A stretch of 64,000 nt of DNA, taken from assembly GCA_944383165.1 (NCBI GenBank), contig CALWON010000005.1, forward strand, positions 47-64,046. Direction: 5' to 3'. How positions within the stretch are numbered: the first letter of the stretch is position 1; every line of letters begins with the position of its first letter. Under the pieces are notes generated by a model, which was given only the letters and a program-made list of their open reading frames with translations, ran no database searches and was not told where the DNA came from. Made by a program: the position numbers and the translations under genes. This DNA comes from an uncultured Oscillospiraceae bacterium. GTDB taxonomy: Bacteria; Bacillota; Clostridia; Oscillospirales; Oscillospiraceae. Positions 1 through 64,000 of this stretch are shown piece after piece.

Positions 1-151
1 CCACAGCAGGAGATGCAGGTGCACCAATATGCTGCCCCATAGACAGGACAATCTTAGACGGAAGCGGCATGACTACCGTCTCAAGGTTGGATGTTCTTTT
101 GGTGTGAGGAACCTCAGCACCCTGCGCAGAACGTTTGAGAAACTTACCCAT
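1..151 (-). CDS. rnfC: 5' end of Rnf electron transport complex subunit C (partial, runs off the window; not in the ORF track)
   Basis: Manual translation from ATG at 151 gives MGKFLKRSAQGAEVPHTKRTSNLETVVMPLPSKIVLSMGQHIGAPASPAV, containing the RnfC N-terminal QHIGAP motif. A GGAGGT RBS lies upstream. PrdC-type paralogues share the motif. Confidence 0.75.
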   Translation of the reverse strand, partial: MGKFLKRSAQGAEVPHTKRTSNLETVVMPLPSKIVLSMGQHIGAPASPAV

Positions 152-667
152 TCAGATTTCAACCTCCCTATTACTTGCAATCGCTGGGATTATTCCGCTC
201 TCTAGCTCACATTGCATGACCCGATTTGGTCACTTCGTTTTTCAGCCCTCCCTACACACATGCGATGTTTTTATTGTATCCATGCCACAATTGACAGGAC
301 AAAGCCCGACGATTTCTCATCTGTTCCCATTTGAGATATCGTCGGAATCGACTGGGGATATTGTTGGTGTACCAAAGAACACGGCGGCTACGCTGTGCAA
401 CCAGGCAACCTCCCCTTTCTCCCTCCCTGATTCCCCCATCAGCGAATGGATACACCCTATGACAACGCAGCACCTACAGATTGCTTCAAGACCATCAAAC
501 CCTGTTGTCCGTCAAAAAACAACTTGTCCATGCTTCGCTCATTGTCTTACATCATACACCTTTTTTTATAAAAATGCAACTATTGTTTTCAGAAATTGCA
601 GTAAAACTTCCTGTTTTTTTGTGATATCAACAGGAATTATTTTATATCATTGTAATTTTACACAAAG

Positions 668-711
668 ATAGCTGCTTTTCACAGAAAGAAAACCGTAAAA
701 AGCAGCTATTT
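668..711 (-). terminator. Intrinsic terminator downstream of the SLH gene
   Basis: Inverted repeat atagctgctttt ... aaaagcagctat with A/T tails. Confidence 0.7.
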
Positions 712-758
712 TTATTCAATAGGACTGTGTTTTTCCCCACCTGTTATACACACAGTAC

Positions 759-1850
759 TCACTGCCCTGCCCGTATCCTCTCTTCAAATCGCATTAAAAT
801 ATCGGCCACTTCTGCACGGGTTGCCGCATCATTGGGGCGCAGCGTTCCATACTCCAATCCACTGATTAGTCCATTTGCAGCTGCCCAAGCCACTGCCTCC
901 TTGGCCCAATCTGCCACTTCTGCGCCATCTTGATAAGCCTGCAAATCGGCTGCACCAGTCAGTGTAAGTTTCAAATAATTCCGGGCAAAGCTATGGAGCA
1001 TCACCAAAATTTGCTGTCTGGTCACCGCCTGCTCAGGCGCAAACAAATTGTCCCCCATACCTGCCGTCACGCCCTGCACATAACCCCATCTAACAAAGTC
1101 ATAGTACCAGCTTCCCTCTTTCACATCCTGAAAGGAAGCCTGTGCCTGACTCATTTCCTGTTCCGGTGAACCTGCCAGACGATAAAATACGGTCACTACC
1201 ATAGCACGGTTCATGGTCAACCCTGGTGCAAAGGAATCTGTACTGACACCAGAAAAGAGCTGTTTGCTATAGACATAGTCCACGGCTGGTTCATACCAAT
1301 CAGAAGCGGATACATCTACAAAGGGATGCCCTGTGCCTTCCCCCTTCTGTGTCTGATAAGGTCCTTCCACTGCCAAATAGGCTGCACCAGAGTCTACAAC
1401 CGCTGTGCCACTTGTATTTTCTGCCACAAGATAGCGGTGTCCCTGCTCCAGTACACTGACGCTTGGAATCTCCTCTCCTGTAGTCACATCAATCACAGAG
1501 CCTGTATGGGACAGGGAAACCACACCAGCCCCCATCAGAAAACTACTTCCCTGCCCCAACATAAACTGGTCCCCTTGCCTGACCATTTGCATCTGGAGCC
1601 CAGTGCTACCCTGTTCTATCGGTTCCTGCCCTGAATCAGCCTGTATTTTGGACGCGGCATCTTCATAAGCTTCCTTCAATGCCTGTGAAACGGTCTGCTC
1701 CATTTCTGTTTGTATGGAGCCCTGAATGGTATTCTTCCAATATTCCAATGAAATCAGGCTATCCCCTGTACTATATGCCACAATCCCCACCACAAGGGTT
1801 GCAGAAACTAAAATACCTGCCAGGATCCCTTTTCTACTATGTTGTTTCAT
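759..1850 (-). CDS. S-layer homology (SLH) domain protein with N-terminal membrane anchor/signal and an unknown central domain
   Basis: Hydrophobic N-terminus (ILAGILVSATLVVGIVA). C-terminal SLH repeats (FVDVSASDWY, FAPGLTMNRAMVV, FAPEQAVTRQQI, LRPNDAATRAEVA). Confidence 0.85.
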   Translation of the reverse strand: MKQHSRKGILAGILVSATLVVGIVAYSTGDSLISLEYWKNTIQGSIQTEMEQTVSQALKEAYEDAASKIQADSGQEPIEQGSTGLQMQMVRQGDQFMLGQGSSFLMGAGVVSLSHTGSVIDVTTGEEIPSVSVLEQGHRYLVAENTSGTAVVDSGAAYLAVEGPYQTQKGEGTGHPFVDVSASDWYEPAVDYVYSKQLFSGVSTDSFAPGLTMNRAMVVTVFYRLAGSPEQEMSQAQASFQDVKEGSWYYDFVRWGYVQGVTAGMGDNLFAPEQAVTRQQILVMLHSFARNYLKLTLTGAADLQAYQDGAEVADWAKEAVAWAAANGLISGLEYGTLRPNDAATRAEVADILMRFEERIRAGQ

Positions 1851-2500
1851 ACTGTCTCCTCTTGTGCTTCTCGTTGGGAAATCATGTAACTCAATGCCAA
1901 CAGGCTGTCAGAAAAATGGACATTCTCAACCACCACATCTGAATCTGGAAAGGAAATCTCCGAATTGGTAAAATTCCAAATCCCTTTTACACCAGAGGAT
2001 ACCAGCCGCTCCCCCATACACTGTGCCACAGAAATTGGCACAGTCAGCAGACCTACACTCACAGGATGCTCTGCCAGAAATGCTTCCAGCTGATCCGCAT
2101 GGTAAACTGGAATCCCTGTAATGGTGCTTCCCACCATTTTTTCCTGCACATCAAAGGCGGCCAGCAGCTCAAAGCCATTGCTAGAAAAGCGGAAATTTTC
2201 AATCAGAGCACGCCCCAGATTACCAGCCCCCACCACAACGACGGTGTGCCCCCGGTTAATTCCCAGAATTTCTCCAATTTCCTCTTTCAGGCTATCTACT
2301 TTATAGCCATAGCCTTGCTGCCCAAATCCGCCAAAACAAAACAGATCCTGCCGTATCTGGGAAGCGGTCAACCCCATAGACTTTCCCAATGCGCTGGAAG
2401 AAATCCGTACTACTCCCTTCCTTTGTAGTTCTGCCAGATGTCTATAGTACCGTGGTAGCCGCCGTATCACCGCCGTTGAAACCCTACTATTGCGCTTCAT
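1847..2500 (-). CDS. rex: Redox-sensing transcriptional repressor Rex
   Basis: IRRLPRYYR N-terminus, SQIRQDL-x-FGGFGQQGYGY winged helix, Rossmann VVVVGAGNLGRAL, and GIWNFT. Confidence 0.97.
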   Translation of the reverse strand: MKRNSRVSTAVIRRLPRYYRHLAELQRKGVVRISSSALGKSMGLTASQIRQDLFCFGGFGQQGYGYKVDSLKEEIGEILGINRGHTVVVVGAGNLGRALIENFRFSSNGFELLAAFDVQEKMVGSTITGIPVYHADQLEAFLAEHPVSVGLLTVPISVAQCMGERLVSSGVKGIWNFTNSEISFPDSDVVVENVHFSDSLLALSYMISQREAQEETV

Positions 2501-2567
2501 GTCTCGTGCTCCTATCTATTTGTGTCCCAGTCTTTCAAAGAAACGGAACCCTACGCTTTTTCTCTAT

Positions 2568-2596
2568 AGTTTACATGATTCCTGCTACCATGTCAA
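2568..2596 (-). promoter_or_regulatory. Sigma-A promoter of rex
   Basis: TTGACA-17 bp-TAAACT with TG immediately upstream of the -10. Confidence 0.7.
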
Positions 2597-2617
2597 ATCC
2601 TGTCCCAACCTTTCCTT

Positions 2618-3340
2618 TTACATCATCCTTACAATCTCTTTTTTTAATCGTGCAATAATCCGCTTTTCCAGCCTGGAAATATAGGACTGCGAAATCCCCA
2701 TTTCATCTGCTACCTCTTTTTGTGTCCGTTCTTTTCGTCCATCCAATCCAAATCTCAGTGTCATAATTTTTTTCTCCCGCTGGTCCAACCGCTCTAACGC
2801 CTGCCATAAAAGTTGCCGGTCTACATCTGCTTCAATGGGGCGCATGACCACATCCCCATCTGTCCCCAATACATCTGAGAGCAATAGCTCATTCCCATCC
2901 CAGTCTGTATTCAGTGGCTCATCAAAGGACAACTCCGTTTTCTGCGACGCTACTTTTCTCAGGTGCATTAAAATTTCATTTTCAATACATCGAGAGGCGT
3001 AGGTGGCCAATTTGATCCCTTTTGCTGGTTGGTAAGTTCCCACCGCTTTGATCAGCCCAATGGTCCCAATGGAAATCAAATCCTCCAGATTTACCCCTGT
3101 ATTTTCAAACCTCCTTGCAATGTACACAACCAGACGCAGATTATGTTCGATAAGTATCTTTCTTGCCTCTTCATCCCCCTGCACCATTCTCTCGATCATC
3201 TCTCCCTCTTTTTCCCTCTCCAGAGGGGTTGGGAGTACCTCGCTCCCTCCTATGTACATAATTTTCCCTGGGCTTGTCAACCCAAGCCTATAAAGCAACG
3301 CCTCCCATATTGCTTGCCACCGTTTGAATATCCTGATCAT
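2618..3340 (-). CDS. sigE: Sporulation sigma factor sigma-E (pro-sigma-E)
   Basis: [75 protein letters not shown]. Has a pro-sequence and lies directly downstream of spoIIGA. Confidence 0.96.
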
Positions 3341-3354
3341 ACCATAGTTCCCCC

Positions 3355-4218
3355 TTACTTTGCCCCTATTAACAGGTGGTATGCGCCACCATCTGAAACT
3401 GGTGTTGGTGATAATGCCAATAACCGACCAGAATCCTGCTTTCCATCAATCAGCCATTTATCTACCCGCAATGCCAACAACATCCCACGTTCTATCCCAA
3501 CTGCCCGATAAGGGATTAATTGGAATCTTCTCTGCCACTCCGGTTCCTGTCCTAATTGTGCCAAAAACTCGGTTGGCTCTCCTGTCTCCTCCCATAATTG
3601 CCACAGTGTAGCAGGCAACAGTTCTTTGATGGCTTCTATATGTGCCACTGGAACAGCCTGCCCGGAAATGGGGTCTGTCAATGTGTTTCCAGTATCAACC
3701 AATGCTGTACGCTGAATTACCTTGTCTCCTATCCCAATCACTACCTGACAAAGTTGGTGCCCTCCCCCATGATGTGTTCCAAATCTGGCAAATACCACAC
3801 TAAGAACCACATAACAGCCAGCACCAGACAACAACACAATTTTTAAATCCATTTCAGAGTAAAGGACACCACTGCCCAATGCCAATGGAACGCCCCCCAA
3901 TAGCTCGATTGCATAGACACCCCCTCCAAATCCACATGCCACTGCAAAAAAAATCAGACACTGTCTCAACAGTCGGCTGCTCTCCCAAAATGCCAGCAGC
4001 ACCATCCAGATAGCAACTGCAAAACGGCAGGGTACGGCTGACAGAAATGACAGCTCAGGTATAAAAATAGCCACAGTATACAGACCACCCAGCACGGCTG
4101 CAATGGCAAAGCGGAGCCGTTTGAGAGGTTCTCCCGCTATTTTCGCTGATGTCAACAACAAAAAATAATCTATGATTGCATTGAGCAAAAATAAAGTATC
4201 TACATAGATCACCTGCAC
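3355..4218 (-). CDS. spoIIGA: Pro-sigma-E processing aspartic peptidase SpoIIGA
   Basis: [12 protein letters not shown]-terminus, several TM helices, [12 protein letters not shown] catalytic motif, LIPYRAVG. Confidence 0.95.
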
Positions 4219-4305
4219 CCTGCTTCCCTCCCCTCACACCGCCTGATTATATTCCTCCCCTTTTACGAAAGCAGTCAGAACACGCTATCATTCAAAACCA
4301 TTAAA

Positions 4306-4349
4306 AAAAGATTGTATTTCATGCCTTTTTGCATGAAATACAATCTTTT
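4306..4349 (-). terminator. Intrinsic terminator ending the trmB...rnmV unit
   Basis: Long perfect inverted repeat aaaagattgtatttcatgc / gcatgaaatacaatctttt just after the rnmV stop. Confidence 0.8.
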
Positions 4350-4351
4350 CT

Positions 4352-4957
4352 TCAAGTTTTTTCAAGACCCAACAGTTCTTTTGCCTCCTGTGGCGTGTAG
4401 AAGGTGTTGAGCAAATCCAAAAGGGCGTTTGCACTCATATGTTCTGGTAACTGGAGTGCATGGAGGAACTGCACCCTTTTTTCATGGCTATTGGCTCCAC
4501 CCACCAGCCCAGCCAGATAGAGGTCTGTTTTACTCAGTGCCTGTCCTGCTGGATGCCTCTCCTGCGGTTCACCCAAGAAAGTTGCGCCTGCCCGTTTTAA
4601 AACCTGTTGGAGTATCTCTGGTGACATCCCTTCCACTCCAAGTTTTCCCTCTTTGCCGCCTTTGCGTTTCCGCTTTTCCTTGCCATATTGGTCTGGGATG
4701 TAGGCATGTTTTACATATTGTGGTGGTATCTCCCCCTTGATGCGATTGCGGATGACAAAACCAGCCCCATCTGAATCTGTTAATACTATAAGACCACGCT
4801 TTTGAGCAACCTGCCCCAATAATTTCATTTTGGGCTGATTCTTAAAAATACCAAACCCATCTGTCTCTAAAATCAAGGTATCTACCACCTGGGACAGGGC
4901 ATTTTTGTCATACCGCCCTTCCACCACAATGGCCTCCTGAATTTGAACCTTTACCAT
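4352..4957 (-). CDS. rnmV: Ribonuclease M5 (TOPRIM plus C-terminal DUF4093-type domain)
   Basis: IQEAIVVEGRYD, IVLTDSDGAGFVIR, GKLGVEG motifs. Confidence 0.9.
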   Translation of the reverse strand: MVKVQIQEAIVVEGRYDKNALSQVVDTLILETDGFGIFKNQPKMKLLGQVAQKRGLIVLTDSDGAGFVIRNRIKGEIPPQYVKHAYIPDQYGKEKRKRKGGKEGKLGVEGMSPEILQQVLKRAGATFLGEPQERHPAGQALSKTDLYLAGLVGGANSHEKRVQFLHALQLPEHMSANALLDLLNTFYTPQEAKELLGLEKT

Positions 4958-6009
4958 CTTGTCCCCCTTTTCTGCATTGGGGCTGCCAGTTCCAACAGCA
5001 ATTCTGTCAACAGCTCCTGGTTTTCTCGCCCCGTCGATTTCATGGCAAAGTCAGTCTGAGCACATCGCACCACACTACGACGGCACCACTCCACCCCAAA
5101 ACGGCGGGCAGCATAGAAAATACGCTCTGCCCGGAATGACTTTAAATCCCACAGTTCTGCCACATAGGTTGGATTTTTTCCACGCTCCAACGCCAATGCT
5201 GCACAGTAAATTTGCCGTAACTGTTTCCCCAAAGCAGCCAGTATCTTCATGGGCGGTTCTTGCATCTGATACAATTCCCCCAGGACAGCCGCTGCATGGT
5301 CAAATTTCCCCTCACCAATGGCATTGGTCATTTGATAAATCACAGCATCCAACTGCACTGTGACCACTGCTTCAATATCTCCTCTGGTAATCCTGGTCTG
5401 TTTGGCATAGGCTCCCACTTTCTCAATTTCACCAATGAGTGTGTGCATCAAATCGCCGCAGAGAAAAATCATCTCTCGAGCCAGTCCCTTGTCAATGTCC
5501 CGTCCCAGTGCCCGGAACCGTCGTTGCATCCATGCCACCAGATTCGCCTCATCGCTTCTGGCAAAGTCCACTAAAACACCACTTTTTTTCACTGTGGCTG
5601 CCAATTTTGTCCTTGCGTCCCACTTAAATGGCACTAAATCATAGAAGAAAACCAGACAACAGTAGTCAGGCAACTGACTCAATATGGTGCGGTATTGTTC
5701 CCTCTCTGCCTCTCTGGTTTGAAACAAATCAAAATCTGTCACCAAAATAAAGGTGCGTTCTGCCATCATTGGCAGGCAATCCACTACTTCCTCCAGCTTC
5801 TTTGGGGTTACCTCCTTTTCCTTTAAAACATGAAAATTGAAGGTCTCCATACCATTTGTCAGGATACCTGCTTTCAGTCGCCCCAGATAATATTCTTTTA
5901 AATAGCTCTCCTCACCATAGAAAAAATACAACTGGCGAATCGCTCCCTCAGACAGTTCCTTCTCCAACTGGCGAAAGTCCATTGCTTCCGTCTTCGCTTT
6001 GGCTGCCAA
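4951..6009 (-). CDS. holA: DNA polymerase III delta subunit
   Basis: LYFFYGEESYLKEYY, FNFHVL, LPMMAERT motifs; conserved position after comEC. Start placed at TTG 6009 behind an AGGAGGT RBS. Confidence 0.92.
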   Translation of the reverse strand: MAAKAKTEAMDFRQLEKELSEGAIRQLYFFYGEESYLKEYYLGRLKAGILTNGMETFNFHVLKEKEVTPKKLEEVVDCLPMMAERTFILVTDFDLFQTREAEREQYRTILSQLPDYCCLVFFYDLVPFKWDARTKLAATVKKSGVLVDFARSDEANLVAWMQRRFRALGRDIDKGLAREMIFLCGDLMHTLIGEIEKVGAYAKQTRITRGDIEAVVTVQLDAVIYQMTNAIGEGKFDHAAAVLGELYQMQEPPMKILAALGKQLRQIYCAALALERGKNPTYVAELWDLKSFRAERIFYAARRFGVEWCRRSVVRCAQTDFAMKSTGRENQELLTELLLELAAPMQKRGTRW

Positions 6010-8284
6010 AGGTTTCCACCTCCTGAATCTGTATTTGAATTTTGCCTGACTGATCTGTGCGAAGTACACCAGCCCCTATATCCTGGATCCGCTGCAAGGT
6101 CTCAGGGGCTGGATGCCCATAGCGGTTATTTTCTCCTACAGAAATCAACACAAGCTCTGGTTGCAACTGAGACAGCAGTTGTTGTGAGGTTGAGGTAGCG
6201 GAACCATGGTGCCCAGCCATCAACAATTCCACTTGTGAAACTGGTAACTGCTGCAATAACTCTTGTTCCCCTTCCTCGCTCATATCTCCTGTGAGTAACA
6301 AGTCTGTCTCACCCCATGAGACAAGACAGGATAAGCCCTGTTCATTCACATCCCCTGATTGGAACATAGGTGGAAACAGGGTGATACTACCATCCTCCAG
6401 TTGAAATTGTGTCTTGGTGTCTATCATACACTGGTCTACCCCTGTCAATGCACAAAGTCCCTCTATTTCACTTCTCAAACTGCTGTCCTCTTCCACATCA
6501 GCCAATGCAATGTGGTCCACTTGAATCTGTTTGAGTACCTGTTCAATTCCGTTGGCGTGGTCAGCGTGATAGTGGGTCAGTACCAGCAAATCCAACCTGG
6601 AAACACCAGCATTTTTCAGATATGCTACCGCTTTTTCACCTGCATCACGGTTCCCACCACAGTCAACCATACACAGAAAATTTCCCATTCGTACCAGAAC
6701 ACACTGTCCCTGCCCCACATCCAGCACTGTAACACTTGCCTCTCCCCACCAAAAACTCCATGCGGTCAGCAAAATGGAGAGGGACAGCATAAAAACAATT
6801 CCACCGATGGGTGCAATTGCCCTTTTTCTTCCCGGGATCAGCCATACACCTGCCAATATCAAATAGCTATACAGAAACCAGATGCAGTAGTATTCCCCCT
6901 CTAAGCTGAGGGAGGAAAAGGGCAATCCATCCAGCCATGTCACTGCCCCTTGGATGTAGTGAGCCAAAAACACAGTAGGAACTGCAATAAGCTGTGCCAA
7001 TGGGGCGAACACAAGCCCCATAAGCCCCAATACCAGCCCAATTTGAAACAGAAAATCCATCGCCCAAAGCACAATCAAATTGGAAAGCGGTGCAATAAGG
7101 GAAACCGATTGCATGTGAAACGCAATCAGTGGCAGTGTAAACACAGAGGCTCCCGCTGTTGATGCCAGTGTGGCAATCACCAGCTTTGGTATCAACTGTC
7201 TCCACCACAATATAGACCATCTTTTTGCTTTTTTCAAATGGAAACAGCCCTGTAACCCGTTGTATACCACATCACTGCACAACAAAATACCTGCCACTGC
7301 GGCAAAAGAGAGCTGCAAACCAATATGAAGGAGTGTATATGGATTCTGGAGCACCTGCAACCCCAGTGCAACTGCCATGGTCGTTAAGGAATCGCTCTCC
7401 CGGTTGACTAACGGTGCCAATTGGGTCAACAAAATCATAATGGTAGCCCTCACAACCGATGGTGTACAACCTGTCATAATTGTAAATATGATACAAATTG
7501 GAATCAACAGGATGGCGGTCAGCCTGCGATTACCTCCTAAGCAGAGGGATACCATTCCAGCCAAAAAAGCCAGGTGCATCCCTGACACCGCAACAGCATG
7601 GCTTAACCCTGTATGCTGCAATGCCAGATTGAGTTCCTCTGACAACAGGTCTGTATCCCCTGTCACAACTGCCACCGTGATGGGGCTGACAGTCTCAGGA
7701 AAAACCTGTACAATGGTATCCTTCAGTTCCTCTGCCCAGACTAGGGGCAACATCCAAAAAGGGATATGTCCGGGGGACTGGACGGTTAAATCCCCATAGA
7801 ATTTCCCGGTCAGTAAGATCCCCTGTGCACGTTGGTATGTTCCTGCTAGTTGACAGTGGGCAATCCCTGAGATTTCGTCGCCTGGCTGTAGTGTCTCCCC
7901 ACGCTCATCCATGGTCAACAGCATAGGGAGGCGTCTACCCTGCTCTGTGATACAAGTAACTGGTACCTGCCACATATCATAACTTGGTTCCGGAATTCCT
8001 GTTACAACTGCCTGAAGTTCTATGGTTGTATTGTCCAGCCCCTGTACTGGTTGGAATTGCATCTCCTGATGACACACCATAGAGAAAAATCCGATTACAA
8101 ACCCCACAGACACATATCGCAACACACAAGACATTTTTGCACTGCGCTTTCTCAACAGAACTCCTATCAAACCAATCCCAATGCTAACTCCACATAGTGG
8201 AAGCAGCATTGCAGTCAGTGGGAATACTATGGCTGCCAACACAGCTCCAACTACACCCACTGACAATATCCCCAGTTTTCGCAC
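5948..8284 (-). CDS. comEC: DNA internalization competence protein ComEC/Rec2 with C-terminal metallo-beta-lactamase domain
   Basis: GLSHAVAVSGMH, PSVVRA, GLQLSFAA competence-domain motifs. MBL motifs LDVGQG, THYHADH, LLTGD, GHHGS, SVGENNRYGHP. Confidence 0.95.
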   Translation of the reverse strand: MRKLGILSVGVVGAVLAAIVFPLTAMLLPLCGVSIGIGLIGVLLRKRSAKMSCVLRYVSVGFVIGFFSMVCHQEMQFQPVQGLDNTTIELQAVVTGIPEPSYDMWQVPVTCITEQGRRLPMLLTMDERGETLQPGDEISGIAHCQLAGTYQRAQGILLTGKFYGDLTVQSPGHIPFWMLPLVWAEELKDTIVQVFPETVSPITVAVVTGDTDLLSEELNLALQHTGLSHAVAVSGMHLAFLAGMVSLCLGGNRRLTAILLIPICIIFTIMTGCTPSVVRATIMILLTQLAPLVNRESDSLTTMAVALGLQVLQNPYTLLHIGLQLSFAAVAGILLCSDVVYNGLQGCFHLKKAKRWSILWWRQLIPKLVIATLASTAGASVFTLPLIAFHMQSVSLIAPLSNLIVLWAMDFLFQIGLVLGLMGLVFAPLAQLIAVPTVFLAHYIQGAVTWLDGLPFSSLSLEGEYYCIWFLYSYLILAGVWLIPGRKRAIAPIGGIVFMLSLSILLTAWSFWWGEASVTVLDVGQGQCVLVRMGNFLCMVDCGGNRDAGEKAVAYLKNAGVSRLDLLVLTHYHADHANGIEQVLKQIQVDHIALADVEEDSSLRSEIEGLCALTGVDQCMIDTKTQFQLEDGSITLFPPMFQSGDVNEQGLSCLVSWGETDLLLTGDMSEEGEQELLQQLPVSQVELLMAGHHGSATSTSQQLLSQLQPELVLISVGENNRYGHPAPETLQRIQDIGAGVLRTDQSGKIQIQIQEVETFGSQSEDGSNGLSPVGEGTV

Positions 8285-8332
8285 TTGGTTTTCTCCCCTT
8301 CAAACAAATGGTGCCTTCCCTTTACTTTCTAT

Positions 8333-11300
8333 CTACAACTCTATCTTCTCAAATGGTGCCAGAACGGCTCTGGACCCCGCTTTTACAATGGAATAGGTCA
8401 CATCACAGTAGGGATAAATAGAACTACATTTTTCAACGGTGGAAATCAACACCAACTGTAGACCCAATTTATGAAACATCTGCATCATGGGTTCAATACG
8501 GTCACTAGTCATGTTGTTGAACGCCTCATCCAACAATACCAGTCGAATGCTGTTTGGGCTATGGCGATAGATTTGCAACAGAGAGGCACAAATTGCCACA
8601 TAGAAGGGAGCTTGATTTTCACCACCACTGCTATCTCCACTGACCTGAGAAAGTGGAACTTTCAGACCTGTTACCACATTTTCCACCTGAATATCATACT
8701 CCAAATAGGTACGGTAGTCCACATAACGGGATAGTTGCTCACTGACTGGCTTTTCTCCTGTGGCTCGTTCCTGTGCTGCCTGATTGATGTCTGCCATAAT
8801 CCGCTCCATCAGCTCATCTACCTGTGCCTCATAGGCTGGCTGGCTCATGGCTTCTCTTGTAAAAAAGCTGTCTGATTCGGTAATCTGCACATTGGCTTCA
8901 TCCAAAATCATATGGTAAAAATTTCTAAGTTGTGTATCTTGTGGCTCTGACAGGGAAAAGTGATACCGCTCCTCTCCATAGGTCAATTGGGTCATCACAC
9001 GATCCAGTGCCCGGAATTGCAGCTTTGCATTTTGAATGTCATCCTTCATACGGAACAGAATTTCTTTCCGAAACCGCTCCTTACATCTCAGTTTTGCCTC
9101 CTGTAAGTTCTCAATAGACCGCTCCAGTTCAATATGTACCAGTTCATTGTACGCCTTGCGGTATTCCTCCAACCCATTCAACCCCAATGGATAGTCCATC
9201 ACATAGTTTTGATTGTACTCCTGTTGCTTGGGTTGTAATTTTTGATAAAGTGCCTCCTGGAGCAATCCTGCTGTTTCGCTGCGCACTCTGCCACAGGTGC
9301 GCTCCCGCTCCTCCGGTTTACAATCCTGCAATAGTTTACCATATTGCTGTATGACTGCTTCTATCAGCTCAGGGTGTATCTGTTCAAACCGCTGCTTCTC
9401 CCCATAAATCACATCCAGCTCCTGTAGATTGCGTTCTATGTTCTTCTGTGTGTTTTCCATCCCTTTTTCATAGACCCAGATTTGTTTCTTTAACTCATCC
9501 AGTGCTGAATCCACTTCCTCACATGCTTCCTGGCAGTTTTTCACCCGATCAAATAACCCAGCTAACAGAGGATTGGTCTCATAATCCCTGATTTTTTCTG
9601 TTACTTGGGAAAGTTTTGTCTGTGCCTGTCCTAGCTGATGGAACACATCCAGATTTTGTTTTAGAGTAAGCAGATGGCGTCCATAGATAAACTGCGAAAG
9701 GGTCTGGGCACACAGCCCATACTTTGTGCCCTGTTCCTCCAACACTTTCAGCTGTTCCATCTGTTCTGCAATCAGTTCCTGTAATTGCTCCTGTCGCTCT
9801 CTGCGTGCATCGGAACCAATGCACCGGATGGGCTGTTTCATTCTTTGCAATCGGTAGCCTTGATGGCGCAACAAATCTCGACTGACACTGTTTCTGTACT
9901 GCTCAAGTTGCTCTATCTGCTCACAGCAGATAATGTCATGTAATAAATAATTGATATATTGCTTTGCGTATCTATTCTCACTGCCAACCTTCGCAGCCAA
10001 CATCTCTTTTTGTGGTGGTTCCCACTGTTTGCTGTCCTGCTCTAAGACTACTGTATTGACAAGGGCAATATCCTCTACCTGTTCCCCCAACTGTGCAAAT
10101 ACCTGTTTTGCCATTGGATAGTGTTTGGGGGACACCAGCACATCAAACCGTCTGCGCCCCAAGGCTGCCTCTGCACAATCCTGCCATTCCTCATCTTCCA
10201 TATAGAGCAATTCACATAAAATTTTGGCATCCTGTTCCAGTCCCTGTTTTTCCAGTTCCCCATTGATTTTTCTACGCAACAGTTCTGCCGGTGGTGGAAA
10301 TACCATTTTGCCCTTTTTCAGCTCGTTTAACTCCTGCACATGGTTTTTTCGTTCCTCTTGCAGTTGCTCCCGCTTGCGGCGAAGCTGGTAGCTCTCCTCA
10401 TCCAGAACTTCCTCCAGCCTATGCAACTTTTCCTCCACCTCTACCAGAGCAGATAGCTGCTGTTCCTGACCCTGTTCCAGCAAGTATTCCTTTTGTAGCA
10501 CTGGAGTATCATCTAGGTTCAGCGTGTCCAACTGTCCCAATAACTGTTCCAGTTCTGTCATACTCCGATTCCAGTTCTCATACCGCTTTTGCTGTCTGTC
10601 TAGTTCCTGCTGGCATTGTGCCTGCTCCTGTTGATAAAACACAGCCGCCTGCACCTGTGGGTCATCATCCCGTTCCCGTTCTGCCTGTCTGAGTGCCTCC
10701 TGTGTCTGTTTTTTCCGCTCCTCCAGCCGTTGGCGTTCTGGTACAAGGTTAGAAAGCTCCTGCTTTGCCTGTATCAACTCCTGTTGACACTGTTTACCCT
10801 TGCGCTGTTCCTGCTCCAGTCGCAGACGAATCAACATACCATCATAAATCCAAACCTGATTTTGGAGTTCTTGGGTACGATTTCCCTGTTCTACCACCTC
10901 TCCCAGCAACTTTTCTCTGGTTTTGGCTTCTAACAGTGTTTCCTCTAACCGCTCCAATTCTCTCATATCACTTTGTAAATCTTCTACCTTAATCTCTGGT
11001 TCAGGCAGAATATAGGCATAGATAAAACTGCGAATATCCTGAATTTCTTTGAGAGAGGTACCCATGTGAAATACTTCATTGAACTTCTTTCCCAGACTGG
11101 ATTCTGCATCTCCTATTCCAAGAGAACGACAGATATAATTGCGTGCGTCCCGCTGGGTGGCTGGATTTCGGATTCCATCACAGGAATTTTTAAATACCTC
11201 TTTTGTAGTTGGACGGCGGTCTGCATCCAAAAACTGCAAATCCTCCAACCGTATCCCATGTCTGGTGAGAAACCAGTCCTGTGCCACCTGTTTCAGTTCC

Positions 11301-11644
11301 TGGGTTGGGCTGTCTGACTCCACACGAACCACAATTACAAATGGCGCATTTTCCTTGTGGTCAAAAAATTCCACCCCTACATAAGCCACAGTCCGCCCTG
11401 GTCTCAGGTACAGGTTTTCCCCTCTCTGCTTCCCATGTACCGAGCCCTGCAAGGTTCGTTTGCTCCGTTGATTGCCCGCTGTGTTAAATTCCTTATTGGT
11501 GGTCAAACAGTAGCGGATGGCATCCATAATGGTGGTTTTACCAACCGCATTGACGCCAATCAAATAGGTTGCATTGCGAAAAGAAATGGTTTCATCCTGA
11601 AAATTGTGCCAGTGAATGAGGCGTAATCTGGTCAACTCAATCAA
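8333..11644 (-). CDS. jetC: Wadjet/Mks-type SMC-family ATPase (JetC/MksB-like)
   Basis: LRLIHWHNF N-terminus, Walker A GVNAVGKTT, long coiled coils with a central hinge, signature SGGENQ, Walker B LVLLDEAF. TTG start at 11644 behind GGAGGAG overlaps the jetB stop. Confidence 0.85.
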   Translation of the reverse strand: MIELTRLRLIHWHNFQDETISFRNATYLIGVNAVGKTTIMDAIRYCLTTNKEFNTAGNQRSKRTLQGSVHGKQRGENLYLRPGRTVAYVGVEFFDHKENAPFVIVVRVESDSPTQELKQVAQDWFLTRHGIRLEDLQFLDADRRPTTKEVFKNSCDGIRNPATQRDARNYICRSLGIGDAESSLGKKFNEVFHMGTSLKEIQDIRSFIYAYILPEPEIKVEDLQSDMRELERLEETLLEAKTREKLLGEVVEQGNRTQELQNQVWIYDGMLIRLRLEQEQRKGKQCQQELIQAKQELSNLVPERQRLEERKKQTQEALRQAERERDDDPQVQAAVFYQQEQAQCQQELDRQQKRYENWNRSMTELEQLLGQLDTLNLDDTPVLQKEYLLEQGQEQQLSALVEVEEKLHRLEEVLDEESYQLRRKREQLQEERKNHVQELNELKKGKMVFPPPAELLRRKINGELEKQGLEQDAKILCELLYMEDEEWQDCAEAALGRRRFDVLVSPKHYPMAKQVFAQLGEQVEDIALVNTVVLEQDSKQWEPPQKEMLAAKVGSENRYAKQYINYLLHDIICCEQIEQLEQYRNSVSRDLLRHQGYRLQRMKQPIRCIGSDARRERQEQLQELIAEQMEQLKVLEEQGTKYGLCAQTLSQFIYGRHLLTLKQNLDVFHQLGQAQTKLSQVTEKIRDYETNPLLAGLFDRVKNCQEACEEVDSALDELKKQIWVYEKGMENTQKNIERNLQELDVIYGEKQRFEQIHPELIEAVIQQYGKLLQDCKPEERERTCGRVRSETAGLLQEALYQKLQPKQQEYNQNYVMDYPLGLNGLEEYRKAYNELVHIELERSIENLQEAKLRCKERFRKEILFRMKDDIQNAKLQFRALDRVMTQLTYGEERYHFSLSEPQDTQLRNFYHMILDEANVQITESDSFFTREAMSQPAYEAQVDELMERIMADINQAAQERATGEKPVSEQLSRYVDYRTYLEYDIQVENVVTGLKVPLSQVSGDSSGGENQAPFYVAICASLLQIYRHSPNSIRLVLLDEAFNNMTSDRIEPMMQMFHKLGLQLVLISTVEKCSSIYPYCDVTYSIVKAGSRAVLAPFEKIEL

Positions 11645-12221
11645 AGTTCTCCTCCCCCTCCCACTCAGAACGCTCATACTGCGAAAGCCGCTCTCTGGTC
11701 TCCTGACAGGCTTTTTCTATCTTTTCCTCCGGCATGAGAAGGATAATAGAGGGAAAAATCTGAATTCTCCCTGTGGCACTGTCCAACCGCTCCAGTGCCA
11801 TTGCCAAATGGTATCGCCTGAATTTTCTCAGACTATCCTCTAGCATCCGTCGGTCTAATTTTCTTGGTAAATTCAGTTTGTTGTACTCCGTTTCCAGTTC
11901 TTCCACTGTGATGGTCACAATTTGCTCTTGAACAGACAGCGTTTCCCGTTTTTCCACATAGAGTAAACGGAATAACAACAACAAAATACTTTCATATTTT
12001 AGAAATTCCACCCGTCCTGCACCAAATTGGTTCACCAACTGCGCCACTCGCAAGGTGCGATTGACCTGAATGGTATAGCCCAGCGGCTCAAATAGCTGCT
12101 GCATCTCCTCCAAATTTGCCAGAAGGGTATAGTATTTTTCCTTTGTAACATCCAATGTACCAACTAAAAAACAGTGATTGAGCAGGTAGTTTGCCAGCTC
12201 TGTTCGCACCTCACGTTTCAT
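11637..12221 (-). CDS. jetB: Wadjet JetB / DUF4194-like KITE subunit
   Basis: 194 aa with ESILLLLFRLLYVEK and IQIFPSIILL segments typical of DUF4194; lies between the JetA-like and SMC genes with overlapping stop/start. Confidence 0.8.
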   Translation of the reverse strand: MKREVRTELANYLLNHCFLVGTLDVTKEKYYTLLANLEEMQQLFEPLGYTIQVNRTLRVAQLVNQFGAGRVEFLKYESILLLLFRLLYVEKRETLSVQEQIVTITVEELETEYNKLNLPRKLDRRMLEDSLRKFRRYHLAMALERLDSATGRIQIFPSIILLMPEEKIEKACQETRERLSQYERSEWEGEENFD

Positions 12222-13632
12222 GTTTCCGCCTCCTCACTGTGAAATCCTGAAACCGCAACCCACCACAGACAAGGATATGGGGTAGCATTTCAATTTCATA
12301 CATTCTGTCCGATGATTGGGAGTAGGTATGTAGTCCAATCATCAACACCAGTTCTTCTGATGTGCCATATTGTTCTGCCAGCGCATGGGCACTGGTCTCC
12401 TCCTGCTTTTGCAGTACCTTTTGGGCAAAGTGGTTGACATTTTCCGCAGTGACTGCACTGCGGATATAGTGCATGAGCTGCTCTTGCCCTTGCACAATCA
12501 CATCCACTGGCAGTTCTGGCAGAGGCTCCATCTGCTCAATGATACGCCCCTGTTTGGGCTGAACTGGTGCTTTGAGCGACTGCCAATCCACATATCCCTG
12601 TTCAAAGCAGCAAATGGTATTTGCCATCCATGATTCTACTGGCTCCATCAACTCATCTGCATCCTGTATTTCCTGAGAAATCACCTGTAACAGCCGATTC
12701 ACCTTACTTTTTACCGTTGCATCGGACAACAACAAAAATTGTGCCCGTTGTACTGCCCTTGTGCGGTACAGAATATGCTGTCTGTCAATTTCATTCATCA
12801 GATTTCCAATTTCTTTCAGATTTTCTTCCAGATTGGAAATCAGTTGTTCAATGGTCTCTGCTGCCTCCTCCTGGGTGATTCGTTCCACGGTGGAACAGTC
12901 TTGGCAAAGCTGCTGAACATATCGACCCCTGCACAACTGTAATTGCTCCAACAAGTCTGACTTGTAGCAAAAGAGATTTTCACTGGTTTTAAAGCGGTGA
13001 TATGCTCCCTGTACAATCTCCCGTTCATAGGTATCAAAGAGCTGCAATACCTCCTGTGGTGTTTTCCCTTTGGTCAGGTCATACATGTACTCCCCAATGG
13101 ATGCCGCTAGTTGTCGCAGTGCTGTATTCAAATCCTCCAAATCTCCCACCGCTTCCCGCAGTACCGCTTCATAGGGGTGTTCTGTCTGTTCTATCCCCTG
13201 AAGCAATTTACATACTTTGAACAGCTTGCCCTGATAGGCGGTCACATTGGGGGATATGACATCACCAAAGGAGCGGATAATAGGCACAATTTTATGGTGG
13301 AAAACGAACTTTGGTTCCTCCTCATAACTGCCTTGGCGTTCCTCCAGCCATCCGGTCTGTTTCAGACGGCGCAGAAAGGCAGTTGCCATCGTTCGTGGTG
13401 TCTGCCCTCCCCCTTCTGAAAACTCCAGTTCTTCTTCCTCTAATACCACTTCTTTTTGTAACCCCATGAAGTAATCCTCTGCCCAGTCAATCATCATGGT
13501 TTTTGAGGCACCGTGGAGAGGGGTGCGCCTGCAATTTTCCCACAAGCAGAGCAGAATATCCATATATTCCCGTCTATGGTTTCCGGTTAACGGTCTAAAA
13601 AAATCCTGTGAAACCAGATCAAAAAGCTGCAC
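12211..13632 (-). CDS. jetA: Wadjet JetA (kleisin, DUF5716/DUF3375-like)
   Basis: LFDLVSQDFFRPLTG N-terminus, FLRRLKQTGWLE winged helix, C-terminal GLRFQDFTV. First gene of the ABC triad; GTG start behind GGGAGG. Confidence 0.8.
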   Translation of the reverse strand: MQLFDLVSQDFFRPLTGNHRREYMDILLCLWENCRRTPLHGASKTMMIDWAEDYFMGLQKEVVLEEEELEFSEGGGQTPRTMATAFLRRLKQTGWLEERQGSYEEEPKFVFHHKIVPIIRSFGDVISPNVTAYQGKLFKVCKLLQGIEQTEHPYEAVLREAVGDLEDLNTALRQLAASIGEYMYDLTKGKTPQEVLQLFDTYEREIVQGAYHRFKTSENLFCYKSDLLEQLQLCRGRYVQQLCQDCSTVERITQEEAAETIEQLISNLEENLKEIGNLMNEIDRQHILYRTRAVQRAQFLLLSDATVKSKVNRLLQVISQEIQDADELMEPVESWMANTICCFEQGYVDWQSLKAPVQPKQGRIIEQMEPLPELPVDVIVQGQEQLMHYIRSAVTAENVNHFAQKVLQKQEETSAHALAEQYGTSEELVLMIGLHTYSQSSDRMYEIEMLPHILVCGGLRFQDFTVRRRKHET

Positions 13633-13655
13633 CAAAACCCCTCCCATTCTGTTCT

Positions 13656-14357
13656 TTAATCTTCGTTCTGTTGCTGTTGTGTGAGCACACCACTGGGAAT
13701 ATAGACAGGCTCATCATCCAAATGCTGTTTTGTACCCACACAGCGGTTGATGGTCATACCTTGATTGTGAAATTTCTCCTCATAGTCTGTCATCACACCG
13801 CAAATTCCCTGTCCATGCAAGTCTCGTGTCACTTCAGACAGGGTATATCCTGCCTTTGGAAATTGGAACAGGGAATACTCAAATAAATCTCGGTTATCCG
13901 TTTTAAAATGAATCTGTCCACCTTCACGCAAAATACCACGATACAAAATCAAAAACTGTTCATGAGTTAGGCGACGGCGTGCGTGGCGGTTGGATGGCCA
14001 CGGGTCACAGAAGTTGATAAAAATACGCTCCAGCTCATCTGGCTGAAAATAGTCTCTCAGATAGGCAGCATCCCCATCTACAAAAAATACGTTATCCAGT
14101 CCCTTTTCCTCACACCGCTCCATTGCCACCACCATAGCATCTGCCACACGCTCAATGGCAATATACAGGAGCTCTGGGTTCTGTGCCGCTGTCTCTGCTG
14201 TAAACCGTCCTTTTCCGCAGCCAATCTCCAGCCAAATTCCCTTGGCATCCGGTTTTAAAGTATGCCACTTGCCTCGATACTGAGCTGGTTCACGAATCAG
14301 CATTCTGGCACAGCGTTCCATTCTGGGAATTAAATTGGGTTTTTTTCTCATTCGCAT
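13656..14357 (-). CDS. trmB: tRNA (guanine-N7)-methyltransferase
   Basis: MRMRKKP, LEIGCGKG, IFINFCDPWP, RRLT, FKTDN, TDYEEKF. Confidence 0.96.
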   Translation of the reverse strand: MRMRKKPNLIPRMERCARMLIREPAQYRGKWHTLKPDAKGIWLEIGCGKGRFTAETAAQNPELLYIAIERVADAMVVAMERCEEKGLDNVFFVDGDAAYLRDYFQPDELERIFINFCDPWPSNRHARRRLTHEQFLILYRGILREGGQIHFKTDNRDLFEYSLFQFPKAGYTLSEVTRDLHGQGICGVMTDYEEKFHNQGMTINRCVGTKQHLDDEPVYIPSGVLTQQQQNED

Positions 14358-14393
14358 GGAGTTTACACCTCATTCTGTCGTTCTAACAGTTGT

Positions 14394-14422
14394 ATCTTAG
14401 CATAGGAACTGACCCCTTGCAA
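14394..14422 (-). promoter_or_regulatory. Sigma-A promoter of the trmB-jetABC-comEC-holA-rnmV unit
   Basis: TTGCAA-17 bp-TAAGAT with extended TG. Confidence 0.6.
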
Positions 14423-14450
14423 TATTTTTAAAAAAATTTTGAAAAAGTAC

Positions 14451-14478
14451 TTGCATTTTTTCAAATGTGTGTTATAAT
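14451..14478 (+). promoter_or_regulatory. Sigma-A promoter of tRNA-Pro
   Basis: TTGCAT-16 bp-TATAAT with TGn extended -10 and an A/T-rich UP-like tract upstream. Confidence 0.7.
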
Positions 14479-14509
14479 GACATAGCCGTCAGCGATGAGG
14501 CAGAAATTT

Positions 14510-14585
14510 CCGGGTGTAGCGCAGTTGGTAGCGCGCCTGCTTTGGGAGCAGGATGCCGGGCGTTCGAGTCGCCCCACTCGGACCA
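14510..14585 (+). tRNA. tRNA-Pro (anticodon TGG)
   Basis: Cloverleaf folded by hand: acceptor CCGGGTG/CACTCGG, D-arm GCGC, anticodon arm CCTGC-TTTGGGA-GCAGG, T-arm GGGCG-TTCGAGT-CGCCC, encoded CCA. Confidence 0.97.
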
Positions 14586-14590
14586 GAACA

Positions 14591-14634
14591 AAAAATCCGA
14601 ACTGTATCTTTTAGAGGTATCAGTTCGGATTTTT
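14591..14634 (+). terminator. Terminator after tRNA-Pro
   Basis: aaaaatccgaactg ... cagttcggattttt inverted repeat followed by a T-run. Confidence 0.8.
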
Positions 14635-14648
14635 CTTTGTAATATACA

Positions 14649-14684
14649 AACGGCAGGGAATTTTGTGGTGATTCCCTGCCGTTT
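14649..14684 (-). terminator. Terminator after the ABC ATPase
   Basis: aaacggcagggaat ... attccctgccgttt inverted repeat. Confidence 0.7.
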
Positions 14685-14693
14685 ATGATACAA

Positions 14694-15344
14694 TTACATT
14701 CCTTTTGCTTTTAGTCGAATTTGTTGTTTGGCACATGCGTTGACATAGGGGTCATGTGTTACCACAACAATTGTTTTTCCATGACGATTCAGTTCTTTTA
14801 GAATTTCAAGGACATAGTTTCGATTGTATTCATCCAAACTGCCTGTTGGCTCATCTGCAAATACAATCTGTGGGGATTTTGCAATCACTTTTGCCAATGC
14901 CACACGCTGTTGTTCTCCGCCACTCAAGGTGTAAACCTTGCGACCCTCATACCCATGTAATCCCACCTGTTCCAATGCTCCAGCAATGATGCGACATTCC
15001 TTTTTTCTGCTGATTTGTTTGAAATGTGTTACCAATCTCATGTTATACATCACATCTTCTGTTTCAATCAACCCATAATTTTGAAAGAGATAGGAGAGTT
15101 TATACCGTCGCAATTTCACTGCCGCTGGGGAGGAAAAGACAGGATTCTTTTGCCCTAAAATGGAAACTGTTCCGCTGTCTGGTCGCTCCAGCATCCCCAT
15201 GATATTTAGTAGTGTGGTTTTTCCTGTTCCGCTCTCCCCCATCATAGATAAAAAGTCCCCCTGTTCTATTTTAAGGGAAAAATCATGAAAAAGCACTTGA
15301 TTTCCAAATTGCTTACAAATATTAGACAACACAAGATCTGCCAT
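14694..15344 (-). CDS. ABC transporter ATP-binding protein, lactococcin-972-group/LolD-like
   Basis: [48 protein letters not shown] resembles the bacteriocin-associated (TIGR03608-type) group. Confidence 0.85.
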
Positions 15345-15345
15345 C

Positions 15346-17391
15346 TTACTCAGCTCCCTTCACCACTTGATAAAGATTTTTTGTGGCATAGTTCTGCCCT
15401 ATCACTCCTGTGATTCCCAGTTCTCCAACCAATGCCGCCAGCAAAAGCCCATCATGGATGGATACATGTGTTGTTATGGTGACAAATGTCAGCAGGATGA
15501 GAACCATTCCATAAGAAATTATGGTTCCAATTAGATGTTTTTTCAAACAGTGGAACAAAGAATACCCCTCAATTAAACCATAGGCAATTTTATCCCTGTC
15601 ATTCTCACAATACAGTTTTGCACCAAATAAAATAAGACAGACAATTCCAACCAGTAAAACCACAGACTGGGTTCCATAGAGGGAAAGCATCTGTTGTTGA
15701 TGGTGTATGGTCTCCTGAAAGGTATCGGAAAGTGTGGGAGTGTTTGGTGTTGCTACATCAATCCCAGTTTTCTGGAGTATGGGAAGTAACGCTTCATAGG
15801 GGTTTTCCGCTGTAACTTTGAGAAAATAGGAGCCCTGTGAGCAATAACTGAACACAAATGCCCCACTCAACTGCTTTTCCTCCACAACCAAAATCACTGG
15901 TTCCTCAATTTCACCATAGTTTCCAGTTCCTGTGTCTGCATTGTAGGTATAAATTTGACTTAGCATTCCATCATATGGGATAAAGTTTACATCCATTTGA
16001 TAGCCATTGGAGAAAAATTCAGCCCAATACCCCTCTGTCTGCTCTTTTGAAATTGGAATTAGCACATTACATTCTGTTTGTGATAGTTCGTGTTGGGTAA
16101 TCTGGTTTCCGTTGCTATCATAAATTGGATTGAATTCCAGATAATTTTGGTTGACTGTGACATAAGTTTGACCAAATTCTTCTGCCGCAGTGGTACCACT
16201 GATTAAACTATATTGATAGTTGCTTGCACCCATTAAAACCCCTTGATAGCGGTCAACAGTTTCGGAATAGAATTCCATATAATTTTCCTTCAGGTTTTCC
16301 ACAGATGTATTTCTTGTGTTCACAGGGATAGTAACATATCCAGTCATCTTCTCTGCAAAATATTCTGCTGTTTCCATAGAATGATAGGCAATCATTCCAT
16401 TGCGCACTGCAATAGACAGAAAAAACATACAAAATGCCAGGAAAATGACTTTTGATACCATGGTTGCAATATAAATTCCCCTTTTTGGTACTTTCCCTTT
16501 GATATAATCTGACCCATGCTGTCGGCTCGTCAATAGGGCAGAACTGGCGAATCCAACCACCAAAACAAATAAAATTCCCAACATGTGCTGAAGAAAAAAT
16601 ACAGTATACTGTGGTAAAGTGGATGTGTATATCTTTGCTGCTACCACAAAATGGACAATCTGCACCATTCCAAAACTAAATCCCATCATAGGCAGCAGTT
16701 CTTTTCCCTCATCCAACAAAATGGTTTGTGTGGTATATCCCTCCATCTTTTTTAATACATTACGTTTTCCATTGGATAACACATAAAAAATCATACTTAT
16801 CACCAGCATAAATGCTGGTACAAAAGAAAAGAGCAAAACAGAGAACTGCCCAGAAACATAACTTGCTGGTTGCATCGTAACAGTATACCCCAACTGCTCA
16901 ATGGCATTTTTCACTTTGGATTGCTCCTCTATTTTTACATAGTAAGTACCTTCATTCAGGTTAAACGGTTGGGCATCTGACCAAGGGAAAAAAGATACAT
17001 CTTGCAGAAGTGATGGTACATTGAGATGATATACCTTATATCCATCTGGACTTGTAGTGGATTGACACTCCCCCTGTTTCAGAGGCTTTCCATCTATGCC
17101 AGAAAGTAATTCAACAAAATTCTCTGTGTGACTTGTTTTGTAATATTGGTAGTGTACCCTTTCCCCTGTGGCATCCAGATAGCGAAACATAATATCTGCA
17201 TTCACAGCATCCAATGCCTCACTAACGTCATTCAAAAATTCTGTGTTGGATTTGCTCTCTGGTTTCTCAATCACACAGGTTATTTTATCTTCTTCAATGC
17301 GGTCCAATGGCTCAAATGCAAAATTAAAACAGGATAGTACAGACAAAACAGCCACAAAAATGGTAAAACAGAACAGCACCAATGGTTTCAT
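15346..17391 (-). CDS. Bacteriocin-associated integral membrane protein (DUF1430-like)
   Basis: About 680 aa with N-terminal TM, KKMEGY and GLIEGYS repeat motifs, YVTVNQNYLEFNPI and LIPISK in the large loop, directly upstream of the ABC ATPase. Confidence 0.75.
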   Translation of the reverse strand: MKPLVLFCFTIFVAVLSVLSCFNFAFEPLDRIEEDKITCVIEKPESKSNTEFLNDVSEALDAVNADIMFRYLDATGERVHYQYYKTSHTENFVELLSGIDGKPLKQGECQSTTSPDGYKVYHLNVPSLLQDVSFFPWSDAQPFNLNEGTYYVKIEEQSKVKNAIEQLGYTVTMQPASYVSGQFSVLLFSFVPAFMLVISMIFYVLSNGKRNVLKKMEGYTTQTILLDEGKELLPMMGFSFGMVQIVHFVVAAKIYTSTLPQYTVFFLQHMLGILFVLVVGFASSALLTSRQHGSDYIKGKVPKRGIYIATMVSKVIFLAFCMFFLSIAVRNGMIAYHSMETAEYFAEKMTGYVTIPVNTRNTSVENLKENYMEFYSETVDRYQGVLMGASNYQYSLISGTTAAEEFGQTYVTVNQNYLEFNPIYDSNGNQITQHELSQTECNVLIPISKEQTEGYWAEFFSNGYQMDVNFIPYDGMLSQIYTYNADTGTGNYGEIEEPVILVVEEKQLSGAFVFSYCSQGSYFLKVTAENPYEALLPILQKTGIDVATPNTPTLSDTFQETIHHQQQMLSLYGTQSVVLLVGIVCLILFGAKLYCENDRDKIAYGLIEGYSLFHCLKKHLIGTIISYGMVLILLTFVTITTHVSIHDGLLLAALVGELGITGVIGQNYATKNLYQVVKGAE

Positions 17392-17411
17392 AAAACATTC
17401 CCTCTTTAAAT

Positions 17412-17462
17412 AAAAACTCCCTTGTTTTGGCAATCCAATCATATCAAAACAAGGGAGTTTTT
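17412..17462 (-). terminator. Terminator/attenuator hairpin between the histidine kinase and the DUF1430 gene
   Basis: Perfect 18-bp inverted repeat aaaaactcccttgttttg / caaaacaagggagttttt, with a T-tail ending about 10 nt before the RBS. Confidence 0.75.
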
Positions 17463-17480
17463 ACTTGTCATTCTTCTTTT

Positions 17481-18599
17481 TTATTTATGACTTGTTTCTT
17501 CTGTATTTCTTACGATTTTCTGACAGTCCATTGGCAGTTGAATCACAAATTCTATGGTCTTTTCCCTGCTGTGTGCTGTTATGGTTCCTCCATGCAGGGT
17601 TACAATCTCTCTAGCAATGGCAAGCCCCAACCCGGCACCACCTGTATGGGTGGAACGGGCATAATCCAAACGGTAAAACTGCTCAAAAATCCGCTCCAGC
17701 TTCTCTTGTGGTATGGTCTGCCCTCGGTTCCGAATACAAATTCGCACAACATCTTCCATCTGTACCAACGATAAAAACAGTTCTGTATTGGCATCACTGT
17801 AATAGATGGCATTCTGAATGAGATTGTCAATGGCTCGCTCTAATTTATCGGTATCACAGACCACTTCCACCTGCTCTTGAATTTCTAACTTCCATTGTAA
17901 GCCCTTTTCTGCAAGAATGGGATGGAATTCATAGGTTATCTGCATCAACATACGGCTGAGGTTCGTTCTGACTGGCTCTAATGAAAATTCATGGATGCGA
18001 TACCGTGTCATTTCAAAAAACTCATTGATAAGCAACTCTAACCGCTCTGCCTTTCCCCGTGCAATCCCACTATACTTTTGAATTAACTCTGGTGTAATCT
18101 CTGGTTCATCCTCAATCAGTTTTAAATACCCTATGACACTGGTCAATGGTGTTTTCAGGTCATGCGCCAAATACACCAATAAATCTTCTTTTTGCTGTTC
18201 TGCTTTCTGGGCAGTTTTCATCCTGTCCAGCGCCTGTGTCCGCACAAGGTTTAAATCCTGCTCAATGCTGTTTAGATTGTCAGGCAGCATGATGGGAACC
18301 TCTGTAGGGTGGGCAAGCTGTTTTGCCGCTTCTGCCACATCTTCCAGATATTCCAATGGTCGCAACAGAAAATGATAGGAAAGATAGCCACACCCTAACA
18401 TGGCTACCAGTCCTAAAGTTGGAATAAAAAATGGCTTGAATCCTTGAAACCATGCTGTTCTGTCCAGGTTGGTGGTTCCCATGATGATAAGAAACAGTAA
18501 ACCCAACAAAACCACTGCTACCACAAACACAGCAGCCAATCCCATCCATTGAATGGTCAATTTCAGTGCCAATTGTCTGTGCAAAGGGCAGCTTTCCAT
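17481..18599 (-). CDS. Sensor histidine kinase (VanS-like HisKA + HATPase)
   Basis: Two N-terminal TMs, LAHDLKTPLT H-box, NLIQNAIYY N-box, FEQFYRLD, GAGLGLAIA. Confidence 0.93.
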   Translation of the reverse strand: MESCPLHRQLALKLTIQWMGLAAVFVVAVVLLGLLFLIIMGTTNLDRTAWFQGFKPFFIPTLGLVAMLGCGYLSYHFLLRPLEYLEDVAEAAKQLAHPTEVPIMLPDNLNSIEQDLNLVRTQALDRMKTAQKAEQQKEDLLVYLAHDLKTPLTSVIGYLKLIEDEPEITPELIQKYSGIARGKAERLELLINEFFEMTRYRIHEFSLEPVRTNLSRMLMQITYEFHPILAEKGLQWKLEIQEQVEVVCDTDKLERAIDNLIQNAIYYSDANTELFLSLVQMEDVVRICIRNRGQTIPQEKLERIFEQFYRLDYARSTHTGGAGLGLAIAREIVTLHGGTITAHSREKTIEFVIQLPMDCQKIVRNTEETSHK

Positions 18600-18609
18600 T
18601 TCTTTCTTC

Positions 18610-19323
18610 TTATTCAATGGTATAGCCCACCCCCCACACGGTTTTGATATACTTTGGCTTACGGGGCTGTTCGTGCATTTTCTCCCGCAATCGGGCAATG
18701 TGTGCCATCACAGTGTTGTTGCTGCTCTCCAGAAATTTTTCTCCCCAAATGGTTTCAAACAGTGTTTCAGCGGAAATCACACGACCGTGATTTTGACAGA
18801 GATACCACAAAATATGGAACTCATATGGAGTCAGGCTTAATGTCTCCCCATTTAAGATACATTTATGATTGTCTTTGCAGATATACAGCCCTTTTTCATC
18901 ATATTCTTCCATTGGAGCAGTATCCGCTCCATTATACTGCCTATACCGTCGCAACTGGGTTTTCACTCTGGCAACCACTTCCAATGGATGAAACGGCTTC
19001 ACAATATAATCATCTGCCCCCAAAGTAAGACCCTGAATTTTATCCAGGTTTTCTCCTTTGGCAGTCAGCATAATCACTGGAAACAAATACTTTTGTCGGA
19101 TTTGACTGCACAATGTAAATCCATCCAGTTCTGGCATCATCACATCCAAAATGGCAAGGCTCACCGGCTCCTGTTCCAGATATGGAATAACCTCTTTTGG
19201 ATGGTAGCATGTTTTCACCTGAAACCGTTCATTTTTCAGGTATACTTCCAATAAGTCAGCAATTTCTTTCTCATCATCCACAATTAAAATTGTCTCCCTG
19301 CTTTGATCCACTGATATCACCAC
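18610..19323 (-). CDS. OmpR-family response regulator (VanR-like)
   Basis: ILIVDDE, AILDVMMP, MLTAK, GADDYIVKPF, IKTVWGVGY. Confidence 0.95.
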   Translation of the reverse strand: MVISVDQSRETILIVDDEKEIADLLEVYLKNERFQVKTCYHPKEVIPYLEQEPVSLAILDVMMPELDGFTLCSQIRQKYLFPVIMLTAKGENLDKIQGLTLGADDYIVKPFHPLEVVARVKTQLRRYRQYNGADTAPMEEYDEKGLYICKDNHKCILNGETLSLTPYEFHILWYLCQNHGRVISAETLFETIWGEKFLESSNNTVMAHIARLREKMHEQPRKPKYIKTVWGVGYTIE

Positions 19324-19337
19324 ACTGTTTTCTTTTC

Positions 19338-19366
19338 ATTCTATTGCAATTTCTGACCAAAGACAA
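19338..19366 (-). promoter_or_regulatory. Sigma-A promoter of the two-component operon
   Basis: TTGTCT-17 bp-TAGAAT. Confidence 0.55.
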
Positions 19367-19368
19367 GC

Positions 19369-19399
19369 CAAAAGCCCACCAAACTGGTGAGCTTTTGGT
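19369..19399 (-). terminator. Terminator after rtcB
   Basis: ccaaaagcccacc-aaact-ggtgagcttttgg hairpin. Confidence 0.7.
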
Positions 19400-19430
19400 T
19401 CCTGCTCTTTTATAGATACCATATACTTGG

Positions 19431-20639
19431 TTAATCCTCATCCCCCGCTTTAAAGTTATAAATGGGTCGGATGATTTTCACCACTTCTGCCGTTGGTCCA
19501 ATGTTGTTTAAAATACTTTCCATGTCTTTGTATGCCATTGGGCATTCATCTAAGGTTGCCTTACTCACCGAAGTGGTATAAATATCTGCCATTTGTTTTT
19601 TGAACTCAGAGACGGTAAAGGATTGTTTTGCATCTGCCCGGCTCATCAGCCTCCCTGCACCGTGTGGTGCAGAGCAGTTCCAATCCTCATTTCCTTTCCC
19701 TACACACAAAAGACTTCCATCTCTCATATTGATTGGAATGAGCAGTTTTTCCCCAGCTTGGGCAGAAACTGCCCCTTTTCTCAAAATCATCTGGTCTGTA
19801 TCAATATAGTTGTGAATTGTGGTGAACTGCTCCTCTACATGGAGCTTCATCCCCTTTACAATTTCATCCATCATTGCCTGCCGGTTGAGCATAGCAAATT
19901 CTTGAACAATTTTCATATCATGAATGTATCGGTCAAACCATGCACCTGATACATAGGCAAGTGCTTTTGGAATGTTGGTCTGCTTTAGGTTCTTTAACTT
20001 TTTCAGCTCTTTTTGAATCTCTTTGTCCCGTCCCTCTGCCTTCATCTGTGCAATCAACACCTGAATAGAGGCGTCATCTGTACCATTCAGGACTTTGTAG
20101 CCCATTTCTTGATAATAATTTGCCACTTCTACACCCAAATGACGGCTGCCGGAGTGGACCACAATATAGAGGTTTCCATCCTCGTCTCTGTCTACCTCAA
20201 TAAAATGATTGCCTCCACCTAATGTACCAATACTTTTCTCTGCCCGCAGCAGGTCTACCTGTTTGGCACAACACAGCTCTGAAAGTGGTACCTCTCGATG
20301 GTACTTGTGTGCCTTGGAGCGGATGGAAAACCCAGATGGGATTTTCTCATAAATCAGCTTATCCAGCTTTTGTAGCTCCAGATGGGATTCCCGAATACGG
20401 ATGGTTTCCATCCCACATCCAATATCAACTCCCACCAGATTGGGTACTACTTTGTCTGTAATGGTCATGGTTGTTCCAACGGTGCAGCCAGCACCAGCAT
20501 GAATATCCGGCATCAACCGAATGCGACTGCCTGTTGTAAATTCTTGATTGCACAGTTCCTGTACCTGTGCAATTGAGGCACTATCCACAATATCCGTAAA
20601 AATTTTTGCCTCATTATATTTTCCTTTAATTTCAATCAT
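19431..20639 (-). CDS. rtcB: RtcB-family RNA 2',3'-cyclic phosphate/5'-OH ligase
   Basis: MPDIHAGAG, VGVDIGCGM, GTLGGGNHFIE, HSGSR, HNYID, LRKGA, SAPHGAGR, DECPMAYK. Confidence 0.96.
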   Translation of the reverse strand: MIEIKGKYNEAKIFTDIVDSASIAQVQELCNQEFTTGSRIRLMPDIHAGAGCTVGTTMTITDKVVPNLVGVDIGCGMETIRIRESHLELQKLDKLIYEKIPSGFSIRSKAHKYHREVPLSELCCAKQVDLLRAEKSIGTLGGGNHFIEVDRDEDGNLYIVVHSGSRHLGVEVANYYQEMGYKVLNGTDDASIQVLIAQMKAEGRDKEIQKELKKLKNLKQTNIPKALAYVSGAWFDRYIHDMKIVQEFAMLNRQAMMDEIVKGMKLHVEEQFTTIHNYIDTDQMILRKGAVSAQAGEKLLIPINMRDGSLLCVGKGNEDWNCSAPHGAGRLMSRADAKQSFTVSEFKKQMADIYTTSVSKATLDECPMAYKDMESILNNIGPTAEVVKIIRPIYNFKAGDED

Positions 20640-20709
20640 AGCTTCCTTCCAATCTGATACAATTCATAGTTGATGGACAACAGAATGTGGAACAATTCAA
20701 AGTGTCATT

Positions 20710-22141
<1,432 letters not shown>

Positions 22142-22156
22142 ATCAACATCCTTCCC

Positions 22157-22888
22157 TCAATCCGTCGATTCGTCATAGCACTCTTCAATATCAAGAAAAA
22201 GAATATACACACCACACACTGCTCCATTTTGGTCATATCCAAAGTAACAGGGATATACCCCATCACCCCAACCAGAGGAAAACATGGGAAGGTTGCAATC
22301 GGTACCTGGAATGGTCCAATTCAGCCAATTTCCCCATTCCAACTGATATTTTGGATGTTCTTTTGCATTTTGCTCCAACAACTGACAAAACAGTCCCCCA
22401 TATAAATCAAATTCATGCTCTTTCTGAAGCTGCTGTTGTAAATAGGTCAAAACTGCTTGTTTTGTTTGCACATCCGCAATACACCCCATACCAGCATCCA
22501 CACCAAACCCAAAAAATTCATCTTCTCCGAGCGGTGTCTCTAAATCTTCATTTCCCAGCACACCCAACTCATAGTGGATGGGTTTATGGTTGTTGATTTC
22601 CACTTTGACACAGGCATAGCGGTCTCCATATTGCTCACTGGGCACCACACAAATTTTGATCGGATATGTGCCCACAGGGACTGTCTGTAGGTATGGTTGT
22701 GCCTCACAGAGCTCCACCATTGGGTCACATGCAAACAGAACCCCAGTTGGAACATGTAGCATCCCAATATCCAATACATCTACGTTCATTTTTCCAATTT
22801 TCTGCTCAGTAAAATAAGCATCTAAGTCTATTTTGCATTCCAACTGCTTTTTTATTTGTGTATAGTGCTCCATCCATTCCTTTGTCAT
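22157..22888 (-). CDS. DUF4241-family acidic protein
   Basis: LFACDP, FGVDAGMGCIAD, FSSGWGDGVYPCYFGYD motifs (recalled as DUF4241). Confidence 0.75.
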   Translation of the reverse strand: MTKEWMEHYTQIKKQLECKIDLDAYFTEQKIGKMNVDVLDIGMLHVPTGVLFACDPMVELCEAQPYLQTVPVGTYPIKICVVPSEQYGDRYACVKVEINNHKPIHYELGVLGNEDLETPLGEDEFFGFGVDAGMGCIADVQTKQAVLTYLQQQLQKEHEFDLYGGLFCQLLEQNAKEHPKYQLEWGNWLNWTIPGTDCNLPMFSSGWGDGVYPCYFGYDQNGAVCGVYILFLDIEECYDESTD

Positions 22889-23005
22889 TGTGCTGCCCTC
22901 CTATTTCTAGTTCATTTTGTCTGGTCTCTCTATCAACATGACCTTTTTGTATTGTATCATAATCCACTCTGCTTTGAAACCATTTTATACAACTAGACAA
23001 ACTTT

Positions 23006-26000
23006 TTATGGAAAAGTATCCTCTTTGGGCTCCAAAAGCCATCTTCTATGTTCTTCAAATCCTAACTCTGGAAGAAAACTGGAGCTGGGCACCAGAGTCA
23101 CAAAATGATTGTGTAAAAGAGATTTTATATGAGGTAAGCCAAGGAGAAACACATCAAGAAAATCTCGGATTGATACAAAGTCACGATGGATGAGATAGTT
23201 AGGGTACACATGATCCCAAAATACTTCTTCTTGATTTTCCTGCTCCCTATTTCTATATTCACTCTGATTCCAAACCAGATACTCAATGCTTTGCATCCGG
23301 TCCTGAATCAAAACTGCCAAATCTCTGCTTGCTGTATACTCTCGCCTATGGAGCAAAACAATATGGACTGGTCCTACCTCCTCCAACTCCCATGACATGG
23401 AGAGATGCTCCAGCCCATCCAGTTCAAACCGGACTAGCTGGTCAGTCAAAGTAAGTCGTGTGACCCCATTGACTTCTTGTGTTATAGTTGTTTGTCCCGG
23501 TTCCCGATAGGAAAAATGGTGGGGCAGTTGAGACAATACATACCGATGGCGCAACAGAGGGCAGCCTACCTCCTCCAACGAAAACCCACCCAAAGCACGC
23601 TTGAAAAAATAATAGTGGTATTCTCCATTGTGGAGATAGACCTTTTCTGTCCATTTTGCATTTCCATTGTGAGCACCACTTAAAATTGCAATCAATGTCT
23701 CAATGGCTTTTTCAGGGGTATCATGCACAATATAATCCGGCAAAAAACCCATACGGAACGGGATTTGCTGAATCTCATCTGCCTGAGTGTAATAATAACG
23801 GTTTTCATTGGATAACAGCCCACCCCATCTCTTATTTAAATCCTGAAATCGCAGCAATGCACATGTTCCCACCTGAACAGAATTTGTCATAAAGCTACGC
23901 TGATTCCAAAGCAGAACTAGATTATGGTTCACCACCAAACGAGTCACTCGTTTCCTCTCAAAGTCCTGCAAGAGTTGTTCCAATAAGGCAGAAGTGATGG
24001 TATCTTGTCCAAAGTCCTGATTTGACAAATTAGGATATTCCACATAAATGTGTCTGCACAGCTCTATTTTCATCCCAGACAGGCAATCAATGGAATCATT
24101 TTGTTTTCTAAATAGTTTATCCAAAATTTCTTCAGCTGTGTGCGATGCCTGTTCTAATGTAGTCACATATTCTTGACAAAATCTCTCCAACAAAACAGAA
24201 TCCTTCTCTGTTTTTTGGAATACACACAGCCGTTCATTGCTATACCTGTACCATGCACAATAGCACAACATCCCCTTGGATTCACGGCAAAAGTACATAG
24301 GACGCAGAAAGATGTTGTCATTTTTTGTTTCAATACAACATGCGACTTCTCTTGCCAGAGAAACTGCAAGTGGTGCGCACAAATGGCTTGATAATCCCAA
24401 TCTGGTCAGGCGTTCCTCCAGATGGGCTGCCACCTTTTTACACTCCTCCTGATTGGCATGCAGAATGGGAAGCAAAAGGAGAACAAGTTCATCATCCTCT
24501 ATCTGGGAAATATCCCAGAATGGCAGAGATGGTCCCCATTGCACTTGCTGGTTGATGTGATACTCCACATAAAACTGATGGAAATAAAGCTGGATTTCCA
24601 ATACCTTTTCTGTACATTGTCCATATTCATTGATGCCATGTTGAGCGATGGAAATAGAGCGTGACAGACCCGCCTGGGCAAGTCTCCGATTCCATACAGG
24701 ATTAGAGGCAAAGTTTTCTTCCAGAAAGGTGTATAGGTCATTTGAATCCATTTCATCAAGCCAATAAAATGCTGTCTTGAGAAAATAACGCAAAAAAAGT
24801 GGATGGGAAAGGGTACAACAGTCCTGATGGATTGTCTGTAAAGCCAGCTTGGACAACATCTCCCGCTCCTGCTTTGCCCTCTCCACCTCCGCCCGCTTCG
24901 ATAAAGTCAACTGGATAACTTCCAATACATCGCTTGCATAAGGCAAAGATGGATTCTTTTGATAAATAACCAACAATCTATGTAGAAAATATGGGTTTGG
25001 AAAATAACTACACCAATAACGCAGAATTTCTTCCCGAACGAAAAGGGGACTACGGATGGCACGGAAAAAATCTTCTCGTGTCATAAACTCATCAATCAAT
25101 GCATATCCCTGTGGGGAATCTTCTCCACCTGCTGCCTGTACATGAGACCCTAAATTGTGATAGGCAGCACGCAGTTCCACAAAACGCTCCCTTCCAGAAC
25201 ACACCTCTGGTGCTTTCCTTATCACAATCTCCCGCAGATACCCGTAAAAAACTTTATTCCGCCCCATAATTGCAGTATTGAGGTCAAAGGTATCCCATAA
25301 AATCTTATAGACATCCTCAGGCATTGTCCTATTGGAAAAAAAGGTTTCCAGAAGCCTTAGAGAGATGATATTGCGCTCATGTTGAGAATGACCAGGGCAC
25401 CTCTCATATAAGTAGGCACTGCTATAACAACCCAAAATCTCTCTCAGCAACTTCAATGCTGCCAGATCCCACACACCTTTTTGAGCAAGATTACATAAAT
25501 CTTTATAATCCTGATAGGCAATCGACATAACCGCATCATTGCTCTGTAATTTTTTCACCAATGGACCCATAGCAGCAATTTGTAAAATATGTTCTATTCC
25601 TTCAAAACCAGCTCCCCTTTCCAAAACGAATTCTGTATGATCTTGATTGGTCCCTGCTCGAAACTGATAAGCCACTGCCAGAGCAGTCTGGAATTCTTTA
25701 GTAGGAAGGAACTCCTTCTTCCGTTCCTCCACTGTAGTTTTCAGGAGTTGTGTAAAGCGTGGGTTTTGATAAACCGCTAAAAACTGAGGGGAAGTAAACC
25801 AGAGATCCCACTGTTTGCGGTCTCTGCGTTGCCTGGAACAATATAGCTTCAAAAATTCATCTATGGCTGGAACCACAATGGACTCCTCTAGTTCACTTTC
25901 TTCTGGAAAGGTAAAGCCACCCATATCAGGGCTTCCCTTGGATTGTGTTTCTTCTTTTGGCTGTTTAGGCTGTGTAACAGCCTGCTTTGGTGTGTCAAGT

Positions 26001-26173
26001 GGTTGATTCTGCTCTTGCGCATAGCGCATCGCCTGCTCATATGCATTGCGTACTACCAAAAATTTCTCTGGGTGTTCTTCTGGATTGTACTTAGCCGCTG
26101 CTGTTGCATAGGCACGACGAATTACACGCAAATCTTTGGTTGGCGTTAAACCCAATATCTCCCATATACTCAT
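23006..26173 (-). CDS. 1055-aa protein with an N-terminal J-domain-like module (DjlC-type co-chaperone) and a large unknown body
   Basis: WEILGLTPTKDLRVIRRAYATAAAKYNPEEHPEKFLVVRNAYEQA is a J-fold with HPD replaced by NPE. ATGA overlap with the Hsp70 gene. Confidence 0.75.
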   Translation of the reverse strand: MSIWEILGLTPTKDLRVIRRAYATAAAKYNPEEHPEKFLVVRNAYEQAMRYAQEQNQPLDTPKQAVTQPKQPKEETQSKGSPDMGGFTFPEESELEESIVVPAIDEFLKLYCSRQRRDRKQWDLWFTSPQFLAVYQNPRFTQLLKTTVEERKKEFLPTKEFQTALAVAYQFRAGTNQDHTEFVLERGAGFEGIEHILQIAAMGPLVKKLQSNDAVMSIAYQDYKDLCNLAQKGVWDLAALKLLREILGCYSSAYLYERCPGHSQHERNIISLRLLETFFSNRTMPEDVYKILWDTFDLNTAIMGRNKVFYGYLREIVIRKAPEVCSGRERFVELRAAYHNLGSHVQAAGGEDSPQGYALIDEFMTREDFFRAIRSPLFVREEILRYWCSYFPNPYFLHRLLVIYQKNPSLPYASDVLEVIQLTLSKRAEVERAKQEREMLSKLALQTIHQDCCTLSHPLFLRYFLKTAFYWLDEMDSNDLYTFLEENFASNPVWNRRLAQAGLSRSISIAQHGINEYGQCTEKVLEIQLYFHQFYVEYHINQQVQWGPSLPFWDISQIEDDELVLLLLPILHANQEECKKVAAHLEERLTRLGLSSHLCAPLAVSLAREVACCIETKNDNIFLRPMYFCRESKGMLCYCAWYRYSNERLCVFQKTEKDSVLLERFCQEYVTTLEQASHTAEEILDKLFRKQNDSIDCLSGMKIELCRHIYVEYPNLSNQDFGQDTITSALLEQLLQDFERKRVTRLVVNHNLVLLWNQRSFMTNSVQVGTCALLRFQDLNKRWGGLLSNENRYYYTQADEIQQIPFRMGFLPDYIVHDTPEKAIETLIAILSGAHNGNAKWTEKVYLHNGEYHYYFFKRALGGFSLEEVGCPLLRHRYVLSQLPHHFSYREPGQTTITQEVNGVTRLTLTDQLVRFELDGLEHLSMSWELEEVGPVHIVLLHRREYTASRDLAVLIQDRMQSIEYLVWNQSEYRNREQENQEEVFWDHVYPNYLIHRDFVSIRDFLDVFLLGLPHIKSLLHNHFVTLVPSSSFLPELGFEEHRRWLLEPKEDTFP

Positions 26174-27900
26174 AGTAGATCCTCCTCATCATTATCATCA
26201 ACCCAGATATCCCGCTGTACCCAGTATTCCAGTTCTTCCAGATGCTGACGTAATTGCTCACGTTCCCGAGCCATACGGATTTGGCTGTCAGATTGTAGCA
26301 TCTGTCTCAAGCGTTGGATGATGTGGGCTGCCTCCATCCGCCGGTCACCAGACAACTCAGCAAACAGCCGCTCTGCTCTGGAGAGAAGCAAGAGATTCTC
26401 CTCCTGTGGCATGGAGCGGTTGGGAAGTGTATTCAACCGTGCTAAAGCCTCAGCAATCTCCTCTTCCGACCAGTTGAGCTGGGGGTTAAGGATGATGGTA
26501 TGTTGCCGGTCTCCTCCACTGCCCTGTGCTGTTACCTCCAAAATACCATTGATGTCGTAGGCAAATGTAACTTCTACCCATTGCTTCCCCGCTTTATCTG
26601 GTGGAACTGTTACCGATAACTTTCCTAAACGAAGATTGTCAACAGCATAGTAGTTTTCACCTTGATAGATGATTACATCAACACACCGTTGACCATCGGA
26701 GAGTGTAAAAAAGCGTTCTGTGTGACGGGCAGGGAGAATACTGCTTCTTTGTATCAGGATAGCCATATGTGGGTTGTTGTCCCGTATATCATTACAAACA
26801 GAGGTACCTAAAGAAAATGGGCATACATCTGTCATCACAATATCCCGAAGATTTCCATCCCGCTGCTTAATACCAGCACACACTCCAACCCCAAATGCCA
26901 CAGTTTGGTCTGGTCTCTCCATGAAAGTGGGACGTTTTGAAAACAACCCTTCCAGATAATCCACAAAAATTTCCAGCTTAGATGAGCCACCTACTAACAC
27001 CACATCATCTATCTCTGAAATTGGGATGCCACTGTCTCGAAACGCCTGGGCAATAACCTCCTTGACCTGCTGGAAGATAGGGCGACAAATCTTAGCTAAA
27101 ATTTCCCGATTGAGTGAAACGCTTTGGGTCTCCTGACCGATTTGAAACGCAAGGATACATCCTTTTTCAGATTTAGACAGCCCTATTTTCCCTTTCTCTG
27201 CTAGGGCAAGAAGCTGTCTTTTCTGTTTCATATCCAGGGAATTCCACGTCAGGTTGGTCTTTTCACAAAAATAATCAGCAATCGCTTGGTCAATATTGTC
27301 CCCACCCAGCCGATTGTTTCCTGAAATCGCCACAATCTCCACCATATTTTCAAAACAATCTACCACACTCACATCCAGGGTTCCACCACCAAAATCAATG
27401 ATTAACAGCCGTTGTTCCTCTCCCATGGTAGCACATCTGTGATACAGAGCCGCAGCAGATGGTTCATTGATTAGCCGTTTCACTGGAAGCCCTGCCAGTT
27501 GGGCTGCCAGCCGTATTGCACAACGCTGATGATCATTGAAATAGGCAGGAACGCTGATGATGGCTTCTTCAATCTCCTCCCCTAGAGCCTCTCTGGCATT
27601 TTGATACAACTTCTTAAGAACCAAAGCAGATAACTCATGTGGCAAGAATGTCTTGTCTCCCAACAGAAATTTCTTCTCTGTCCCCATCCAAGTCTTGAAG
27701 GAACTGATTGTCTCTGAGGGATGGGTAATCAGCCGTTCCTTTGCAATGGCACCCACGGTGATGGTCCCATCTTCTAATATGCCAACACAGCTCGGTGTCA
27801 AAAACTCCCCCCACTCATTGGGGAGCAGTTCAACCTGCCCGTTTCGAAACATACTGACCAGAGAATTTGTCGTACCTAAATCAATTCCAATAATCGCCAT
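26170..27900 (-). CDS. hscC: Specialised Hsp70 chaperone, HscC-like
   Basis: GIDLGTTNS, SVPAYFND, NEPSAAA, DFGGGTLDVS, VLVGGSS, YDINGILEV. Short HscC-type C-terminus (EENLLLLSRAERLFAEL); 576 aa. Confidence 0.85.
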   Translation of the reverse strand: MAIIGIDLGTTNSLVSMFRNGQVELLPNEWGEFLTPSCVGILEDGTITVGAIAKERLITHPSETISSFKTWMGTEKKFLLGDKTFLPHELSALVLKKLYQNAREALGEEIEEAIISVPAYFNDHQRCAIRLAAQLAGLPVKRLINEPSAAALYHRCATMGEEQRLLIIDFGGGTLDVSVVDCFENMVEIVAISGNNRLGGDNIDQAIADYFCEKTNLTWNSLDMKQKRQLLALAEKGKIGLSKSEKGCILAFQIGQETQSVSLNREILAKICRPIFQQVKEVIAQAFRDSGIPISEIDDVVLVGGSSKLEIFVDYLEGLFSKRPTFMERPDQTVAFGVGVCAGIKQRDGNLRDIVMTDVCPFSLGTSVCNDIRDNNPHMAILIQRSSILPARHTERFFTLSDGQRCVDVIIYQGENYYAVDNLRLGKLSVTVPPDKAGKQWVEVTFAYDINGILEVTAQGSGGDRQHTIILNPQLNWSEEEIAEALARLNTLPNRSMPQEENLLLLSRAERLFAELSGDRRMEAAHIIQRLRQMLQSDSQIRMAREREQLRQHLEELEYWVQRDIWVDDNDEEDLL

Positions 27901-27939
27901 ATATGTACTCGCTCCTTACTGATACCACCTTTTCTTTCC

Positions 27940-27968
27940 ATTCTACATCTGCTTATTTTATGTGTCAA
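27940..27968 (-). promoter_or_regulatory. Near-consensus sigma-A promoter of the hscC cluster
   Basis: TTGACA-17 bp-TAGAAT, about 30 nt upstream of the AAGGAG RBS. Confidence 0.8.
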
Positions 27969-27996
27969 TTTATATCATCGTTTTGTTCTACACATA

Positions 27997-28073
27997 AAAT
28001 GCCCCCATAATGCAGTCTCGAATGTATGTGTTTTCGAGTTTCTGCTTTATGGGAGCATATTTAAATATTCTGT
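27997..28073 (-). terminator. Long imperfect hairpin after the CMD-cupin gene
   Basis: atgcccccata..gcag..ctcga / tcgag..ctgc..tatggg.agcat. Confidence 0.5.
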
Positions 28074-28097
28074 TTTTGTGTCTTTGCTCTAAATTTT

Positions 28098-28850
28098 TCA
28101 ATCTAAATGGTCATACTCTATTTCACTCACTGCTTCCAACCACTCATTGGAGCAATCCTCCCCTGGTACTTCCACAGCAAGATGAGAAAACCAACGATCT
28201 GGCGTAGCACCATGCCAGTGTTTGACCCCTGTGGGGATGTTTACCACATCCCCTGGATACAGTTTTTTGGCTTTCTCTCCCCATTCCTGATAGTAGCCGC
28301 AGCCAGCTACACAGACAAGAATTTGCCCACCACCTTTTTTGGCGTGGTGAATGTGCCAGTGATTGCGACAACTGGGTTCAAATGTCACATTGAAAATCCC
28401 CACTTGGTCTGTGGAAATGGGTGCCAAATAGCTTTGCCCAGTGAAATATTGAGCAAATCCATCATTGGGTTGCCCAATTGGGAAAACCATGCTATTTTCA
28501 TGGACAGCTTTTTCATCTTTTGTACCTTCTTGCTGATAGACTTCTTTTGCTATACGAAACGCTGCCCACGCTTTAGACCAACCAACATAAAACGCTGCAT
28601 GGGTCAAGACCTCTGCCATTTCTGTTTTGGTCACGCCGTTTTTCTTTGCATTGACGAGGTGATACTGAAAAGAGGAGTCCACCAATCCCTGTGACATGAG
28701 TGCCACCACTGTGACCAATGAGCGATCACGCAAAGACAGCAGATGTTCTCTGCTCCACACTTCCCCAAACAGTACATCATCATTTAACTGGGCGAATTTG
28801 GGGGCAAACTCCCCCAACGCCTCCCTGCCAGCCGTCTGTTTGATTGCCAT
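28098..28850 (-). CDS. Carboxymuconolactone decarboxylase-family / cupin fusion protein
   Basis: KFAQLNDDVLFGEVWSR..LSLRDRSLVTV, EVLTHAAFYVGW, then cupin FEPSCRNHWHIH and GVKHWHGA. Confidence 0.88.
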   Translation of the reverse strand: MAIKQTAGREALGEFAPKFAQLNDDVLFGEVWSREHLLSLRDRSLVTVVALMSQGLVDSSFQYHLVNAKKNGVTKTEMAEVLTHAAFYVGWSKAWAAFRIAKEVYQQEGTKDEKAVHENSMVFPIGQPNDGFAQYFTGQSYLAPISTDQVGIFNVTFEPSCRNHWHIHHAKKGGGQILVCVAGCGYYQEWGEKAKKLYPGDVVNIPTGVKHWHGATPDRWFSHLAVEVPGEDCSNEWLEAVSEIEYDHLD

Positions 28851-28886
28851 AGTTCATCCCTCCTGAGATTCCTTCTCGTTGTTCCC

Positions 28887-29876
28887 TCAATCTACCCCTG
28901 CATGAAGATATTTTTGAAAGAACTGTTCCATCTTATCAAATGGAATCACATCCATTTGGTCATATAGGTCTGTATGCACTGCATTGGGGATGAGCATCAA
29001 CTCCTTGTTGTCCCCTGTCAGCTTTTTAAACGCGTCCTGACTGAAATAACAGGAGTGAGCTTTCTCTCCATGCACCAGCAAAACTGCACTGCGAATTTCA
29101 TGGCTATACTGTAAAATTGGCATATTCAAGAAAGATAGAGAAGAAGTCACATTCCAGCCGTCATTTGAATTGAGGGAACGGACGTGATACCCTCTCCCTG
29201 TCTTATAGTAGTCATAATAATCCTTCACAAAAAATGGGGCATCTTCTGGCAATGGGTCAACCACACCACCTGCTCTGGCATAGCTTCCCGTTTTGTAATC
29301 TACCGTTCTCTGTGCATTGAGACTTTTCCTCTTTTCATAGCGGGCTTCTTCACTATCCTCGCTGTCAAAATATCCTTTTGCATTGACACGGGTCATATCG
29401 TACATGGTGGAAGCTACCGTTGCTTTGATTCTGGTATCAATGGCAGCGGCATTGAGTGCCATTCCACCCCAGCCACAAATTCCAATGATTCCTATTTTTT
29501 CTGGGTCAACCCGTTCATGTACAGACAGAAAATCCACTGCTGCCTGAAAGTCTTCTGTATTGATATCAGGGGATGCAACATAGCGGGGGCTACCACCGCT
29601 CTCCCCTGTGAAAGAAGGATCAAACGCCAAAGTCAAAAATCCCCGCTCCGCCATCGTTTGGGCATATAGCCCAGAACACTGCTCTTTCACTGCACCAAAG
29701 GGACCACAGACTGCAATAACAGGGAGTTTTCCTTTTTTCTCTTTTGGGGTATACAGGTCAGCCGCTAATGTAATGCCATAGCGATTGGGAAAAGTCACTT
29801 TGCAATGGTCCACTTTTTCACTTTTAGGGAAGGTTTTATCCCATTCTTGTGTCAATTTTAATTTTTCCTTCATCAT
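28887..29876 (-). CDS. Alpha/beta hydrolase (YcjY-like)
   Basis: GPFGAVKEQ, AFDPSFTGESGG, nucleophile elbow GICGWGG, HTDLYD. Confidence 0.88.
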   Translation of the reverse strand: MMKEKLKLTQEWDKTFPKSEKVDHCKVTFPNRYGITLAADLYTPKEKKGKLPVIAVCGPFGAVKEQCSGLYAQTMAERGFLTLAFDPSFTGESGGSPRYVASPDINTEDFQAAVDFLSVHERVDPEKIGIIGICGWGGMALNAAAIDTRIKATVASTMYDMTRVNAKGYFDSEDSEEARYEKRKSLNAQRTVDYKTGSYARAGGVVDPLPEDAPFFVKDYYDYYKTGRGYHVRSLNSNDGWNVTSSLSFLNMPILQYSHEIRSAVLLVHGEKAHSCYFSQDAFKKLTGDNKELMLIPNAVHTDLYDQMDVIPFDKMEQFFQKYLHAGVD

Positions 29877-29900
29877 ATGATCACGACCCTTTCTATCATT

Positions 29901-30476
29901 TCATCTTTCTATTTCAATTTCCCGTATTTTTACGGCTGGAACCCCGCCAACTACCGTATTTTTTGGCACATCCTTTGTGACCACTGCACCTGCTGCCACC
30001 ACTGCACCATCCCCAATGGTAACACCTGGCAAAATAGTGGCATTTGACCCAATCCATACATGTTCCCCAATATGAATGGGTTTTGGAATCATGGTGCTGC
30101 GCTCACTTGGCTGCATGGCATGGTTGAGGGTTGCCAAAACCACGTTATGCCCAATCAAGGTACCATTTCCAATGAAAATACCGCCTTGGTCCTGAAATTT
30201 ACACCCCATATTGATAAACACATGGGTTCCAATGTGGATATTTTTCCCACAATCTGTATAAAATGGTGGAAACAGTGCAAACGTTTCATCCACTGGCTTT
30301 CCAATCAATTTGGAAAACAATGCACGCAGCTCCTCTGGTTCATGGTACTGGCTGTTGATTTCTGCTGTGAGTTTCAAAGCCTCCTGACTGACTTTGTGCA
30401 TACATAAGTGGGCTTCACTGCCCCCCTCTACTGGTCTTCCACTGTTCAGATGGTCTAAAAATTCTTGCAGTTCCAT
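29901..30476 (-). CDS. Hexapeptide-repeat O-acetyltransferase (maltose/galactoside acetyltransferase family)
   Basis: PPFYTDCGKNI, IGEHVWIGSNATILPGVTIGDGAVVAAGAVVTKDV, VGGVPA. Confidence 0.9.
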   Translation of the reverse strand: MELQEFLDHLNSGRPVEGGSEAHLCMHKVSQEALKLTAEINSQYHEPEELRALFSKLIGKPVDETFALFPPFYTDCGKNIHIGTHVFINMGCKFQDQGGIFIGNGTLIGHNVVLATLNHAMQPSERSTMIPKPIHIGEHVWIGSNATILPGVTIGDGAVVAAGAVVTKDVPKNTVVGGVPAVKIREIEIER

Positions 30477-30506
30477 GGTTGTCTCCTAACGTTTTTTCTT
30501 GTTTTT

Positions 30507-30581
30507 ATTGTAGCACCTTCTATCTTCAATCACAAATACCTATAAAAAATAACAATCTATGCTTGTAAAGCATAGATTGTT
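30507..30581. promoter_or_regulatory. Divergent LysR control region: sigma-A promoter (minus strand) plus a perfect dyad operator
   Basis: TTGTGA-17-TACAAT on the minus strand (30535-30507). Inverted repeat aacaatctatgct-tgtaa-agcatagattgtt at 30551-30581. Confidence 0.65.
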
Positions 30582-30613
30582 TTTATATACTTAGAAAAAG
30601 GAGGCGTTTTAAT

Positions 30614-31504
30614 ATGGAATTGAGAGTTTTACAATATTTTCTTGCAGTAGCAAGAGAACAAAGTATTTCAGCGGCTGCCCAGTCTCTGCACCTCACACAA
30701 CCCACCCTCTCCAGACAACTCAAGGAACTGGAATTGGAACTGGGCAAAACTCTGTTCATTCGAGGTAGCCGAAAAGTAACACTGACGGAGGATGGTATGC
30801 TGCTGCGGAAGCGTGCCGAAGAAATTTTGGATTTGGTAGGACGGACAGAAAAAGAGGTGAGACAATCAGATGAGATTCTGAGCGGTGATATTTATATTGG
30901 CACCGGGGAAACTGACGGTATACGCCAAATTGCCAAAGCTGCCCACCAGCTACAAACCCTCTATCCCAACATACAGTTTCATATTGTCAGTGGGGATGCA
31001 GTGGATGTGTGCGAACGCCTTGACAAAGGATTGCTGGACTTTGGCATCCTTTTAGGGGATATGGACAAGACAAAATATCACTATCTGGAACTGCCTATGA
31101 AAGATGTATGGGGCGTTTTGATGCAAAACAACAGTCCCCTGACCGAAAAAGACAGCATTACACCAGAAGACTTGTGGGACAAGCCATTGATTCTATCCAG
31201 ACAGGTTGAGAACAAAAGCGGTTTATATCGCTGGTTGCGCAAGAAGCCATCTGAACTACATACTGTTGCCACCTATAACCTGATTTACAATGCCTCTCTT
31301 ATGGTGGATGAGGGGATGGGGTATGCGTTCACTTTGGACAAATTGGTGAATACAATGGGAAGTACCCTGTGTTTTCGTCCATTAAAACCCCATTTGGAAT
31401 TGGGTATGTATTTGGTCTGGAAAAAATATCAGATTTTTTCCAGACCTGCGGAGCGATTTTTAACCTATCTCAACGACTTTTTCTCTATGGAGGAAATAAT
31501 ATAA
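30614..31504 (+). CDS. LysR-family transcriptional regulator
   Basis: MELRVLQYFLAVAREQSISAAAQSLHLTQPTLSRQLKELE HTH; substrate-binding domain. Confidence 0.95.
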   Translation: MELRVLQYFLAVAREQSISAAAQSLHLTQPTLSRQLKELELELGKTLFIRGSRKVTLTEDGMLLRKRAEEILDLVGRTEKEVRQSDEILSGDIYIGTGETDGIRQIAKAAHQLQTLYPNIQFHIVSGDAVDVCERLDKGLLDFGILLGDMDKTKYHYLELPMKDVWGVLMQNNSPLTEKDSITPEDLWDKPLILSRQVENKSGLYRWLRKKPSELHTVATYNLIYNASLMVDEGMGYAFTLDKLVNTMGSTLCFRPLKPHLELGMYLVWKKYQIFSRPAERFLTYLNDFFSMEEII

Positions 31505-31528
31505 AACAGAATATATTATCCATACACG

Positions 31529-31571
31529 CAAAAAACCACACAACCGGCGTAAATGCCAGTTATGTGGTTTT
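31529..31571. terminator. Bidirectional terminator between lysR and yesL-like
   Basis: aaaaaaccaca ... tgtggtttt inverted repeat between convergent genes. Confidence 0.65.
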
Positions 31572-31604
31572 TCTTTACTGCTAATTATATTTTTGGGTAT
31601 CATT

Positions 31605-32225
31605 TTAAAGATAAATTCGCACCAAAAATTGTGCCAGCAGTGCAGGAAAGACCAATCCACCTAACAGAAAATAGGGAATTGTGATAGGCAAAAAACCAAT
31701 GGCAATCACTGTGAGCACAGTACTCACGATAGTGGCAGGAATGGAGCGCGCCAGCCTGCCACAGCCCAACACAATACTCTGGCGAACTGCCTGAGACAGT
31801 TTGTTGGAAACAGCCAACGGATAGAGAAAGGCACCTGCCAGTGTGGACACAATCAAAACAACAATACTAAACACACACATCACAAAAGCAATCGGCTGTG
31901 TGAGCACATAACCAGCATAGAAATAACTGGCACAGCCTGCGATCACCGGAATCAGCACTGCCACAAAAAAGACCCCATAGGAACGCCAGAAATACTGTTT
32001 GAATGCGCCCCAGTAGGTCTGCTCTGTGCAGTTTGTAAGACAATGACGGATGGAAACATGCATTGCCATCAGAGCAGGCGGAATGGTAATAATGGGTAAC
32101 ATACATAAGACAGTCAGTAAATTCACCTGAAAAAGATGAATGCAATCTGTAGTGAGAATCTCATTCAGACGACGCAGTCCACTGGTATTCTCCTGATGGT
32201 CAAATGAAAGCTTAAACATAAACAC
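31605..32225 (-). CDS. YesL/DUF624-family membrane protein
   Basis: VNLLTVLCMLPIITIPPALMAM motif; four to five TMs; in a sugar ABC locus. Confidence 0.75.
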   Translation of the reverse strand: MFMFKLSFDHQENTSGLRRLNEILTTDCIHLFQVNLLTVLCMLPIITIPPALMAMHVSIRHCLTNCTEQTYWGAFKQYFWRSYGVFFVAVLIPVIAGCASYFYAGYVLTQPIAFVMCVFSIVVLIVSTLAGAFLYPLAVSNKLSQAVRQSIVLGCGRLARSIPATIVSTVLTVIAIGFLPITIPYFLLGGLVFPALLAQFLVRIYL

Positions 32226-32228
32226 TCC

Positions 32229-33110
32229 TTACTGAGCGGAACCATTTTGCCGTTCCTGCTCAATGGCAAGGGCATCCTCCTGTCGAAATGTTCTGGGAGG
32301 AATCCCATGTATCTTACGAAATACTTTTGAAAAATAGAGCTGATTGGGATAGCCAACCATATTGGCAATCTCTCCAATGCTCATATTGGTATTGCGCATC
32401 AGTTCGATTGCCTTGCTAATGCGATAATTCGCCAAATAGTCTTGGGGTGTCTTCCCAATGACTTCTTTGAACAGTCGACTAAAATAGGTTCGATTCAACC
32501 CACAGTAGGTAGCAATCTGTTCTACTCGGATTTCCGTCCGGTAATACTGCTCAATATAGTGGATTGCCTCATGGATATAAAAGCTCTGCTGAGACTGTCC
32601 TCTGACACGCTGTTTATAGGAAGAAGTTTCAATCAACGCATCTAAAAAGAGATAAAAATGCGCCATTAGGTGCAGGGAGGACTCCTGTGCATGATTGGAA
32701 ATGTAAAGCAGTTCATCCTGCACCTTTTGGGATGCCTCTTTTTGCAGAGGGATATACAGTGGCTGACTGTCATTCATCCCAGCCAGCCCCAGTCGATACT
32801 GTGCCTGGGCACCGGTAAACTCCACCCATGTATAAAACCACGGGTCATGCTCATCTGCACAGTAGGTCGTAACCTGTCCTGGGCAGATGAGAAAACCCTG
32901 TCCCCGTTCAATATCAAATCTTTTGTTGGTCTGGTCAGGCTGCAACACTTCCAAATAACCTTTTCCAGAAATGACATAGTGAAATAAATAGTTGTTTCGC
33001 ACATAGGGACCATAGGAATAGAGAGAGGCACATTGCTCCCAGCCATATTGAACCATAGAAAGGTCAACTAGATTTTCGTGCGGAAAAATGGAAAAAAAAT
33101 GCTGACTCAT
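32229..33110 (-). CDS. AraC-family regulator (MsmR/MelR-like)
   Basis: N-terminal cupin (YLFHYVISGKG, WFYTWVEFTG); C-terminal double HTH (YFSRLFK, VGYPNQLYFSKVFRK). Confidence 0.92.
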   Translation of the reverse strand: MSQHFFSIFPHENLVDLSMVQYGWEQCASLYSYGPYVRNNYLFHYVISGKGYLEVLQPDQTNKRFDIERGQGFLICPGQVTTYCADEHDPWFYTWVEFTGAQAQYRLGLAGMNDSQPLYIPLQKEASQKVQDELLYISNHAQESSLHLMAHFYLFLDALIETSSYKQRVRGQSQQSFYIHEAIHYIEQYYRTEIRVEQIATYCGLNRTYFSRLFKEVIGKTPQDYLANYRISKAIELMRNTNMSIGEIANMVGYPNQLYFSKVFRKIHGIPPRTFRQEDALAIEQERQNGSAQ

Positions 33111-33128
33111 ATGTGCCTCCCAAATACG

Positions 33129-35309
33129 TTATACTGCTTCGATTTCAAATTGTACAGCTCGGTATTCGTCCAGAATGGGCAGGGAAATGCCCACATGAAG
33201 CAGAACATCACCACCATATACTGTACCATTTACCTTATAATCACGATTTGGGTCCAGTCCCTTCATACGCAAAATACCACGGATGGGATTGGCATGACCA
33301 ACGCCTGTCACTACACTAGCCAATGCACGGGTCTGGTCTTCTGAAACGTGCATCCAGCCATAAAATGGGGCTTCTTCAAATGGATTGCCCAGACGGTAGT
33401 AGGTTCCCTTTGTCACAAGTTCCCAATTTTTCTTGAAATGTGCAATCTGCTGGGGTACTTCAGCCAGCTCTTCCTCAGACAGCTCGTTCAGGTCCAGCTC
33501 ATATCCAAAGGTACCCGCCTCTGCCACCACACCACGGGTATGAAGTGGCACACACCGTCTTGTCATACCGTTTGGCACGGCAGACACATGTGCCCCCATA
33601 GTGGAACATGGATAACAGAAGGAAGTTCCATACTGAATGCGCAGGCGTTCGATAGCATCAGTGTTATCACTGCACCAAATCTGTGGAGTATAGTGTAACA
33701 TACCACAGTCAAAACGTCCACCACCTCCGCTGCATCCTTCGATTAAAATGTGAGGAAATTCCTGATGCAGTGCTTCCAGAATTTCGTAAACCCCCAACAC
33801 ATATCTGTGATAGACTTCACCCTGTTGGTCGCTAGGCAGTGAAAGAGAAAATACATCGGTCAGGCTTCGGTTCATGTCCCATTTCACATAGGAGATATGG
33901 GCAGAAGAAAGGGTGTTGCGCAAATTGGTGAGAATATAGTCCCGTACTTCTTTTCGGCTGAGGTCCAAAACAAGTTGATGACGGCTTCTAGTGCCCTCTC
34001 GTCCAGGAATTTTAAATGCCCAATCTGGATGGAGGCGATATAACTTAGAATCTTCGTTGACCATTTCTGGCTCAACCCAAAGTCCAAACTTCATGCCCAG
34101 TGCCTCAATCCGCTCTGCAAGGGCAGAAAGCCCGCCAGGCAACTTTTTCTCATTTACATCCCAGTCACCAAGTCCACGGAAATCGTCGTTGCGCTCTCCA
34201 AACCATCCATCGTCCATAACCATCATTTCTACGCCCACTTTGGAGGCCTTCTCCGCAATGGATACAATCTTATCTGCATCAAATGCAAAGTAGGTGGCTT
34301 CCCAGTTGTTAATCAAAATGGGACGGCGGGCATCTTTCCACTGACCACGGCAGAGATTCAGACGAATTGCCTTATGGAAACGCTGGCTCAAGGTAGACAG
34401 ACCACTGTTGGAAAAGACCATCGCTGCTTCTGGTGCACAGAAGGTCTCCCCTGCTTTCAACTTCCAGGAGAAGTGGAATGGATGAATTCCCATAACAAAT
34501 CGGGTTTCATGGAACTGTGTATACTCTGTCTGAGCAAGGAAGTTGCCAGAATAGACCAGTGCAAAGCCCCAGCAATCACCACTATCTTCTGTGGTATCTG
34601 GTGAACAGAGAATGGTGAATGGGTTCTGTTGGTGGCTGGATGAGCCACGAATACTCTGTGCTGTGTGGATGCCCTGTGTCAGTGGCATTCTCACAGGCTC
34701 CCGCTCCCGTCCATAGGCTCCACCCAATGTAATAGTATGGAAGGTTCCAGATGGGAAATCAACACAGGTTGACATAACACGCTCCAACGAGACAGGGTTG
34801 GTCCCACTATTTGACACTTTGACTGCCCGTGTAATCAAATCACACTCTGCAAATACACCATACAGGAGTTCCACTGTCAAATTGGTACATGTATCTTTCA
34901 GAAGAACACGCAATGTTTCCCACTCACCACCATTGTCATAGAAGCTGGGCAGTCCATCTAATGTATATTTTCCATCTTCAATAGAGTGGCTCACATACCG
35001 TAAATCCACTGTATAGCTGCCATCCAGACTGGTTGCTTCAATGGAAGGAATCCGAAAATCACCCACACCGCTGGAGGAATACTCCTGAGGCTGAGTATCC
35101 AGTGAATAAGTACGATCCAATCCAGCTTCTGAGGGTTGAGGTGAAAATCCACGATCTTCCTGCAAAATCCAGTTGGAGAAGTCCCCACTCCGAACACGAG
35201 GACCATAGTAGGTATGCAGCAACACACCTTTGGAGTCAATTTTCATCTGGTAAGTGCTGTTTTTTGTGTGGATTGTGATGGTGTTATTTGTATTATTGTA
35301 ACAGATCAT
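33129..35309 (-). CDS. GH36 alpha-galactosidase
   Basis: RPILINNWEATYF, VMDDGWFG, FGLWVEPEMV, YVKWDMN, EGCSGGGGRFD, WCSDNTD. Confidence 0.95.
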   Translation of the reverse strand: MICYNNTNNTITIHTKNSTYQMKIDSKGVLLHTYYGPRVRSGDFSNWILQEDRGFSPQPSEAGLDRTYSLDTQPQEYSSSGVGDFRIPSIEATSLDGSYTVDLRYVSHSIEDGKYTLDGLPSFYDNGGEWETLRVLLKDTCTNLTVELLYGVFAECDLITRAVKVSNSGTNPVSLERVMSTCVDFPSGTFHTITLGGAYGREREPVRMPLTQGIHTAQSIRGSSSHQQNPFTILCSPDTTEDSGDCWGFALVYSGNFLAQTEYTQFHETRFVMGIHPFHFSWKLKAGETFCAPEAAMVFSNSGLSTLSQRFHKAIRLNLCRGQWKDARRPILINNWEATYFAFDADKIVSIAEKASKVGVEMMVMDDGWFGERNDDFRGLGDWDVNEKKLPGGLSALAERIEALGMKFGLWVEPEMVNEDSKLYRLHPDWAFKIPGREGTRSRHQLVLDLSRKEVRDYILTNLRNTLSSAHISYVKWDMNRSLTDVFSLSLPSDQQGEVYHRYVLGVYEILEALHQEFPHILIEGCSGGGGRFDCGMLHYTPQIWCSDNTDAIERLRIQYGTSFCYPCSTMGAHVSAVPNGMTRRCVPLHTRGVVAEAGTFGYELDLNELSEEELAEVPQQIAHFKKNWELVTKGTYYRLGNPFEEAPFYGWMHVSEDQTRALASVVTGVGHANPIRGILRMKGLDPNRDYKVNGTVYGGDVLLHVGISLPILDEYRAVQFEIEAV

Positions 35310-35385
35310 ATCAATGTCTTCCTTTTTATGGTAGTGTAGGGACAGGCAGCTCCTGCCACCTGTCCCCAAGAGGTTGAAGTCTATT

Positions 35386-36249
35386 TTATTTTCCGCCAGT
35401 CAGTGCAATTCCTTCAATAAACTGACGCTGGAAAATGAGATAGAGGACGAGCATGGGAACCATTGCAAACAGACTTCCAGCCATCAATACTGGATAGTTG
35501 GTCATAAACTGCCCTTTCAGAGTTGCAAGACCAGAGGACAATGTCATCATGTTGATATCAGTGTTGACCACCAGAGGCCACATCAGGTCTGCATAGGCAA
35601 AGACAGCAGTAAAGATTGTCAGTGCAGCAATGGAAGTACCAGTCAATGGCAACATCACTTTATAGAAGGTCTGCCACTGATTGCAGCCATCCAAATAGGC
35701 AGCCTCTCCAATTTCAGATGGAATACCCATATAGGCCTGCCGCAAGAAAAAGGTTCCAAAAGCAGAGACCAAGCCAGGGAAAATCAGTGCAAAATGGCTT
35801 TCTGTCAGACCAACTTTTGCCAACATTTCATACTGTGGGATGACAAAAATCTGAGAAGGCATCATCATCTGTATCAGAACCAGTGTGAACAGAACATTTT
35901 TCCCTTTAAATCTCAGTTTTGCAAAGGCATAGCCAGCCATAGAAGAAAATACAATGGCACAGATCACACGGAAAAACACCATAATTCCAGTGTTGATATA
36001 CAGTGCACCAAAGGGCAGACTGGTCAGTGCATCTTTGAAGTTATTGAAATAGTAGACCGCAGGAAAGAATGTGGGTGGAATCTGCATACTCTCACCAAGG
36101 GATTTCAGAGATGTGAGAATCATCCACAAAAATGGAAATACCATCAAAATAGAACCTGCAATCAGAAAGAAATAGGTAAGAACCGTGAACAAACGGCGAC
36201 TACCCTGCATAGATCCGGTGCGCATGGCTTGCACTCTTCCTTTCATCAA
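35386..36249 (-). CDS. Carbohydrate ABC transporter permease (MalG-like)
   Basis: EAA motif IGEAAYLDGC, AGYAFAKL, six TMs. Confidence 0.92.
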   Translation of the reverse strand: MMKGRVQAMRTGSMQGSRRLFTVLTYFFLIAGSILMVFPFLWMILTSLKSLGESMQIPPTFFPAVYYFNNFKDALTSLPFGALYINTGIMVFFRVICAIVFSSMAGYAFAKLRFKGKNVLFTLVLIQMMMPSQIFVIPQYEMLAKVGLTESHFALIFPGLVSAFGTFFLRQAYMGIPSEIGEAAYLDGCNQWQTFYKVMLPLTGTSIAALTIFTAVFAYADLMWPLVVNTDINMMTLSSGLATLKGQFMTNYPVLMAGSLFAMVPMLVLYLIFQRQFIEGIALTGGK

Positions 36250-37133
36250 ACGTCATAGTTAACCCATTTCTTCTGCCCAATAAACTGGACAATGGTTACA
36301 ATGCCAATGAGTAAAATGGTCCAAATGACAATGGCAGAAGCAAAGCCCTTATTGCCTGCCACAAAGGCCTCCCGATAGAAGAGATACATCAAACTCTGAA
36401 CATCGGGGATGACTGGATTGCTTTGATCAATCATCATATAGATCAAATCGTAGACCTTCAAGGATGCCATCATACGCATGATCAAAGTAACAAACAGTGT
36501 GGGGGAGATCATAGGCAGTGTGATGGAAAAGAATTGACGGATTGGACCAGCACCATCCAGATGTGCTGCCTCATAATAGCTTTTTGAAATATTCTGTAAG
36601 CCAGACAGAAGCAGAACTGCATCATAACCAATGGAACTCCAAATGGCAACAATGGCACAAGCTAAAATGGCTGTACTGGGATTGGTGAGCCAGTTGATAT
36701 TTACTCCCAAAATAGAGTTGATAATACCATATTCACCATTGAACATCCAACGCCATACCATTGCAATGGCGGCAGGTGCACAGACCATTGGCAGGAAATA
36801 GATGGCTCGGAATCCACCTTTAAAACGTACCTTTGCATTCAGAAGAATTGCAACCAGCAATGCCAGCACAATCCCCACAGGTACTGTTAAAATACAGAAA
36901 AGAATGGTATTCCAAGTGGCTTTCCAGAATTCAGGCATTTGGAACATATCAATATAATTCTGAATTCCATTAAACTCTACTGCTCCAAAGGTTTTTGTCT
37001 TTGAGAAACTGAGAAGGAATGTCTGGATTAAAGGATAGTAGTTTAGAATGAGCAGACCAATGATGGTAGGAGCCACCATAAGCCATGCCCACCGCTGCTC
37101 CTGTTTGGCAACCATGGTTTTTTGCTTTGACAT
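36246..37133 (-). CDS. Carbohydrate ABC transporter permease (MalF-like)
   Basis: YYEAAHLDGA, RAIYFLP, ITLPMISPT. Confidence 0.92.
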   Translation of the reverse strand: MSKQKTMVAKQEQRWAWLMVAPTIIGLLILNYYPLIQTFLLSFSKTKTFGAVEFNGIQNYIDMFQMPEFWKATWNTILFCILTVPVGIVLALLVAILLNAKVRFKGGFRAIYFLPMVCAPAAIAMVWRWMFNGEYGIINSILGVNINWLTNPSTAILACAIVAIWSSIGYDAVLLLSGLQNISKSYYEAAHLDGAGPIRQFFSITLPMISPTLFVTLIMRMMASLKVYDLIYMMIDQSNPVIPDVQSLMYLFYREAFVAGNKGFASAIVIWTILLIGIVTIVQFIGQKKWVNYDV

Positions 37134-37157
37134 AAGGAAAACTCCTTTTTAATTTGA

Positions 37158-38444
37158 TTAGCCGGCTGCGCCGTCTGCAATTGCAGTGTTGATAATGTTG
37201 TTGATGCTGGCAAGACCATCAGTAACAGTCAGCTCACCACTGTAAATCTTCAGCAGTTCATCGGTTACTTTGCTCTTCCATACAGGACGTGTGGCATCGT
37301 TGACAGACTGTACAGAGTAATCGAACATATCAATACATGCCTGAACATTCAGCTTATAATCGAACTGATCAAATGCGGCAACCCACTCATCCTCACAGCC
37401 CTCATAGCCGGAGATGGCTGCGCCATAAGAGGAGTGAATCTGCTGTGCCTCCTCAGTACCCAGCCACTTCAGGAAGTCCATCACAATGGCGTTGTCCTGG
37501 TTCTTTGCAGAGGTAGCATAGCACAGACCATTTGAAATGGTGGCACGCCCATCCCCAGAAACAGGATTGGGAGCTTTAGGAAGTACAGCGACATCCCACT
37601 TGCCCTGCATATCAGGATAGTTCTTCATCTCACTGAGGAGGTTCCATGTGCCCTCCAGGAACATAGCACCCTGCTCAGAGAAAAATGCGTTACCAGGAGC
37701 GGTTTCAGCAAAGTATTTCTGATCTGGGCACCAGTCATTGTCCTGCAAGCCAATGTAGAATTCCATTGCTTCAATGGTAGCGGGCTGGTCAAAACCGGCA
37801 GCTGTCTTATCTTCATTCAGGATATATCCACCATTCTGATACACAAAATTCCAGTAGCCAAGTTGGTCATCTGCATAGGCCATATAGCCATACTTTCCGG
37901 TTTTCTCATAAATCTGTGCAGAGGCAGCAGTCAGGTCATCCCAAGTCCATGTATCATCAGGATAGCTGACACCTGCTGCATCAAACATCTCCTTATTGTA
38001 CACAAGACACACAGTATCCTTGTCCTTTGGAATGCCATACATACGACCGTCTGAACCCATTGTATTGGCAATGGAAACCTCAGAATAGTGGGAGTAAGTA
38101 TCATCATCATAAATATCTGTCACATCTGCCAACATACCATTGTCTGCATAGGTGAGAATGTAGTTGGTATGCATCCAGAACACATCGGGAAGGTTGCCCG
38201 CACCAGCAGCAGCTTCCAGCTTGGTCCAATACTCGTCCCAGCTTGTAACCTGAACCTCAATGGTTACATCTGGATTTTTCTCATGATAGGCATCTGCAAG
38301 AGCCTGCATCGCATCACGCTGGGAATTATCCCAAATTTGCATGGTGAGATTGCCATCCGCTTTGTTGCCTCCGCCACAGGCAGCTAAACTCAATGTCATG
38401 CCAGCTGCCAGCAAGGCTGTTAAGGTACGTTTTACATTTTTCAT
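37158..38444 (-). CDS. Carbohydrate ABC transporter substrate-binding lipoprotein
   Basis: Lipobox LAACG, LPDVF, YNKEMFD, AMFLEGTW. Confidence 0.92.
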   Translation of the reverse strand: MKNVKRTLTALLAAGMTLSLAACGGGNKADGNLTMQIWDNSQRDAMQALADAYHEKNPDVTIEVQVTSWDEYWTKLEAAAGAGNLPDVFWMHTNYILTYADNGMLADVTDIYDDDTYSHYSEVSIANTMGSDGRMYGIPKDKDTVCLVYNKEMFDAAGVSYPDDTWTWDDLTAASAQIYEKTGKYGYMAYADDQLGYWNFVYQNGGYILNEDKTAAGFDQPATIEAMEFYIGLQDNDWCPDQKYFAETAPGNAFFSEQGAMFLEGTWNLLSEMKNYPDMQGKWDVAVLPKAPNPVSGDGRATISNGLCYATSAKNQDNAIVMDFLKWLGTEEAQQIHSSYGAAISGYEGCEDEWVAAFDQFDYKLNVQACIDMFDYSVQSVNDATRPVWKSKVTDELLKIYSGELTVTDGLASINNIINTAIADGAAG

Positions 38445-38772
38445 TGTAATACTCCTCTCTTCATCTCTACATGAACTTCCCAGAAAAACTCCATTATCTT
38501 GGCAGTTTTCCTAAGTTCTCCTGTATTACTCACCGATTGCTCGGCTTTTGTGAACTAAGTGTAACACTTATCTCTATAAAATGGAAATGGAACAAAGTCC
38601 TTAAAATATATACAAAAAAGACTATAGAATACAAAATGATAATATCAAACAACATAAAGATATATTTTGGCGTTGATTTACAAATTTCGTATTGTTGCAC
38701 AGAAAAAAATATGCAATTTGTAGCATACTACACAAGGTTTCAAGAAGTATTTTATTTTCATCAGATTATTTC

Positions 38773-38802
38773 TTGACAAAATGTTTTGATGGATTTTATA
38801 AT
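38773..38802 (+). promoter_or_regulatory. Sigma-A promoter of the kinase-phosphorylase operon
   Basis: TTGACA-18 bp-TATAAT. Confidence 0.7.
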
Positions 38803-38970
38803 CACAGGGACAATAAGCAATGAATATATCCTTATGTTTGATTGCATTATTTAAGACACTACCTGAAATAGTGGTAGAGAGATACCATTTTATCTGTCAT
38901 TATGTATCATAGATGATACATTTCAAAAAACAGACACAATGATATTACCATATAAAAAGGAGGATACTAT

Positions 38971-39924
38971 ATGAAAAACTATAAGGATTTATTACTAAAA
39001 CTAGAGAATGCCGTTTTTCCCGACTTCAGCAATCTAGAAAATATGATGCATGGAGATATGCCTGGTGACAAAATTTCCATCCAGTCATCCCACATTGAAA
39101 AGGCATCCCTTGTATTTCCCAAATTAGCCCAAAAACTCAGCACTGTCTTTGCACAAAACCCCCACTGCCGGGCTGTCATTTCTGTATGTGGTGGCAGCGG
39201 TGTTGGAAAAAGTGAAACAGCCAGTCTGTTGGGAGAAGCATTTCAGCGCAACGGCATTGGTGCCTATGTGTTGAGTGGTGATAACTATCCCCATAGAATC
39301 CCAGCCCAAAATGATGCAGAGCGTCTGCGCATTTTCCGTGTCAACGGAATCTCTGGACTGGTTGCAAATGGAATCTACAACACTGAGATCAAAGAAACCC
39401 TAAAACAGTTACAAGAACAGGATTTGGATGCAGCTCCCTCAGCATGTGACCAATATCCATGGCTTGCAGTTTATCAGAAAGAGGGGCGAAAGGCATTGTC
39501 CCGGTATTTGGGCAGTGCTGAGGAGCTGAATTTTGGAGAATTGAGCCATATCATCGCCAACTTTAAACAGGGCGCATCTCATCTCTATCTGAAACGTATG
39601 GGACGCACTCCCTTGGAGTTATGGTATGACGAAGTAGATGTTTCTGAAAAAAATCTGCTCATCATTGAGTGGACACATGGAAACAGTGACGGTTTCACTG
39701 GCGTAGACCTTCCTATTTTGTTAAACAGCACACCACAGGAAACATTAGAGCACAGAAGAAGCCGCAACCGTGATGGTGCAGTAGACAGCCCCTTTGTCAC
39801 CATGGTTTTGGAACTGGAACAGGGGCAATTACAGGCACAAGCTCACAAAGCTGCCTTCATCATTTCTAAAAGCGGTTCTCTGTTAAGCTATCAGGAATAT
39901 TGCCAAATGATGGCTCAGGCATAA
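38971..39924 (+). CDS. P-loop kinase of the nucleoside-kinase fold; probable sucrose kinase resembling the kinase domain of AgaSK
   Basis: Walker A GGSGVGKS, LSGDNYPHRIP, IIEWTHG, R-x-x-RNRD lid. Context is GH36 plus GH13_18. Confidence 0.65.
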   Translation: MKNYKDLLLKLENAVFPDFSNLENMMHGDMPGDKISIQSSHIEKASLVFPKLAQKLSTVFAQNPHCRAVISVCGGSGVGKSETASLLGEAFQRNGIGAYVLSGDNYPHRIPAQNDAERLRIFRVNGISGLVANGIYNTEIKETLKQLQEQDLDAAPSACDQYPWLAVYQKEGRKALSRYLGSAEELNFGELSHIIANFKQGASHLYLKRMGRTPLELWYDEVDVSEKNLLIIEWTHGNSDGFTGVDLPILLNSTPQETLEHRRSRNRDGAVDSPFVTMVLELEQGQLQAQAHKAAFIISKSGSLLSYQEYCQMMAQA

Positions 39925-39937
39925 GGAGGAACATCAA

Positions 39938-41605
39938 ATGGGATTTGCAACTGCCACCCCCATGTTAAACGCATACCCTGACAGTGTTGGTGGGTGCCTG
40001 TCTGGTATGGTGCGTTTTTTGAAAAACAAAGATGTACAGAACGCATTTGGCTCTTTTTACATTTTGCCTAGTCTGTTCCATACAGATTTAGACCGTGGAT
40101 TTTCTGTGATTGATTATTCTCTCTGTGAGCAGTTCGCATCCAGAGAGGATTTGAGCGATTTAAAAGAGCTGGGAATTGACTTAAAATTGGATTTTATTTT
40201 AAATCATGCCTCTGTTCTCAGTCCTCAATTCCAACATATGTTACAGCATCCAGATTCTCCATATCAAGATTTTTTCATTAACTGGAATCAATTCTGGGAC
40301 GGCTACGGAACTATGACAGAAGATGGCTATATTCAGCCAGACAAACAGTACATAGAGCAGATGTTTTTCCGTAAACCTGGGCTTCCCATTTTAATGGTTC
40401 GTATGCCATATGGGCAGGATGTCCCCTATTGGAATACATTTTATCAAAAAGTGACTTATCAGGTTCCAACGGTTCAGCAACTTATGACTTTAGCCAATTT
40501 ACAGTATACCACTGCTGACCGCCTTCATAAATCCCTCACTGATGAGCTTGCAGGGGAAAAGTCTCCCCATGACTGTGATTTCTCAGTGGCACCAAACGCC
40601 AAAGAAGTAGTCTGCGACTATTTGGAAAATCATAGAGAATATTTAGGGCAGATGGATTTGAATATAAAATCTCCACTTGTTTGGGAATTTTATGAAAACA
40701 CATTGAAAACCTTGTCTGAATATGGTGCTTCCATTGTGCGTCTGGATGCCTTTGCCTATGCTCCCAAAGAGCCTGGTAAGAAGAATTTCTTGAATGAGCC
40801 TGGCACATGGGACCTCTTAGAACAGGTTCGCAACATCGCAGACCGGTATCACCTTCAGCTTCTCCCCGAAATCCATGCAAGCTATGGAGAAAAAATCCAT
40901 GAGAAGGTGGCCCAACAGGGGTATATGACCTATGACTTCTTCCTTCCTGGTCTTCTGATTGATGCTCTGGAGTTCCATGAAAGTGAATATCTCTGCCGCT
41001 GGGCAACCGAAATCTATGAGAAAAACATTCGAGTTGTCAACATGCTCGGCTGTCATGATGGTATTCCACTTTTAGATCTCAAAGGGTTAATTCCTGATGA
41101 GCGGATTGAAACCCTCATTGATACCGTCGTATCCCGTGGTGGATATGTGAAGAATCTCCACGGTGCAAAGAACATGTATTATCAAGTCAATGCAACCTAC
41201 TACAGTGCACTGGGAGAATCCAATGAAAAAATGCTGCTAGCCAGAGCCATCCAGCTCTTTATGCCAGGCAAACCACAGGTCTGGTACTTGGATTTATTCT
41301 GTGGAAAGAATGACCATGCCGCTGTTGCTTTGGCAGGTCCTGGCGGTCATAAGGAAATCAATCGTACCAACCTGACTATGGAACAGGTGGAAGCTGCCTA
41401 TCAAAATCCCGTTGTGAAAAAGCAACTGGAACTTCTGGCTTTCCGAAAAAATCATCCAGCCTTTGGTTTTGATTCTGAGTTCAGTGCCCAGGGAAATGGT
41501 GCAAATTTGACCTTGCATTGGAAGAATGACACCCATTTCGCCACTTTAACTGCAAATCTGGATACCTATGCCTATGAGATTACATCCAGTGAATTTCAGT
41601 CATAA
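39938..41605 (+). CDS. GH13_18 sucrose(-6F-phosphate) phosphorylase
   Basis: DRGF, DFILNH, QMDLN, VRLDAFAY (nucleophile), LPEIH (acid/base), GCHDGI, YYQVNATYYSAL, KEINR. Confidence 0.88.
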   Translation: MGFATATPMLNAYPDSVGGCLSGMVRFLKNKDVQNAFGSFYILPSLFHTDLDRGFSVIDYSLCEQFASREDLSDLKELGIDLKLDFILNHASVLSPQFQHMLQHPDSPYQDFFINWNQFWDGYGTMTEDGYIQPDKQYIEQMFFRKPGLPILMVRMPYGQDVPYWNTFYQKVTYQVPTVQQLMTLANLQYTTADRLHKSLTDELAGEKSPHDCDFSVAPNAKEVVCDYLENHREYLGQMDLNIKSPLVWEFYENTLKTLSEYGASIVRLDAFAYAPKEPGKKNFLNEPGTWDLLEQVRNIADRYHLQLLPEIHASYGEKIHEKVAQQGYMTYDFFLPGLLIDALEFHESEYLCRWATEIYEKNIRVVNMLGCHDGIPLLDLKGLIPDERIETLIDTVVSRGGYVKNLHGAKNMYYQVNATYYSALGESNEKMLLARAIQLFMPGKPQVWYLDLFCGKNDHAAVALAGPGGHKEINRTNLTMEQVEAAYQNPVVKKQLELLAFRKNHPAFGFDSEFSAQGNGANLTLHWKNDTHFATLTANLDTYAYEITSSEFQS

Positions 41606-41632
41606 GTCCATTTCAACTTAGCAAAAGATACA

Positions 41633-41672
41633 ATTCCTCCCCATATGCCACACCCAGGCATATGGGGAGAAT
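41633..41672 (+). terminator. Terminator after the phosphorylase
   Basis: ccccatatgcc-acaccca-ggcatatgggg followed by a T-run. Confidence 0.8.
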
Positions 41673-41702
41673 TTTTTTGATATAATCACAGATCCATAAT
41701 AC

Positions 41703-41743
41703 TTGACATTTGACTGTCACTGGCATATACTTAACAAAGTTAA
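41703..41743 (+). promoter_or_regulatory. Sigma-A promoter of marR-FUSC with overlapping palindromes (candidate MarR operators)
   Basis: TTGACA-17-TATACT (41703-41731). TGACA-n6-TGTCA over the -35 and TTAAC-AAA-GTTAA just after the -10. Confidence 0.7.
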
Positions 41744-41765
41744 CTATATGGAGGCTACAAATCTG

Positions 41766-42206
41766 ATGGAATGGACTGATATGATGCACTATCAGCAACA
41801 GATTCAAAAAATTATGCGTTCTCTGTTGCCAGTACAAAAAACACTACTAACAGCAAGTGAATGTGAACTATTGGCTCATCTATATCTACAACCAGAGCAA
41901 AATACGCCCAACTTACTCAGCCAAAGCAGTGGTATGAAAAAAGAGGCGGTTAGTCGGTGCCTCAAGTCTCTCTATGAAAAAAACTGCATCCATAAACAAC
42001 GACAGACTGTGGATGAGCGAAGCTACCAGTTGACCATAACAGAAATCGGTCTAGCTGAATTAAAAAAGGGCTATGAGAGCATTTTACAGCCTTTTTATGA
42101 TTTATGGCGCAGTTCTACTGAAGATTTTGAGGCATTTATGTACTATGCAGATAAACTTGCTGCACATATTGAGAAAGGACAGGAAAATACCCATGAAGTT
42201 TTATGA
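41766..42206 (+). CDS. MarR-family transcriptional regulator
   Basis: LTASECELL, KEAVSRCLKSL, DERSYQLTIT winged helix. Start behind GGAGG. Confidence 0.85.
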   Translation: MEWTDMMHYQQQIQKIMRSLLPVQKTLLTASECELLAHLYLQPEQNTPNLLSQSSGMKKEAVSRCLKSLYEKNCIHKQRQTVDERSYQLTITEIGLAELKKGYESILQPFYDLWRSSTEDFEAFMYYADKLAAHIEKGQENTHEVL

Positions 42207-43266
42207 TACACTACAGTTGGACCCCTCTATCATCAAGCAAAAAATCTCTGTATCAGTGACAAAACGGGAAAAATTATATTACTGGAATGCCATGTTCCTC
42301 CGCTCTGTGCTGATTGTAACCTTTGCCATTGTATTTATCAGCCTATTATCTGGTATGTTTGGAGCGGATAACACCCCTATGGCAGTAGCAGTGTTCTGCA
42401 TTCTATTGGGGATTCGCTTTGTCAACTTTGAATATTGTGTGGGGGATTCTCTGATTACCTTGGCAATGGCAATGCTGATTTTGGTACTGGCTCCCAGTAT
42501 TGTTGTGGTCATTCCCCCAATTTTGCTCATTCCCTTCCATTTTATCTCCTTTTTTGCTTTACTATTTATGACGACTCAAAGACCGGAAATGGGTAATGGT
42601 GGTTTATATAGTTTCGCCTACATCTACCTGACAGGTAATCCAGTGATGGGAGATGCCCTCATTAGGCGTGGGCTTCTGGCTTTGACAGGTTATCTGCTTT
42701 GTGGTGCCATTCTATTCCTGAAACACCGGAATTACCACAAAAGTATTCGTTTTCACCATGTTGTTCAAAAATTTGATGTATCTAAACTGGTTCATCTTTG
42801 GCAACTGCGTATGGCTCTTGGAGTCAGTCTTGTGTTGACTATGGGACAGGTATTTCATATCGAGCGGTTTATGTGGATGGGCTTTGCCTGTGCATCTTTA
42901 CTATCCGCCTATCCATACTCCAGTTGTACAACCACACGTTTCTGTCAGCGAATTGTAGGTGCAATCGCTGGCTCCTGTGCATTTTTTGTGCTTTATCTCA
43001 TGATCCCAGTTTCCTTTCATTCGTTGATGGGACCTTTGGGCGGGCTGTGTCTGGGCTTTTGTGTGGATTACCGATACAAAACAGCCATAAACTGTTTTGG
43101 TGCACTCATGATAGGAGCTGGGATTTATGGCGTTCAGGAAGCAGTGATATTACGCATTGCAGATACCATTTTAGGGGTCACATTTGGATTGCTCTTCTCT
43201 GTTCTTTTCCATCGGTTTGTAACAATCCCCCTTTCTCTTATCTCCAGAACGGAAACCAAGATATAA
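42193..43266 (+). CDS. FUSC-family (aromatic acid/fusaric acid exporter-like) membrane protein
   Basis: Multiple TMs, WQLRMALGVSL, RFMWMGFACASLL, QRIVGAIAGS, LRIADTILG. Confidence 0.78.
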   Translation: MKFYDTLQLDPSIIKQKISVSVTKREKLYYWNAMFLRSVLIVTFAIVFISLLSGMFGADNTPMAVAVFCILLGIRFVNFEYCVGDSLITLAMAMLILVLAPSIVVVIPPILLIPFHFISFFALLFMTTQRPEMGNGGLYSFAYIYLTGNPVMGDALIRRGLLALTGYLLCGAILFLKHRNYHKSIRFHHVVQKFDVSKLVHLWQLRMALGVSLVLTMGQVFHIERFMWMGFACASLLSAYPYSSCTTTRFCQRIVGAIAGSCAFFVLYLMIPVSFHSLMGPLGGLCLGFCVDYRYKTAINCFGALMIGAGIYGVQEAVILRIADTILGVTFGLLFSVLFHRFVTIPLSLISRTETKI

Positions 43267-43271
43267 AAATG

Positions 43272-43308
43272 TCAACAGCGTATCACTGATTTGTGATACG
43301 CTGTTGAA
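43272..43308. terminator. Bidirectional terminator between FUSC and GH3
   Basis: tcaacagcgtatcac / gtgatacgctgttga perfect inverted repeat. Confidence 0.8.
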
Positions 43309-43330
43309 CATAGTAAAAGAGGAAGGGAGA

Positions 43331-46300
43331 TTATCCCTGCTTCTTGCGAAGCCGAACCAGTTGATAGATACCAAACACTGTCATTGCACCAAATACAACA
43401 TCACATACCACAATGGCATTCTGCCACCATGTACGAACCTCCACAATTCTCATATTGGGACTGACTCCATTCATGGCATTGGAATTGGACACTGTATAAA
43501 GGATTCTCTCGGTTGCCATTCTCATGGCATTGACAACGGTTGGATTGTCCTTTTGCTCATTCAGTTTTGGGGTCCACTTATTGGCATCATTGCAATCCCA
43601 TGCATCACCACCAGCCAGAACACCCTGTATAATGTCCATATAGTCGTTGGAGTTTGAAAAATCTGTCAATGCAAAGCCCTGCATTCCCCATTCGTTTCTC
43701 AGAATATTGGTCAACAGATTATAGTCACCGCCAGCCCAAATACAACCGATACGGTTGAAGGATGTCATCACACAATATGCATTTGACTGTGCAATGGGAT
43801 ACTCAAATGCCTGAAGGTAAAGTTCACGGGCTGCCTGCTCATTGCTCCATACACTGATGCCGTCACGGGCTGTTTCCTGGTCATTGAGTGCAAAGTGCTT
43901 CATATAAGTATAGACACCTTTTGACTGGATGCCTGCCACCTCAGCGGCACAAATCATACCGGAAACGAAGGGATCTTCAGAATAATACTCAAAATTACGT
44001 CCACTGTAGGGGGTACGATGGAGGTTGACACCTGGTCCATAAATACCAGAATACACTTTACCATTTGCCAGCAGACAGTCATTTCCCATACTGCGTCCCA
44101 CTGCTTCTGTCAACTCTACATCAAAAGTTGCGGCTCTCAAATCGGCGGAGGTATAGCTGGTGGATGCCGCTCCACCGGTCAGTGTGGCAGTAATGCCCTG
44201 TGGTCCATTTTCATCTTTTGTAGCTGGCTTGTTGACACTTGCCATAGGTGCAGTGCAGTGGTACGCCTGACCAATGAGCTTACTCATCTCATTGAATGTG
44301 ACCTGATCCAGCAGGTCATCCCAGGTAAACTCCTGGTCATCCACTGTAATGGTTCCACCCTCCAGAGGTACACCAACAAACTGGGCTAAATTGAGCCCAT
44401 TGTCTGCGCCCATCGTAGGCATTTCTGTCATTTCACCCATACTGCCAGAGGAAATTGTAGAAGTCAGTGCCTCAATCATCTGCTGGTTGGCTGCAATCTG
44501 AACAGCTGCCTGATAGCTGGTTGGGGTAATTTCTGCCTTTGGCATGGTACCTGCCCAATCGCTTCGTGTGAGATAAACCACATTGTTGCTGTCATCTTCA
44601 TCAAACTTGTTTAAATCAGCGTGATTTAATTGGTTGGTAATCTCATAACCGGTTTCCAAACTCACTGCATAAGTGGTATCATCAAAGGTTTCCTGTGTAT
44701 AGCAAACTGCCAATGAGGCATCTGCCTCTCCAATCAGTTTGTACAAATCTACTGTACCATTGCTGGTATCTCCCATGGCTGCCTTTGCTGCCAAAATATG
44801 ATTCAATGCCTCATGTGCGCCATTTCCGGTAGAAAAGTAATAATTTCCTGCATCCACAATGTAGGTTTCCTTTCCGTTTGCGTCATAGGCTCTCATCTCG
44901 CTCTTGTCCACTGTCACAGTTGCTGTCACAGTCTCCCCTGCTGGAACATCTACTTTTGTGAATCCAACCAGTTCAATGGCTGCTTTCTCTACCCCATTTT
45001 CTTTATCATACTGGGTATAGGGGGACTGCATATAAATCAGAACGGACTCTTGCCCATCCATTGCCCCAACATTCGTTACATCCACCTGAAAGACAAACTG
45101 GTCTGCCTCCTCTGTGTAGGACAGGGGACCATATTCATATTCTGTATAGGATAGACCATAGCCAAATGGGAATGCCACTGTGGAGGCGTAATCATAATCC
45201 CCTACCTTTGGGTTACCCAACACAACATCCTCATACCGTGTCTCATAGTAGCGGTATCCCACATAGATACCCTCCTGATAGACCACATAATGTTCATTGT
45301 TTCCATTCTCAAAGGACAAACCGGCTGTGGCTGCGTTGGTATAAGCTGTTGCATGGGCGTTCTGTATGGCGGGAGAAGTCAGGTTATCGTAACAATAGGT
45401 ATCCACCAGACGACCAGAGGGATTGACTGTACCGTTGAGCAAATCACCAATGGAGCGTATACCGCTCTGCCCAACTTCACCAACCCACATACAGGCATCA
45501 ATTCCATAATCTTCTCCACAGAGTTCCGGCTCCAGAAAATCCAACTCTATGGCGTTGGTTGCATTGAGTAATACAATAATCTTTTGAATTTCTCCATTGG
45601 CTTTTTTCTGGCTGAGCGCTTTCAGCAAATCTTTTTCTTCCTGGCTGAGTTCCAGCAAATTGCCGTTTCCATCTCCTGCCCCATACCAAGGCAAATCTGC
45701 ACCTTCACCACAAATACGACCTAACACAACAATGGCTGCATCTCCATACTCAGAAACAGAGTCCCACTCTGTATTTGTATAGACACTCTGTGGCACCTCG
45801 TTGACAAAGAAACCTGCGTTGTCAAAAATGTAGTTGTTCAGAGAACCAGTGGCTGTTACAAGTCCATAGTCCTTGCCTGTACCTGTGCTGTAGAAATCCC
45901 AGAGCACTGGATTCACCTGAAATCCATCTTCCTCCAATGCACTTTTCAAGTCCTGTGCTGTGGATGTATCCATGCCTCCGGAACCAGTACCACCGTAGAC
46001 AAAACTTCTGGATGTGGTCCCAAACAAGCTCACCTTTGCCCCACTGGCAAGTGGAAGTGCATTTTGGCGGTTCAATAACAGGGTTGCACCATTGGCAACA
46101 ATTTGAGTACACAATTCTTCTGCGGAAACAGACTGTTCCTCACTGGAAGTAAAATCTGCTTCATAATAGATTTTTCCTGGATCTCCCACCACTTTTGTGG
46201 ATTCTGTATCCAGTACCATATTGATAATGGAAGCATAGCTGTTGGCAATCGGTCCGGCTACCATCGTAAATGCAAACAGGACCGCTGAAGTACCTGTAAA

Positions 46301-46339
46301 TATTTTCCACTTCAGTGTGCCTGTATTTTTCTTTTTCAT
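43331..46339 (-). CDS. Membrane-anchored GH3 beta-glycosidase with permuted domain order (alpha/beta sandwich, FnIII, then TIM barrel)
   Basis: LLLNRQNALPL, GTVNPSGRLVDTY, YQEGIYVGYRYYE, FPFGYGLSYT, ELVGFTK, ENGPQG, GRNFEYYSEDP, KHFALNDQET, MTSFNRIG, ALTDF. N- and C-terminal TMs. Confidence 0.92.
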   Translation of the reverse strand: MKKKNTGTLKWKIFTGTSAVLFAFTMVAGPIANSYASIINMVLDTESTKVVGDPGKIYYEADFTSSEEQSVSAEELCTQIVANGATLLLNRQNALPLASGAKVSLFGTTSRSFVYGGTGSGGMDTSTAQDLKSALEEDGFQVNPVLWDFYSTGTGKDYGLVTATGSLNNYIFDNAGFFVNEVPQSVYTNTEWDSVSEYGDAAIVVLGRICGEGADLPWYGAGDGNGNLLELSQEEKDLLKALSQKKANGEIQKIIVLLNATNAIELDFLEPELCGEDYGIDACMWVGEVGQSGIRSIGDLLNGTVNPSGRLVDTYCYDNLTSPAIQNAHATAYTNAATAGLSFENGNNEHYVVYQEGIYVGYRYYETRYEDVVLGNPKVGDYDYASTVAFPFGYGLSYTEYEYGPLSYTEEADQFVFQVDVTNVGAMDGQESVLIYMQSPYTQYDKENGVEKAAIELVGFTKVDVPAGETVTATVTVDKSEMRAYDANGKETYIVDAGNYYFSTGNGAHEALNHILAAKAAMGDTSNGTVDLYKLIGEADASLAVCYTQETFDDTTYAVSLETGYEITNQLNHADLNKFDEDDSNNVVYLTRSDWAGTMPKAEITPTSYQAAVQIAANQQMIEALTSTISSGSMGEMTEMPTMGADNGLNLAQFVGVPLEGGTITVDDQEFTWDDLLDQVTFNEMSKLIGQAYHCTAPMASVNKPATKDENGPQGITATLTGGAASTSYTSADLRAATFDVELTEAVGRSMGNDCLLANGKVYSGIYGPGVNLHRTPYSGRNFEYYSEDPFVSGMICAAEVAGIQSKGVYTYMKHFALNDQETARDGISVWSNEQAARELYLQAFEYPIAQSNAYCVMTSFNRIGCIWAGGDYNLLTNILRNEWGMQGFALTDFSNSNDYMDIIQGVLAGGDAWDCNDANKWTPKLNEQKDNPTVVNAMRMATERILYTVSNSNAMNGVSPNMRIVEVRTWWQNAIVVCDVVFGAMTVFGIYQLVRLRKKQG

Positions 46340-46375
46340 GGTACATCTCCTCCATTCAAACCTATTTTGTGTGGT

Positions 46376-46414
46376 AAAAGCTACAGAATGATGTTCTCTG
46401 CTTCTGTAGCTTTT
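46376..46414 (-). terminator. Terminator/attenuator hairpin between the lipoprotein gene and GH3
   Basis: aaaagctacagaa / ttctgtagctttt perfect 13-bp inverted repeat. Confidence 0.7.
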
Positions 46415-46422
46415 TGATAGGC

Positions 46423-47040
46423 TTAGTTACCTGTAATCTCCAGATTTTCCTCTGTCATAGATACAATACGATAGGAGAGGGAGGTATCTTCCTGATACAG
46501 AGAGGGGTCTTCTACTGTCACTGTCATTGCTTTTCCATAGGTCGACAGGAAATCAGCTGCACCGTCTTCACTGCCGCTTGGGAATGCAATGGTGGTCATG
46601 GCATCTGTCCAGTTGGCAGTGTCAAACATGCAGTTAACATTATATACATCCCTGCCAAATGCCTTACCATGCTGTTCCATGTAGATTCTGGTAGGGGCTT
46701 CCAAACTCAAATCTAGATGGGTGGTATCCCCATCCGCAGAAGGGGCTGATGTATATGTACCTGTATAAATAATGGTCTTTTCACCCTTCATACCTGGGTC
46801 TGTTGTACCAAAAATGTCTTTCTTATAGTACAATTCATAAACATCACCCTCACGGGTCACTAACATAATGTCCTCATTGGCATACCATGCAATGGCATCC
46901 AGATAGGTTGCTTTGCTGGTCATAAATGTATTTTCCATATCATTGCCACCACTGGAACCACCACAGGCTGCAAATGTCATCACAGTTCCTGCAATCATCG
47001 CAGTAAATAGTACCTGCTTGCATACGGTTTTCAGTTTCAT
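46423..47040 (-). CDS. Lipoprotein of unknown function
   Basis: Basic N-terminus, hydrophobic core, FAACGG lipobox; acidic beta-rich mature part. Confidence 0.75.
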   Translation of the reverse strand: MKLKTVCKQVLFTAMIAGTVMTFAACGGSSGGNDMENTFMTSKATYLDAIAWYANEDIMLVTREGDVYELYYKKDIFGTTDPGMKGEKTIIYTGTYTSAPSADGDTTHLDLSLEAPTRIYMEQHGKAFGRDVYNVNCMFDTANWTDAMTTIAFPSGSEDGAADFLSTYGKAMTVTVEDPSLYQEDTSLSYRIVSMTEENLEITGN

Positions 47041-47106
47041 AATCTCATTTCCTCCTTAAATTGATGGTTTTGTCTGCTCTCTATCTTTCTTACTATGTTG
47101 GTACAC

Positions 47107-47174
47107 AGTATAATAAACTACATGCCATTCCATCAAGATTTGTATCGTAACTGCCCTTTTTCCCATCGTAACTG
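47107..47174 (-). promoter_or_regulatory. LytTR-activated promoter: two CAGTTACGAT direct repeats upstream of TTGATG-18-TATACT
   Basis: ATCGTAACTG occurs exactly at 47144-47153 and 47165-47174 (21-bp period), matching the CAGTT-core direct-repeat architecture of LytTR regulators; a LytTR gene is adjacent. Confidence 0.8.
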
Positions 47175-47187
47175 ACAGAAATAAAAA

Positions 47188-47234
47188 CACACCATTTCCA
47201 GTGACCTAACGTTTGGTCACAGCAAATGGTGTGA
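47188..47234 (-). terminator. Hairpin after the histidine kinase
   Basis: cacaccattt..gtgacc / ggtcac..aaatggtgtg. Confidence 0.55.
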
Positions 47235-47239
47235 TACTG

Positions 47240-48529
47240 TTACCGCTTTTGTGATTGTTCCAATACAATGTCCAGCGAAAATATATGGTCTTGATTTTGG
47301 ATCGAAAGTGAACCTCTATATTTTGCTACGGTTTTCTCCATACTTCGAATCCCAAAACCATGGTCAGAGGAGCGGCGTGGGCTGACTGGTCGGTTTTTCT
47401 CCATTTTCAGGTCATGGTTGTACGAATTTTCTATGTGTAAGAACAGGATTTCTCCCTGCCGGCAGGCTTTTAAAACCACATACCTCTGTTCTGGGTCACA
47501 TGCCTTTGTCGCTTCTATGGCATTGTTTAATCCATTTGATAGCAGGGAATACAAATCCAACTCCTCCAAAAAATCCACATCCTGACCAGAAATCAAACAG
47601 GTGAACGGGATGTGGTCCCGTTGGCATAGGGCATGTTTTTCTGACAGTACCACATCTAATATATCATTTCCCGTTTGTACTACAATGTCATAGGCTTGAA
47701 TTGCAGTATCCAACCCTGATATCTGCTCCTTGGAAATCGGATGGTGTGTCCCATAGATCAGGGATTTCAGGTCATGGTATTTTTCGTTTACCAAATCCAC
47801 ACTCTCACATCTCAACCGGTATTGGGATTTCTGTTGTTCCATCATAATGTGCATCATTTTCATATGTTCCTGTAGACCAGTGCGTTCCATCACCCCAAAT
47901 TGAATCATCAAAATCAAAATGCCACACAGAATCCCATAGACACTTTCTGCCAGAACAGAGGTGGTATTGCGCGCTAAATTATCCTGTGTCATGCGGGCCA
48001 TTCCAATACAAACAATCAGTGTCCCAACGGAAAAAACAGCCTTTAGTTTATCGTCAAAATTCTCACTAAAGGACTTTACAGAGGAATAAAATATAAAATA
48101 GAGCCCCAGGTACACTCCACCATAGCAGATCAAATCTACCACTAAGATACCAAATTCGTGAGATGCACATTGTTGTATTACAGGAACCAATTTCAGTATC
48201 ATTTTAATATTTCCTGCAATATCCTGTGACAAATACCCAGATGCAGCAAATAGCAGGCAACTCCAAATGGACAAATCCTGTGTATACAGCAGGAAACCTG
48301 CACTCAACAAATACACCAATACACACAAAATAATCCTCTGTGGGGTCCCATTTGGAACTGGTCCCACCAAATAGGATCCCAGTTGACAGATACACACAGC
48401 AAGGACAATGTATCTGATGATCTCAAATTTCGTCCTTTTGCCCGCCTGTACCCTAACAAAGATTTGCACTGCAATCAAGGTCTGAAGCAGTAAGATGGGC
48501 AGGCGCGTTGAAGAATACCACTCTGGCAT
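47240..48529 (-). CDS. GHKL sensor histidine kinase (AgrC/VirS-like)
   Basis: About six TMs, EKYHDLK H-box, TGNDILDVVLSEK, NGLNNAIEA, HGFGIRSM. Confidence 0.88.
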   Translation of the reverse strand: MPEWYSSTRLPILLLQTLIAVQIFVRVQAGKRTKFEIIRYIVLAVCICQLGSYLVGPVPNGTPQRIILCVLVYLLSAGFLLYTQDLSIWSCLLFAASGYLSQDIAGNIKMILKLVPVIQQCASHEFGILVVDLICYGGVYLGLYFIFYSSVKSFSENFDDKLKAVFSVGTLIVCIGMARMTQDNLARNTTSVLAESVYGILCGILILMIQFGVMERTGLQEHMKMMHIMMEQQKSQYRLRCESVDLVNEKYHDLKSLIYGTHHPISKEQISGLDTAIQAYDIVVQTGNDILDVVLSEKHALCQRDHIPFTCLISGQDVDFLEELDLYSLLSNGLNNAIEATKACDPEQRYVVLKACRQGEILFLHIENSYNHDLKMEKNRPVSPRRSSDHGFGIRSMEKTVAKYRGSLSIQNQDHIFSLDIVLEQSQKR

Positions 48530-49242
48530 TAGACACCCCCTCCTTTGTATTGTCCCAATGCCATAAGAAATTGTTTGCGTTTTGCTTTGCTCATTGTCAG
48601 CTGTTGACCACCCACTTGGACATATTGGTCATCCACCCCTTCTACATACCGTAAATTCACCAAATAGCAGGAATTACAACGTGCAAAGTGAACCTCTTTT
48701 AGTAGCTGCTCGTATTTAGACAGGCTGCCCCAATGCTTCACTTCGCCCTGGTCTGTGTGGATGGTAATATCATGGTTCAAAATCTCAATAAACAGGATAG
48801 AATTTGATGCAATGCGGATGGTTTTGTTTTTTGTTTTTACCTCAATATACCGCTCCGTCTGCTCCTGCTTCCTTGCACGCAACACACGTTCTAGTTTCGA
48901 TGCAAAAAACGAGTAGGACACTGGCTTTACGATATAATCAAATGCCCTCACAGAATAGCCCTCAATGGCATACTGTGTTAGGCTTGTAATAAACAAGATT
49001 GTCACATTTTGATCCATTTCCCGTATGCGGTGTGCCACATCCATCCCGGTCATCCCTGGCAATCGAATGTCCAGCAACAACAAATCTGCATCACAGGAAT
49101 ATTCCCCTAAAAACTGTATGGGGGAGGGGTAATGTTTTGCAATGTAAGTAAACTCAAAATGTGTTTCCTGAAAGTGGATAAGATACTCTAAAAGCTGTGT
49201 CGCATAGTTCATCTCATCTTCTAAAATTATGATTTTGTACAT
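48529..49242 (-). CDS. LytTR-family response regulator
   Basis: ILEDE, LLLDIRLPG, FITS, AFDYIVKP; LytTR FARCNSCYLVNL. Confidence 0.93.
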   Translation of the reverse strand: MYKIIILEDEMNYATQLLEYLIHFQETHFEFTYIAKHYPSPIQFLGEYSCDADLLLLDIRLPGMTGMDVAHRIREMDQNVTILFITSLTQYAIEGYSVRAFDYIVKPVSYSFFASKLERVLRARKQEQTERYIEVKTKNKTIRIASNSILFIEILNHDITIHTDQGEVKHWGSLSKYEQLLKEVHFARCNSCYLVNLRYVEGVDDQYVQVGGQQLTMSKAKRKQFLMALGQYKGGGV

Positions 49243-49352
49243 AAATCTTCCCTTTCACAGCGTAACGATTCCTGTGTAATCCTATATTCTGGACTTGAAC
49301 TAGAGAATTTCTGTATATGTGCCTATGACCCCATCCTACCCTATATCATAGA

Positions 49353-49400
49353 GAAAGAAAAAACAGCTATCCCCAAAATGGAACATAACTGCTTTTTCTT
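49353..49400 (-). terminator. Terminator after the small hypothetical genes
   Basis: agaaaaaacagctat ... ataactgcttttttct imperfect inverted repeat. Confidence 0.5.
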
Positions 49401-49406
49401 CTGAGG

Positions 49407-49634
49407 TTAAATCAGACATTGGAGGCACTCTCTGCCAACTTCAATGGCTCGCTCTATGGTATCTGCACAGTGTTTCCCATCAGAAAGATCCGAGTAGGAA
49501 AACCACTCGTTCCCCATAATATCATCGCTGATTTTACGTTGCACCCATATTTCATAGAAATTCCGATTGCGATATACTTCAAAACGATATTCCTGGTTGG
49601 TTGAGTATTCTTGATAAACTAATGTGTCTCGCAT
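49407..49634 (-). CDS. Small hypothetical protein (75 aa)
   Basis: Overlaps the upstream gene's stop in operon fashion, with a GGAGGG RBS; protein-like composition. Confidence 0.6.
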   Translation of the reverse strand: MRDTLVYQEYSTNQEYRFEVYRNRNFYEIWVQRKISDDIMGNEWFSYSDLSDGKHCADTIERAIEVGRECLQCLI

Positions 49635-49981
49635 ATGCCCCCTCCAATATCATCACATTGGATATAATGTAAGGTGCTGGTACTGTCCATATTATCATCT
49701 ACCTGATAAATATGAACAGTTTTTGCCAGAATCTTTAGAACAGCCTCATCATTCACATCCCAAAAGGTATATTCCATCAATCCGTCCTGTCTGTTCTGTT
49801 CTACATAATCTGAAATATCCCCCAACACACAATGGCTTTCTTTGACTTCCTCTACTTCATGGTAGATGAGTACCAACTTTTTCGCATCCCATGTCTGAAA
49901 TGATACTTTGACTGTTTCACAACCAATGAGTACACTTTCGATATGACCATCACACTCTGAAAATAGATCCAATTCCTTCAT
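49619..49981 (-). CDS. Acidic hypothetical protein (120 aa), immunity-protein-like
   Basis: ATGA overlap with the upstream gene; beta-rich acidic sequence (DGHIESVLI...VSFQTWD). Confidence 0.6.
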   Translation of the reverse strand: MKELDLFSECDGHIESVLIGCETVKVSFQTWDAKKLVLIYHEVEEVKESHCVLGDISDYVEQNRQDGLMEYTFWDVNDEAVLKILAKTVHIYQVDDNMDSTSTLHYIQCDDIGGGICETH

Positions 49982-50751
49982 AATGACGGTGCTTCTCCCT
50001 CATGAAAACGGTATAGCCAATCCCAGTATGGCTCTGTTTCCCCACACTCTGGGCATACCCCTGTCCCATAAACCAGAGGCAAAATCGGGCTGACTGGGTT
50101 GTCCCCCACCAGTTCCAGTACCCCATTCAACCATACAGCTTCATGCTCAAATGAGGTCCCGTCCCAAGGGTCTATTTGGATTTCTTCTATACAATCTGGC
50201 TGTTCCAAGAATGGGATGGACTCCTCATCCCATCCACATGCACAGGCGGCCATCCCCTCTTCCCAAACGGAACCAGATAAAAGCCAAAATCCATAGGCAT
50301 GGTTCCTATCCCCTATCACAGCCAATGCACCCAAAGTAAACATCACTCCAAGTTCTGTATCCTCTGCCAACAGAAGCTGCACCTGTGGGTCAGCAATCAT
50401 TGTCTTTACTTCCTTTTGTAAACCTGACAAACCTTCATAAAATTCCTGATATGCTTCTGTACCCAATGGGAGGGGACATTCTGCTTCTGCTGCAATGGCT
50501 GCCCCCATTTGGGCAATCAGATAAACCTGATCTTTTTTCGATAGATTTGGAACGAAAGCAGCCAAATGTGGCAATACATAAGCAGTTATCCTATTCCAAC
50601 TAAGCTGATGGCTCAATTCTTCGGACAACCCAAAAATGGCTTCTTGCGGGCTTCCATCCCCTTCCATCAATTTTGTGAGCCATAGCTCCACTTGGCTCCC
50701 ATTTAAATTGGAAATCACACTTCCCCACCTAGCATCCGTCCGTTGAATCAT
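49978..50751 (-). CDS. Hypothetical protein (257 aa), helical N-terminus with a C-terminal Zn-ribbon-like pair
   Basis: AGGAGGG RBS; CACG and CPECG motifs; acidic. Confidence 0.7.
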   Translation of the reverse strand: MIQRTDARWGSVISNLNGSQVELWLTKLMEGDGSPQEAIFGLSEELSHQLSWNRITAYVLPHLAAFVPNLSKKDQVYLIAQMGAAIAAEAECPLPLGTEAYQEFYEGLSGLQKEVKTMIADPQVQLLLAEDTELGVMFTLGALAVIGDRNHAYGFWLLSGSVWEEGMAACACGWDEESIPFLEQPDCIEEIQIDPWDGTSFEHEAVWLNGVLELVGDNPVSPILPLVYGTGVCPECGETEPYWDWLYRFHEGEAPSL

Positions 50752-50891
50752 CAGAAACCCTCCTATTTTCTCTTATTTTGGAAAAGTATAACACAGATCT
50801 ATCGACAAATCCATTGTTATTTGTGTATAATATAGGAGTGTTCTGCCACAGCTCCACCACCATTCAGGCATGAAATTCTATGTAAAAATTT

Positions 50892-51266
50892 TTGTCATCC
50901 CTCTATCTAGGGGACCGATTTTGTGAAAAAGTCACATTTGAAAACCATAAAATTTCATTTCAAATGAATTGCATTTCCAGATTAAAGGAGGGCACAAAAA
51001 AGTGGAATTATCATTGCAAACAAGATGTAGAACATGGATGCCTTGTTTTTGATGGAGTTGTAGGCTTTTCTTTTAGCAGTGGATTATTTTTTAATGATGA
51101 AATCTATGGGATAGAAGTCATCTCAAACATAAATGGAATCTACACCTTTGTTGTATATGGCTGCAATGTGTCTGATGATGCAACCTCAACCGACATACAA
51201 CTACACATAAAAGCAAAAGAATTTTATTTTTTTGATCCAAAAAACGATGAGATGATTACAAAATAG
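50892..51266 (+). CDS. Hypothetical protein (YLGDR motif; DUF6258-like by recall); start uncertain
   Basis: SLYLGDR, CISR, WNY, GCLVFDGV motifs. No good RBS before the TTG. Confidence 0.55.
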   Translation: MSSLYLGDRFCEKVTFENHKISFQMNCISRLKEGTKKWNYHCKQDVEHGCLVFDGVVGFSFSSGLFFNDEIYGIEVISNINGIYTFVVYGCNVSDDATSTDIQLHIKAKEFYFFDPKNDEMITK

Positions 51267-51301
51267 GGAACCACAAAGGTCTCCTTCCCTGTTATATCAC
51301 T

Positions 51302-51856
51302 TTGCATAGGGTGTGTGAGCAATCAATGGCTGCAAAATTTGAAGTTTATATGATCAGTGAAGCACATTTTGATATCAGACAATGTAACACACTTTTTTCT
51401 CGAATTGGTGAGACTGTATTTTCTCAAGATTGTGTGATATGGGATAGCTGGTTGCCAGAAAAAGAGGAAATGGTAAAGATACAGGATGGCATATCATTAA
51501 AAAAACGCCTCTTAAATGGAAACATCATTCACTTTCAAGGAACCATAGGTTCTTTCCCAGTGGGTGCAATGCAATACTTTGGGCATGGGCAATTCCATAC
51601 ACAACAATGGATTGATACAGCCAATCTTCCAGAATTAGATACTGACTCACCCAATGAATTTTGTACTTCTTTTTGTCAATCCGCGGCAGAGAGGCTTATG
51701 GAGTTATCACAACAAGTAAATATCAAATTTTTTGCAATGGGTACAGAAATGGTTTTGTATGATTCAGAGCAATTAGAAGAAATCCTCCATAAAAGCTATC
51801 ACATCCTATATTATGGAATGAAACAAAATAACCACTTTCTGACCTGTTACAGATAA
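51302..51856 (+). CDS. Hypothetical protein (about 176-184 aa)
   Basis: Long ORF with no antisense competitor; the likely start is ATG near 51326. Confidence 0.55.
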   Translation: MHRVCEQSMAAKFEVYMISEAHFDIRQCNTLFSRIGETVFSQDCVIWDSWLPEKEEMVKIQDGISLKKRLLNGNIIHFQGTIGSFPVGAMQYFGHGQFHTQQWIDTANLPELDTDSPNEFCTSFCQSAAERLMELSQQVNIKFFAMGTEMVLYDSEQLEEILHKSYHILYYGMKQNNHFLTCYR

Positions 51857-51946
51857 CCTTCAAAAATACCTTAAAGCAATCAAATCCCTGAAAAGAAAAT
51901 TGTAGTGATTAGTGATAGTCAGGACAGCGTATTACAAATATATAAT

Positions 51947-51996
51947 GAAATCCCAACAGAAGGGGAATGGAATCTATCCTTCTGTTGGGATTTTTC
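51947..51996. terminator. Bidirectional terminator after the SLH-anchor gene
   Basis: aaatcccaacagaagg / ccttctgttgggattt perfect 16-bp inverted repeat. Confidence 0.8.
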
Positions 51997-52051
51997 GTTT
52001 TTTACATAACCTGTGTTCGGCAAAAACTTTGTAGCTTCTGACTGTCCAATA

Positions 52052-53314
52052 TCAGGTATTTTTCAAGAATTGCCGCAAGATAGTAGCCACTTGCGCTCTT
52101 GTTGCCACACCTTGTGGTTCCAGTGTTTGATTGCCTACACCAGACAAAAGCCCTTGTTCCACAGCCCAGCTCATAGGGACAGTGGCATAACTGGAAATAT
52201 TTCCAGCATCTGTGAATGCTGCAAGAGCAGTTTTTGCATCTTCTCCCACCTGAGCATTGGCATAGCTGTATAGAATGGTTGCCATCTGCTCCCGTGTGAT
52301 CGGCTGATTGGGTGCAAATGCTGTCTCACTGATGCCACTGACAACCCCAGCTTCTTTTGCCCAAGCTACAGCAGCACTGTACCAGGCATCGGCTGGTACA
52401 TCGGTAAAGCCGCTGTCCCCATTGCTGGTCTCTCCAGACAAACGATACAGCACCGTCACTAGCATCGCACGGCTCATTTCTACATTGGGACCAAACTCTG
52501 TCTCACTTATTCCTGCAAACAATCCTTGAGCCACCACAAAGTCTACCGCTTCAGCAAACCAGTCAGTGGGCTGTACGTCTGTAAAACTCAGTTTCTGATC
52601 CTCCACTTTCTCAAAGGTCACTACAACCTTATCCTTAGCGGTGAGACCAGTCAGCTTTGTTGTAATTGCCACTTCTTTCCCATTTACTAGGATTTTTGCA
52701 ATACGATAACCTGCATCTGGAGTAATGGTAACACTACCATCACTGGCAGCCTGAACTTTACCACCAACTCCATTTGTGGATACCGTTGGGGTATGGTTTA
52801 CAGACCCACCTGTTCCCCCTGTAGAACTGCCACCTGTGGAGGAACCGCCTTCTGTGGAACCGCCTCCAATAGAACCACCGTCCTCTCCACCATAGCTCAC
52901 TGTAATCCCAATCTCTGGATAGGTATAACGGTTCAGAAATTGGTCTAACACAACTGTGTGCCCAACACCAGTAATTTCTGTCTTCTCATCTACCAACAAT
53001 GTCCCAATATTCAACATCCCATTGGAACCAGTCAGTGGGGTACGTGAAGCCACATACAGTGTAACTGTTTTTTCTACACTATCAATGGTAACCGCATAGC
53101 TATCAGCATAGCTTTGGAACTGCACCCCCTGCATATTCAGCAGTGGCAAAGTAATTTCTGCGGCATAGCGGTCTGTACCCACATCCTGTAATTGTACAGC
53201 CGCAGCTGTTCCTGCCTGATCAAAAGACAGGTCAATCCCTGCTGCCAGTGTTTGCACTGGCAGCAGGGTGCACAACATCAGTGTGCCAATTCCTTGTTTC
53301 ATCCAACGCTTCAT
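52052..53314 (-). CDS. Secreted SLH-anchored protein: beta-rich N-domain (cohesin-like?), Gly/Ser linker, InlB-B-repeat-like domain, three SLH
   Basis: Signal peptide (VQTLA-A), GGSTEGGSSTGGSSTGG linker, VTITPDAGY, and SLH motifs FTDVQPTDWF, FGPNVEMSRAM, FAPNQPITREQM, PQGVATRAQVA. Confidence 0.82.
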   Translation of the reverse strand: MKRWMKQGIGTLMLCTLLPVQTLAAGIDLSFDQAGTAAAVQLQDVGTDRYAAEITLPLLNMQGVQFQSYADSYAVTIDSVEKTVTLYVASRTPLTGSNGMLNIGTLLVDEKTEITGVGHTVVLDQFLNRYTYPEIGITVSYGGEDGGSIGGGSTEGGSSTGGSSTGGTGGSVNHTPTVSTNGVGGKVQAASDGSVTITPDAGYRIAKILVNGKEVAITTKLTGLTAKDKVVVTFEKVEDQKLSFTDVQPTDWFAEAVDFVVAQGLFAGISETEFGPNVEMSRAMLVTVLYRLSGETSNGDSGFTDVPADAWYSAAVAWAKEAGVVSGISETAFAPNQPITREQMATILYSYANAQVGEDAKTALAAFTDAGNISSYATVPMSWAVEQGLLSGVGNQTLEPQGVATRAQVATILRQFLKNT

Positions 53315-53347
53315 TGCGTGCTTCCTTTCTAAACCTTTGGCTTCCCT

Positions 53348-56300
53348 TTACTCTAAGATGATAGCAGGCATTGAGTCATAACGAGGTACACTGATGAACA
53401 GGGTATCACTGGTCATACGTGGATTATTCCCATAGATATCCTCTGCCCGCCACATTTGGGCCTGTAGTGCAATCATAACCAAATTGCCCGCAGCATGATT
53501 GTCACCATGGTCCTCATTGACCTGCTTGAAACTCTCCTGATCCTCTGGGATAAACACAAAGAAACCGTCACTAATGGTACTGACTGCACCATCATCTGGA
53601 ATTTCTGCAAAGAGGATTGTTTCACCAGATAGGGTCTGTTCTGTTACCACTGGCACCTCGCTGGAGCCTGGTTTCATAGACTGCATTTGTGCCTTCAGAC
53701 GGACACTATTGTACATAGGATCACCACGGTAGCTGCCAGTAATTACAACAGTGCCAGCCTTGATTACTTCTGTCTGACCATCACCAAGATCATAGGTATA
53801 ATCCTCACCCAGTACACCAATAGACGCACCCTCTGTAAACGCAATGTTGTCACCTGGATAGCTGAGTAACTGAATATTGGATGTAGACACATCAGCAGGC
53901 ATGCCAGAAATCACAATACTGACAGCATCATAAATCCAGATACGGGTATCTGTGGCATCTGTACCCGGCTTATTCCAATAAGTCAGGAAGGAATCTTCAC
54001 TTTGACTGTTAGAGAAACGATCACTTTTTGCAACCACACTTCGTCCATCTGTTGTGGTAATGGTAACAGTATAATTACCATCTGTAGGAATGGAACTGCC
54101 AATGATTTTCAATCCACTGGTGGTCAATACTCCACCATCCTTAGCCGTAATCTGAATATTTTTTGTATTGGTATCCTGATTCAGCCCATATTCACTGATA
54201 TCATACAGACTTGCATCGAGTGTCACATCATAGGAAATCCGTACCTGTGCAGCCTCTGCTTGATCCACCTCATAACCCAGAGTGTCAATGACACGAACAG
54301 AGTAGGTGAATACCATATGGTTGGCTGCACCCACTGTATCCAGATAAGTCTGCGTGCTTTTCCCATTGCCCATCAGGAATGCCACTGGTGTACCATTGCG
54401 CAAAATCTCATAGCCCTGGACGCGGCTGGCATCACCTGACACTGTAATGGTCAATTTTACCTGATTCTCATTCTCCACCGCGGCAGTGAGAGCGGCAGCC
54501 AATTCTGCCTTTGTCTCACCATTGAGACGGTCACGGCGGGACTGGTCATTGAGGTACCAAATATTGCGTGGTTCTTCACTGTATCCCTTCAGTGTAGTGA
54601 TTGTTGCTTCACTCAGTTCCATGCCCCAACGGGTGAAAAATTCAGTCAGATTCTTTCCTGTCACTTCAGCAGCAATCAAGGCAATCCGATCATCTTTACT
54701 GGGTGCATCGCTGTGCGCCCCAGTCTTCCACTTACTAAAGAAAGCATTGTAGAAGTCCAATGCACCACTACCATCAAATGGACTGCCTGCCTCATCATAC
54801 GCCAGATGCAACTGCCAATACATTCCCAACTGGGTAAATACATCGCCAGCCTGACCAGGTTTTCCTAGGGCAACCTTGTTAAAGATGGATTGATACATAC
54901 CCTCCAAGCGGGATTGACCAACCATGTCACCAGTATCTGCTGTCTGTGCTACCAGAGAATAAATATTGTTGGTAATTTCTGCGTAGCCAATCTTATCCAT
55001 GTTGTGACCAATCTCATGTGCAATGCCCCAACCATAGAGCCCATTGAGATCATCCCCATCAATACCACTGCCACTACCCGTCAATTCCACTGGATAGCCA
55101 GTGACCATAGCACGGGTTTCATTGAAATCAATGCCCACATAGCTACCAGCCGCAAACATGAACGCACCTGAGAACATACGTGAGAAGTGGATATTCTGTC
55201 TGGTTTCCATAGGATACTGATAGGAAGCAAAATCTGTATCCGCTCCAATGATACCCTGTGTCTTATTCATCAAGAACAGCAGCTGCTCCCATGCACAAAT
55301 GGCATTGTAAAGTTTAGATGTGGCATCTTCCACTGAGGCTGTTGTACCACCTAAGCCAGACAGGACCTGATCTGCTGGCAATGACAACAGGACACTTGGG
55401 GTAGCAATCTCGGTCACATTGCGAATATTCGTTCTGCGGCTGCTATCGTTGGGGAAAGACAATCCCGCAACATAGTCCTGCAATTCCTGTACATAGACAC
55501 GGATGAGCGACTTGCGTTCTTCCTCACTTTTACCATACCACTGGGTAGGATCAATATTTAACATTGGGATTTCCGTTACCACAGTTTTCTGGTCAGATGT
55601 ATCACGGATCTGTAGTTCCAGTGCATCTGCATTGCTTCCACTGTACTCAATGTAGAGGGAACCACCACGTTCACCGCTGCCACTGTTGCCAATTTGATTG
55701 AGATAGATACGATTGCGTCCATTCTGCAATGTGTAACGTTTGGTCTCAGCACCGGTCTCAGAATACTGTTGCCACTGTACTAATGTAGCTGTTTCCCCAT
55801 CGCCCAGACCTTCAACATAAATGGAAATTGCCTGGTTGGACAGGGCAGAAATACCCAAAGGTTGCAATGCAGAAGCAGTTTGCCCATACTTCTGGTCTGC
55901 CGCTCCACTGCGGGAGGCAAAACCAGCCCGGACCATCAGTTCCTCCCCATTGAGCAGTTGCTGTGCATTGTCCAGCTCATCCAACAGAACCGCCCGATCC
56001 ACATAGTAGGCATCTACATTGCTGGCTTTTTGACGCAGGGCATCAATGGTAGCCTGATCCACACCGGCTGCCAACGCTGTGTGGCTGCCATTCGCAAACA
56101 TTGCATCTATAGAATCAGCCAACCCATCGTACTGATAAAAAGCCACTTCAACCAGGCTCATATTGCCTGCACCGTCCCACTGCCTAGGCTGTACAGTCAG
56201 AGAAGTAACCGTGGTACGTGGGAATTTTACAATAAAGTAGGAATTATCGTCTACCTTCTCAAACGATACCTTGGACTCATCCACCTTTTCCCCATTGAGC

Positions 56301-58309
56301 CAAAGCTCAAAGGCTGTAAAATAATCGCGGTAGCGATTTCCACTGTTGTTTTGGGTATCCAGCCCCAAATTTGGGACATAGATAAAATAATTCATCTCAT
56401 AGGGTTGATCAAACTGGAATGTAAACTTTTTATCCAACCACCAAGTAGTGGCAACCCATCCAGTGTGATAATCCCCATCATAGACTGCACCAGGCAGCTG
56501 TCCCTGGCTTACCTTTGTGTCTGTATTGTTTGTGGGATAAGTAGCAGATACAATAACACTGTGATCCAATCGGTTCACTGTGGGCAGATCTGGGGCTTCT
56601 ATGTCCTCCTGTTCCGGTGTCCCTTCTGCTGTGAGAGAAACGGGACCATTGCCCCTGATGTTGACTCCAAATACCTGTACTTCATAAGTAACACCATTCT
56701 CCAAACCAGTGATGTAGGTTGAAGACTGGAACTGACCATCCAGCACCACAAACTCATCCTGCCCCTTGACCCGGTATTGGACTTTGCTGTATTGGGTATC
56801 TTTTCCGGGCTTCCATGTCACCTGTAACATGGTATCTTTGGGTGTAACTGTTACATTATCTGGTTTATCTGGTACACTTGCAGGCTGTGGTGTGGCAGCG
56901 ACTACATCAGATTTCCCACCTTCCCACTTTTGATCGCCAGCAGTAGAAATGGGTGCTACTGCAAAATAATAGGTCTTGAGATTTTCAAGATTGCTAATTG
57001 TGCAGGATGTGCGGTCTGTCTCTAAGGTATGAGTCATCTGATTTTGGCTTGTGCCATAGTAGACCTTGTATCCAGTGATGTTAGGAAACGTATCCCAAGA
57101 TAAAGTCACTTGTTCCGCCCCAGCCTGTGCTTTGACATTTTGTACTTTTGTATTTTCCTTGACTGGATTTTCTGGCAAAATATCCTTATGGAACTTAATC
57201 TGCTCCACAACGATCTCCTGATTGTCCACAATATCCACCCGGATGGTAATTTTTTTCACCGGTACCCGTGTGCCCAAGGAGATGGTCACTACCTTGCGCC
57301 CATCATCCCTGGTTTGTATGGCATACACACCATCTGGGGTACTTTCATCAAAAGGCACCTGAAATAGGTCACCATTTACAGTTTCTACTTCCACTACCCC
57401 TTTTTCCACTGGATATGCTGTGGAACTGACAATCTCCACCTGTTCCACTTCTACGCCTTCCTTAGCAGTCAGTGGGATAGGCAACACAATCTGGGTCTCA
57501 CCCTCATTGGCTGCTAACTGCACTGTTTCGCCATTGTCTGTAAACAAGGATGCAAGTTCACTATTCTGAATGGTCCCCACAAGCCCCTCTTCCGCACCGG
57601 CTATATCCACTACCTTAGAGAGGATGGCTGAGGTCTGGTAGGTCTGTGCCTCCCCTGTGGCACCAGATGCCATGGTGATGATTGCCAGGTCAGAGATATC
57701 TACGACCCCATCCCCATTAAGGTCAGCCAAACTGTTGTTGGTATCTAAATTCCCCTTGACTACCGCAACATCTGCCTCATCTACTCTGCCATCACCATTC
57801 AAATCACCGTATGTAAAGGTATTATCACCTGTACCAATAATAATACCCCGAGAGTAATCTGACAGGATCAACCCCTCACTGTGGTATGATTGAAACCCAG
57901 TACCTGTGAATGCAAGATTGTATTGGTTGTCATTTGCTTCTGCAGATAAGCCTGTGAATTGAACCTCCACTGAGGTGACATTTGTTTCATTGGTTTTCCA
58001 TGTCACTGTGCCAGTTGCTGTGCTTCCATCGGTAAACGCCAGATCCCCTTCCTGTAAAGGACCTGAGGCAATCTCCTGATTACCACGGTACAGAACGACA
58101 GCCGCATCACTGCCTTTTAGTTTATCTATGGAGATGGGATAATCCATCCGGATCATCGCCTGAATATCTCCCGTTGCTTTGGTTGTCTTGGTAGAAACCT
58201 GCTCCACATTGGTGTAATCGGTTGCCACTGCCTGGGGGATACCACCCAACAGACCCATGCCTATTGCAGTTGCAAGAACACCAGACAGGGCTCTTTGATG
58301 CCATCTCAT
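53348..58309 (-). CDS. Secreted M60-like (enhancin-type) metallopeptidase with N-terminal dockerin, FnIII domains and a discoidin/CBM32-like module
   Basis: Signal peptide; paired EF-hand dockerin repeats GDLNGDGRVDEAD / ADLNGDGVVDISDL; FnIII (VTLSWD...GYKVYYG, LENGVTYEV); DGDYHTGW; gluzincin GWGIAHEIGH + EITNN; LGMYWQL. Confidence 0.88.
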   Translation of the reverse strand: MRWHQRALSGVLATAIGMGLLGGIPQAVATDYTNVEQVSTKTTKATGDIQAMIRMDYPISIDKLKGSDAAVVLYRGNQEIASGPLQEGDLAFTDGSTATGTVTWKTNETNVTSVEVQFTGLSAEANDNQYNLAFTGTGFQSYHSEGLILSDYSRGIIIGTGDNTFTYGDLNGDGRVDEADVAVVKGNLDTNNSLADLNGDGVVDISDLAIITMASGATGEAQTYQTSAILSKVVDIAGAEEGLVGTIQNSELASLFTDNGETVQLAANEGETQIVLPIPLTAKEGVEVEQVEIVSSTAYPVEKGVVEVETVNGDLFQVPFDESTPDGVYAIQTRDDGRKVVTISLGTRVPVKKITIRVDIVDNQEIVVEQIKFHKDILPENPVKENTKVQNVKAQAGAEQVTLSWDTFPNITGYKVYYGTSQNQMTHTLETDRTSCTISNLENLKTYYFAVAPISTAGDQKWEGGKSDVVAATPQPASVPDKPDNVTVTPKDTMLQVTWKPGKDTQYSKVQYRVKGQDEFVVLDGQFQSSTYITGLENGVTYEVQVFGVNIRGNGPVSLTAEGTPEQEDIEAPDLPTVNRLDHSVIVSATYPTNNTDTKVSQGQLPGAVYDGDYHTGWVATTWWLDKKFTFQFDQPYEMNYFIYVPNLGLDTQNNSGNRYRDYFTAFELWLNGEKVDESKVSFEKVDDNSYFIVKFPRTTVTSLTVQPRQWDGAGNMSLVEVAFYQYDGLADSIDAMFANGSHTALAAGVDQATIDALRQKASNVDAYYVDRAVLLDELDNAQQLLNGEELMVRAGFASRSGAADQKYGQTASALQPLGISALSNQAISIYVEGLGDGETATLVQWQQYSETGAETKRYTLQNGRNRIYLNQIGNSGSGERGGSLYIEYSGSNADALELQIRDTSDQKTVVTEIPMLNIDPTQWYGKSEEERKSLIRVYVQELQDYVAGLSFPNDSSRRTNIRNVTEIATPSVLLSLPADQVLSGLGGTTASVEDATSKLYNAICAWEQLLFLMNKTQGIIGADTDFASYQYPMETRQNIHFSRMFSGAFMFAAGSYVGIDFNETRAMVTGYPVELTGSGSGIDGDDLNGLYGWGIAHEIGHNMDKIGYAEITNNIYSLVAQTADTGDMVGQSRLEGMYQSIFNKVALGKPGQAGDVFTQLGMYWQLHLAYDEAGSPFDGSGALDFYNAFFSKWKTGAHSDAPSKDDRIALIAAEVTGKNLTEFFTRWGMELSEATITTLKGYSEEPRNIWYLNDQSRRDRLNGETKAELAAALTAAVENENQVKLTITVSGDASRVQGYEILRNGTPVAFLMGNGKSTQTYLDTVGAANHMVFTYSVRVIDTLGYEVDQAEAAQVRISYDVTLDASLYDISEYGLNQDTNTKNIQITAKDGGVLTTSGLKIIGSSIPTDGNYTVTITTTDGRSVVAKSDRFSNSQSEDSFLTYWNKPGTDATDTRIWIYDAVSIVISGMPADVSTSNIQLLSYPGDNIAFTEGASIGVLGEDYTYDLGDGQTEVIKAGTVVITGSYRGDPMYNSVRLKAQMQSMKPGSSEVPVVTEQTLSGETILFAEIPDDGAVSTISDGFFVFIPEDQESFKQVNEDHGDNHAAGNLVMIALQAQMWRAEDIYGNNPRMTSDTLFISVPRYDSMPAIILE

Positions 58310-58845
58310 TTTCTTATTTCCTTTCTTTTGATTCAATCACTGTATTCCTTTGACAGCCCTACAGTATCTCTTATATTGTATCACAAGTGATCCCATTTTG
58401 TATCCCATAAACTGAAAATTTAGGGAAATTTGTGTATAAGTTAAAAAAGAAAAATAATAACCATTTAAATTAAGCAGAACACACAAATATTTTACTACTA
58501 ATTTGGTATGATTTTAAAATAAAAGGGATAAATTATATTTTATGTATTTTTTATCCATTTACTTCACTCCCTTTAGGGAGCTTCTCAACCATACATAGGT
58601 TATCAGCCCATAGCATAATGCAGAAAACAACAAGAATTATTGTTCTATTGATTACCTTCTCTCTGTAACTTAGACAGATTCCAGAAAATACATTCTGATA
58701 TGTCCAATGTAAGATTCCAAAAATCTGTCCTCTTATTATTTTCCAAAATCATCCGATATTCTACATGACTGTGGTTTGTATATCGAAACAACAAAAAACC
58801 TAGTAGAAAATCATGGTACAAAATCAAGCCTTAGGGGGAATCCAG

Positions 58846-60150
58846 ATGTATATTGGTCAAATCGGTTCCAATACTTGGTTCAAAAATAGCTGGCTGAATG
58901 GCACAGGCTTTTCATCCAATCACACAGACTTGGTCCACTCCCTTTCAAAGGGACAGGATGCCCGGCAACCCAAAGCTACAAACCGGGATCGATTGGAATT
59001 GAGCCACTCCTACCCACAACTTTCAAATCGTCTCCAAATCTTAGAGACCCCTGAAGCCACTCAGGTGGAATCTAATTTGAATTTGGCAGCAGACCTGCGC
59101 CCTGCCTCTGAAAAAGAACAATACACAGAAGAAGATGCACTGATGAATCAATATATGAAACAATACCGCCTGGATTTCATCAAAATTGGGGATTCCTTTG
59201 AACTAGATCCCTCCCAACCAATAAAGCTAATGACAGAAGGTCAGGTCAGCCAGAAAAGCTTAGATGCATTCCGCACTCAACTAGAAAAAAATGGGTTAGG
59301 GGATGACATTGACTGGCGTGGTGTGCAAGAAGACTTCCTCCATATGGACATCCGTTTTGATAATGCGAAACGGTTTGAAACCAAGGTAGACTATCTTGCC
59401 TCCCGTTATGCAGTTTTGAAAGACCGTATCCAAACCCAGTACACGGGTGAAAAACTGGAACAGGAAATGCAAACATTAGACACTCTATACACCCAAGCCA
59501 AAGAGGAACTGGCAAATTCCTATTCCGAAAACATTGGTGGTTTTTATGAGGGGATGGGGCAATCTGGTATAGCTGAGGGTATGAAGGAAAGCGTGCTGTC
59601 CGCCATTGACAACAGAGCAAATGAATATACTTCTTATCTTACAGAAAATGACATTTATGCAGATATGACTGACCCCAGCAAGCAGTGGCTTAAGCAGGAT
59701 GATGGCTATATGGCAGCCAAGCTGAGGGAAACCATAACTGTATCATCAATGGATACACCTGCTACACAAACCAGCGGTCAACATACTCTATACAATGCAA
59801 ACGATTTATCTTTTGCCGCTTCCTATGCAAAGGAGCTTTCTGAGCAAATAGACAAACCAACATGGGATACCTATGAAATCAACAGTAGTGACGCTGATTT
59901 GGGCAAATACCTTGCCCAACAATATCAGTCCCTTACCGATAAGCTGCAATATGCAGGCATCAGCAACCAACTATCAGATCAATTAAAAGACTCTTTTGAG
60001 CCATTTATGGATCAATTCCTGAATGCGCTGGATGCAAAAATCGGACAGAATCGGGAACGGGTTGCCAAGAAACCCTGGCAGTCTGGGTTGATCCGCACCC
60101 AACCAATCAATCGGGAAGAAGTGTACCGTGCGTTTAGAATGTTTCAATAG
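58846..60150 (+). CDS. Hypothetical helical protein (about 434 aa)
   Basis: Long ORF, GGGGGA RBS before ATG 58846, terminator downstream. No family recognised. Confidence 0.75.
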   Translation: MYIGQIGSNTWFKNSWLNGTGFSSNHTDLVHSLSKGQDARQPKATNRDRLELSHSYPQLSNRLQILETPEATQVESNLNLAADLRPASEKEQYTEEDALMNQYMKQYRLDFIKIGDSFELDPSQPIKLMTEGQVSQKSLDAFRTQLEKNGLGDDIDWRGVQEDFLHMDIRFDNAKRFETKVDYLASRYAVLKDRIQTQYTGEKLEQEMQTLDTLYTQAKEELANSYSENIGGFYEGMGQSGIAEGMKESVLSAIDNRANEYTSYLTENDIYADMTDPSKQWLKQDDGYMAAKLRETITVSSMDTPATQTSGQHTLYNANDLSFAASYAKELSEQIDKPTWDTYEINSSDADLGKYLAQQYQSLTDKLQYAGISNQLSDQLKDSFEPFMDQFLNALDAKIGQNRERVAKKPWQSGLIRTQPINREEVYRAFRMFQ

Positions 60151-60167
60151 GTAGTCATAGTTCCAAA

Positions 60168-60210
60168 AAAGCAGAAACATGCCCCAACTGTGGACACGTT
60201 TCTGCTTTTC
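60168..60210. terminator. Bidirectional terminator
   Basis: aaaagcagaaac ... gtttctgctttt between convergent genes. Confidence 0.7.
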
Positions 60211-60276
60211 TCTATATCTTAAAAAACATATCATTACAATTTTATAGCATTTGAACATCCACCTTTTATGTATCGT

Positions 60277-61041
60277 TCAAATCTCACGTGGTTGATAGGT
60301 ACCAGCTTCTGCTTGTCTTTCTATTTCATCGCAAAGCTCACTACGAATCAAGGACTCTTCTTCTGAAATGAATGACCAAGCCTTTTTCTTTGCACCTGGA
60401 AACTCAAACATATCTACAAAAAAATCAACTAAATTTTCCGCAATAATACCTGAAATCCCTGCATCTCCATAATAATAATAAACCTTATCATCCTTACCTA
60501 GATATAACGATATATCCCAGTAACCAATAGGGGCTTTTGTTCCCCAATAATACTCTAAACTCTCAGCTTGGCACTCGAAATCATTATAAAAATATAGAAG
60601 AACACCGATCATAATCATTCTAACATTATATTGTATGCTCATGATTTCCGACTCGTAAAAATCTTCACACCATTCATATGGATCAAAATCAAGACTAGCT
60701 CCCAGCCCACCATAACGAATCGGAATCTTAATTTTGTAAAATTGTTTTATGAATTCTTCTCCATTTTTAGGAAATACAAATCGCTTTTCTTTCATTTTTC
60801 TGATGGCTTCACTAGCCTCTCTCCACTCTTCTCCTACACACCTCCAGTCTCGAGTTCTGACAGTGTCGTTAGTCTCCATTCGTTCTTTTCCTGTCCAGCC
60901 CCAATGGCGCAATGCAAACTCTACTCTTTCTGTATTTTCACAGTCACACTCCCCTAACTTCTTATAAAGTTGGTATGCCTTCTCTTGCCCCCCTAAATAG
61001 CCAATTTTTTCGGAAATCTCTTTCCATCTCTCTTCTGTCAT
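60277..61041 (-). CDS. SUKH-3-like immunity protein
   Basis: L-x-x-WGW...R, EEFIKQFY, LDFDP, MIGV, LYLGKDDKVY pattern typical of the SUKH superfamily. Confidence 0.65.
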   Translation of the reverse strand: MTEERWKEISEKIGYLGGQEKAYQLYKKLGECDCENTERVEFALRHWGWTGKERMETNDTVRTRDWRCVGEEWREASEAIRKMKEKRFVFPKNGEEFIKQFYKIKIPIRYGGLGASLDFDPYEWCEDFYESEIMSIQYNVRMIMIGVLLYFYNDFECQAESLEYYWGTKAPIGYWDISLYLGKDDKVYYYYGDAGISGIIAENLVDFFVDMFEFPGAKKKAWSFISEEESLIRSELCDEIERQAEAGTYQPREI

Positions 61042-61257
61042 GTAAGAACACCTCTCTCAAAACTACAATACAAACCACTGGAATGGGTGTATAGTTGCTC
61101 TTTCAATTACCATTTGTGGGGAATCATCTCTTTTCATTGTTTCACACCTGTTTCTGTAGATTAAGGAAAATATACCACTGTATTGTAACCTATAGACTTG
61201 TATCCTTAGAATAAAAGAACTATAATGGGACAAAACAGAACTGGAAGGAACTAGAAC

Positions 61258-61494
61258 ATGAACCCATATAAAATCATGGTGATTGAAGATGACCCTATAA
61301 TCAGAAATGAATTGGAAACTCTTTTGCAAGGTAATGGCTATATGGTTGTTTCTATAAAGGATTTTTCAAAAGTCTGCAATACATTCCAAGTAGAAGCCCC
61401 GCATCTGGTCTTGTTAGATATTAAATTGCCAAATGAGAGTGGATTTTCTATCTGTTCCCAAATCCGTATCCATTCTGATGTCCCCATCATCTTT
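61258..61494 (+). pseudogene. Truncated OmpR/BceR-type response regulator (receiver only up to VPIIF)
   Basis: KIMVIEDD...LVLLDIKLP..GFSIC..IR..SDVPIIF; homology then stops and the ORF runs into unrelated sequence to 61641. Confidence 0.85.
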
Positions 61495-63546
61495 AAGCTA
61501 TGGAATGAAGGTCGCAATTTGCGTTATTATACTATTTCTCCTTTTCTTAATCTACTTTGTGAACCAATATATGTTACGACGCAGACAAAAAGAATTTGCA
61601 ATCCAGTCTATCTTGGGTATGGAAGAGAGAATCATTGCTAGACTTTTCTTTGCAGAAACATCTGTAATGGGACTTCTGTCTATTTTGATTGGAATTTTTC
61701 TTGGTGTGTTCTGCTCCCAGCTCATCACAGCCATGTTGTTGACCACCTATGGAAAAAGCTATACCCTATTATGGACACTGTTTCCTGATACTGTTCTGTT
61801 GACAATCGGTTTCTTTATGCTCTGCTTTCTCATTGTTGGAATATTCAATACCCATACCATTCAAAAAACCAAAATCATTGATATGTTAGCATCTGAGAAC
61901 ATAAATGAACCTAAACGAAAAAAAAGTGACTGGATTCATCTTGTGGTTATGTTGTTTGAGGGATTCACAGTATGGATGCTCTATACTGGAATACAACTAA
62001 TCTATGTTTTCTATGACAGCCGTTTTGTTTTTCCCGTGAAACTCATGTTCTGTGGAAATATTCTTTTTCCAGTGATAACTTTGATATGGACCGCATTCTG
62101 GTTGCTCAAGAAACGAACATCTTATATTTCTACCCTATTATTGGGATTGTTGGTATGCACCATCCTAAACACTTTTGTGTCCGCTAGTGTACCAGCTTTG
62201 GTCAAAGAATACACTCTATCCTTTGAAACTCATACAATCTATCAATACTTGCTATTTGTTCTAATCGAGCTACTCTTTTGCATCTGTTGCTTTTTCTATC
62301 TCGTTAGTCGCTTTATCATATTCTGGAAAGAAAAATCTCCAGAACATAGATACACAAATGAAACATTGTTCTTTTTGGGTCAGATTACATCTAAACTAAA
62401 CACCACCAGCAAAACAATGACTTTAATCTGTATCACGTTCATGTTTGCAATCTTTTTGTTCCTTGCATCACCCATTCTGGTAGGCTGGGCTTCTGGCTAT
62501 CTAGAAATACGTTCTATGTATGATATACAAATTTTTTCTCGCTATAACAGTGTATCCAATGAAAAAAATCTGCCACATAATAACTATGAACTTGTGACAG
62601 ATTTCCTTACAGAACACAATATCAAAACCACAAATGACTGCACTTTTTCTCTTTATCTGCCCAATCAGGATGATTTTTATCATCGACAAAAGTATCACTT
62701 TCCTGTTGTAGCAATCTCTCTAAGTGACTACAATGCCATCCGTACAATGCTCGGATATGAACCAATTACTCTAGCAGAGAATGAGTTTACAACACAATGG
62801 CAATCCATTGCAACGGATGAGGAGCGGGAAGAATTTTTGAAAGCCCATTCCTATATTACAACAGATGCAGGAGAACTTACCCTTTCCCCACACTCCTCTT
62901 ACCAGGAGCCAATGGGAGAAACCATCTATAACTCGTACACAGATGTACTTTATGTATTTCCAGACCATATTTGCAAACACTTGCTTCCAGTCATTCGGAA
63001 CCGCTATATTATAACAACTGAACCCATTTCTTATGAATCTGCTCAAGGATTAGAACAGGCTTTTTTAGCCGAATATCCAGAAAGTACAAATTCTGGTGTA
63101 AACTATGCTATACGATTGAGTACCCTACAAATCAACAGCACAAAAGCTAGTATTTTTGTCTTACAGGCTGCCATGATTTATGCCGCTGTTATATTGATGG
63201 TCATTTGCCTTACAATATTGTCTTTGCAACAGCTTCTGGATGCCAATCAAAATAAATATCGTTTCTATGTTCTTCTCTTCGCAAACTGGGAGTCGAGAAT
63301 ATCCATATAGAGAAATTGATTCTAAAACAACTGGGTGTATGGTTTGGTCTGCCCATTGCTTTGGCAACAATGGTATCCATCATAGTATCCGCTTACTTCA
63401 TTCAGACCATCTCAACGGAAATCTCTGCCTACATTGGATTTAGCACTTTAATGGCACACATTGGTATGACCACAGGTATTCTTGTTCTGCTGTTAATTTG
63501 CTATTTCATCAGTACATGGTTATTATTTCAGAGAGGAATCAAATAA
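61490..63546 (+). pseudogene. BceB/FtsX-like ABC permease lacking its N-terminus and frameshifted near the C-terminus
   Basis: NQYMLRRRQKEFAIQSILGM and later permease TMs. A TCTTC tandem duplication at 63271-63280 shifts the frame; the rest continues as 63316-63546. Confidence 0.85.
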
Positions 63547-63582
63547 CCACTGAAAAACAGAACATACTTTTGAAATACTGCG

Positions 63583-63649
63583 AATCACTCCTTTAGATGT
63601 GGCTTTGATGAATTTTTCGTGCTATCATTTCACATGTAAGGGAGTGATT
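63583..63649 (+). terminator. Long imperfect hairpin between convergent genes
   Basis: aatcactccttta.atgtg / cacat.taagggagtgatt with an inner tgat/atca stem and T-rich tail. Confidence 0.6.
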
Positions 63650-63705
63650 TTTCCTCTTTTACTTAAAATACGGTGTATTTTAGCACAAAATACTATCGTT
63701 TTGTT

Positions 63706-64000
63706 TCAATCATCTTCACGATAAAAATCCACATATGCTCCTTTTTCCTCAAGAAAATCTAGTACATCAAAATTTTGAACTGGATTCTCATCTATGAATA
63801 AATTCCTCAAATGTTTTGAATTGAGCAAGGGAGTCACATCTACAATTTGATTGGCAGTTAATCTTAATTCTCGTAATTCAGTTAAATGATGTAAACTATC
63901 AATGTTTTTGATTGCATTGCAACACAGATCTAGGTATATTAGTTGTTTGAGATTTTCTAACGCATCAATGTTTTCAATTTCATTTCCACTCAGATACAAC
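63706..64000 (-). CDS. 3' end of a leucine-rich-repeat protein (partial)
   Basis: Internalin-type LRRs LYLSGNEIENIDALENL / LDLCCNAIKNIDSL / LRLTANQIVDVTPL / LFIDENPV. Confidence 0.85.
   Translation of the reverse strand, partial: LYLSGNEIENIDALENLKQLIYLDLCCNAIKNIDSLHHLTELRELRLTANQIVDVTPLLNSKHLRNLFIDENPVQNFDVLDFLEEKGAYVDFYREDD

What the first reader, a model, noticed from the sequence alone, without database searches (positions are those of the whole stretch)
8333..13632. Intact Wadjet JetABC SMC complex with no jetD, embedded in a housekeeping/competence operon
SEEN: jetA-jetB-jetC are tightly coupled (overlapping stops/starts), and JetC keeps Walker A, signature and Walker B motifs. Only about 48 bp separate the jetC stop from the comEC start and about 23 bp separate trmB from jetA, so no jetD gene can fit on either side. 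I see no terminator between the trmB promoter (14394-14422) and the hairpin after rnmV (4306-4349). KNOWN: Wadjet plasmid restriction needs the TOPRIM nuclease JetD/MksG; MksBEF-type complexes are condensin relatives. INFERENCE: this may be (a) a domesticated, nuclease-free condensin, (b) a loop-extruding DNA sensor coupled to another effector, notably the co-transcribed ComEC uptake channel/nuclease, or (c) a system whose jetD lies elsewhere or was lost.
Basis: partly seen in the sequence, partly recalled or inferred. Interest (0 to 1): 0.7.

Follow-up and report, generated by a model that had tools for sequence, protein, structure and literature searches.

The report
Wadjet DNA motor kept without its nuclease
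Two sister species of gut Oscillospiraceae carry the three motor genes (jetABC) of a Wadjet anti-plasmid system but not its DNA-cutting gene jetD, and the motor genes are still conserved as strongly as housekeeping genes, so the motor probably does something useful without the nuclease.

Summary
Window 8333-13632 (minus strand) encodes intact, overlapping type I Wadjet jetA-jetB-jetC. JetC keeps Walker A, the SGGE signature and Walker B. The genes lie 23 nt after trmB and 48 nt before comEC-holA-rnmV.

No JetD exists in this 98%-complete genome or in the sister species' genome. About 95 homologous loci with readable DNA downstream all have jetD directly after jetC.

- **How jetD was lost:** a rearrangement breakpoint lies in the last codons of jetC. 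Relatives have mgsA-comEC-holA, and their trmB is elsewhere.
- **Not decay:** between the two JetD-less species, dN/dS is 0.03 for jetA, jetB and jetC. All nine metagenome contigs that could show an empty site carry jetA instead.
- **Other facts:** canonical Smc-ScpAB is present. A link to ComEC is unlikely.
- **Recurrence:** two more JetD-less jetABC lineages, plus decayed scars, occur in the same bacterial family.

The best reading is a nuclease-free, MksBEF-like loop-extruding complex. Its actual role, whether on the chromosome or in plasmid control without cutting, is inferred and not shown. Published work already proposes that MksBEF arose from JetABCD by JetD loss, so this is a new, independently derived member of a known kind. 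Interest is moderate.

The parts
13656..14357 (-). trmB (tRNA m7G46 methyltransferase), the gene directly upstream of jetA; probably supplies the promoter for the array
   Evidence: NCBIfam NF001080 TrmB 191 bits (cut-off 132) and Pfam Methyltransf_4. It is 68-78% identical to trmB of genus relatives, where it is not next to comEC.
12211..13632 (-). jetA (kleisin), 473 aa from the GTG at 13632 (an alternative ATG lies at 13647)
   Evidence: Pfam JetA 4.1e-81; PADLOC JetA1 1.3e-172. GGGAGGGG lies 7 nt before the GTG. dN/dS is 0.033 against the sister species. Its branch is about twice as long as in JetD-linked sister systems.
11637..12221 (-). jetB (KITE, DUF4194), 194 aa; overlaps jetA by 11 nt
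   Evidence: Pfam DUF4194 4.5e-20; PADLOC JetB1 2.3e-59. dN/dS 0.025.
8333..11677 (-). jetC (SMC ATPase), 1114-aa ORF; the likely start is the TTG at 11644 (1103 aa)
   Evidence: PADLOC JetC1 1297.8 bits over 12-1113. Walker A, SGGE and Walker B are intact. dN/dS 0.036. The branch is not accelerated. The C-terminus ends ...APFEKIEL*, where JetD-linked sisters have ...APFE(K/R)(I/L)YE plus an acidic tail and an overlapping jetD ATG.
8285..8332 (-). 48-nt jetC-comEC junction where jetD would be expected; contains the comEC RBS (GAAGGGGAG) and no terminator
   Evidence: Sequence read directly. No terminator hit. The same junction is present in the sister species.
5948..8284 (-). comEC (DNA uptake channel with an MBL domain), directly downstream of jetC
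   Evidence: TIGR00361 ComEC_Rec2 200.8 bits (cut-off 190); Pfam Competence plus Lactamase_B. In relatives it follows mgsA.
4951..6009 (-). holA (DNA polymerase III delta), overlaps the end of comEC
   Evidence: TIGR01128 holA 233 bits. A 352-aa gene call in metagenome copies. An RBS lies before the start at 6009.
4352..4957 (-). rnmV-like gene (Toprim plus DUF4093, RNase M5 type), last gene of the array
   Evidence: Pfam DUF4093 2e-19; TIGR00334 74 bits, below its cut-off. It is the only copy in the genome. holA-rnmV linkage is conserved in relatives that lack Wadjet, so it is a housekeeping gene and not a JetD substitute.
4304..4351 (-). strong intrinsic-terminator-like hairpin that ends the array
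   Evidence: 20-bp stem followed by a T-rich tail.

Best explanation
This is a type I Wadjet operon that lost its nuclease gene. An ancestor acquired jetABCD. A chromosomal rearrangement or deletion then removed jetD and joined jetC to the comEC-holA-rnmV block. One endpoint lies in the last five to seven codons of jetC, and trmB now sits directly upstream.

The remaining JetA (kleisin), JetB (KITE) and JetC (SMC ATPase) are intact and catalytically competent by motif. They are fixed in two sister species and kept under purifying selection as strong as for housekeeping genes.

**Shown:** the identity of the genes, the absence of JetD, the junction anatomy, the synteny break, fixation in the population, and the selection.

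**Inferred:** the complex still loads on DNA and extrudes loops using ATP but cannot cleave. It would then act like the nuclease-free MksBEF complexes, which are thought to derive from JetABCD. It would organise or survey DNA, either the chromosome or small circular DNA, alongside the canonical Smc-ScpAB. It would be expressed constitutively, because it is probably co-transcribed with trmB and the essential holA.
For: - **Identity and motifs:**
- **No JetD in the own genome (98% complete):** Pfam JetD_C gives 0 hits and DUF3322 only noise. tblastn and phmmer with relatives' JetD find nothing.
- **No JetD_C in the sister species' genome:**
- **Homologous loci:** 37 of 37 full-length, same-subfamily loci from genome contigs (apart from the sister-species locus L012) and 57 of 57 scored metagenome loci with at least 1.3 kb of DNA downstream of jetC have jetD immediately after jetC. 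Nine further metagenome loci, L158-L166, were fetched but not scored. The nearest JetD-linked JetC proteins are 55-58% identical, and nothing in 5.8 billion proteins lies between 58% and the window's own 90% cluster.
- **Junction:** sisters end ...APFE(K/R)(I/L)YE plus an acidic tail, with jetD's ATG overlapping the jetC stop. The window and its sister species end ...APFEKIEL* and then run 48 nt to comEC.
- **Synteny break:** relatives have nth-DUF6198-mgsA-comEC-holA(-rnmV). The window genome's own mgsA is on another contig. trmB of relatives is not near comEC.
- **Selection between the two JetD-less species (93-94% nt identity):** dN/dS is 0.033 for jetA, 0.025 for jetB and 0.036 for jetC. 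For comparison, trmB is 0.012, holA 0.049 and comEC 0.167. JetD-linked sister systems give 0.06-0.10.
- **Fixation:** the same gene order appears in contigs from several independent metagenome studies. All 9 contigs that carry the exact TrmB and have room downstream have jetA after it.
[quoted passage not shown] M. smegmatis MksBEF is another example (PMC11329512).
- **Recurrence in the same family:** genus g74 has JetD-less jetABC in 3 species with dN/dS about 0.04. Genome G007 is a further case.
Against: - No functional or expression data.
- In the tested Wadjet systems, deleting jetD or mksG abolishes plasmid restriction (PMC10586767, PMC10123090). There is therefore no experimental precedent for what a type I JetABC does alone in a Firmicute.
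- The genome already has a complete Smc-ScpAB, so a condensin role would be redundant or specialised.
- The lineage is narrow: two species on a long branch. The time of JetD loss cannot be bracketed, and a role as broadly conserved as MksBEF's is not shown.
- One metagenome lineage carries a +1 frameshift in jetC (L168). If real, the complex is dispensable in at least some strains.
- Both genomes are MAG-type assemblies, so an unbinned replicon carrying jetD cannot be fully excluded.
Confidence: 0.6

Rival explanations
1. It is still a plasmid- or foreign-DNA-restriction system. JetABC senses small circular DNA by loop extrusion and recruits an unlinked or non-homologous effector nuclease in place of JetD.
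For: Strong purifying selection on all three genes fits any retained function, including defence. JetA and JetB have changed at proportionally more otherwise-conserved positions than JetC: 17% and 13% against 6%. JetA's branch is about twice as long. Both would fit adaptation to a new partner. Effector swapping on SMC-type defence systems has precedent in Lamassu (PMC10586767).
Against: No candidate partner is visible. The operon neighbours are housekeeping genes with conserved synteny in relatives that lack Wadjet. No extra domain has been added to JetA, JetB or JetC. The lineage-specific substitutions show no significant clustering that would mark a new interface. The locus is fixed and syntenic rather than variable, unlike typical defence islands.
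Confidence: 0.15
2. jetD exists but was missed. It could sit on an unassembled or unbinned part of the genome, such as a plasmid, and act in trans, making this an ordinary Wadjet system.
For: The genome has 133 contigs and appears to be a metagenome bin. The sister genome is also a MAG.
Against: Two independent genomes lack any JetD_C match, and the own genome is estimated 98% complete. In about 95 related loci jetD is always directly downstream of jetC and often overlaps its stop codon. The junction shows that the jetC 3' end and jetD were removed together.
Confidence: 0.07
3. It is a non-functional remnant. The DNA is kept only because transcription from the trmB promoter must pass through jetABC to reach the essential holA.
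For: comEC-holA appears to lack its own promoter both here and in relatives, where the spacers after the upstream gene are only 36-65 nt. One lineage has a frameshifted jetC. Decayed Wadjet scars exist in the genus and family: G081, G111, G208 and G216.
Against: A transcriptional conduit would not constrain codons. Yet dN/dS is 0.025-0.036 over about 1,800 codons, with 273 synonymous against 41 non-synonymous differences and no indels across 6.2 kb between the species. All ATPase motifs are intact.
Confidence: 0.05
4. JetABC is functionally coupled to ComEC, handling or policing DNA that enters by natural transformation.
For: A 48-nt spacer with no terminator between jetC and comEC makes co-transcription likely. 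Wadjet is known to act against transformed plasmids (PMC10586767).
Against: The adjacency comes from a lineage-specific rearrangement. Relatives have mgsA-comEC with an equally short spacer. Other JetD-less jetABC lineages in the family are not next to comEC. From my own knowledge rather than any test here, ComEC is an integral membrane channel whose nuclease domain is thought to act outside the cytoplasm on the incoming duplex. That would leave it badly placed to cut cytoplasmic DNA held by an SMC complex.
Confidence: 0.03

Closest known systems
Type I Wadjet / JET (JetABCD; e.g. E. coli GF4-3, PDB 8as8/8bfn; P. aeruginosa PA14, PDB 8dk2)
   Same: JetA, JetB and JetC match the type I profiles over their full length. 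A profile of this subfamily hits the E. coli JetC chain 8as8_A (6.5e-21). The gene order, overlapping genes and ATPase motifs are the same.
   Different: There is no JetD in the locus or the genome. JetC has lost the short acidic C-terminal tail seen in JetD-linked sisters. The locus is a fixed chromosomal site next to housekeeping genes rather than a defence island. The JetD-linked relatives G005 and G009 sit beside a restriction helicase and GmrSD.
Nuclease-free MksBEF complexes (P. aeruginosa MksBEF; M. smegmatis MksBEF)
   Same: A three-gene kleisin/KITE/SMC operon without MksG/JetD, coexisting with Smc-ScpAB. The literature proposes that it derived from JetABCD by JetD loss and acts on the chromosome (PMC10586767; PMC11329512).
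   Different: This is an independent and much more recent derivation inside a Clostridia type I Wadjet subfamily, confined to two species. The sequences remain squarely within JetABC type I models. No functional data exist.
Other JetD-less jetABC operons in gut Firmicutes
   Same: Intact jetABC, no JetD in the genome, conserved synteny and strong purifying selection.
   Different: These are different JetABC subfamilies (JetC only about 25-30% identical) in different chromosomal contexts: chrA-jetABC with a convergent VWA gene in g74, and MCP-jetABC-trkHA in G007. They are therefore separate loss events.

Membership tests
Wadjet type I (JetABCD) | JetA kleisin (Pfam PF18982 / PADLOC JetA1) | tested here: met
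   PF18982 273 bits (cut-off 26.2); PADLOC PDLC00458 1.3e-172.
Wadjet type I (JetABCD) | JetB KITE subunit (DUF4194) | tested here: met
   PF13835 72.5 bits (cut-off 32.7); PADLOC JetB1 2.3e-59.
Wadjet type I (JetABCD) | JetC SMC ATPase with intact Walker A, signature motif and Walker B | tested here: met
   PADLOC JetC1 1297.8 bits over the full length. GVNAVGKT, SGGE and LLDEAF sit at invariant columns.
Wadjet type I (JetABCD) | JetD (aCAP plus Toprim nuclease) encoded with jetABC | tested here: not met
   No room at the locus. PF09983 gives 0 hits genome-wide and PF11795 only noise. tblastn and phmmer with two relatives' JetD find nothing. The sister genome is also negative.
Wadjet type I (JetABCD) | ATP-dependent cleavage or restriction of small circular DNA | not testable with these tools
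   Needs biochemistry or plasmid assays.
Nuclease-free MksBEF-like SMC complex | Kleisin-KITE-SMC operon with no MksG/JetD anywhere in the genome | tested here: met
Nuclease-free MksBEF-like SMC complex | Maintained by selection and vertically inherited at a fixed chromosomal site | tested here: met
   dN/dS 0.025-0.036. The locus is identical in two species and in many metagenome contigs, with no empty-site allele. This holds only across two sister species.
Nuclease-free MksBEF-like SMC complex | Role in chromosome organisation or segregation | not testable with these tools
   Needs Hi-C, ChIP or mutant phenotypes. Smc-ScpAB is present in the same genome.

The most novel reading that the evidence does not exclude
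The JetABC motor has a selectable function of its own that does not need DNA cleavage. Examples would be compacting, silencing or mis-segregating small circular DNA (as proposed for eukaryotic Smc5/6), or a specialised chromosome task. Loss of JetD would then be a recurrent evolutionary route from immunity to housekeeping. Three independent JetD-less lineages under strong purifying selection within one bacterial family (the window lineage, genus g74 and G007), next to decayed scars of other Wadjet copies, would be snapshots of that route.
Probability: 0.2. Interest if true: 0.75.

Novelty: new member of a known kind. Interest (0 to 1): 0.45.

Why it matters
How defence SMC complexes (Wadjet) and chromosome-organising ones (MukBEF/MksBEF) evolved from each other is an open question. 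This locus is a well-defined natural case of the proposed step, JetABCD minus JetD. The breakpoint is visible, JetD-linked sister systems (55-58% identical) are available for comparison, and selection on the remaining motor is clearly still acting. It offers a compact three-gene construct for testing what a type I JetABC does alone, with the sister JetD as an add-back control. It also shows that defence-system catalogues requiring all four genes will miss such derivatives.

Tried and rejected
1. **Mapping the JetD-docking residue of E. coli JetC (F919, 'larynx') onto the window protein.** Single-sequence PDB searches with the window JetC, its C-terminal 265 aa and a relative's JetC returned nothing. 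A full-length profile aligned only up to E. coli residue 891. A C-terminal profile found only BtuD at chance level. The residue was not mapped.
2. **Looking for a lost interface.** I tested for spatial clustering of lineage-specific substitutions at otherwise conserved columns. None was significant (p = 0.11, 0.35 and 0.99 for JetC, JetA and JetB). An apparent cluster at JetC 909-927 is not significant.
3. **JetB N-terminal truncation.** The PADLOC profile offset suggested one. It is rejected, because JetD-linked sisters start at the same place.
4. **rnmV as a substitute Toprim nuclease.** Rejected. It is the single copy in the genome, and holA-rnmV linkage is conserved in relatives without Wadjet.
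5. **The 'split jetA' in metagenome locus L171.** This is a run of N in a scaffold, not a mutation.
6. **trmB-comEC as an ancestral pair interrupted by an insertion.** Rejected.
8. **Intermediates between 58% and 97% identity that would date the JetD loss.** None exist in genome contigs, metagenome contigs or the 5.8-billion-protein collection.
Full report
**1. What is there.**

On the minus strand the window carries the array trmB (13656-14357), jetA (12211-13632), jetB (11637-12221), jetC (8333-11644/11677), comEC (5948-8284), holA (4951-6009) and an rnmV-like gene (4352-4957). A strong hairpin at 4351-4304 follows, then spoIIGA.

JetA, JetB and JetC match the Pfam JetA, DUF4194 and SbcC_Walker_B/AAA_29 models. 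They also match the PADLOC type I models over their full length (JetC1 1298 bits). The genes overlap: jetA/jetB by 11 nt, and jetB/jetC by 8 nt from the RBS-preceded TTG at 11644.

JetC has GVNAVGKT, SGGE and LLDEAF at columns that are invariant across 18 homologues. The spacers are 23 nt (trmB to jetA) and 48 nt (jetC to comEC).

The 'no terminator' statement is consistent with the scan. Only the hairpin after rnmV is strong, and the other hits are weak, intragenic and at chance frequency.

**2. Is jetD really missing?**

The window lies in a 2.38-Mb, 133-contig genome estimated 98% complete.
- Pfam JetD_C finds nothing at E <= 1.
- DUF3322 gives only two sub-threshold chance hits, one of them inside jetA.
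- tblastn and phmmer with the JetD proteins of two genus relatives find nothing.

The genome has a complete canonical Smc (TIGR02168, 1067 bits), ScpA and ScpB.

**3. How unusual is that for this family?**

I scanned one genome per species and scored 46 loci, 44 from the scan plus two genus relatives. Every full-length same-subfamily locus with DNA downstream had jetD directly after jetC (37 of 37, apart from L012). The one same-subfamily exception was L012.

L012 is a sister species, an uncultured Oscillospiraceae MAG. It is 93-94% identical in nucleotides and collinear over 18 kb. It has the same trmB-jetABC-comEC-holA-rnmV-spoIIGA order. The distant G007 locus, described in section 8, also lacked jetD.

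In metagenome contigs, 57 of 57 scored loci with room downstream had jetD. Nine further fetched loci, L158-L166, were not scored.

The sister species' genome also lacks JetD_C. In a 5.8-billion-protein collection, the window's JetC belongs to one 90% cluster of 23 variants. The next relatives are only 58% identical, and those examined carry jetD.

Only 3 of 60 sampled relatives have any JetC. The closest one, Colidextribacter sp. OB.20 at 55% identity, has jetD and sits beside a restriction-type helicase and a transposase fragment.

**4. How jetD was lost.**

JetD-linked sister systems end JetC with ...APFE(K/R)(I/L)YE plus a short acidic tail, and the jetD ATG overlaps the jetC stop. The window and L012 end ...APFEKIEL*, followed by 48 nt and then comEC. 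One endpoint of the event therefore lies in the last few codons of jetC.

The locus is also a synteny breakpoint.
- The nearest relatives with data have nth-DUF6198-mgsA-comEC-holA(-rnmV), with only 36-65 nt between mgsA and comEC.
- In the window genome, mgsA lies on another contig, followed by unrelated genes.
- trmB of six relatives is not within 12 kb of comEC.

So this was not an insertion into a trmB-comEC operon. A rearrangement joined trmB-jetABC to comEC-holA-rnmV and took jetD away. Because comEC-holA seems to rely on read-through from whatever lies upstream, jetABC is now probably transcribed together with the essential holA. This last point is inferred.

**5. Decay or retention?**

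I compared the two JetD-less species using the Nei-Gojobori method.

| Gene | dN/dS |
|---|---|
| jetA | 0.033 |
| jetB | 0.025 |
| jetC | 0.036 |
| trmB | 0.012 |
| holA | 0.049 |
| rnmV | 0.031 |
| comEC | 0.167 |

Across jetABC there are 273 synonymous and 41 non-synonymous differences, and no indels over 6.2 kb. JetD-linked sister systems give 0.06-0.10.

Because both species share the same junction, the loss most likely predates their split. The selection has therefore acted on JetABC without JetD.

The arrangement recurs in contigs from several independent metagenome projects. All nine contigs that encode the window's exact TrmB and extend downstream have jetA 23 nt after it, so no empty-site allele was seen.

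One lineage (L168) has a +1 G frameshift in jetC that is seen in several Logan contigs. If it is real it is very recent, since dN/dS for jetC against L012 is 0.02. It hints that the complex is not essential. A 'split jetA' in L171 is an N-gap artefact.

**6. Signs of remodelling.**

In trees rooted with the Lachnospiraceae-type clade, the JetD-less branch is not longer than its JetD-linked sisters for JetC (0.60 against 0.41-0.65). It is slightly longer for JetB and about twice as long for JetA (0.73 against 0.23-0.40).

I then looked at columns conserved in at least 90% of JetD-linked homologues and in all seven sisters. The JetD-less lineage has changed 22 of 345 in JetC, 26 of 156 in JetA and 10 of 78 in JetB, with no significant clustering.

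The literature places JetD contacts on the JetC 'larynx' (E. coli F919) and on an N-terminal JetB segment (bioRxiv 10.1101/2023.11.03.565488; PMC10586767). I could not map F919 onto this protein. The JetB N-terminus is collinear with the sisters and differs by one substitution at a conserved glutamate, E7T. These are hints only.

**7. What it most likely does.**

- **Shown:** an intact, motif-complete kleisin-KITE-SMC set without its nuclease, fixed and under strong selection.
- **Inferred:** it still forms an ATP-driven DNA-loading and loop-extruding complex that cannot cut DNA.

The closest functional analogy is the nuclease-free MksBEF complexes. [quoted passage not shown] M. smegmatis has a similar MksBEF (PMC11329512).

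A cleavage-independent action on plasmids, or use of an unlinked nuclease, cannot be excluded. ComEC coupling is unlikely for the reasons in section 4.

rnmV is the only RNase M5-type gene in the genome, and its linkage to holA is ancestral. It is therefore not a replacement Toprim nuclease.

**8. Context in the family.**

Among 301 Oscillospiraceae genomes, 18 have a type I JetA. Of the other 17:
- 11 have JetD.
- One has a JetA pseudogene.
- Two have JetA fragments.
- Three species of one genus (g74) have intact jetABC and no JetD.

The g74 operons sit at a conserved site: hydEGF, chrA, jetABC, then a convergent VWA gene. Their dN/dS is 0.04-0.08.

A further genus-mate, G007, has a distant jetABC followed by trkH-trkA and no JetD. 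G081 carries a JetA-N/JetD-C fusion scar.

JetD loss with retention of the motor is therefore recurrent, alongside ordinary decay. Earlier AI notes of this scan report similar nuclease-free Wadjet operons in other gut Firmicutes. I did not test those notes, but they lower the novelty of this single case.

**9. Verdict.**

This is an independently derived, narrowly distributed member of the known nuclease-free MksBEF-like kind. Its anatomy is clean enough to be useful for experiments. Interest is moderate, at 0.45.

Noticed in passing
L088:7533-8105 (-) (genome G081, about 3.6 kb from its trmB): A 190-aa ORF whose N-terminal part matches Pfam JetA positions 2-108 and whose C-terminal part matches the last ~60 residues of a relative's JetD. 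It looks like an internal-deletion scar of a whole jetABCD operon. No JetD_C hit reaches threshold in that genome.
   Followed up: partly
L173:6039-11406 (+), L174, L175 (genomes G134, G287, G338; genus g74 of the same family): A second, unrelated JetD-less type I jetABC (JetC about 25-30% identical to the window's). It sits at a conserved site between hydE-hydG-hydF/chrA and a convergent VWA-CoxE gene in three species. dN/dS is 0.04-0.08, like the neighbouring hydF. No JetD_C is found in any of the three genomes.
   Followed up: partly
L009:2049-7436 (+) (genome G007, same genus): A third JetD-less jetABC (27% JetC identity), flanked by a chemoreceptor gene and trkH-trkA. There is no JetD_C in that 89%-complete genome. 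Its close homologue in G009 does have jetD and lies beside a GmrSD restriction gene.
   Followed up: partly
window ~10650 (jetC); L168:2895-6207: A metagenome lineage of the sister species has a one-base insertion (GG to GGG) that splits jetC into 355-aa and 742-aa products. The two products are on record from 5 and 3 contigs. It may be a real loss-of-function allele or a recurrent assembly error.
   Followed up: partly
window 4352-8284; L176, L178: In relatives, comEC follows mgsA (rarA) with only 36-65 nt between them. In the window it follows jetC with 48 nt. comEC-holA(-rnmV) therefore seems to have no promoter of its own in this genus and depends on read-through from whichever gene lies upstream.
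   Followed up: partly
window 4352-4957 (-): The RNase M5-type gene (Toprim plus DUF4093) scores 74 bits against TIGR00334, below the 110.65-bit cut-off. It is nevertheless the only copy in the genome and is 66-67% identical to the holA-linked gene of relatives. It is probably a divergent but genuine rnmV.
   Followed up: partly
L033, L034, L037, L132, L134, L135 and other Lachnoanaerobaculum-type loci, about 0.9 kb upstream of jetA: Complete jetABCD operons in this clade are preceded by a ~400-aa gene that matches the MBL-fold C-terminal part of the window's ComEC in the iterative search. It is probably a stand-alone metallo-beta-lactamase-fold hydrolase. Its relation to Wadjet was not examined.
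   Followed up: no
window 14694-17442 (-): Upstream of trmB lies a lactococcin-972-type ABC ATPase (TIGR03608, 252 bits, just under its cut-off) with a bacteriocin-associated 7-TM-type membrane protein. The pair keeps its place next to trmB in the sister species and in metagenome contigs. An earlier first-reader note covers it.
   Followed up: no
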